NCBI RefSeq assembly: GCF_000020025.1
Contig: NC_010628.1
Coordinates: 7,380,001 to 7,412,000, forward strand
Source: Nostoc punctiforme PCC 73102
GTDB lineage: Bacteria > Cyanobacteriota > Cyanobacteriia > Cyanobacteriales > Nostocaceae
Length of the DNA stretch: 32,000 bases
Reading direction: 5' to 3'
The notes beneath the pieces are model-generated. The model was not told the origin of the DNA. It made no database searches and worked only from the letters and a program-made list of their open reading frames with translations. Below are positions 1 to 32,000 of the stretch, piece by piece; position 1 is the first letter of the stretch, and each line of letters starts with the position of its first letter. The position numbers and the translations under genes are program-made.

Positions 1-954
1 GGTTTATTAGTTAATAATTCAGCTTTTTTAGCTGCCTTAATCATACTTTATTTTTGGGTACAGGAGCTTTACGACACAAGCACAGCACGATGGGCAACAG
101 CTACTTTAGCATGGTGTCCCTATTCCCTTTATGGAACTGTAATTTACACCGAAGGTCTGTTTTTGTTGTGTACCACATCTGCCTTACGAGCTTTTGATAA
201 AAAGCAATATATTTGGGTAGGATTCTGGGGAGCATTATCTACAGCAACCCGACTACCTGGAGTTGCTCTTATCCCCGCTTTTCTGTTTGTTTCTTGGAAA
301 GAACGTAGAGGTATAAAAGCTTATATTGCCAGTTTAACTGTTGGTTTGGGTATATCTCTTTATAGTCTTTATTGTCAAATTAAATTTGGCGACGCTTTGG
401 CTTTCATCCATGCACAAAAAGCGTGGCGTGGTGATGCAACAGGCTTTGCTTGGGAAGGTTGGTGGAAGATGTTGATGCAAATTACGGTAGGTTTCACTAA
501 TTGGAAATCTGGTTATATTAAAGACCCTTTATATCCGTTATTATTTTTAATAATTATTGGTAGTGGCTATTTATTATGGCGCTTTCGTGTATATCTGGGG
601 ATGAGTAAATTCCGCTATGGATTATATTTTTTATGGCTATTGTTGTGGTCATTGACAGGAGATGAATTATTTAAAATTGCACTAGTTTTCGGCGGTATCT
701 ATTTACTATGGTTATCACGCGCTAAAATTCCCCTTGTTACTGTTGTCTATGGGTTTTCTTCCTTTGCTTTGATTTTAAACACCGGGATTACAGCCTCGGC
801 TGAACGCTACGCTTACGGTATTGTATCGCTGTCAATAGCATTCGGGTTATTACTTGCCAATTATCCTCGCTGGGGATACCCAATTATGTACTTTTTTGGA
901 ATACTAATGTTCACATTTTCTATTCGATTTGCCCGTGATCTTTGGGTAGCTTAG
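1..954 (+). CDS. Polytopic membrane protein, GT-C-type glycosyltransferase-like (PIG-V/mannosyltransferase-like); 5' end lies outside the window
   Basis: Frame 1 is open from base 1 with no stop before 954, so the listed 163 start is probably internal. The protein is very hydrophobic and W/Y/F-rich with many predicted TM helices, and it sits beside two other GT-C-like proteins. The family assignment is by resemblance only. Confidence 0.55.
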   Translation, partial: GLLVNNSAFLAALIILYFWVQELYDTSTARWATATLAWCPYSLYGTVIYTEGLFLLCTTSALRAFDKKQYIWVGFWGALSTATRLPGVALIPAFLFVSWKERRGIKAYIASLTVGLGISLYSLYCQIKFGDALAFIHAQKAWRGDATGFAWEGWWKMLMQITVGFTNWKSGYIKDPLYPLLFLIIIGSGYLLWRFRVYLGMSKFRYGLYFLWLLLWSLTGDELFKIALVFGGIYLLWLSRAKIPLVTVVYGFSSFALILNTGITASAERYAYGIVSLSIAFGLLLANYPRWGYPIMYFFGILMFTFSIRFARDLWVA

Positions 955-991
955 GCTTAATTCTGAATTCTGGCTCATGAATTCTATTTTG

Positions 992-2560
992 TTAATTTTT
1001 GGTAATTAGTGTAAATCCGTTAGTTGCTCCTATAATTTTACTACTAGTTAAATTCATTTGCTGTAAAGCCTCATTATCTAATAGCAAATAAGATTTATTC
1101 GATAGCATTTTTTGTAGAAGTGGCACAGTTGTAGCAGTTACCTTGCAATCGCTATAAAAATCTAAACTGGGACGGCCATAAGCAAAAGAAGTATAAATTT
1201 GTGTTCCTGGTGAAACATTTGCCCGAATTAATGCTGCTACTGGTTTAACTGGAAAAGCTTCCTTTAATTCCCAAATCCAAGATTGCGAACTTACCAACAG
1301 GGTTAACACTAAATACATCCCTGTAAATAACACTGGAATAAAGTTGCGATCGCGCTGTTTAACTAGCCATGCTGCGATGCCCATACTTATTACCAAAACA
1401 ATGCTCATGACTATCAAAATAGGCTCTTTCTTAATAAAAAAGTAAACACAACCTCCTAAACCAGCAATAGAAATAATAGCTAGAAATATTGTCCAGCTTC
1501 GCACTCGGAAATGCCCATTCTGCCAAACTTCACTCAAATTAGCACCAATCGCCAAGGCTAAAAATGGATATACAGGCATGACATACCACGGAAGCTTAGT
1601 TCTCATAAAAGAAATAGTTCCCAAGTAAATAATTGTGGTCAAAAGAACTAGAGAACCCCAAGTTTCATAACGTTTTTTCCAAGCTAGATAAAGCCCTCCA
1701 GGTAAAAATAACAGCCAGGGAAAACCATATTTGAGTAATTCTAATAAATAGTACCAAACAGGCCCACTATTACCTTCAACAGTTTGTGTAAGGCGGTCAA
1801 AAGCTTGTGCTTGAAAATGCACCTCTAAAAAAGTATTACCATAATGTTGCCATTGAGCAATATACCAAGCGATCGCAGGAGCATTTCCTAATAAAATTCC
1901 TACCCATAAATAGGGACTTTTCAACAAAGCTAATTGCCGATCTGCAAGCAAAAATAAACAGGCGATCGCCCCCAATAGTAAAACTATCGTTCCCTTAGTA
2001 AGAATAATTAACCCCAGACAAAATCCCACGCCTAGAGCATATTTTCGGTTCTGACGTGCCTTCAAAAGACAAAATAACAACAGCAAGAAAAAAGAAATAG
2101 TCATCCCATCTAACATCGCCAGTCTTCCATGACGCACCACAGGCAACATTGTCAAGTAAACTAAAGCAGCAAATAGAGCAGGTAAATTTTGCTTAAAAGC
2201 CAAACGCCCCACTAAATAAAGCAAAGGCACACCTAAGGCAGTTAAAACCGCACCAGGTAAGCGTGTGGTAAACTCTTGCACTCCTCCTAGTTGGTAGCAC
2301 AAAGCAATTAACCATTGCATCAAAGGCGGTTTTAATAAAAATGGTTCTCCCTGAAGGGTGGGATAAAGCCAGTTACCAGTCCGGTAAATTTCTCTGGCGA
2401 CTAGAGCGTAAGTCCCTTCATCCCAGTCTCGTAAAGGGGAATTTCCCAAAAATATCAACCAGAGAACTAGAGATATTACCAGTAAGCTAAATAACCATTT
2501 TTTGGGTGCGAAAATTATAGTTCTTTTTGTGAATAGCTTTACAATATTTGGGCGATACAT
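992..2560 (-). CDS. ArnT/PMT-like (GT39/GT83-type) dolichyl/undecaprenyl-phosphate-sugar dependent glycosyltransferase
   Basis: 522 aa. The N-terminal segment RDWDEGTYALVAREI...WLYPTLQGEPFLLKPPLMQW is typical of ArnT/PMT_2 family proteins. It has about 12 or more hydrophobic helices and a soluble C-terminal domain. Confidence 0.8.
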   Translation of the reverse strand: MYRPNIVKLFTKRTIIFAPKKWLFSLLVISLVLWLIFLGNSPLRDWDEGTYALVAREIYRTGNWLYPTLQGEPFLLKPPLMQWLIALCYQLGGVQEFTTRLPGAVLTALGVPLLYLVGRLAFKQNLPALFAALVYLTMLPVVRHGRLAMLDGMTISFFLLLLFCLLKARQNRKYALGVGFCLGLIILTKGTIVLLLGAIACLFLLADRQLALLKSPYLWVGILLGNAPAIAWYIAQWQHYGNTFLEVHFQAQAFDRLTQTVEGNSGPVWYYLLELLKYGFPWLLFLPGGLYLAWKKRYETWGSLVLLTTIIYLGTISFMRTKLPWYVMPVYPFLALAIGANLSEVWQNGHFRVRSWTIFLAIISIAGLGGCVYFFIKKEPILIVMSIVLVISMGIAAWLVKQRDRNFIPVLFTGMYLVLTLLVSSQSWIWELKEAFPVKPVAALIRANVSPGTQIYTSFAYGRPSLDFYSDCKVTATTVPLLQKMLSNKSYLLLDNEALQQMNLTSSKIIGATNGFTLITKN

Positions 2561-2637
2561 TTAAGGCTGATTAGGGTAGTGAATAATATTGCTAATTATG
2601 TATCTAAAATACTTACGATGAATACTTTTTTGATGGC

Positions 2638-4029
2638 ATGAGAAAAAAACTGAATCAGCTTGGTTATCTTGGTTGGATAATTGGCGTGAGTGCCTTAATT
2701 TTGTTTGGGTGCAGCAGCTTACGACATGAGTTGTTTCAATCAAACGCTTTTGATTTAGGAATTTTTGACCAAGCAGTTTATTTAATTAGTCAAGGGCAAC
2801 CGCCTATTAGTTCTTTCATAGGTTTTCATATTCTCGGCGATCATGCTGCTTGGATATTCTATCCCTTGGCTGTACTCTATAAAATCTATCCTAGTGTTTA
2901 CTGGTTATTTGCTGTGCAGGCAGCTGCCTTGGCATTAGGCGCTTTGCCGACTTGGTATCTAGCCCACCAAGCTGGACTGAAAGAAAACCAAGCAATAGCG
3001 GTCGTATTTGTGTATCTCTTGCAGCCAGTGCTGTTTAATGCCAATTTATTTGATTTTCACCCAGAAGTGATAGCTATACCACTACTATTGGCGGCGGTTT
3101 TAGCAGCACGGTTAGATCGGCTAGGGTGGTTTTGTTTAAGTATTTTACCGGTCTTAGGATGTAAGGAAGTATTGCCCCTCACTGTTGCTGGGATGGGAGT
3201 TTGGTTACTGTTGTTTGAAAAGCGGCGTTTATATGGTGCGATCGCTATTTGTGCTGGTGTCGCCTGGTTTCTGATTGCTACTCAGGTAATTATTCCTTTT
3301 TTCAACAGTGCAGAAGCAATAGCAATGGTACGTTACAGCTATTTAGGTAATTCAGTTATAGACATTGCAAAAAATATAGTATTGCAGCCAGGACTGCTCG
3401 TGGGAAGGGTTTTTTCACTGGATAACCTAGAATACTTGGTTTTGCTGCTAGCACCTGTGATATGGGCGCTTTCCCCACAAGGAATAAAACCTTTAGTAGG
3501 AGCTATTCCTTGTTTGGCGCTAAATATTCTAGCTGATTACTCACCTCAAAAAAACTTGATACATCAGTATTCTGTTCCAGCGCTGCCATTCCTGGTGTTG
3601 GCTGTAATTTCCAGCCTCGCCGCAGGTAGGGGATGGCTACAAAATAAACGAGCGATTATCCTGTGGTCATTGGTGGCATTTTTATGCCTGGCAAAATTTC
3701 CCCATTTTGGAGGTAAATATTTAAAATCTCTAGATACTTGGCAAGCTACAAAACAAGCGATCGCTCAGATTCAAACTAAAGGAAGCGTTTACACCACAGC
3801 AGAGATTTCCCCGCATTTAAGCCACCGAAAATTGATTACGTTTACAACTAGCGATTCCCCACCTGCTGATTTAAATACTTACAATTATGTATTGCTCAAT
3901 GTCCGTCATCCTGGCTGGTCAAATAGTCAGGAGTTTACTGCTAGCTTGGCCAATCAACTGAAAAATAATCAAGGATTTCAGTTGAAATATCAGCGTGATG
4001 ATGTGTATTTGTTTGTCAAAGTCGCTTGA
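2638..4029 (+). CDS. DUF2079-family integral membrane protein (predicted GT-C-like)
   Basis: 463 aa. The N-terminal FDLGIFDQAVYLIS...HILGDHAAWIFYPLAVLY pattern and the polytopic topology match my recollection of DUF2079 proteins. Confidence 0.7.
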   Translation: MRKKLNQLGYLGWIIGVSALILFGCSSLRHELFQSNAFDLGIFDQAVYLISQGQPPISSFIGFHILGDHAAWIFYPLAVLYKIYPSVYWLFAVQAAALALGALPTWYLAHQAGLKENQAIAVVFVYLLQPVLFNANLFDFHPEVIAIPLLLAAVLAARLDRLGWFCLSILPVLGCKEVLPLTVAGMGVWLLLFEKRRLYGAIAICAGVAWFLIATQVIIPFFNSAEAIAMVRYSYLGNSVIDIAKNIVLQPGLLVGRVFSLDNLEYLVLLLAPVIWALSPQGIKPLVGAIPCLALNILADYSPQKNLIHQYSVPALPFLVLAVISSLAAGRGWLQNKRAIILWSLVAFLCLAKFPHFGGKYLKSLDTWQATKQAIAQIQTKGSVYTTAEISPHLSHRKLITFTTSDSPPADLNTYNYVLLNVRHPGWSNSQEFTASLANQLKNNQGFQLKYQRDDVYLFVKVA

Positions 4030-4146
4030 GCATTGGAGTAATAATTCTCATTGCTATTGATAAAAAGTCCATATATAAATCTGATTGATTGGTTAGTCGA
4101 AATATAATATTGAAGGTTGCGCGTCCGTTCTTGACAATATTAGAAA

Positions 4147-4302
4147 TCACCGATAATCGCGCTCCATCTCACCCTGTTTTCCTTCCGGTGACATTTCGAC
4201 AATTTTTCCTTTGAGTAGTTCAACTTTGCGATCGCTCAAAATGCCAGCGTCAATCATGCGCTGATATTCGTCAATCGTCCATTTAGCAACTATCACACTC
4301 AT
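4147..4302 (-). pseudogene. Truncated Uma2-family (DUF820) endonuclease fragment, N-terminal ~45 codons only
   Basis: MSVIVAKWTIDEYQRMIDAGILSDRKVELLKGKIVEMSPEGK matches the conserved Uma2 N-terminus. The reading frame ends about 50 aa in, whereas the family is usually about 190 aa. The catalytic core is absent. Confidence 0.6.
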
Positions 4303-4435
4303 GACGATTGATTCTTCCCAATGATTCTTTATATTCTCCCATTTTAAAGGCACTTCAAATCTGATTCAGAAGACACGTCGGCAAGTATGTGATAAAACTG
4401 ATACACACGGTAAAGTCATAGTCGAGTATGTAATT

Positions 4436-5002
4436 ATGTTAAGAGTAATTTTGCTGACGTTGGCGCAGTCCGCCATAGGTATCGCTACTTTTATTATTCC
4501 TTTGACTAGCTACACCTATAATCAAGTAACTGCTACCACCACTAACTATCAAATTTCTCAGAATACTAATAATCAATCAACAGGAATAACTATTGAACGT
4601 CTAGGAATAGGTGGAGTGAAGCTTTCTATGTCTGAGGCACAAGTCAGAAAAGTTTTAGGTAAACCTGTAAAAGTAGAAAATGGTTTTGTAGCCGCTATTG
4701 GTAAAGTTCGTACTCTTAAATATGCAGGCATCACAGTTGATTTAGATGAAGGTGCTAAACCAGGTAACTTTACTGTTTATCAAATCAAAGCAACTAGTTC
4801 TAAATATTCCACCATAGATGGAATAAAAGTAGGTGACAGACAATCAAAAGTGATTAGAACCTATGGAAAAACTGAAATATCTCAAGATGGTAAAGTTACC
4901 AATTTAAATTACATAGTTGAAGAACCCAGCCCTGGAGGTTTAAATTTTTCTTTTGAAAAAGGTAAAATAACAGAAATTTTCTGTTTTTATTTGATGAATT
5001 AA
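4436..5002 (+). CDS. Hypothetical exported/membrane-anchored protein
   Basis: 188 aa ORF with an N-terminal hydrophobic signal/anchor (LLTLAQSAIGIATFIIPL), followed by a T/N/Q-rich linker and a beta-rich domain. I did not recognise a family. Confidence 0.55.
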   Translation: MLRVILLTLAQSAIGIATFIIPLTSYTYNQVTATTTNYQISQNTNNQSTGITIERLGIGGVKLSMSEAQVRKVLGKPVKVENGFVAAIGKVRTLKYAGITVDLDEGAKPGNFTVYQIKATSSKYSTIDGIKVGDRQSKVIRTYGKTEISQDGKVTNLNYIVEEPSPGGLNFSFEKGKITEIFCFYLMN

Positions 5003-5061
5003 GCAATTTTTATAATTAAATACTAATGCCATTTCAATTTTTCTCATAAATCTTTAGTAAA

Positions 5062-5331
5062 TCAGACTAACTCCGCAGCTAAAAGCCTACCTTCAATTGG
5101 TTCATACTCATCTTCTAGTAACCATAACTTGGCTGCATTATAGTCATTACCAGAAAATACAATTTTATACTCCTGCGCTGGGTCATAAACTTGACAGTTA
5201 TCTTGACTGTCGCAAAGCAATAAAAGAATATATGGAGGAGATAACATGGGATCTATCCATACTTCTGTAAATTCCCAATTATTCTTCACTTGGTCTTGTG
5301 CGGGGGATGACGTGGTATTGGTCGTCTGCAT
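5062..5331 (-). CDS. Small strongly acidic hypothetical protein, candidate immunity/antitoxin partner
   Basis: 89 aa with 15 D/E against 4 K/R. A GGGGAGA Shine-Dalgarno-like motif lies about 9 nt upstream of the ATG. The start overlaps the 3' end of the upstream 112-aa gene by 53 nt. Confidence 0.5.
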   Translation of the reverse strand: MQTTNTTSSPAQDQVKNNWEFTEVWIDPMLSPPYILLLLCDSQDNCQVYDPAQEYKIVFSGNDYNAAKLWLLEDEYEPIEGRLLAAELV

Positions 5332-5617
5332 TGATTTTTATCTCCCCATAGTAAAGTAGAGTACGGCTACCATCTGGGCTGATTCTATAACCTATTGGCT
5401 CATTAAAAAACATTCCATAACGGTTATATCCTCGAATCATTCCAGTGAATTGCCCATTTGCTATTATGGCTTGAGTAACTATATTCATTGTAGGTTCATC
5501 GTTAAATACATGAGCGGCAAGTCCCCGTTTGAGAAGTCTTTGACTTTGAGGTGTATCTGCTATGTGCTTGGCAACTTGTCTAACGTCAAGGGTAATTTGA
5601 CGATTAATTCCACTCAT
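5279..5617 (-). CDS. Hypothetical 112-aa protein, candidate small RNase-like toxin (speculative)
   Basis: The ORF has no recognised family. It has a helical-looking N-terminal half and a beta-rich C-terminal half, with E73, R78, R85 and H102 in an order loosely like the barnase catalytic residues. It is followed by the overlapping acidic 89-aa ORF. Confidence 0.5.
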   Translation of the reverse strand: MSGINRQITLDVRQVAKHIADTPQSQRLLKRGLAAHVFNDEPTMNIVTQAIIANGQFTGMIRGYNRYGMFFNEPIGYRISPDGSRTLLYYGEIKINADDQYHVIPRTRPSEE

Positions 5618-5701
5618 GATTAAGAGTTAAGTTTTTTGTATTTCCAGAATTGATGCTGAAAACACTAAATTCCAGAATTACGGTGAAAATATAACGATCG
5701 C

Positions 5702-5830
5702 AACCCCAGATATTTTTACACAAAAAACGGTAGAGCAATAAATACTCTACCATTTTGTAATTTTCTATTGAGATTTAATCCCAAGCTCTAAATTATACTC
5801 AACGCCTTGGAATTAAAATTACGGATGCTA
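5702..5830. repeat. Degenerate copy of the clpC 3' end plus downstream terminator region (partner copy at 13285-13395)
   Basis: By-eye alignment of 5722-5810 with 13285-13378 gives roughly 85% identity, including the hairpin and the string ACTCAACGCCTTGG that holds the last clpC codons. Similarity decays further on. The copy carries stops in the clpC frame. Confidence 0.75.
5722..5751 (-). terminator. Rho-independent terminator downstream of the P-type ATPase gene
   Basis: The 7-bp stem GGTAGAG/CTCTACC has a 9-nt loop. On the minus strand it is followed by a T6 run (A-run 5722-5727 on plus). Confidence 0.7.
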
Positions 5831-5874
5831 TTTTTGATATCGGTTTACCAAGGATTTGCCAAAATTTACAGTAG

Positions 5875-8841
5875 TTAATAGGATTCTCGCAGATGACTTT
5901 TCAATTTTAACTGTATTATGAAGCGCCATAGTTCACCAATCCAAAGCACTGTCGATGTTACAACAATTACACTTATCCAGTCCACCAAAGACAAAGGTAC
6001 TGTTCTAAAAACGCTACCACCAAACTGAATAATCAATATCTGTCCTACAAAAATGGTAATAGCGATCGCTACAAATCCTTTATTCTTAGACAAACCTTTG
6101 AACGCAGACTGCTTTAACCCCAAGCATCGAGCATTGAACAAATTCCAAAACTGTAACATTACGAACACGCCGAAGAACACGGAAAGCTCATAAGGAGTGA
6201 TTTCTCCATCTCGACGGATATAGCGTAAGAAACCAACCAGAAAAAGCAAAAATGCTAACCCAACAGTAAAAATATTCTGTGCCATTGCTTTGGTGACAAT
6301 AAGGGCTTCTGGGTTACGGGGAGAGTGCTGCATGACGCTCCGATGAGGGGGTTCCGTCGCCAAAGCCAAAGCAGCAAAGGTATCCATAATTAAGTTTACC
6401 CAGAGCATTTGGGTGACAGTTAGAGGTAGCGCTACACCGATAAATGGCCCTACTAAAGCAATCCCTAACGCTACAACGTTGATTGTTAACTGAAATAGAA
6501 TAAATCGTTGGATATTTTGGTAAAGCGATCGCCCCCAAACAACTGCATTTACAATACTGCGGAAAGAATCGTCAAGCAAAATAATGTCGCTGGCCTCTTT
6601 AGCGATCGCTGTACCACTTCCCATTGCCAAACCTACCTGAGCTTGCTTGAGAGCAGCTGCATCGTTTGTACCATCTCCGGTGACACCTACTACCTCACCA
6701 TTCTCCTGTAATAGTTTCACCAGCCGCAGCTTATCAAGTGGTCGCGCTCTGGAAAGTACCTTTAATTGCAGCACTGCCTGACTTGCTTCTTCGTCACTCA
6801 GTTGATCAAATTGCTGACCAGTCAAATGTAAATAACCGCTATTAAAGTCATCTTCTTCTTGCCAAAGTCCAATTTGACGAGCAATTTCCTTAGCCGTCTC
6901 CGAGTTATCGCCTGTTACAACTTTGACTTGTATTCCTGCATTTAAGCAGGCTTGGATGGCATCAGGTACTTCTGGACGCAAGGGGTCTAAAATTGCCACA
7001 AACCCCAGCCAAGTCATGTCGTGAGCAATTTCGTCCAAGTTCGTCTCACTCGAATGCTGTGAGACTTCATGGTAAGCAAACCCTAGTGCCCGCATTCCTC
7101 GTCTTTGATATTCTTTAATTGCAGATGCGATCGCGGCTTTATTCTTGAGTGATTCTAGTCCTTGCTGTGTAAGAATTTGCGAACAACGTTCCAAAATTAC
7201 CTCTGGCGCTCCTTTCACATAAAGCACATCCTTCCCAGTTACAGAGGAAATGCCAATTGTGCCCATGTATTTTTTCTGACCGCAAAAAGGCATTCGGGAT
7301 TTTATTTGAAAATTACCCCGGTAAGATATGTAATCAGTATCCTGGCTATCTAGCCATAAAAGTAAAGCTCCTTCTGTAGCATTGCCAATAGGACGAGGAG
7401 TCTGCAAAGGTTTTTTCTCTAAATCAGCAGTACTATTAACTGCGATCGCCTCCGCTATTAAACCTTTCACATCTTTAAGTGCTGGCAACAGTTGAGAATT
7501 CAAACTAGGAAAATTGACTTCATATACCCGCATTTGATTTTGGGTAAGAGTGCCAGTTTTATCAGAGCAAATTACTGTAGCTGAACCAATAGTTTCACAA
7601 GCGTGCATCCGACGCACCAAATTATTGGAAGCTGCCATCTTTTTCATACTGTAGGCAAGACTGAGGGTAACACTCATTGCTAAACCTTCTGGCACAGCTA
7701 CCACAATAATTGTCACAGCTACCATAAAGTAGTGCAGTAATGCTTTGGCAACAGTACTAGGTACCCAGTTATTTATAGAGCCAGGAATTAGTCCTAGAGG
7801 ATAGCCTAAAGCAAGTCCAATAGTGAAAAATACTAATCCTATACCAACTGTTTTTAGCCAACTAGGAAGACTATTATTTTCCAGCCATTTTGGTGCTATA
7901 AGTTTGCTACCAGCTAGCTCCAGACCATCATAAATTACAGGTAGCCATACTCGGCTAAGTGTTACTAGCACACTAATAATTGACAGTCCGACAACATACC
8001 ACTGTTGAGAACTCAGGCTTAATTCTTTAGTGACAAAACCGCGCACCAGCAAAGATATGAAAGTGAAACCAGCAAATCCAAGACCAACTACACCAATGAG
8101 TTTACTAAGTTTTTCTAGTTGATGATTAAGCGGTGTGTCTTCTGTGTTTTCGATGCTGGCAATTGCTGTTGCCAATTTACCAATTTCTGTATTATCACCA
8201 ACGGCAGTAACTTCAAAATAACCTTGTCCTTGTTCAACAATCGTACTGCGATAAATTTTGTAAGCTGGGTAAGTTCCTTCTTCAATACCTTGATTCTCTG
8301 CGTCAGCTTGAGTAAGCTTTTTAACTGGTTCCGCTTCTCCAGTGATTTTTGACTGGTCAATTTCTAAAGATATTTCTTCTAAAATTTGTCCATCAGTTGG
8401 GATTTCTTCACCTTGTTCTACATATACAACATCACCAAAAACTAAATCTTTACGCTTAACAGTGGTAAAGCTGCTATCTCGGATGACTTTGATAAATACT
8501 TCGTCATAAACTTGATTGAGAATGTCAAATTCTTGACTGGCTTTATATTCGTTAAAAAAAGCGAGAGTTGTCGCTAACAAGATAGCAGCTACAATCCCTA
8601 AACCTTCAGCATATTCACCCTCAAAAATTCCGACACTAATAGCGATCGCAGCAGCAATCATCAGAATCCGAATTACTGGATCTTCAAATTTCTCTAAGAA
8701 CAATTTCCATAATGGCTCTCGTTCTGGAGGAGTAAGAACGTTGGCACCATATTTTTGGCGATTGAGCTTAACTTCCTCCAAAGTTAGTCCTTGATATGGT
8801 AATTGAATCTTGTTGCCCTGACTCTTCTCATTAGTAAGCAT
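5875..8841 (-). CDS. Calcium-translocating P-type ATPase, PMCA-like (P2B-type)
   Basis: 988 aa with the phosphorylation motif CSDKTGTLTQN, an A-domain TGEA motif, the hinge GDGTNDAAALK, the M4 motif VAVPEGLAMSVTLSLAYSMKKM (PMCA-like) and an N-terminal Cation_ATPase_N-like segment. Confidence 0.9.
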   Translation of the reverse strand: MLTNEKSQGNKIQLPYQGLTLEEVKLNRQKYGANVLTPPEREPLWKLFLEKFEDPVIRILMIAAAIAISVGIFEGEYAEGLGIVAAILLATTLAFFNEYKASQEFDILNQVYDEVFIKVIRDSSFTTVKRKDLVFGDVVYVEQGEEIPTDGQILEEISLEIDQSKITGEAEPVKKLTQADAENQGIEEGTYPAYKIYRSTIVEQGQGYFEVTAVGDNTEIGKLATAIASIENTEDTPLNHQLEKLSKLIGVVGLGFAGFTFISLLVRGFVTKELSLSSQQWYVVGLSIISVLVTLSRVWLPVIYDGLELAGSKLIAPKWLENNSLPSWLKTVGIGLVFFTIGLALGYPLGLIPGSINNWVPSTVAKALLHYFMVAVTIIVVAVPEGLAMSVTLSLAYSMKKMAASNNLVRRMHACETIGSATVICSDKTGTLTQNQMRVYEVNFPSLNSQLLPALKDVKGLIAEAIAVNSTADLEKKPLQTPRPIGNATEGALLLWLDSQDTDYISYRGNFQIKSRMPFCGQKKYMGTIGISSVTGKDVLYVKGAPEVILERCSQILTQQGLESLKNKAAIASAIKEYQRRGMRALGFAYHEVSQHSSETNLDEIAHDMTWLGFVAILDPLRPEVPDAIQACLNAGIQVKVVTGDNSETAKEIARQIGLWQEEDDFNSGYLHLTGQQFDQLSDEEASQAVLQLKVLSRARPLDKLRLVKLLQENGEVVGVTGDGTNDAAALKQAQVGLAMGSGTAIAKEASDIILLDDSFRSIVNAVVWGRSLYQNIQRFILFQLTINVVALGIALVGPFIGVALPLTVTQMLWVNLIMDTFAALALATEPPHRSVMQHSPRNPEALIVTKAMAQNIFTVGLAFLLFLVGFLRYIRRDGEITPYELSVFFGVFVMLQFWNLFNARCLGLKQSAFKGLSKNKGFVAIAITIFVGQILIIQFGGSVFRTVPLSLVDWISVIVVTSTVLWIGELWRFIIQLKLKSHLRESY

Positions 8842-9007
8842 ATTCCATCCATTAAATTCTTAAAAGCTATATCAGAGCTAAATTAAACATCAACACCAGA
8901 TAGATATTCAGTAATGCCATACAGAATTATGCAATGGCAGTATACAGTCGAATACCATAGCAATTATTCATTGTGAAAATAGTGAGATGTTTATTAATCT
9001 ACTTTCA

Positions 9008-9712
9008 TCAATGCACTGGCAAGGACTTATGTTTCCTAATGGCGTTATTCATCAAGATGATCTGTTCGGCATGAAATGAGGGAGGCATCAAACTGTGAAT
9101 TCCATGATCAAGTCCATCGTGCATCACATCTGTTGGTAGTTGGGAATGGTCTAATCCCAAAGTGTGACCGATTTCGTGGGTGATAGTATTAGCAATCAAG
9201 TTAGACAATTGACTCAGATTCAGACTCGCTCGGTAAGAAGCATTAAGTACTTGGTCTATACGAACAGCAGCACGGTCTGTAACTTTATTATGACGGAAAC
9301 TGGCAATTCCTAGATAGTCAACTGGTTCTTGATCAACAAACACATAGACATGGGTAAAGTTTTGGTTCCACTCTTTTTCATCAGGTGGTTCTGAGGTCAA
9401 AAATACATTGACACTCCTAAAAGCACTGAAGACTTTAGCAAGCGCATCTGCCATAACTTCTAGTATGGTGCTATTATCTTCAGTGCCGATAATCATGTTT
9501 GAAATATTGACCCAGACACAATGGCGAACTTCGCTGTTTTTTGCAACAATCAACCATCCACAATATGGACACACTCGCCAATTAGTTTGGATATGAGAAC
9601 GGCAACCTTGACAGCGAGGTTTTGAAGGTCTATCAAGGTTAATCCGTTCCCAAATTGGGACTTGCAGCTTACGATTTGTCTTAGTTAAATTCAGGCGATC
9701 GTAGAGCGACAT
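9008..9712 (-). CDS. Zinc-ribbon protein fused to a matrixin-like (HExxHxxGxxH) zinc metalloprotease domain
   Basis: 234 aa. An N-terminal CxxC-N12-CxxC element (CQGCRSHIQTNWRVCPYCGW) is followed at the C-terminus by THEIGHTLGLDHSQLPTDVMH...SLMPP, which resembles the MMP consensus HExGHxLGLxHS plus a Met-turn. No signal peptide is visible. The start lies 1 nt from the stop of the upstream TerD-like gene. Confidence 0.75.
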   Translation of the reverse strand: MSLYDRLNLTKTNRKLQVPIWERINLDRPSKPRCQGCRSHIQTNWRVCPYCGWLIVAKNSEVRHCVWVNISNMIIGTEDNSTILEVMADALAKVFSAFRSVNVFLTSEPPDEKEWNQNFTHVYVFVDQEPVDYLGIASFRHNKVTDRAAVRIDQVLNASYRASLNLSQLSNLIANTITHEIGHTLGLDHSQLPTDVMHDGLDHGIHSLMPPSFHAEQIILMNNAIRKHKSLPVH

Positions 9713-9713
9713 T

Positions 9714-10322
9714 TTACTTAGAGCCAGCTACCCAGCTAAAGCCAAAACGATAGTAATCGTCTGCCTCTTTATGTCCACTAAAGTATTTTTCTTCCTTTAA
9801 AATCGTAACTTCAGAGCCAATGTTGCTTACCATAGCAGCAGCACAGAAAGGTCGATTTTTATCTGGGTTATTAAGTTCCAGATAAATTTCTTCGCCATTA
9901 CTGATTTTGAAAAGCATCCGACCATCCACAGACTTAAAATCGGGTGTTCCCTGATAAATTAGGGCAAAAAACATCACTCGTTTAATTGTGTCAGGTCTGT
10001 AAATGAACATATTTTCACCATCTGAGGCTGCTCCAGTACGATCATCTTTATCAAGAAAGATGTAAGGAGAAGAATTTTTGGCTCCAAAATTTCCTCCTAG
10101 AGGCTGGATGACCCCTTTTTCACCATTTACAGTTTCATACATACAGCCTAAGTCAAGGTCAGGAGCATTATTACCTCCAAGCAACTTGGAAAAGAATCCA
10201 GCGTTTTGATTGGACTGCTGATTCCAATTCAGGTTGATATGAACTGTCAGTTGCTTAGAGTTACCTGCTTTACTCAGGTCTATTTTGTGGGAATCGCCAC
10301 TCTTTTGAAGTGTAATAGCCAT
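9714..10322 (-). CDS. Divergent TerD-domain protein (TerA/TerZ-like)
   Basis: 202 aa with an N-terminus MAITLQKSGDSHKIDLSK, DLDLGCMYE, and a degenerate Ca-binding segment DKDDRTGAASDGENMF. The overall pattern is a TerD fold. Confidence 0.75.
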   Translation of the reverse strand: MAITLQKSGDSHKIDLSKAGNSKQLTVHINLNWNQQSNQNAGFFSKLLGGNNAPDLDLGCMYETVNGEKGVIQPLGGNFGAKNSSPYIFLDKDDRTGAASDGENMFIYRPDTIKRVMFFALIYQGTPDFKSVDGRMLFKISNGEEIYLELNNPDKNRPFCAAAMVSNIGSEVTILKEEKYFSGHKEADDYYRFGFSWVAGSK

Positions 10323-10343
10323 AATTACAAGTTTGCTCAGTAT

Positions 10344-10955
10344 TTAGGAGTAAGAGCCAGCGAGTTCACCTAAGCCATTGACATTGACACCATTGCCAAT
10401 AGCTGCTAGTTTCCAGTCATCATTGTGTCGATACACTTCAGCCAAGACCATCCCAGTCATGCCCAAATACTCCTTACCAGAGAGATTATATCGAGCCAGT
10501 TCTTTGTTATTAGCTGCATTAACCAGGCGCACAAAAGCATTTTCAATTTGACTAAAGTCCTGCTTACGGGCAATGCAATCGTAAATATTGACTACGAAGA
10601 CTAACTTAACAATCTGGGCAGGTATGCGCGGCAAATCAACTATAATCACTTCATCATCGCCATCACCTGCACCAGTTAAATTGTCCCCTGTGTGAGTTAT
10701 GGCTCCAGACAAATGCTGAAGATTTCCAAAGTAGATAATATTCTCTTTAGCCGTTAACTTGCCATTTGCATCCAGACAGATTACAGATGCATCTAGATCA
10801 TAGTTTTGACCACCGCCACCAAAATTACTAAAAAATCCACCGCCTGAACGTTTAGCCACATCCCAGCCCAGTCCACACATCATTTTGCTTAGACCAGGGG
10901 CTTCCTTAGAAAGTGAAATCCGCTGTCCTTTCTGTAAACTAATTGCCATACTCAA
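10344..10955 (-). CDS. terD: TerD-family stress protein
   Basis: 203 aa. MAISLQKGQRISLSKEAPGL...GLGWDV...DLDASVICL...[19 protein letters not shown] is the canonical TerD signature, including the Ca2+-binding motif. An AGGAG Shine-Dalgarno motif lies upstream. Confidence 0.9.
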   Translation of the reverse strand: MSMAISLQKGQRISLSKEAPGLSKMMCGLGWDVAKRSGGGFFSNFGGGGQNYDLDASVICLDANGKLTAKENIIYFGNLQHLSGAITHTGDNLTGAGDGDDEVIIVDLPRIPAQIVKLVFVVNIYDCIARKQDFSQIENAFVRLVNAANNKELARYNLSGKEYLGMTGMVLAEVYRHNDDWKLAAIGNGVNVNGLGELAGSYS

Positions 10956-10959
10956 TCTC

Positions 10960-11093
10960 CTAGCTAAAACGGTCTAATAAAGCTTTTAATCCACCTTGAT
11001 AGCCTGAACCAACAGCATTTAAACGCCACTCTCCGTCTTTACGATAGAGTTCAGCCATAATTAATGCAGTTTCGATTGAGTAATCCTCTACTA
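10960..11093 (-). pseudogene. terD: 3' portion of a TerD gene split by IS630 insertion
   Basis: The minus-strand translation [43 protein letters not shown] is a typical TerD C-terminus. It joins in frame with 12355-12796 once the IS and one TA copy are removed. Confidence 0.85.
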
Positions 11094-11575
11094 GTAGTGT
11101 ACCAAGGTAACTTTGCTAAGTAAAACCTCTAATTGGTAAAATAGCCAAAAACGGGGTGTAACATGGCAAAAAAGTACATTGTTGACTTGAATGAAGATGA
11201 AGTTTCCCAACTGCAATCGATAATTAAGAAAGGTAAGCATAAGGCAAGAACCATAAGCCGTGCAAACATTCTTTTGATGGCTTCCGAAGGAGAAACGGAT
11301 CAAGCGATCGCTAGCATAGTTAGAGCGCATGTTGCAACAGTGCAACGAATACGAGAAAAATTTGTCATTGGAGGGTTAGATTTTGCTTTAAAGGATGAAG
11401 TTCATCCACCAAAACATAAAAAATTAGATGAAAAGCAAGAAGCATTTTTGATTGCAACAGCTTGTTCTAATCCGCCAGAAGGAAGAGTGCGTTGGACAAT
11501 GCAATTATTAGCAGATCATTTAGTGAACGTTGGTATCATAGATTCAATCTCAGATGAAACAGTACGTCAAACTTT

Positions 11576-11583
11576 AAAAAAAA
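11576..11583 (+). promoter_or_regulatory. A8 slippery run, probable programmed -1 ribosomal frameshift site of the IS630 transposase
   Basis: A -1 slip after ...TLKK gives [15 protein letters not shown], the conserved IS630 junction sequence. The zero frame terminates 18 nt later. Confidence 0.65.
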
Positions 11584-12076
11584 TGAAATTAAGCCTTGGT
11601 TGAAAGAACAATGGTGTATTCCTGAAGTTAACGCAGAATATGTTTTCCGAATGGAAGATGTGCTGGATTTATACAATGAGCCTTATGATCCTAAACGCCC
11701 TGTAGTCTGCTTTGATGAACGTCCATACCAATTAGTAGAAGAAGTAAGACTTCCTTTGCCACCACAGCCAGAGCAACCTGAACGTTATGATTTTGAGTAT
11801 AAACGTAACGGGACAGTAAATTTATTCGCATGTTTTCAACCCTTGGCTGGATGGCGGCATATCGAAGTTACAGAACGTCGAACTAAAGCCGATTTTGCTA
11901 AACAAATGAAAAATTTAGTAGATGTTTCCTACCGAGATGCCGATGTTATTCGTTTAGTAGTTGATAACTTGAATATTCATACACCCAATGCATTATATGA
12001 AGTTTTTCCACCAGAAGAAGCACGTCGAATTATTCAAAAGTTAGAGTTTCACTATACTCCTAAACACGCTTCTTGG

Positions 12077-12132
12077 TGAGCCAGTGCGTTGGGCGGGTTC
12101 CCCGACTTGAAGCAACTGGCGAACCCGAAGGG
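12077..12132. repeat. 56-bp GC-rich hairpin mini-element inserted in the transposase gene
   Basis: Deleting exactly 12077-12132 joins ...HASW to LNQVEIELSVL in frame. The insert is GC-rich against an AT-rich IS and contains the inverted repeats CGGGTTC/GAACCCG and GCCAGT/ACTGGC. Its ends are uncertain by a few nt. Confidence 0.7.
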
Positions 12133-12352
12133 CTGAATCAGGTAGAAATCGAATTATCTGTTTTATCTCGCCAATGTTTAGAACGGCGTATTCCTAATGC
12201 AGAAACATTAACTTCTGAGATTGCCGCTTGGGAGAAAAAACGTAATCAGCAAAAAGCTAGTGTTTATTGGGGTTTTCAAACCAAAGATGCTCGCCGAAAA
12301 ATGGAGCGTTTATATCCAAATTTAACATAGCAAAGTTAGCTTGGCAGACTAC

Positions 12353-12796
12353 TAGGTCATACCGGACTACTTCTTGGTTGCTTTGAGCATTAACGACGCG
12401 CACAAAAGCATTTTGAACTTGACCAAAATTTTGCTTCCGTTCTGCGGCTTCATGAATAGTTACAGTAATAAAAATTTGATGAACATCAGCAGGAACCTTT
12501 TGCAGATTAATTTTGATGACTTCATCATCGCCATCACCTGCGCCTGTCAGATTATCTCCCGTGTGTTGAACTGACTTATTTGGATCTGGGCTGACAAGAT
12601 TGTTGTAGAAAATGAAGTGGTTATCTGAAATTAGTTTTTCGTTACTCCCCACCATGAAAGCTGATGCATCTAAGTCAAAGGCGAAGCCAGTGTCCATTAC
12701 TTTGACATCCCATCCAAGACCAATAAATACCTCAGTGAGTCCTGGTGCAACTTTGTCGAGTGATACACGTTGTCCTTTTGTAAGTGTAACTGCCAT
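12353..12796 (-). pseudogene. terD: 5' portion of the TerD gene split by IS630 insertion
   Basis: [20 protein letters not shown]...GLGWDV...[19 protein letters not shown]...VVRYDL runs up to the IS boundary. An AAGGAG Shine-Dalgarno motif lies upstream of the ATG at 12796. The residues the ORF track lists after RYDL are read-through into the IS. Confidence 0.85.
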
Positions 12797-12858
12797 GATT
12801 TGGTAGACTCCTTAAATTTTTGACTAATATCAGTTATGTCTCTGCAATAAATAATTGC

Positions 12859-12927
12859 CTATTTGTAGCGTTCGAGAAGTGCTTGTAAGCCGCCTTGATA
12901 ACCCGAACCTAAAGCGTTGAAACGCCA
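12859..12927 (-). pseudogene. 3' relic (last 22 codons plus stop) of a further TerD paralog
   Basis: The minus-strand translation [22 protein letters not shown] parallels the C-terminus of the interrupted TerD ([22 protein letters not shown]). Homology stops abruptly at 12927, with a stop codon in frame just upstream. Confidence 0.7.
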
Positions 12928-13284
12928 TTAACTTCAATCATTGTGCGTCTTTTTTTTTACAAACTGACATAGCAAAACTACTTGATTTATATTGTTTTGA
13001 ATTGAGTTTTTTAAGTGTTACTACCGGGACTTAAACATTTTTGAGGGATAAACAAGCCTCAAACTCATGCAAGGTAAGGGAAATACACCAAATGCTCAAA
13101 AATAACTGAAACCCAGATATATCAATACACTAAGTAAAACGATGTCAAAGTCTTTCTGGATATAGATTTGAGGCTAGGAAACACTATATTAGTTATTAAA
13201 TAGCTTTTTTATCTTTCATTTATAAAGCAAGTAGTAATAACATGAAAACTTTCTATGTTACTTAGATGATTGCTATTTGACAAT

Positions 13285-13317
13285 AAAAAAAACGGTAGAG
13301 CAATAAATACTCTACCG
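13285..13317 (-). terminator. Rho-independent terminator of clpC
   Basis: The perfect 8-bp stem CGGTAGAG/CTCTACCG has a 9-nt loop. On the minus strand it is followed by T8 (A-run 13285-13292 on plus), about 45 nt after the clpC stop. Confidence 0.8.
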
Positions 13318-13361
13318 TTTGCTAATTTTTTATTTGAGATTTAAATCCCAAACCCTAAATC

Positions 13362-15830
13362 TTACTCAACGCCTTGGGGTAACAATTCCCGACGCTGTTG
13401 AGAACTAACTTGCACAACGCCATTTTCATCCACATCAACAAGGGCTGTATCGCCATCCTTGATACGACCAGACAGAATTTCTTCTGCTAGGCTATCTTCT
13501 AACAGGCGCATAATTGCCCGACGTAATGGCCTTGCGCCGTAGCTGGGACTGTAACCTTCTTGGATCAACCGATCCTTGAAGCGGTCTGTGACTTCTAAGG
13601 TGATACCCTTTTCGGTCAGGCGACCAAATACTTCCTTGAGCATAATTTCGGCGATTTGGGTCACTTCTGGCTTGCTCAATTGACGGAAAACGATAATTTC
13701 ATCGAGTCGGTTGAGGAACTCTGGACGGAAGTACTGTTTGAGTTCTTCGTTGACCAAAGAGCGAATCCGGTTGTAAGTGGACTCGCTGGCATCTTCGGAG
13801 AATTCAAAGCCGATACCGCTACCGCCTTTTTCAATTACCTTAGAACCAATATTGGAAGTTAAAATCAGCAAGGTGTTCTTGAAGTCCACCGTGCGACCTT
13901 TGGCATCAGTTAACCGACCGTCTTCCAAAATTTGCAGCAGCATGTTGAATACATCGGGGTGTGCTTTTTCGATTTCGTCGAACAACACCACAGTGTAAGG
14001 TCGCCGCCGCACGGCTTCGGTCAGCTGACCACCTTCGTTATAACCAACATAACCTGGAGGGGAACCAATCAGCTTGCTGACGGTGTGACGCTCCATGTAT
14101 TCGGACATATCTAAGCGGATCATCGCTTCTTCGGAACCGAAGAAGTAAGCAGCTAAGGACTTCGCCAACTCGGTTTTACCTACACCAGTAGGCCCAGAGA
14201 AGACAAAGCTAGCTATGGGTCGATTGGGATTTTTCAAACCGACACGAGCGCGACGAATTGCCCGTGAAACTGCTCTCACAGCTTCGTCCTGACCGATTAA
14301 ACGCTGATGCAAGGTGTCTTCCATGTGCAGCAGCTTTTCAGATTCAGATTCGGTGAGTTTGTTCACCGGTACCCCAGTCCAAGAAGCGACAATGTGGGCA
14401 ATGTCTTCTTCTGTAACTACAGGTTCTTCACCTTCTGTGCCAGTTGCATTGGTCTTGCTTTGAGCGATCGCTCGGATTTCGGCTTTGATTTCCATTTCGC
14501 GATCGCGCAATTCTCCAGCTTTGTCAAAGTCTTGAGAGCGCACTGCATCATCTTTTTCTTTTAATATCTGACGCAGTTCTTTGTCTAACTCTTTGGCTGC
14601 GGGTGGCAGCTGAGAGTTAATCAAGCGCACTCTAGAACCAGCTTCATCAACTAAGTCGATGGCTTTATCTGGGAGGTAGCGATCGCTAATGTAACGATCT
14701 GATAACTTCGCCGCCGCTACTAATGCTTCGTCGGAGATTTTCAGTTTGTGGTGTTGCTCGTAGCGTTCGCGCAAACCATATAAAATTTCAATTGTTTCAT
14801 CAACTGTAGGTTCGCCAACCATTACTGGTTGGAAACGCCGCTCTAGAGCTGCATCTCGCTCGATGTGCTTCCGGTATTCATCTAGGGTTGTAGCACCGAT
14901 GCACTGCAACTCACCCCTAGCCAAAGCTGGCTTGAGGATATTTGCTGCGTCAATCGCACCTTCTGCTGCACCCGCACCGATTAAGGTGTGTACCTCATCA
15001 ATCACGAGAATGACATTACCCGCAGAGCGGATTTCATCCATGATTTTTTTCAAGCGTTCTTCAAATTCACCCCGGTACTTGGTTCCTGCTACGAGCAAAC
15101 CAATATCCAATGTGACGACGCGTTTATCTTCCAGGATGTCAGGGACATCTTTGGTGGCAATGCGTGAAGCTAAACCTTCAGCGATCGCAGTTTTACCAAC
15201 CCCTGGTTCCCCAATCAGCACTGGGTTATTTTTGGTTCGGCGACCCAATATCTGGATCACCCGCTCAATTTCCTTGGCGCGTCCCACCACTGGATCGAGC
15301 TTATTGTCTATCGCCATCTGGGTCAGGTTTGAGCCAAATTCATCCAGAGTTGGGGTTTTTGTGCGCCCGGATGAGCCGCCTGGTGAAACTTCGGCAGTTT
15401 CTCCCAACATACGGATGACTTGAGTTCTTACCTTAGATAGATCCACACCGAGGTTTTCTAGCACCCTGGCTGCGACACCTTCCCCTTCGCGGATTAGGCC
15501 CAACAGCAGATGCTCGGTGCCAATGTAGTTATGCCCCAGTTGGCGTGCTTCTTCCAAGGAGAGTTCTAAAACTCGCTTTGCCCGTGGCGTAAACGGAATT
15601 TCCACGGCAACAAAGCCCGATCCCCGTCCTATAATTTTTTCAACTTCAATTCGGGCATCTTTGAGATTGACGCCCATTGATTTCAGCACCTTGGCAGCCA
15701 CTCCAGTGCCTTCGCCAATCAGACCCAGGAGGATCTGCTCGGTTCCGACAAAGTTGTGACCTAAACGGCGGGCCTCTTCTTGGGCCAGCATGATTACCTT
15801 AATGGCTTTTTCTGTGAAGCGTTCAAACAT
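13362..15830 (-). CDS. clpC: ATP-dependent Clp protease ATP-binding subunit ClpC
   Basis: 822 aa with the N-terminal double Clp_N repeat ([38 protein letters not shown]...), two AAA+ modules with Walker A motifs GEPGVGKT and GPTGVGKT, and a UVR-like linker. Confidence 0.95.
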
Positions 15831-16242
15831 GGCATTTTTCCCATCACCTGCGGTCGTGCCGGTATGCTGATTTTAGCACAGGCAAAGCTTTTGGATGCCT
15901 GTATAACAGATTATAGACATCTTGAAGCTATGACTTTAGTTGATGGGCTAATTGTTAACTATTGACTGCTTTTATTTGGCTAGTGTACTGAGGAGCTTTA
16001 GTTCACCAGCGTTTTTGGGGTTTTTTGAGATTTATTACAAATAGCTGACTGCTTATATTGAGAGCTTATTCACTTAATCCCAAACACCTACATATACCAC
16101 ATACACTTTTAAATATCAAGGACAAAAAGGTTGTATATGCTTTCCTTATAGTTTATTCATTATTTATAGAATATTTAAATTTAATTAATTGCAGCAAAGT
16201 TGCTTTTTTTGCTGAAGCCGATCGCAAGCCCTTAATCCCCAA

Positions 16243-16794
16243 CTACTTAACAAGTAAATGCCAAGAGGATTTGCTAAGGCGATCGCTGATTGTGGAATAC
16301 CACTGGTCTAAAGTTGTTTGAAATTTGGAGTGTTGTAAATCGGGGAGCCAAAGGATTAGCGCATCCTCACCGTTATCTTGGTAGTAACCCCGCCGCCGTC
16401 CGGCTGTTTTGAAGCCAAATTTTTGATATAAAGATATTGCCGCCAAGTTGGAAGCTCGGACTTCGAGGGTAGCTCGCTCCATTCCGCGATCGCAAGCTGT
16501 CTTAAGGAGTGAATATAGTAAAGCCGCACCCAAACCTTGACGGTGATATTGGGGATGAACCGCCAAAATTGTAATGTGAGCTTCCTCTAAAATTGACCAA
16601 AAGCAACCCATTCCTAACAAACTAACGCTGGAAAATGGGGAGAATAAACCGAGTAAATCGCTGTTGGGGCTATCCAATTCTCGTTTGTAGCCCTCCAGAG
16701 TCCAAAGTCCGCCAAAACAGGCTTGATCTAGTTCCAGAATTGCACTGAGATTATCTGGTGTCAGTAATTTAATTTCTAAGTCTAATGAGATCAC
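16243..16794 (-). CDS. rimI: Ribosomal-protein-alanine N-acetyltransferase (GNAT family)
   Basis: 183 aa with the GNAT core HITILAVHPQYHRQGLGAALL...ATLEVRASNLAAISLYQKFGF, typical of RimI. Confidence 0.75.
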   Translation of the reverse strand: MISLDLEIKLLTPDNLSAILELDQACFGGLWTLEGYKRELDSPNSDLLGLFSPFSSVSLLGMGCFWSILEEAHITILAVHPQYHRQGLGAALLYSLLKTACDRGMERATLEVRASNLAAISLYQKFGFKTAGRRRGYYQDNGEDALILWLPDLQHSKFQTTLDQWYSTISDRLSKSSWHLLVK

Positions 16795-16886
16795 ATTTAT
16801 TGAATAAGATTACAAACCCTTTGTAAACTGGGAATCGGGAGACGAACTCAAAGCCCGTAATTTGAACAAGGACAACTTTTATATTT

Positions 16887-18284
16887 ATGGTATCGACTCA
16901 CCCCACTGGGGTTCAACATTCTGGAAGTCAATATTTACCTCAAAGGCGCGACACTAACCCAAATCTCTCGCCTAATCAGGAACTTTTACCGCTAACTGCT
17001 AGAGTTCATAATCATGACTCCCTAGAAATTGGTGGATGTGATGTCACAACCCTAGTTAAGCAATTTGGTTCACCCTTATATATTTTAGATGAAGAAACCT
17101 TGCGTTCAGCTTGTCAGCAATACCGAGATGCTTTCAAGCAGTACTACAAGGGCGAATCTCAAGTATTGTACGCCTCAAAAGCTTGGAATTGTTTAGCAGT
17201 TTGTGCGATCGCCGCATCAGAAGGATTAGGAATCGATGTAGTTTCTGGGGGCGAACTTTACACCGCCCTACAAGCAGGTGTTAGTCCTGAGAAAATCTAC
17301 CTTCATGGAAATAATAAATCTCGTGAAGAATTAATTTTAGCGATCGAGTCTGGTGTCACCATTGTGGCGGATAACTGGTATGAGTTGCGTACCCTTGTGG
17401 AAATTGCCCAACCTGGTCAATCAATCCGCATCATGCTACGGCTAACTCCCGGTATTGAGTGTCACACCCACGAATATATTCGCACGGGACACTTAGATAG
17501 CAAATTTGGCTTTGATCCCAACGATTTAGATGAAGTATTTACCTTTGTCAGTCAACAAAGCACCCTTGACTGCGTAGGGGTACACGCTCATATTGGTTCC
17601 CAAATTTTTGAGCGCCAACCGCATCAAGATTTAGCTGCTGTTATGGTGCAATGGCTGCGGGATGCCGGAAAGTACGGTTTAAATATTACAGAGTTAAATG
17701 TTGGTGGTGGTTTAGGGATTAAGTATACAGAATCAGACGATCCCCCTAGCATTGAAGAGTGGGTGAAGGCAATTTGTGAAGTTGTCCAAGAAGCCTGTGC
17801 GGTCGAAAATCTGCCTTTGCCGAAATTACTGAGTGAACCAGGGCGATCGCTAATTGCCACAGCTTGCGTCACTGCTTATACTGTTGGTTCATCCAAAGTT
17901 ATTCCAGAAATTCGTACCTACGTAGCGATCGATGGGGGAATGTCTGATAATCCTCGCCCGATTACTTACCAATCAGTTTATCGGGCAGTAGTTGCCAATA
18001 AAATGTCTTCTCCTGTAACTCAAACAGTCACAATTGCTGGTAAACATTGTGAATCAGGAGATATTCTGATTAAAAATGCACTACTCCCAAAGACTGAACC
18101 AGGAGATATTCTCGTAGTTATGGGAACTGGTGCGTACAATTACAGTATGGCATCTAACTACAACCGCTTGCCCCGACCGGCAGCAGTTGTGGTGGCGAAT
18201 GGCGAAGCGAATTTAATTTTGCAACGTGAAACTTATCAGGACTTAATTCGACAAGATAGCCTACCAGAAAGGCTGAAAATTTAG
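16887..18284 (+). CDS. lysA: Diaminopimelate decarboxylase
   Basis: 465 aa with the fold-III PLP decarboxylase pattern (YASKAW, HGNNKS, GVHAHIGSQI, EPGRSLIA, CESGD, GAYNYSMASNYN). Confidence 0.9.
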   Translation: MVSTHPTGVQHSGSQYLPQRRDTNPNLSPNQELLPLTARVHNHDSLEIGGCDVTTLVKQFGSPLYILDEETLRSACQQYRDAFKQYYKGESQVLYASKAWNCLAVCAIAASEGLGIDVVSGGELYTALQAGVSPEKIYLHGNNKSREELILAIESGVTIVADNWYELRTLVEIAQPGQSIRIMLRLTPGIECHTHEYIRTGHLDSKFGFDPNDLDEVFTFVSQQSTLDCVGVHAHIGSQIFERQPHQDLAAVMVQWLRDAGKYGLNITELNVGGGLGIKYTESDDPPSIEEWVKAICEVVQEACAVENLPLPKLLSEPGRSLIATACVTAYTVGSSKVIPEIRTYVAIDGGMSDNPRPITYQSVYRAVVANKMSSPVTQTVTIAGKHCESGDILIKNALLPKTEPGDILVVMGTGAYNYSMASNYNRLPRPAAVVVANGEANLILQRETYQDLIRQDSLPERLKI

Positions 18285-18305
18285 TCATTTGTCCTTGGTC
18301 ATTGG

Positions 18306-18459
18306 GAGCCACTGCGTTGCGGTGAGGCAGTCCGGTCTTCTCCCAAAGGGAGAGGCTAGCACCAAGGGGGTTTCCCCCAGAGGAACTGCCGTAAGCGCAG
18401 CGTTAGCGAGCCTGCGAGCGTCACCCGACGGGGGGTTCGCCCCGTTAAAGCAAGTGGCG
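18306..18459. repeat. Composite GC-rich nested mini-element cluster in the lysA-cdaA spacer
   Basis: Its termini GAGCCACTGCGTTG... and ...GGGGTTCGCCCCGTTAAAGCAAGTGGCG resemble the ends of the 56-bp element at 12077-12132. The interior holds several further GC-rich hairpins (CTCCCAAAGGGAG, GGGGGTTTCCCCC). GC content is far above that of the flanks. Confidence 0.7.
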
Positions 18460-18483
18460 TTCATTAGCCACGAAATAATTACA

Positions 18484-18511
18484 AATGACTAATGACTAAT
18501 GACTAATGACT
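18484..18511. repeat. Heptamer tandem repeat (AATGACT x4), STRR-like
   Basis: Four perfect tandem copies can be read directly. Reverse-complement copies (AGTCATT) lie at 18283-18289, and degenerate ones near 18298-18304. Confidence 0.9.
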
Positions 18512-18547
18512 AACTGTAATTAGAGGCAAAAGTGTAATCCAGATGTC

Positions 18548-19471
18548 ATGAGAGATTGGTGGAAGCAATGGCTGATAAACCTGGGGTGGTCACAGTCCTT
18601 GCTGCTTGGGACTCTGGATATTGTGTTAGTGCTGGCGCTGACTTACATGATACTAGTTATTATTAGTGAGCGCCGAACACTATGGATGGTGCGGGGATTC
18701 ATTATCTTAATGCTAGCCTCAGCACTAAGTGGCAGATTAGGACTACCTCTGCTAAGTTTTGTACTAGAAAAGTTGGTGATTGGTTGTGCTGTAGCGATGG
18801 CAGTTGCTTTACAGTCAGAGTTTAGGCGGTTTTTGGAGCAATTGGGGCGTGGCGAATTCCGCCAGTTGTTTCAACCCGATCGGCTGGCAATCCCCAAATC
18901 TGATAGTGTAATTGATGAAATTGTTGAGGCTGTTAAAGAATTGTCAAAAAACCGGATTGGAGCTTTACTAATTGTGGAAACCACAGGACCAATTGATGAG
19001 CGAGATTTTTCTGTGCCAGGAGTAAAGCTAAATGCGGAGGTTTCTAAAGAACTAATCCAGACAATTTTTCAGCCGAAAACTTTGTTACACGATGGAGCGA
19101 CATTAATCCGTGGCTCACGGATCGTATCATCGGGTATAATTTTACCACTTTCGGGACGCACAGCCTCGCGCCAGTTGGGAACACGCCACCGGGCGGCAAT
19201 GGGAATTACTGAGCGGGTCGAAAATTGCATTTGTGTCGTTGTATCTGAAGAAACGGGTTCCATTTCCTTAGCGGAACGGGGAACTCTAAATAGACCACTG
19301 ACGATTAAGAAACTAAAAGAATCATTAGAGGCTCTTTTGTCACCAACCGTGGATAGGGAAGCTGTTGCTCCTGGTCTGTTGAGTTTTGTTCGTCGGATAG
19401 GTGGGAAGACACTAGCACTGGTTTCACGTTTACTCGGATTACCATCGACCGCTTCTCGAGAGAAAAAATGA
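18548..19471 (+). CDS. cdaA: Diadenylate cyclase (c-di-AMP synthase) CdaA
   Basis: 307 aa with three N-terminal TM helices followed by a DAC domain carrying [10 protein letters not shown]...[15 protein letters not shown]...[13 protein letters not shown]. Confidence 0.9.
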
Positions 19472-20217
19472 CAGCACAACAAACTAAACTGCAAGATTTG
19501 CCTACTGACTTAAAACGAGAACTATTACCGCAGCACGTTGCGGTGATTATGGATGGCAATGGTCGATGGGCTAAACGTCAGGGTCTACCTCGAATTATGG
19601 GTCATAAGCGAGGAGTAGATGCTCTTAAGGATTTACTCCGCTGTTGTCAGGATTGGGGGATTCAGGCGCTGACAGCTTATGCTTTTTCAACGGAGAACTG
19701 GAAAAGACCGCAGGAAGAAGTTGATTTTTTGATGACTCTGTTTCAAAGAGTTTTGCGCCAAGAACTGCGGGAAATGGTCGAAGAGAATGTTCAAATTAAG
19801 TTTGTCGGAAATTTGCAGGCTCTGCCACGATCGCTCCAGCAAGAAATATCCCGTTCAATGGAAGAAACCAAGGATAATCGCGGTATCCGGTTTTCAGTGG
19901 CAACTAATTATGGCGGACGGCAGGAAATTTTACAAGCTTGTCAGGCGATCGCAAAACAAGTCCAGCAAGGTCTGCTACAACCCGATGAAATTAATGAACA
20001 AGTTTTTGAGAGCCACTTGTATACAGCAGGAATTACTGACCCAGATTTGTTAATCCGCACCAGTGGAGAAATGCGCCTCTCAAATTTCCTTCTCTGGCAA
20101 ATGGCTTATGGAGAAATTTACATCACTGATGCTCTCTGGCCCGATTTTGACCGGGCCGAGTTTCACCGCGCCTTATGTGCCTACCAGCAACGGGAGCGGC
20201 GGTTTGGTAAAGTTTAA
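19468..20217 (+). CDS. uppS: Isoprenyl transferase / undecaprenyl diphosphate synthase
   Basis: 249 aa with [23 protein letters not shown] and [21 protein letters not shown]. The start overlaps the cdaA stop (ATGA). Confidence 0.9.
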
Positions 20218-20296
20218 AATATTACGTTTATTAAGTCGCTAAGATGCGTTAGCGAAGCTACAAGATTGGCGATCGCACTACAATTTAATAAACTCA

Positions 20297-20536
20297 ATGA
20301 TGGCTATTGATATGGTATCGATTCCTATCACCCTGGAACAACTCATTACGGCTGTGCAACAGTTGCAACCAGAGGAACGGGCAGAGGTTGCCAGAGCGTT
20401 GGTTTTAGTGGATTTACGTTCAGATTTGAGGGCTTTAATTCAAGAACTTTATGCTCAACCCCCGGTTGATGATATTACAGATGAAAATATCATGGCTGAA
20501 ATTAAGGCTGTGCGCCAGCAATCTCACCAAACATGA
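20297..20536 (+). CDS. Putative type II antitoxin, partner of the downstream PIN gene
   Basis: 79-aa ORF whose stop overlaps the ATG of the PIN-domain frame (ATGA at 20533-20536). No family was recognised. Confidence 0.5.
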   Translation: MMAIDMVSIPITLEQLITAVQQLQPEERAEVARALVLVDLRSDLRALIQELYAQPPVDDITDENIMAEIKAVRQQSHQT

Positions 20537-20964
20537 AGTTTCGAGTAGTCATCGACACTAACATTTGGATTCGTATTTTGCTCAAAGGCCGAGTTACATT
20601 GCCCATATTGAAAGCATTTAATGAGGACAAATTCCAGTTGGTGATGAGTCAACCCCTAATGGAATAACTGCATCTAGTTTGGAATCGCCCCCGGTTAAGA
20701 GAACGGATTAATCCAAGTATTGCTATTCAACTTGAACAGCAGTTGCAGTACCGAGCAATATGGATTGAGTTGGAAACGGTTCCACCTAATTGTCGAGATC
20801 CCAAAGATTTAGCTGTACTTGCTACGGCTATTGATGGTCAAGCAGAGATTATTGTGTCTGGGGATGATGATTTACGTGCTGATGATGAGTTAAGGGCAGT
20901 AATGGCAACTTATGGCATCCGATTGCTGGGTGTTCATTTTTTTTTGAACGTGATTGCGGCTTAA
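20533..20964 (+). pseudogene. PIN-domain toxin (TIGR00305-like) interrupted by a single in-frame TAA
   Basis: One frame reads MKFRVVIDTNIWIRILLKGR...SQPLME*LHLVWNRPRL...DPKDLAVLATAIDGQAEIIVSGDDDL. The stop sits at 20665-20667, and the sequence on both sides fits one PIN domain. Confidence 0.7.
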
Positions 20965-21004
20965 TTTCCCTACCTTTTTACCGTGAACTGAATTCAGCAC
21001 TTCT

Positions 21005-21277
21005 TTATGGCCCGGAAAACACGGCTTGTTCTACATCATCCCGACTAAGAGAATACTTGAATGACCGTTGGATATCTTGTCCATTTTCCCCAGATTGGAC
21101 ATATCGCACTACAATTTGCTCAACGTCGAGCCATAGTTCAGCTTGCCAACTTGGCCGTTGCACATGCCAGCAATGTCTCTGGGTTTCGTCTTGTTTACAG
21201 CCTTGGTCTTTTAGCCACTGTTCAATTTGTGGCAGGGGATGATTATACAGGGGGGTATCAGAGGGAAGAAGAGGCAT
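21005..21277 (-). CDS. DUF3143-family protein
   Basis: 90 aa. PLYNHPLPQIEQWL...WHVQRPSWQAELWLDVEQIVVRY matches my recollection of the cyanobacteria/plastid-lineage DUF3143 family. Confidence 0.65.
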   Translation of the reverse strand: MPLLPSDTPLYNHPLPQIEQWLKDQGCKQDETQRHCWHVQRPSWQAELWLDVEQIVVRYVQSGENGQDIQRSFKYSLSRDDVEQAVFSGP

Positions 21278-21308
21278 AGGAATTTGGGATTTTGGATTAG
21301 GAAATTTT

Positions 21309-21875
21309 TTAATTTTTAATTACCATAAGGGTAATTAGTTGCGATATATGGTTAATTTGCTGTTGTACAGATGGAGTTGACTGTAGCAAACGGGTTTGAA
21401 AAGCAGCATCACCACGAGTTAAACCAATGGCAACTGCTAATAACAAACAACCTACAAATGTTAACACCAGCATAAATAAAGCAAAAATTTCGCCAGATGA
21501 TAAGGGGCGATCGCTCGGGTCGAGATAAGCTGATTTTGACCAATCGTGAGAACGCGAGGCGGGATGATTCAAGTCAGAGGGTGGTTGAATCACTCCAAAG
21601 CGGGAATAGCCAATTTTTAAATCGTAGCTTAACCGCCGTTCTGGATGGCTAAGGGTGGCGTAGGCTTCATTGATTTGCTGAAATTTGGGAGTGGCGATCG
21701 CAGTAGGCAAGTCTGTAGTATCAGGATGATAGCGTTTGCTCAGTTCTCGATAAGCGCGACGAATATCAATTACTGATGCCGAGGGATGCAGTCCTAGCAG
21801 GGAGTAATAAGTTGGTTTACTGCTTTGTGGCATTGCCCCGTTATGATTCACGGCTGTTTGAGTCACTTTGCTCAA
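21309..21875 (-). CDS. J-domain protein with a C-terminal transmembrane anchor (type III DnaJ-like)
   Basis: The J domain reads YYSLLGLHPSASVIDIRRAYRELSKRYHPDTT...INEAYATLSHPERRLSYD. A C-terminal hydrophobic helix IFALFMLVLTFVGCLLLAVAIGL follows. Confidence 0.8.
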   Translation of the reverse strand: MSKVTQTAVNHNGAMPQSSKPTYYSLLGLHPSASVIDIRRAYRELSKRYHPDTTDLPTAIATPKFQQINEAYATLSHPERRLSYDLKIGYSRFGVIQPPSDLNHPASRSHDWSKSAYLDPSDRPLSSGEIFALFMLVLTFVGCLLLAVAIGLTRGDAAFQTRLLQSTPSVQQQINHISQLITLMVIKN

Positions 21876-21906
21876 AGATATTTTTTATATTTTAAATCCT
21901 TTGTGA

Positions 21907-22038
21907 ATTGGGGAAGTGCGAAGTTTTCCGGTAAAAAATTATTTAATTTTTTATCGTCCAATAGACGAAGGCATAGAAATTGTACCTATCTTGCACGGCT
22001 TACAAGATATAGAAACTATTTTTCAAGATGAAGACTGA
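21907..22038 (+). pseudogene. 3' relic of a ParE/RelE-family toxin gene
   Basis: The translation IGEVRSFPVKNYLIFYRPIDEGIEIVPILHGLQDIETIFQDED* matches the conserved ParE C-terminal pattern (Y.IFYR...I.I..ILHG..D). A stop lies immediately upstream, and no N-terminal part or antitoxin is present. Confidence 0.6.
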
Positions 22039-22255
22039 AGTTAAAATAAGTAAGTGAGTGTAAATAATTGTCGTTGGGATAAGGCAATAGGCAATAAGTA
22101 TAAGGGTTTTAGCCTAGTTCATTTTTCTTTACATAGTTTGATTTTATTGTGCCAACTTACTTAAGCCGTAATTAGTAGTTGAGTCCCCACTAAAAATTAG
22201 GGACTTGGAATATTGACTACATTTTTATCGATTTATAAATTAAGTTCTTCTGTCA

Positions 22256-22325
22256 ATGAATTATGAATTATGAGTTAGTAATTATTTTGAGCAATAGCTT
22301 GAAATGCTATCTCACTCCTAACTCA
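22256..22325. repeat. Heptamer-repeat/hairpin module at the dnaJ 3' end (partner module at 23347-23410)
   Basis: ATGAATTATGAATTATGAGTTAG ... TCTCACTCCTAACTCA. The 8-bp stem TGAGTTAG (22271-22278) pairs with CTAACTCA (22318-22325). The module shares the strings TTATGAATTATGAGTTAG and TCTCACTCCTAACTC with the second module. Confidence 0.75.
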
Positions 22326-23313
22326 GTAAATCAGCACGGGGTTTAAAGGTTTCGATTTGCCGTAACTTTTCGTAGAGTTCCCGTTCTTCTTGACTAATAT
22401 TTTTAGGTGTGACTATTTGAATTTCAACTAATTGATCGCCACGTTTGCCATCATCGCTGGGATAACCTTTATTCCCTAGTCGGAATTTTTGACCAGACCT
22501 AACTCCTGGGGGAATGGTCATTTTCACTGGGCCATCCAAAGTTGGTGCTTCTACCTGTCCTCCTAAAACTGCTTCGCTGGGAGTAACTGGTACTTGGCAA
22601 AGAATATTTAAACCTTCTAGCTTAAATAATGGATGAGGCTCAACGGTAATTTTTAAGTATAGATCGCCACCACCAACGCCTTGGTTTCGCAAACGGATGG
22701 TTTGGCCTGTCACCATCCCTAGTGGCATATTAACTTCTAGCGATCGCCCATCTTCTAAACGGATGCGTTCATTACCACCTTGATAAGCTTTTTCTAGTGG
22801 TAGCGTTAATCTGGCTTCTATATCTCGGCGGGTAGTGCGAGGTGGAGTGTTAACTGTATAGGCAACTTTTGTTCTGGGGGAACGAAACGGATCGCTAGTA
22901 TTGCCATTACTAGACTTACTGGCCCCACTCTTATTTTTGACACCGATAACTTGATTAATAAAGCTTTCAAAGTCGGAGAATTGGCTTGGATCTACGTCTT
23001 GATTGCCGTTGCGATCGCTAGCACCACTCTGCCAAGTTTTAGCCTTTGGTGTTTGTTTGTTGCCTGCAAAGCCTTTTTGCTTCCAGTAGCGGCTAAACTG
23101 GTCGTATTGCGATCGCTTGGCTGAGTCCGAAAGGACTTCATAAGCCTCGCCGATATCCTTAAATTTTTCCTCAGATTCTTTGTTACCCGGATTCAGATCG
23201 GGGTGATATTGTCTTGCTAAACGCCGATAAACCTTTTTAATTTCCTCACCAGAAGCGTCTTTAGATACTCCTAAAATTTCGTAGTAATCGCGGAAATTCG
23301 GCAAATTTTGCAT
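22318..23313 (-). CDS. dnaJ: DnaJ-class co-chaperone without a zinc-finger domain (type II, CbpA/DnaJ3-like)
   Basis: 331 aa. The J domain reads [40 protein letters not shown]-rich linker and DnaJ C-terminal beta-domains follow. No CxxCxGxG repeats are present. Confidence 0.85.
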
Positions 23314-23346
23314 AGTTCAGTTATTTAAATTTTAAATTACTTAGTA

Positions 23347-23410
23347 GTTATGAATTATGAGTTAGGAGTTGAAAGATTTAATTTTAAACTTCTCACTCCT
23401 AACTCCTAAC
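23347..23410. repeat. Heptamer-repeat/hairpin module in the dnaK-dnaJ spacer
   Basis: The perfect 11-bp stem GAGTTAGGAGT (23359-23369) pairs with ACTCCTAACTC (23395-23405) around a 25-nt loop. The module also contains ATGAATT and CTCCTAA heptamer units. Confidence 0.75.
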
Positions 23411-23424
23411 TTTTATTAAAAGTA

Positions 23425-25542
23425 CTACAACCAATCATTGTCATCTTCATCATCCCAGTTATCTTGGTAGCTGGGACGAGATTTGCGTGGAGGACGGCTT
23501 TCATAAGAGGAAGACCGACTGTCTCGGCTATTGTCTCGGCTATTGTCTCGGCCATAGTCTCGGCTATTGTCTCGGCCATAGTCTTTACCGTAATCTCTAC
23601 CATAGTCCTTACCGAATGAATCGCGTTCCCGATATGTATCTCTAGGAAATTCGCGTTCTTTATCCTTATCACCGCCAGTAAAAATGTCACGGATAGTACC
23701 TAACAAATCGTCATCTTCATCTTCAGCATAAGTCTGGCGGACTTCTCGATTTAGCTCATAGAGAGCATCTTGCAAATCGGCGTAGGCTTGATCGATACCG
23801 CGATCGCTATTTTCCTTCAGACTCTCTTTTAAGTCTCGGCAAATATTATCAATTCTTTGGCGACGGCTGCGGGCAAACTGCATACCAAATTCAAGTGCAA
23901 CTTCTCTAAGTTGCCGTTCTGCTTGGAAAATCAACGCCTCAGAACGAGTCCGCTTTTCTACCCTTTCTTTCCGTTCGCGATCGACATCGGCGTATTTCTG
24001 TGCATCTTGAATCATCCGATTCACTTCTGACTCGTTCAAGGTGGAAGCGCCTTGAACGGTGATACTCTGCTCTCGCCCAGTGGTTCTATCTAAGGCTGTT
24101 ACCTGTAAAATACCATTAGCGTCTATATCAAATGATACCTGAACTTGGGGAATTCCTCGTGGCGCTGGCGGGATACCATACAGCTTGAAACGTCCTAAAG
24201 ACTTATTGTTTCCTGCCATTTCTCGTTCGCCCTGAACTACGTGAATTTCCACGGTATTTTGGTTATTTTCAGACGTGGAAAAAATGTCAGAACGGCGGAC
24301 TGGGATGGTGGTGTTGCGCGGAATGAGTTTTTTCATCACGCCGCCGATGGTTTCCAATCCTAAAGAAAGGGGTGTGACATCCAAAAGCAGCACATCTTTG
24401 AGTTCACCTGCAAGAATTCCGGCTTGAATTGCTGCACCCACTCCCACTACTTCATCAGGATTGACATTTTCGTTAGGTTCTGTACCAATCAAGTCTCGCA
24501 CTAGCTGTTTCACCATTGGCATCCGTGTAGAACCGCCAACTAAGACAACTTCTTCAATATCTCTAGGTGAAAGTCCGGCATCTTTGAGGGCGCGTTTCAC
24601 TGGTGTCCGCAATCGCCCTACCAAATCACCACACAAACCTTCAAACTGGGAACGAGTTAAACGAGTTTCTAGATGTTTCGGGCCATCTTCCGTGGCGGTG
24701 ATGAAGGGTAAGTTAATATCAGTAACGCTGACAGCAGAAAGTTCTATTTTGGCTTTTTCCGCAGCTTCCATCAGACGTTGTAAAGCTTGGCGATCGCGTC
24801 TTAAGTCTATTTCTTCAGTTTCCAGAAATTGCTCTGCTAACCAATCTACTATTATTTTGTCAAAGTCATTACCACCAAGTTGCGTATCTCCACTGGTAGC
24901 TTTGACCTCAAATATCCCATCGCCCACTTCTAAAATCGACACGTCAAAAGTACCGCCACCTAAGTCAAAGACTAAGATAGTTTCCGTGTCACCCCGATCT
25001 AATCCATAAGCTAAAGATGCAGCAGTCGGTTCATTGAGAATCCGCAGCACCTCTAAACCGGCAATTCTGCCAGCATCGCGGGTTGCTTGCCGTTGAGAAT
25101 CGTTAAAATAAGCGGGGACTGTAATCACTGCCCCTGTGACTGGTTCACCCAAATAGCGACTAGCATCGTCTGCCAATTTCTTCAGCACCATTGCCGAAAT
25201 TTCTTCTGGGGCGAAATCTTTATTAAGACGGGGACAAGCAATTTTAATATTACCTACTTCATCTTTGCGGATGGTGTAAGGTACACGCTTGGAATCTGGA
25301 CTAAGTTCGGCATATTTGCGCCCAATGAAGCGTTTCACTGCAAAAAAGGTATTTTGGGGATTGAGGACGGTTTGGCGGCGTGCCATTTGCCCAACTACCC
25401 TTTCGCCTTCTTTGCTAAAGCCAACTACGGAGGGGGTTGTTCGCATTCCTTCTGCATTGGCAATCACCACCGGCTTGCCACCCTCCATAACGGCGACTAC
25501 TGAGTTGGTTGTACCCAAGTCGATGCCGACTACCTTGCCCAT
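23425..25542 (-). CDS. dnaK: Hsp70 chaperone DnaK with an extended repetitive C-terminal tail (DnaK3-like)
   Basis: 705 aa with [23 protein letters not shown] and [10 protein letters not shown]. The C-terminal ~90 aa tail is rich in (R/K)D(Y/N)(G/S) repeats and ends in an acidic [12 protein letters not shown]. The gene is followed by a type II dnaJ, as for dnaK3-dnaJ3 in other cyanobacteria. Confidence 0.9.
23521..23616. repeat. Eight tandem 12-nt units inside the dnaK 3' region
   Basis: GTCTCGGCTATT x2, GTCTCGGCCATA, GTCTCGGCTATT, GTCTCGGCCATA, then three degenerate units. They encode the tetrapeptide repeats of the DnaK tail. Confidence 0.9.
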
Positions 25543-25859
25543 GCGTTACTCTTCTCCTAAAGTGTCTTATGTATTTATTATGATTGGGCGGAACTACCTC
25601 TAGCTTTGTGCTATGGGATGAAAACACCTCAATGGTATAATAGTCCTCATTAAGGCAGTGAGCTAAGAAGTACGGCTAGAGGAGATAGTTGCAAGACTAG
25701 GATAGCATTGACGATGATTGCTGTGTCTAAGCAGCCTCAATTCTTGTTATCCGGTTACTTCTATGCACTGAATCTGTAAGTTGCTAAATGCACCTTAAAT
25801 AAAAAATTTCTGCTTCTTTGAGTGCTTGAAAACCTTAATATTACCGCTATTTTAAACAT

Positions 25860-26708
25860 TTGAATTTAACAAAGCGATTACAAACTTCCCTGAGTGCGAT
25901 CGCGCGAGAACGCGATCCTTACATGGCAACAGCTGGACATTTTTTCGTCCAAGAATACATCCACCAGGAATTTTCCCAATGGGGGAGTGTGGAAATCCAC
26001 ACCTTTGAAGTTAGGGGTAAAGCTTGTAAAAACTTGATATTAAATTTGCCCTGCCAAGCCAGAGGGCAAAAAAAGGATTTGCCACCGATTTTAATTGGCG
26101 CTCATTATGATGGCGTTCCGGGAACATCTGCGGCTGATGATAATGCCACTGGTGTGGCGGTGTTGCTGGAATTGGCGAGAAAGTTTGCTGCCCAAGCTGT
26201 AAAATATCCGTTGAGGCTGGTTGCTTTCGATATGGAAGAATACGGCTTACTGGGTAGCGCTGACTATGCAGCTCTGTTGCACCAACAAAAGCAACAGCTA
26301 CGCTTAATGATCTCCCTAGAAATGCTGGGTTATAAGGATTCTACGCCTGGTTCTCAAAGTTATCCCCCTCCTCTGGAACGCTTCTATCCAGATACAGGTG
26401 ATTTTATTGCTTTAATTGGCAATTTGCGAACATTGCCTGACTTAATTGGCATGAGCCGTAATATTCGCAAAGCTGGCGTACCTAGTCAATGGCTACCCGT
26501 GCCGAATCGAGGTTTAATAGTTCCCCAAACCAGACTTAGCGATCATGCGCCTTTCTGGGATTTAGGTTATCCGGCAATGATGGTGACAGATACAGCATTT
26601 TTGCGAAATCCCCATTATCACAAACCTAGTGATGCGATCGCTACTTTAGATTTAGATTTTCTTAGTGGTGTATGTGAAGGGTTAGAAATTGCGATTCGGC
26701 GGTTATGA
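25860..26708 (+). CDS. M28-family zinc aminopeptidase-like protein
   Basis: GAHYDGVPGTSAADDNATGVAVLLELAR...FDMEEYGLLGS...SDHAPFW...HYHKPSD are M28 metal-ligand motifs. The TTG start at 25860 is uncertain. The ATG at 25923 would cut into conserved sequence. Confidence 0.75.
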   Translation: MNLTKRLQTSLSAIARERDPYMATAGHFFVQEYIHQEFSQWGSVEIHTFEVRGKACKNLILNLPCQARGQKKDLPPILIGAHYDGVPGTSAADDNATGVAVLLELARKFAAQAVKYPLRLVAFDMEEYGLLGSADYAALLHQQKQQLRLMISLEMLGYKDSTPGSQSYPPPLERFYPDTGDFIALIGNLRTLPDLIGMSRNIRKAGVPSQWLPVPNRGLIVPQTRLSDHAPFWDLGYPAMMVTDTAFLRNPHYHKPSDAIATLDLDFLSGVCEGLEIAIRRL

Positions 26709-26757
26709 AAAATATTAGACATATCCAGAAATTAAATATGCGTTATCCAGAACGCTT

Positions 26758-26795
26758 GTAGAGACGTAGCAGTGCTACGTCTCTACATTATTTTT
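26758..26795 (+). terminator. Long perfect palindrome followed by a T-run, probable terminator of the M28 peptidase gene
   Basis: GTAGAGACGTAGCAGTGCTACGTCTCTAC has about 12-14 bp arms and is followed by ATTATTTTT. The GTAGAGACG...CGTCTCTAC hairpin type recurs in Nostoc-like genomes as I recall. Confidence 0.7.
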
Positions 26796-26903
26796 GACCG
26801 AATGCACTATGCCCAATACCCGATTTCTAATGCAGTTGTTACCAATTACTACTTTGTGACTATGAGGATTGTACGAATTGACACGAAATAATGAGGCTAA
26901 TGA

Positions 26904-28481
26904 ATGCCAAGATCAAAAAAAGAATGCCCCAAGGATATTAAAAGTACTATGCCAGAATTACACCAATCAATTGCCCAGCATTACCACGAACGGACTAAAT
27001 ACAACCCTGAGACTCTTGCCTCCAAAAGTCAGCAGTTAGACTGGACTAAACAGCCAGTGCCTTTCAAAGAATACAAAATTGGCTCTACTGTTGATCTCAA
27101 ACCCTATATTCAAGAAAAATCAGAAGGATTTGCCAATAACCCAGATGCTCAATGGTGGCAAAGACTTTCACGATTGCTGTTTCGCAGCTATGGATTGACA
27201 GCGAGAATGCCTTCTATGGGTAGTGCGGTATATTTACGCGCTGCTCCCAGTGCCGGCGGATTGTACCCTGCTGAGGTGTATGTAGTTTCCCGTGGCACGT
27301 CGTTATTGCCACCTGGTTTGTATAACTACCAGTGTCGGACTCATTCACTGATGCATTATTGGGAAAGTGATGTTTGGCAAACTCTCCAAGCAGCTTGTTT
27401 CTGGCATCCTTCTTTAGAAAACACTCAATTAGCAATTATTGTCACTGCGGTATTTTATCGTTCTGCCTGGCGCTATGAAGATCGGGCTTATCGCCGGATT
27501 TTTCTAGATACGGGACATCTATTGGGTAATATCGAATTGGCTGGCGCGATTACTGACTTTCGCCCTCATTTAATCGGCGGCTTTGTGGATGAATCGGTAA
27601 ACGATCTGCTTTATATCGATCCGCAACAAGAAGGTGCGATCGCTGTCTTACCTCTGGCAGACTTGTTAGATGTCAATCAAAATTTGCCATTGGGATGTAC
27701 TGCTTTACCTTCCGCCACCGAAACCAATTATCCCCAAATCCCCGATGGTGAATTGCTGACATATTTCCATCGACACACCCAGATTCAATCAGGTATAACT
27801 GGCAATCTCAATCTACCAGTTATCAAACAAGAAAAATCTTTAGAGGATAAATATAACTTTCCTTTCTGTTTGAAAATCCCCACCACCACTACACCTATAG
27901 ACTGGGGACAAAAGCTGTCAGAACTGGAAAATACAATGTACAAGCGACGCTCTACCCGCGCTTATAATGGTGATGATTTAACTTTCGAGCAATTGAAAAG
28001 TCTACTAGATTTCACTTACCAACCGCAAAATTACATCGACCAAAGTTTAGATATTTCTCCAGACTACTTTGATTTGAATTTAATAGAAACATTTATTGCT
28101 GTTTGCGGAGTTAAAGGACTGGAGGCAGGTTGTTATTATTACGCGCCCAAAGCCCAAGAACTACGCCAAATTCGATTTAAAAATTTCCGGCGAGAGTTAC
28201 ATTTTCTCTGTTTGGGGCAAGAATTAGGGCGGGATGCAGCAGCAGTATTATTTCATACAGCCGATCTGAAAGCTGCGATCGCTCAATATGGCGATCGCGT
28301 TTACCGTTATTTACATCTGGATGCCGGTCATTTGGGACAGCGCCTGAATTTAGCCGCAATGCACCTAAATATAGGCGTTAGCGGTATCGGTGGATTCTTT
28401 GATGACCAAGTAAATGAAGTTTTGGGTATTCCTGCTGATGAAGCTGCTCTATATATCACTACATTGGGCCACCCAAGATAA
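26904..28481 (+). CDS. SagB/ThcOx-type (nitroreductase-superfamily) protein with two tandem domains
   Basis: 525 aa. The N-terminal YHERTKY, followed by RAAPSAGGLYP...IFLDTGHL, is repeated in the second half (RRSTRAY...YLHLDAGHLGQRL...GIGGFFD). Confidence 0.7.
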   Translation: MPRSKKECPKDIKSTMPELHQSIAQHYHERTKYNPETLASKSQQLDWTKQPVPFKEYKIGSTVDLKPYIQEKSEGFANNPDAQWWQRLSRLLFRSYGLTARMPSMGSAVYLRAAPSAGGLYPAEVYVVSRGTSLLPPGLYNYQCRTHSLMHYWESDVWQTLQAACFWHPSLENTQLAIIVTAVFYRSAWRYEDRAYRRIFLDTGHLLGNIELAGAITDFRPHLIGGFVDESVNDLLYIDPQQEGAIAVLPLADLLDVNQNLPLGCTALPSATETNYPQIPDGELLTYFHRHTQIQSGITGNLNLPVIKQEKSLEDKYNFPFCLKIPTTTTPIDWGQKLSELENTMYKRRSTRAYNGDDLTFEQLKSLLDFTYQPQNYIDQSLDISPDYFDLNLIETFIAVCGVKGLEAGCYYYAPKAQELRQIRFKNFRRELHFLCLGQELGRDAAAVLFHTADLKAAIAQYGDRVYRYLHLDAGHLGQRLNLAAMHLNIGVSGIGGFFDDQVNEVLGIPADEAALYITTLGHPR

Positions 28482-29357
28482 AACGTAGATGTGCATAAGC
28501 TTACCGCAGGCTACCGCAAATTATTTGAAACACATCTAAATTAGATATAACAAGAGTTTTAAATCCAAGTCTTACCAAAACTGACTGATTTTGTACAGTT
28601 TCGCAAAAAATTGGTATAAACTCATCTATCAATTATGTTGCAAAAAGTGCCCATAATTTGATAAAAATACTGATGGGTAATATGAACTTTTTTGAAACTC
28701 ATACCAATTCTAGGTGAGGCTACGCTTTATTTAGATAGGGAGATAGGGGTAATTCATAAATTGCCCCTACAGCCTGTAGTTTTGTATTGCATCACTTTTA
28801 TAGGCGCATTTTCATATCACCTTTAAGCAACTTCAAGTGCCTATTAAGATGGAATAAATTATTCCAAAAAAACATCAATATTTTAACAGTGTTGTGGAGT
28901 AAAAACTTTGGTTAAGGGATGTTCAATAAGTACACTATCTAATTTTTTGGAGTGGGTAACATGAGCGCCATCGATTACAGGTATTCATGTTATCTACCCC
29001 AGAATAAATAGTTATATAGTTTTTTCTTTAGAACTTTTTAGTAAAATGCTTGTTTAATATGGATATGGATTTAGCTAATTTAATATTGCATTACTAAGTT
29101 TAGGGAAAAATGATTTTTATTTGTAACTTTTAAAAAGATTTAATTAGAATTTAGAGGATGTGTTAAAACTCATATTATTGGCATTAAAAGAAATAAATAT
29201 ACTGCGATATTCTCCTAAAAGGGGATGCTAAAAAAGCATTAGAGAGTACACAAGCATTTGGGTTTAAGCTTTTCAATGCGTAAATCCTGTTAATTTTATT
29301 TTGAGATTGAAGCAAATTAAATCCAGTATTTTTAAAAACTTTTTTACATAACCACTA

Positions 29358-31313
29358 ATGCTATTTCCTGAAAATGAAAGCCAACGGCTAGAAGTACTAC
29401 TTTTCTCTAAAAATCCTAATCCAATGTGGATATATAACCAGAATAATCTGCGGTTTTTAGATGTCAATGAAGCTGCTGTTATCCACTACGGCTACTCACG
29501 AGAAGAATTTTTGCAAATGCGAATGACTGACATTTTCCCTCCAGAAAATGTATCTATATTCAGAGAATATTTAGGAAAAAGGCACACTAACTTGCACTTT
29601 TCTGGACAATGGCTACATCGGCGAAAAGACGGACAGAATATTGATGTTGAAGTTGTTACACATACAATAGACTATGCTAATTACAATGCTCGATTAGTTA
29701 ATATCCGAGACATTACAGAACACAAACGAATAGAAAGAACACTTCAAGAGCAAAATGAGTTTTTGCGGAGAATTTTTGAGAGTATACCATTGATGATTGC
29801 ACTTATTGATACCAATGGTAAACTTCAGTGGGTAAACCAAGAATGGGAAAGTGTTTTAGGCTGGAAATTTAAAGACTTCCAAACTGGTGATGTCTTGGAA
29901 GCATTATATCCTAATGCTGAATATCGACAGGATGTGATTAATTTTATGCAGTCTGCACAACACAATTGGGCTGACTTCATAACTCAGGTTCGGGATGGTG
30001 ATTTACTAGATACATCTTGGACAAATGTTAAACTTTCAAATGGTCAAATTATCACTATTGGTCAAGATATCACGGAGCGCAAGCGAACTGAACTGGCTCT
30101 AAAAGGTCAAGCCGAACGCGAGCAATTGATGCGAACTGTTGCTCAACGAATTCGTCAATCTTTGAATCTCCAAGATATTTTGAATGCAACAGTTCAAGAA
30201 GTGCGAGATTTACTTGGGGTTGATCGAGTAGTAGTTTATCAGTTTGACTCAGAAATGATCGGTACAATCATGGCGGAGTCAGTAGAACCTGGATGGAGAG
30301 TTTCTTTGGGGGTAGAGATTTATGATACGTGTTTTCAAACAGGCAAAGGAGCGGAATATTACCAAGTAAACAAACGAGCGATCGCTAATATTTATGAAGC
30401 TGGACTAACTGATTGCCATATTCGCTTATTAGAACAATTTGAAGTCAAAGCAAATTTAGTTGTACCCATTTTACTAGAAGTAAGTTCTCAAACCCCTGGC
30501 TCTCACCTTTGGGGTTTATTAATTGCTCACCAATGCTCTGGCTTTCGTGAGTGGGAAAAAAATCAATTAGATTTGCTCGATCAAGTGACAGTCCAATTAG
30601 CGATCGCAATTCAACAATCCAGCATCCTTGAGCAAGCTCAAACTGAACTTGTTCAAAGACAAAAAGCTCAAGTCAAATTAAAAAATGCCTTAGCTGAAAA
30701 AGAAGTTCTCTTAAAGGAAGTTCATCATCGAGTTAAAAATAATTTGCAAATTGTCTCCAGTTTATTACAACTCCAGTCTCAAACACTCAAAGATCCTGAA
30801 GCCATCAAAGTTCTTCGAGAAAGTCAAAACCGAATTGAGTCAATATCTTTAATTCATAAAAATTTGTACACTTCTGCTAATATTGGGCAGATTGATGTTG
30901 TCGATTATATAAGTAATTTAGCAGCAAGCCTGCTAATTTCCTATCAAATATGGCCTGAGAGAATTACTCTAGAAACTGATATAGATTCAGTGAATTTGAA
31001 TGTCGATCAAGCTATTGCCTGTGGATTGGTTATTAACGAATTAGTCTCCAATGCTCTCAAGCACGCTTTTCCTAATCAACAAGTAGGTACAATCAGTATT
31101 GCTCTACGCAATATCAATAATAGTATCGAGATGACTATCCAAGATAATGGAATTGGTTTACCAGCTAATTTAGATTGGACAAATACTGATTCTTTGGGTC
31201 TGTCATTAGTATATGACTTGGTTACAGAACAGCTAGAAGGCAACATCACCCTAGAACGTAATCATGGAACAGGATTCAAAATCAAATTTAAGCAGTTAAC
31301 TTTGCATCAGTAA
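29358..31313 (+). CDS. Cytoplasmic sensor histidine kinase, PAS-PAS-GAF-HisKA_2-HATPase
   Basis: 651 aa with two PAS-like modules, a GAF module (LLGVDRVVVYQF...WGLLIAHQC), the HisKA_2 H-box EVHHRVKNNLQIVSSLL, and an ATPase N-box/G-box (NELVSNALKHAF, DNGIGLP). Confidence 0.85.
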   Translation: MLFPENESQRLEVLLFSKNPNPMWIYNQNNLRFLDVNEAAVIHYGYSREEFLQMRMTDIFPPENVSIFREYLGKRHTNLHFSGQWLHRRKDGQNIDVEVVTHTIDYANYNARLVNIRDITEHKRIERTLQEQNEFLRRIFESIPLMIALIDTNGKLQWVNQEWESVLGWKFKDFQTGDVLEALYPNAEYRQDVINFMQSAQHNWADFITQVRDGDLLDTSWTNVKLSNGQIITIGQDITERKRTELALKGQAEREQLMRTVAQRIRQSLNLQDILNATVQEVRDLLGVDRVVVYQFDSEMIGTIMAESVEPGWRVSLGVEIYDTCFQTGKGAEYYQVNKRAIANIYEAGLTDCHIRLLEQFEVKANLVVPILLEVSSQTPGSHLWGLLIAHQCSGFREWEKNQLDLLDQVTVQLAIAIQQSSILEQAQTELVQRQKAQVKLKNALAEKEVLLKEVHHRVKNNLQIVSSLLQLQSQTLKDPEAIKVLRESQNRIESISLIHKNLYTSANIGQIDVVDYISNLAASLLISYQIWPERITLETDIDSVNLNVDQAIACGLVINELVSNALKHAFPNQQVGTISIALRNINNSIEMTIQDNGIGLPANLDWTNTDSLGLSLVYDLVTEQLEGNITLERNHGTGFKIKFKQLTLHQ

Positions 31314-31320
31314 ATATCAA

Positions 31321-32000
31321 ATGGGTCAAGCTAGGATTTTAGTTGTTGAAGATGAAGTGATTGTGGCTAGGGCTATTGCTAGCCAACTCAGTCAACTAGG
31401 TTATGTTGTTACGGGAACAGCTTCATCTGGAAAAGTTGCCATAGCTAAGGCATTGGAAACTCAACCAGAGTTAGTATTAATGGATATTATTCTTAAAGGT
31501 GAAATGGACGGTATTGCTACTGCCAGCCATATTCGCGAGCAGTTAGACGTACCTGTAATATTTTTAACTGCTTATGGTGATAATAATACTTTAGAAAGAG
31601 CCAAAATTACCCAACCTTTTGGATACATTGTTAAACCATTTACTACAAAAGATTTAAAGATAGCAATTGAAATCGGTCTTCTAAAACACCAGTTAGAGCG
31701 TGAACTCCGGCAGAATCGAGATCAGTTGGCAACCCTTTTAAACTCAATAAGCGATGCTGTAATCGCTACAAATGAGCAGGGAAAGGTGACATTTATGAAT
31801 CCCGCAGCCGAGACACTAACTGGCTGGCAGCAAAAAGATGCTTTAGGAAATGAGGCAGCAAATATTTTTCATATTGTCGATGAAGCCACAGATACTATAT
31901 TAGAAAACCCAGTGACAAAAGTGCTGCGAGAGCAGCAAGTTGTTTATTTAGAGGAATTCACATCTCTGATTAGAAGAGACGGAAAAAGAGTTCCAATTGG
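31321..32000 (+). CDS. Response regulator receiver domain followed by a PAS domain; 3' end lies outside the window
   Basis: I translated this frame by hand because it is not in the ORF track: MGQARILVVEDEVIVARAIA...LVLMDIILKGEMDG...VKPF, followed by a PAS-like LLNSISDAVIATNEQGKVTFMNPAAETLTGW. The frame is open to the window edge and starts 7 nt after the kinase stop. Confidence 0.8.
   Translation, partial: MGQARILVVEDEVIVARAIASQLSQLGYVVTGTASSGKVAIAKALETQPELVLMDIILKGEMDGIATASHIREQLDVPVIFLTAYGDNNTLERAKITQPFGYIVKPFTTKDLKIAIEIGLLKHQLERELRQNRDQLATLLNSISDAVIATNEQGKVTFMNPAAETLTGWQQKDALGNEAANIFHIVDEATDTILENPVTKVLREQQVVYLEEFTSLIRRDGKRVPI

Follow-up and report, generated by a model that had tools for sequence, protein, structure and literature searches.

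The two small genes that overlap on the minus strand of the Nostoc punctiforme PCC 73102 chromosome raise the question of what they encode and why they are so tightly joined. They were examined within a window of 32,000 nucleotides (the whole stretch of DNA analysed; contig NC_010628.1, positions 7,380,001 to 7,412,000), to which the coordinates below refer, and all features described lie on its minus strand. A first-pass annotation had described a pair of toxin-immunity character, with a loose likeness to barnase and barstar, set in a patch of decayed selfish genes. Its account of the reading frames was reproduced, with a 112-aa gene at 5279..5617, an 89-aa gene at 5062..5331 and an overlap of 53 nt at 5279..5331, and hundreds of homologs were recovered for each product. 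The two genes very probably encode an RNase toxin and its acidic inhibitor. The earlier interpretation is partly supported overall: the toxin-immunity character is borne out by the C-terminal position of the toxin domain in longer proteins, by homologs of the 89-aa protein downstream of such toxins at 5 of 6 loci and by nonsense alleles of the toxin gene, each set out below, and the parallel to barnase is not.

Neither product had been assigned to a known family. The 112-aa protein, which is basic (pI 9.1), nevertheless belongs to a catalogued one, matching Pfam DUF6972 (PF22319) with an E value of 1e-51 and 174 bits against a gathering cut-off of 27; the match runs from residue 6 to residue 110 and takes in all 105 positions of the profile. 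Neither protein was matched in NCBIfam or, up to E 10, by the PADLOC models of known anti-phage defence systems, and when the two proteins singly and a narrow profile were searched against PDB sequences, only chance antibody matches came back. No papers on DUF6972 or PF22319 were found in the literature.

Profile searches placed the end of DUF6972 about three residues or less from the C-terminus in approximately 80 representatives, and the long proteins that carry the domain range from 200 to 2,103 aa. Their scaffolds comprise SpvB+TcdB+RHS, RHS alone, eCIS_core+SH3+DUF6861, Portal_Mu+Mu_F and PT-HINT, so that the family sits where polymorphic-toxin warheads sit, at the extreme C-terminus of trafficking or pre-toxin proteins. 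Among the organisms whose eCIS-core, Rhs and MuF proteins use the domain as their warhead is a cyanobacterium, Cylindrospermum stagnale PCC 7417. The 112-aa protein itself is a bare DUF6972 domain with no scaffold, and the best 120 matches of a broad-profile homolog search were all stand-alone cyanobacterial members. In this stand-alone clade an N-terminal MSGI-R motif, missing from the fused domains, is nearly invariant, and the toxin's own ATG and N-terminus are conserved in essentially all loci.

The 89-aa product is strongly acidic, as had been noted, with 4 Lys and Arg against 15 Asp and Glu, a net charge of -11 (equal to the family median) and a pI of 4.05. It has 277 homologs and is in no catalogue; neither it nor four divergent relatives matched Pfam. 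Residues 1-18 are predicted to be disordered, and the model of the remaining core of about 70 aa contains four strands, a helix and a short strand, i.e. an antiparallel beta-meander with one helix. A fold search of this model against the PDB gave no structural neighbour (best E 0.7, unrelated), and neither Pfam, NCBIfam nor the fold search detected an HTH, RHH or AbrB-type domain; autoregulation by the 89-aa partner is therefore not expected. The family carries an invariant acidic segment, LLEDEYE.

Homologs of the 89-aa protein were found directly downstream of long DUF6972 toxins in 5 of the 6 loci examined (L084, L085, L087, L088 and L089), lying directly after or overlapping the toxin 3' end (E 3e-11 to 6e-32; hhalign probability 98%). 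Among stand-alone loci the downstream partner is present in 83 of 83. Pairwise distances of the toxin and of the 89-aa protein are correlated (r=0.885), and three independent nonsense mutations in the toxin gene were observed, with the immunity gene intact each time. The 89-aa family would define a previously uncatalogued cognate immunity family of DUF6972.

The AlphaFold model of the 112-aa protein (pLDDT 91.7) contains helices at residues 23-30 and 41-54 and six strands between residues 56 and 106, which agrees with the helical N-terminal half and beta-rich C-terminal half proposed from sequence. The best Foldseek match was 5E3E_B, the toxin chain of CdiA-CT from Yersinia kristensenii, with probability 1.0 and a TM score of 0.55; together, 5E3E_B and 5E3E_D gave probability 1.0, E 4e-3 and TM scores of 0.53-0.55, with the next match at E 0.4. 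The superposition has an rmsd of 5 A and 24% identity across 112 columns, and the RNase A-like fold that it indicates is seen on a predicted model rather than a solved structure. YxiD-CT and MafB2-CT, which have been linked structurally to CdiA-CT(Ykris) (PMC12700104), were not among the Foldseek matches, and no match was found for the toxin model among viral structures. In the literature, Ntox50 is placed in the BECR fold class.

At the sequence level, the relationship to Ntox50 is weak. The broad DUF6972 family profile (A3) matched YxiD-CT, an Ntox50 tRNase, with E 0.011, the YxiD fragment matched the DUF6972 model with E 0.002, and hhalign aligned DUF6972 with YxiD-CT at a probability of 77% on a 68-residue fragment; the 112-aa protein had no match to the Ntox50 HMM (PF15542) even at E up to 10. 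In the alignment, K17-H18 falls on K446-H447 of YxiD-CT, in which H447 is required for both toxicity and tRNase activity (PMC12700104). The spacing is also similar, with H447-H521 at 74 and H447-H528 at 81 residues in YxiD and H18-E92 at 74 and H18-H102 at 84 here, and H102 would be positionally analogous to H528 in the HxVP motif of YxiD and Ntox50 (PMC12700104, PMC3482391). K17-H18, Y101-H102-x-x-P105 and K94 are conserved, and the position of the middle Ntox50 histidine corresponds, by spacing and partial alignment only, to Glu92. With Glu in place of this catalytic His, the chemistry may therefore differ. The His18 codon (5564..5566, preceded by that for Lys17) is invariant across the whole DUF6972 family and specifies the proposed general base; the His102 codon (5312..5314), in a Y-H-V-I-P-R motif, is nearly invariant family-wide and specifies the proposed general acid. 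H18 and H102 are likely to be the catalytic histidines, and ribonuclease is the most likely activity of the 112-aa protein.

These results also bear on whether the pair could be homologous to barnase and barstar, i.e. a microbial N1/T1-type RNase with a barstar-type inhibitor. The sizes are suggestive (112 and 89 aa, compared with 110 and 90), as are a basic toxin with an acidic partner and a histidine at position 102. Of the active-site pattern proposed on this basis, however, only H102 held up: family members differ at E73 and R85, and the invariance of R78 is confined to the close cyanobacterial clade. Sequence searches of Pfam and the PDB yielded no such protein, fold searches with both models returned no barnase, binase, RNase Sa or barstar, and the topology of the 89-aa model is unlike that of barstar. 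Homology to barnase and barstar is refuted by these tests of sequence, fold and residue conservation, and can hardly be credited any longer.

The way in which the two genes are joined is itself conserved. One frame of the overlap codes for the toxin C-terminus (ADDQYHVIPRTRPSEE) and the other for the N-terminal residues of the immunity protein that are predicted to be disordered. Both translation start signals of the immunity gene lie within the toxin gene: the Shine-Dalgarno-like GGGGAGA at 5341..5347, already recognised in the first-pass annotation, is made of the codons for the conserved G91-E92-I93, and the ATG, 9 nt downstream at 5329..5331, spans toxin codons 96 and 97 (AAT-GCA). The pair is complete in all 83 related loci, 74 of which have an overlap of exactly 53 nt. 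Codon usage at these positions departs from background, with GGA or GGG for G91 in 89% of loci (39% background), GAG for E92 in 94% (26% background) and the combination GG[AG]-GAG in 66 of 82 loci. The codon for N/D96 ends in T in 100% of loci, as opposed to 61-68% in the background, this wobble T being invariant, whereas toxin residue 97 varies among amino acids with G-first codons (Ala, Val, Asp and Gly). The immunity ATG is kept in 81 of 82 loci; at locus L053 it is replaced by ATA, with the toxin apparently intact. In related loci, the start codon is built on the codon for the putative catalytic histidine (CAT-G). Judged by codon choice, the embedded Shine-Dalgarno motif and ATG thus show the marks of selection, and synonymous-site selection is measurable there. 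The overlap is a clean natural example of a Shine-Dalgarno motif and start codon written in the conserved codons of an upstream gene.

Some genomes annotate the immunity protein at 75 aa, from an in-frame GTG at V15. This start, at 5287-5289 here, was rejected because the GTG is not conserved whereas the ATG is. The short region upstream of the toxin gene (5618..5728), between a terminator-like hairpin and the toxin ATG, presumably holds the promoter of the cassette; it is conserved among close Nostoc relatives only, and scans gave no promoter consensus match above chance and no terminator. As a dispersed repeat, the hairpin was not counted as part of the cassette. The two genes are small and translationally coupled, and are probably co-transcribed.

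Stand-alone pairs were counted in at least 473 species genomes, and all 80 genomes with the pair that were fetched are cyanobacterial. Not every cyanobacterium has it. The stand-alone clade has median dN/dS values of about 0.15 for the toxin and about 0.13 for the immunity protein. Both genes are under purifying selection, which in the toxin extends along the whole length. Both proteins retain 63-95% identity across cyanobacterial orders, and the between-strain diversification of polymorphic toxins was not seen in this clade. Similarities mostly follow taxonomy, with exceptions such as Planktothrix against Pegethrix (89%). When the toxin was used as a tblastn query against 72,556 plasmid and 50,697 phage records, nothing matched. 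Within the window, there is no second copy of either gene and an Rfam scan identified no family. The pair is flanked by ordinary chromosomal genes and not by any clear patch of selfish genes, contrary to the original description, and clustering of neighbouring genes at 81 loci revealed none that is conserved beside the pair across orders.

That eCIS-core, Rhs and MuF proteins are armed with the same domain, in C. stagnale among others, would suit an exported weapon, in which a cyanobacterial contractile injection system, or some other route of export, takes up the free toxin in trans as cargo for use against neighbouring cells, while the 89-aa protein provides only self-protection; the MSGI-R motif of the stand-alone clade could then be a loading signal. 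However, the toxin lacks a signal peptide, genes for secretion or injection are neither conserved beside the pair at the 81 loci nor present in the window, and the purifying selection and high identity across orders are at odds with competition toxins, which typically diversify between strains (PMC5435912). We regard export as unlikely. Still less can be said for the idea that a Rhs, CDI or eCIS toxin gene decayed here and left its warhead and immunity gene as an orphan cassette, kept as a recombination reservoir or for immunity only. Stand-alone toxin cassettes are known from polymorphic toxin loci (PMC3482391), and a few loci combine a toxin pseudogene with an intact immunity gene, but the toxin's conserved start and N-terminus and its whole-length purifying selection do not fit a remnant, no trace of Rhs, CdiA or eCIS genes lies upstream of the pair in the window, and no flanking family recurs across orders. 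In any lineage, delivery-gene remnants upstream are already largely absent. This origin is very improbable.

The breadth of occurrence, low dN/dS, purely chromosomal location and largely taxonomic pattern of similarity could also describe a domesticated, non-lethal housekeeping RNase that processes or turns over RNA, is regulated by an inhibitor of its own and has lost its toxin function; strong conservation could equally fit a non-toxic RNase with a regulator. Against this, every candidate catalytic residue of the toxin family is retained, the loss of the toxin by nonsense mutation on three occasions with the inhibitor kept fits a dangerous enzyme better than an indispensable one, the pair is incompletely distributed among cyanobacteria, and some similarities, such as that between Planktothrix and Pegethrix, cut across taxonomy. 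A housekeeping role is distinctly unlikely on this evidence.

The reading that we favour, with a probability of roughly 0.7, is that the two genes form a free-standing cassette of toxin and immunity protein, which either descends from a polymorphic-toxin warhead or was ancestral to one. The 112-aa toxin would act in the cytoplasm as an endoribonuclease that needs no metal, and would belong to the Ntox50 / bacterial RNase A-like (BECR-class) toxins; in it, His18, with Lys17, and His102 would form the acid-base pair and Glu92, Lys94, Arg66 and Arg106 would shape the phosphate-binding site. The 89-aa protein would be its cognate inhibitor, most likely covering the basic RNA-binding cleft through the invariant LLEDEYE segment. 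As the immunity start lies 53 nt inside the toxin gene and its Shine-Dalgarno motif is drawn from the Gly91-Glu92 codons, ribosomes finishing or traversing the toxin message would be positioned to make the inhibitor. Because the pair has no delivery domain or secretion neighbours, is chromosomal and is under purifying selection, the toxin most likely acts inside the producing cell, as part of a toxin-antitoxin-like module from which the RNase would be freed when the inhibitor is depleted, for example by phage infection or stress. A more specific proposal, that the cassette is a lineage-wide, largely vertical, self-targeting RNase switch of cyanobacteria, made from a warhead domesticated so that the cell can poison itself under control, in which the overlap-encoded inhibitor tail of 18 residues is a degradation or regulatory handle, is speculative and unlikely as it stands. 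Under such a scheme the disordered tail, encoded entirely by the frozen overlap, would release the RNase, with abortive infection, stress dormancy or the programmed death of single cells in filaments as possible uses.

If the toxin-immunity cassette is what we take it to be, DUF6972, an uncharacterised Pfam family, would be a family of RNase toxins related to Ntox50 and to the RNase A-fold toxins, for which candidate catalytic residues can now be named and a cognate immunity family defined. A warhead of Rhs, MuF and eCIS proteins would have been kept as a bare, conserved chromosomal cassette in all those genomes, cyanobacterial in every case examined. Inter-strain warfare does not explain this stand-alone deployment, which points to an intracellular role.

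Among known systems, barnase and barstar share with the pair only a general logic, that of a small basic RNase with a small acidic inhibitor of similar sizes, and at most the broad BECR fold class is common to barnase and the 112-aa toxin. Barnase is secreted with a signal peptide, which the 112-aa protein lacks, and the alpha/beta fold of barstar differs from the predicted beta-meander of the 89-aa protein.

CdiA-CT/CdiI of Y. kristensenii (PDB 5E3E) is the top structural match of the toxin model and the only one that is significant. CdiA-CT(Ykris) is an RNase toxin with an RNase A fold, and its immunity protein sits over the active site (PMC5435912). Both toxins have an N-terminal histidine after a basic residue (R174-H175 there, K17-H18 here). 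PDB sequence searches gave no sequence-level match linking CdiA-CT(Ykris) to the 112-aa protein, and the active site of the former (His175, Arg186, Thr276 and Tyr278) has no second histidine, whereas DUF6972 keeps a C-terminal one. CdiI(Ykris) is all-helical, in contrast to the mostly beta 89-aa protein, and CdiA-CT is delivered by a type V system, whereas the Nostoc pair has no delivery module.

Ntox50 (PF15542), represented by YxiD-CT/YxxD of B. subtilis and MafB2-CT/MafI2 of N. meningitidis, is likewise a small (~105 aa) alpha+beta domain at the extreme C-terminus of polymorphic toxins, MuF and HINT-linked forms included. In it, too, a K-H motif is found close to the N-terminus and the C-terminus carries an H-x-x-P motif, and its immunity gene lies directly downstream, with an acidic partner that inhibits the toxin (PMC12700104, PMC9970974, PMC3482391). 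The residues conserved in Ntox50 are H, S, K, T, H, K and HxVP, three catalytic histidines among them. The middle catalytic histidine of Ntox50 (H521/H402) is, however, Glu92 here, the immunity protein YxxD is Sm-like and unrelated to the 89-aa protein, and the phyletic range of Ntox50 as listed (PMC3482391) does not include cyanobacteria. The pair described here is also stand-alone and conserved, with no link to T7SS, Maf or T6SS.

Type II toxin-antitoxin systems with RNase toxins (RelE, HigB and MqsR) are similar in that they consist of two small, coupled chromosomal genes for a basic BECR-class toxin and an acidic partner. They differ in that the 89-aa partner has no detectable DNA-binding domain, in that the toxin is homologous to polymorphic-toxin warheads and not to RelE-family toxins, and in that the pair is conserved lineage-wide rather than patchily, with no plasmid or phage copies found. 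The toxin-first order is unlike that of classical systems but is the order of higBA and mqsRA, and a likely intracellular action is a further point in common. The unusual feature of the locus is its deployment, as a stand-alone pair free of any delivery domain.

Two overlapping minus-strand ORFs of 112 and 89 aa, which share 53 nt, were confirmed at 5279..5617 and 5062..5331, respectively. As the first-pass annotation had it, the Shine-Dalgarno motif of the downstream gene lies inside the upstream one: GGGGAGA at 5341-5347 (minus strand) is placed 9 nt upstream of an ATG (5329-5331, minus strand) that is itself within the toxin gene. The extreme acidity noted for the 89-aa product, estimated at about -11, was reproduced by computation (15 acidic versus 4 basic residues, net charge -11, pI 4.05), and the 112-aa product is basic (pI 9.1). 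Homolog searches returned approximately 300 clusters for each of the two proteins, and when one genome was scanned for each species, relatives turned up in at least 473 genomes. Because homologs are this numerous and relatives this widespread, both ORFs are real genes, and chance ORFs are excluded. The best 80 of these loci are all cyanobacterial, with hosts among the Nostocales, Microcoleus and other Oscillatoriales, Planktothrix, Leptolyngbya-like lineages, Coleofasciculus, and Waterburya; members from Chroococcidiopsis and Geminocystis were seen in protein searches.

Neither protein had been recognized as a known family. This holds for the 89-aa protein, which has no match in Pfam, NCBIfam, PADLOC, or PDB sequences, but not for the 112-aa protein, a full-length member of Pfam DUF6972 (E 1e-51). 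Literature searches found no papers on DUF6972. When 1.84 billion representative proteins were searched with a profile, 241 matched, and outside the stand-alone clade of bare-domain cyanobacterial proteins, the domain ends approximately 3 residues or less from the C terminus of host proteins of up to 2,103 aa. The scaffolds that carry it comprise SpvB + TcdB_toxin_midN + FG-GAP + RHS repeats; RHS repeats alone; eCIS_core + SH3 + DUF6861 (Cylindrospermum stagnale PCC 7417); Portal_Mu + Phage_Mu_F, as in MuF toxins of phages; and a PT-HINT fragment. A domain at the extreme C terminus of such modules is the defining warhead architecture of polymorphic toxins (Zhang et al. 2012, PMC3482391). In C. 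stagnale (CP003642, locus L087), positions 1-6606 hold a cluster of eCIS_core-domain proteins, one with CHAP and another with SH3, DUF6861, and DUF6972, followed by a DUF6972 immunity homolog and then a SUKH-3 immunity gene; this is a cyanobacterial polymorphic-toxin locus, and its warhead is 44% identical to the stand-alone toxin of the window. A metagenomic DUF6972 protein of 148 aa (P0257) has a hydrophobic, signal-peptide-like N terminus (MKRPTKTAIFGLLLLGLLSV...), pointing to a stand-alone form that is secreted and falls beyond the cyanobacterial clade.

Homologs of the 89-aa protein directly follow, or overlap, the toxin 3' end in 5 of 6 loci with long DUF6972 toxins (E 2e-15 at L084, 3e-11 at L085 as an uncalled ORF, 5e-31 at L087, 5e-13 at L088, and 6e-32 at L089), with an hhalign probability of 98%; no homolog was found at L086. 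Because its homologs adjoin long DUF6972 toxin genes, we conclude that the 89-aa protein represents the cognate immunity family of DUF6972 toxins, as yet uncatalogued. Invariant in this family are W19, E23, W25, P32-P33-Y34, the acidic run L71-L-E-D-E-Y-E77, and then R82. The AlphaFold model (pLDDT 78.5) has four antiparallel strands, one helix, and a short strand, and no significant structural neighbor was returned by the fold search (best E 0.7). At the two Rhs loci, the immunity start lies in a 4-nt ATGA overlap with the toxin 3' end, and the eCIS-type and 407-aa forms have a 32-nt overlap in which the ATG is built from the putative catalytic His codon (CAT-G) with an AGGAGG-like Shine-Dalgarno sequence ahead. 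Since the immunity start is embedded in or abuts the toxin 3' end in these loci too, tight coupling is a family trait; the stand-alone clade alone has the 53-nt form.

Within that clade, both proteins are encoded in all 83 related loci, 74 of which have an overlap of exactly 53 nt. The immunity start codon spans toxin codons 96 and 97 ([A/G]AT-Gnn), and all 82 of 82 loci have T at the wobble position of codon 96, for which the background in these loci is 61-68%. Residue 97 varies among Ala, Val, Asp, and Gly, with G-first codons for all four, so that the conserved element is the ATG and not the amino acid. The Shine-Dalgarno sequence is embedded in the codons of the conserved Gly91-Glu92, of which the former is GGA or GGG in 89% of loci (39% background) and the latter GAG in 94% (26% background); these counts are not phylogenetically independent, yet they cover several orders. 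The 53-nt overlap is a selected feature. Its nucleotides encode the highly conserved toxin C terminus YHVIPRTRPS and also residues 1-18 of the 89-aa protein, which are predicted to be disordered in the AlphaFold model and are weakly conserved as protein. A downstream in-frame GTG start, giving the 75-aa products of some annotations, was rejected, as the GTG is not conserved. In Microcoleus sp. herbarium19 (L053, approximately position 6287), the immunity start is ATA rather than ATG and the toxin ORF is apparently intact (111 aa). This would be explained by initiation at a near-cognate or downstream GTG start, or by a toxin made inactive in some other way.

AlphaFold modeled the toxin with high confidence (pLDDT 91.7), and the sole significant fold match of this model in the PDB is 5E3E, chains B and D (probability 1.0, E 4e-3, TM 0.55, 24% identity over 112 columns); the second-best match reached only E 0.4. 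Chain B corresponds to CdiA-CT from Yersinia kristensenii, a toxin that is an RNase of the RNase A fold with catalytic residues His175, Arg186, Thr276, and Tyr278 (PMC5435912). As an independent result, the broad DUF6972 family profile matches the C-terminal domain of Bacillus subtilis YxiD (9V8I_B; E 0.011; hhalign probability 77%, E 2e-5), and the matched fragment, Pfam Ntox50, also touches the DUF6972 model (E 0.002). YxiD-CT is a tRNase whose toxicity requires Lys446/His447, His521, Lys524, and His528, of which His528 belongs to an HxVP motif (PMC12700104). The closest structure to YxiD-CT is MafB2-CT, and the closest to MafB2-CT is CdiA-CT(Ykris) (PMC9970974), so the fold match and the sequence match indicate one structural group. 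Across DUF6972, H18, F38, and G76 are invariant, and G55, G59, R66, I75, L88, E92, K94, Y101, H102, P105, and R106 are nearly so. Toxin K17-H18 aligns with YxiD K446-H447, the 74 residues from H18 to E92 equal the spacing of YxiD H447 to H521, and H102 in Y-H-x-x-P may correspond to H528 in HxVP (spacing 84 versus 81 residues). Because of these agreements, H18 and H102 are proposed as a candidate acid-base pair in which Glu92 would replace the middle His, a residue mapping that we infer from sequence.

The pair had also been likened to barnase and barstar, a resemblance that proved coincidental: neither sequence nor fold searches matched those families for either protein, and a homologous barnase/barstar pair is poorly supported. 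Among the four residues that had been compared with those of barnase, only H102 is conserved family-wide; R78 is conserved in the close clade only, and E73 and R85 vary even there. Ntox50 has been assigned to the very broad Barnase-EndoU-Colicin-RelE fold class (PMC12700104, PMC3482391), a membership that would be the single thread still leading to barnase.

The window toxin consists of bare DUF6972 and approximately 8 conserved N-terminal residues (MSGI-R), with no signal peptide or delivery module. In the related-locus comparison, none of the neighboring genes is conserved across orders. GC content is unremarkable, no second copy was found within the window, and the toxin had no match in plasmid and phage collections. 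Both genes are under purifying selection (median dN/dS 0.15 and 0.13), and the pairwise distances of the two proteins correlate (r=0.885). Three Microcoleus genomes carry independent toxin nonsense mutations (codons 49, 56, and 64) beside an intact immunity gene, an asymmetry that would be anticipated for a harmful first product and a protective second one. Similarity mostly tracks taxonomy, at 0.83 among Nostocales, 0.90 inside the Microcoleus group, and 0.70 from one to the other, with departures that point to occasional transfer or paralogy: the version in a Nostoc MAG is nearest to Coleofasciculus, and Planktothrix and Pegethrix share 89% identity. Some Nostocales have a second type, ~60% identical (about 59-64%) to the window toxin (P0433 from Dolichospermum, P0419 from Halotia, and P0093 and L080 from Nostoc). 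Its nearest counterparts are those of Coleofasciculus and Leptolyngbya, with other Nostocales more distant, and it could be a paralog or the result of horizontal transfer.

Around the cassette, the window encodes a DUF2079 membrane protein, a PMT-type glycosyltransferase, a P-type cation ATPase, a metallopeptidase-like protein, and TerD. Three adjacent same-strand genes upstream of the ATPase (9008-10955, minus strand), unrelated to the pair, encode a zinc-ribbon/metallopeptidase-like protein, a 202-aa protein without a family match, and a TerD-domain protein. A 68-aa ORF (4147-4353, minus strand), earlier read as a Uma2 fragment, matched no Pfam family up to E 0.01; its motif WTIDEY..M...G is reminiscent of Uma2-family N termini. 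No IS was confirmed near the pair. A 23-nt hairpin, GGTAGAG-N9-CTCTACC followed by G and a T-run (minus-strand reading), occurs at 5729-5751 and 13294-13316 (two copies versus 0 expected by chance) and also in 19 of the 83 related loci, each from Nostocales, with a variable distance to the cassette. The hairpin resembles a dispersed repeat of terminator type, which the terminator scan missed because its loop is 9 nt, and the copy at 5729-5751 probably terminates the ATPase gene. In 21 Nostocales loci (L005, L006, L010, L015, and others), an ORF of ~850 aa lies between hairpin and cassette, about 0.15-2.7 kb upstream of the toxin gene. Just ~135 nt lie between the upstream hairpin and the cassette in the window, L007, L008, and L011, and an insertion or rearrangement beside the cassette is suggested.

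The toxin-immunity character first proposed for the pair is supported by homology and genomic context. The best-supported reading is a free-standing predicted RNase toxin and its cognate inhibitor, tightly coupled in translation, which would act in the manner of a toxin-antitoxin system in the producing cell. Two rivals keep a low probability: an exported effector loaded in trans and, slightly less probable again, a domesticated housekeeping RNase with its regulator. An orphan cassette is poorly supported. DUF6972 gains a probable function and its immunity partner family is defined; deployment without delivery is unusually conserved across cyanobacteria. Unlike in classical type II systems, the inhibitor has no DNA-binding domain, and unlike polymorphic toxins, the stand-alone pair has neither a delivery module nor diversification.
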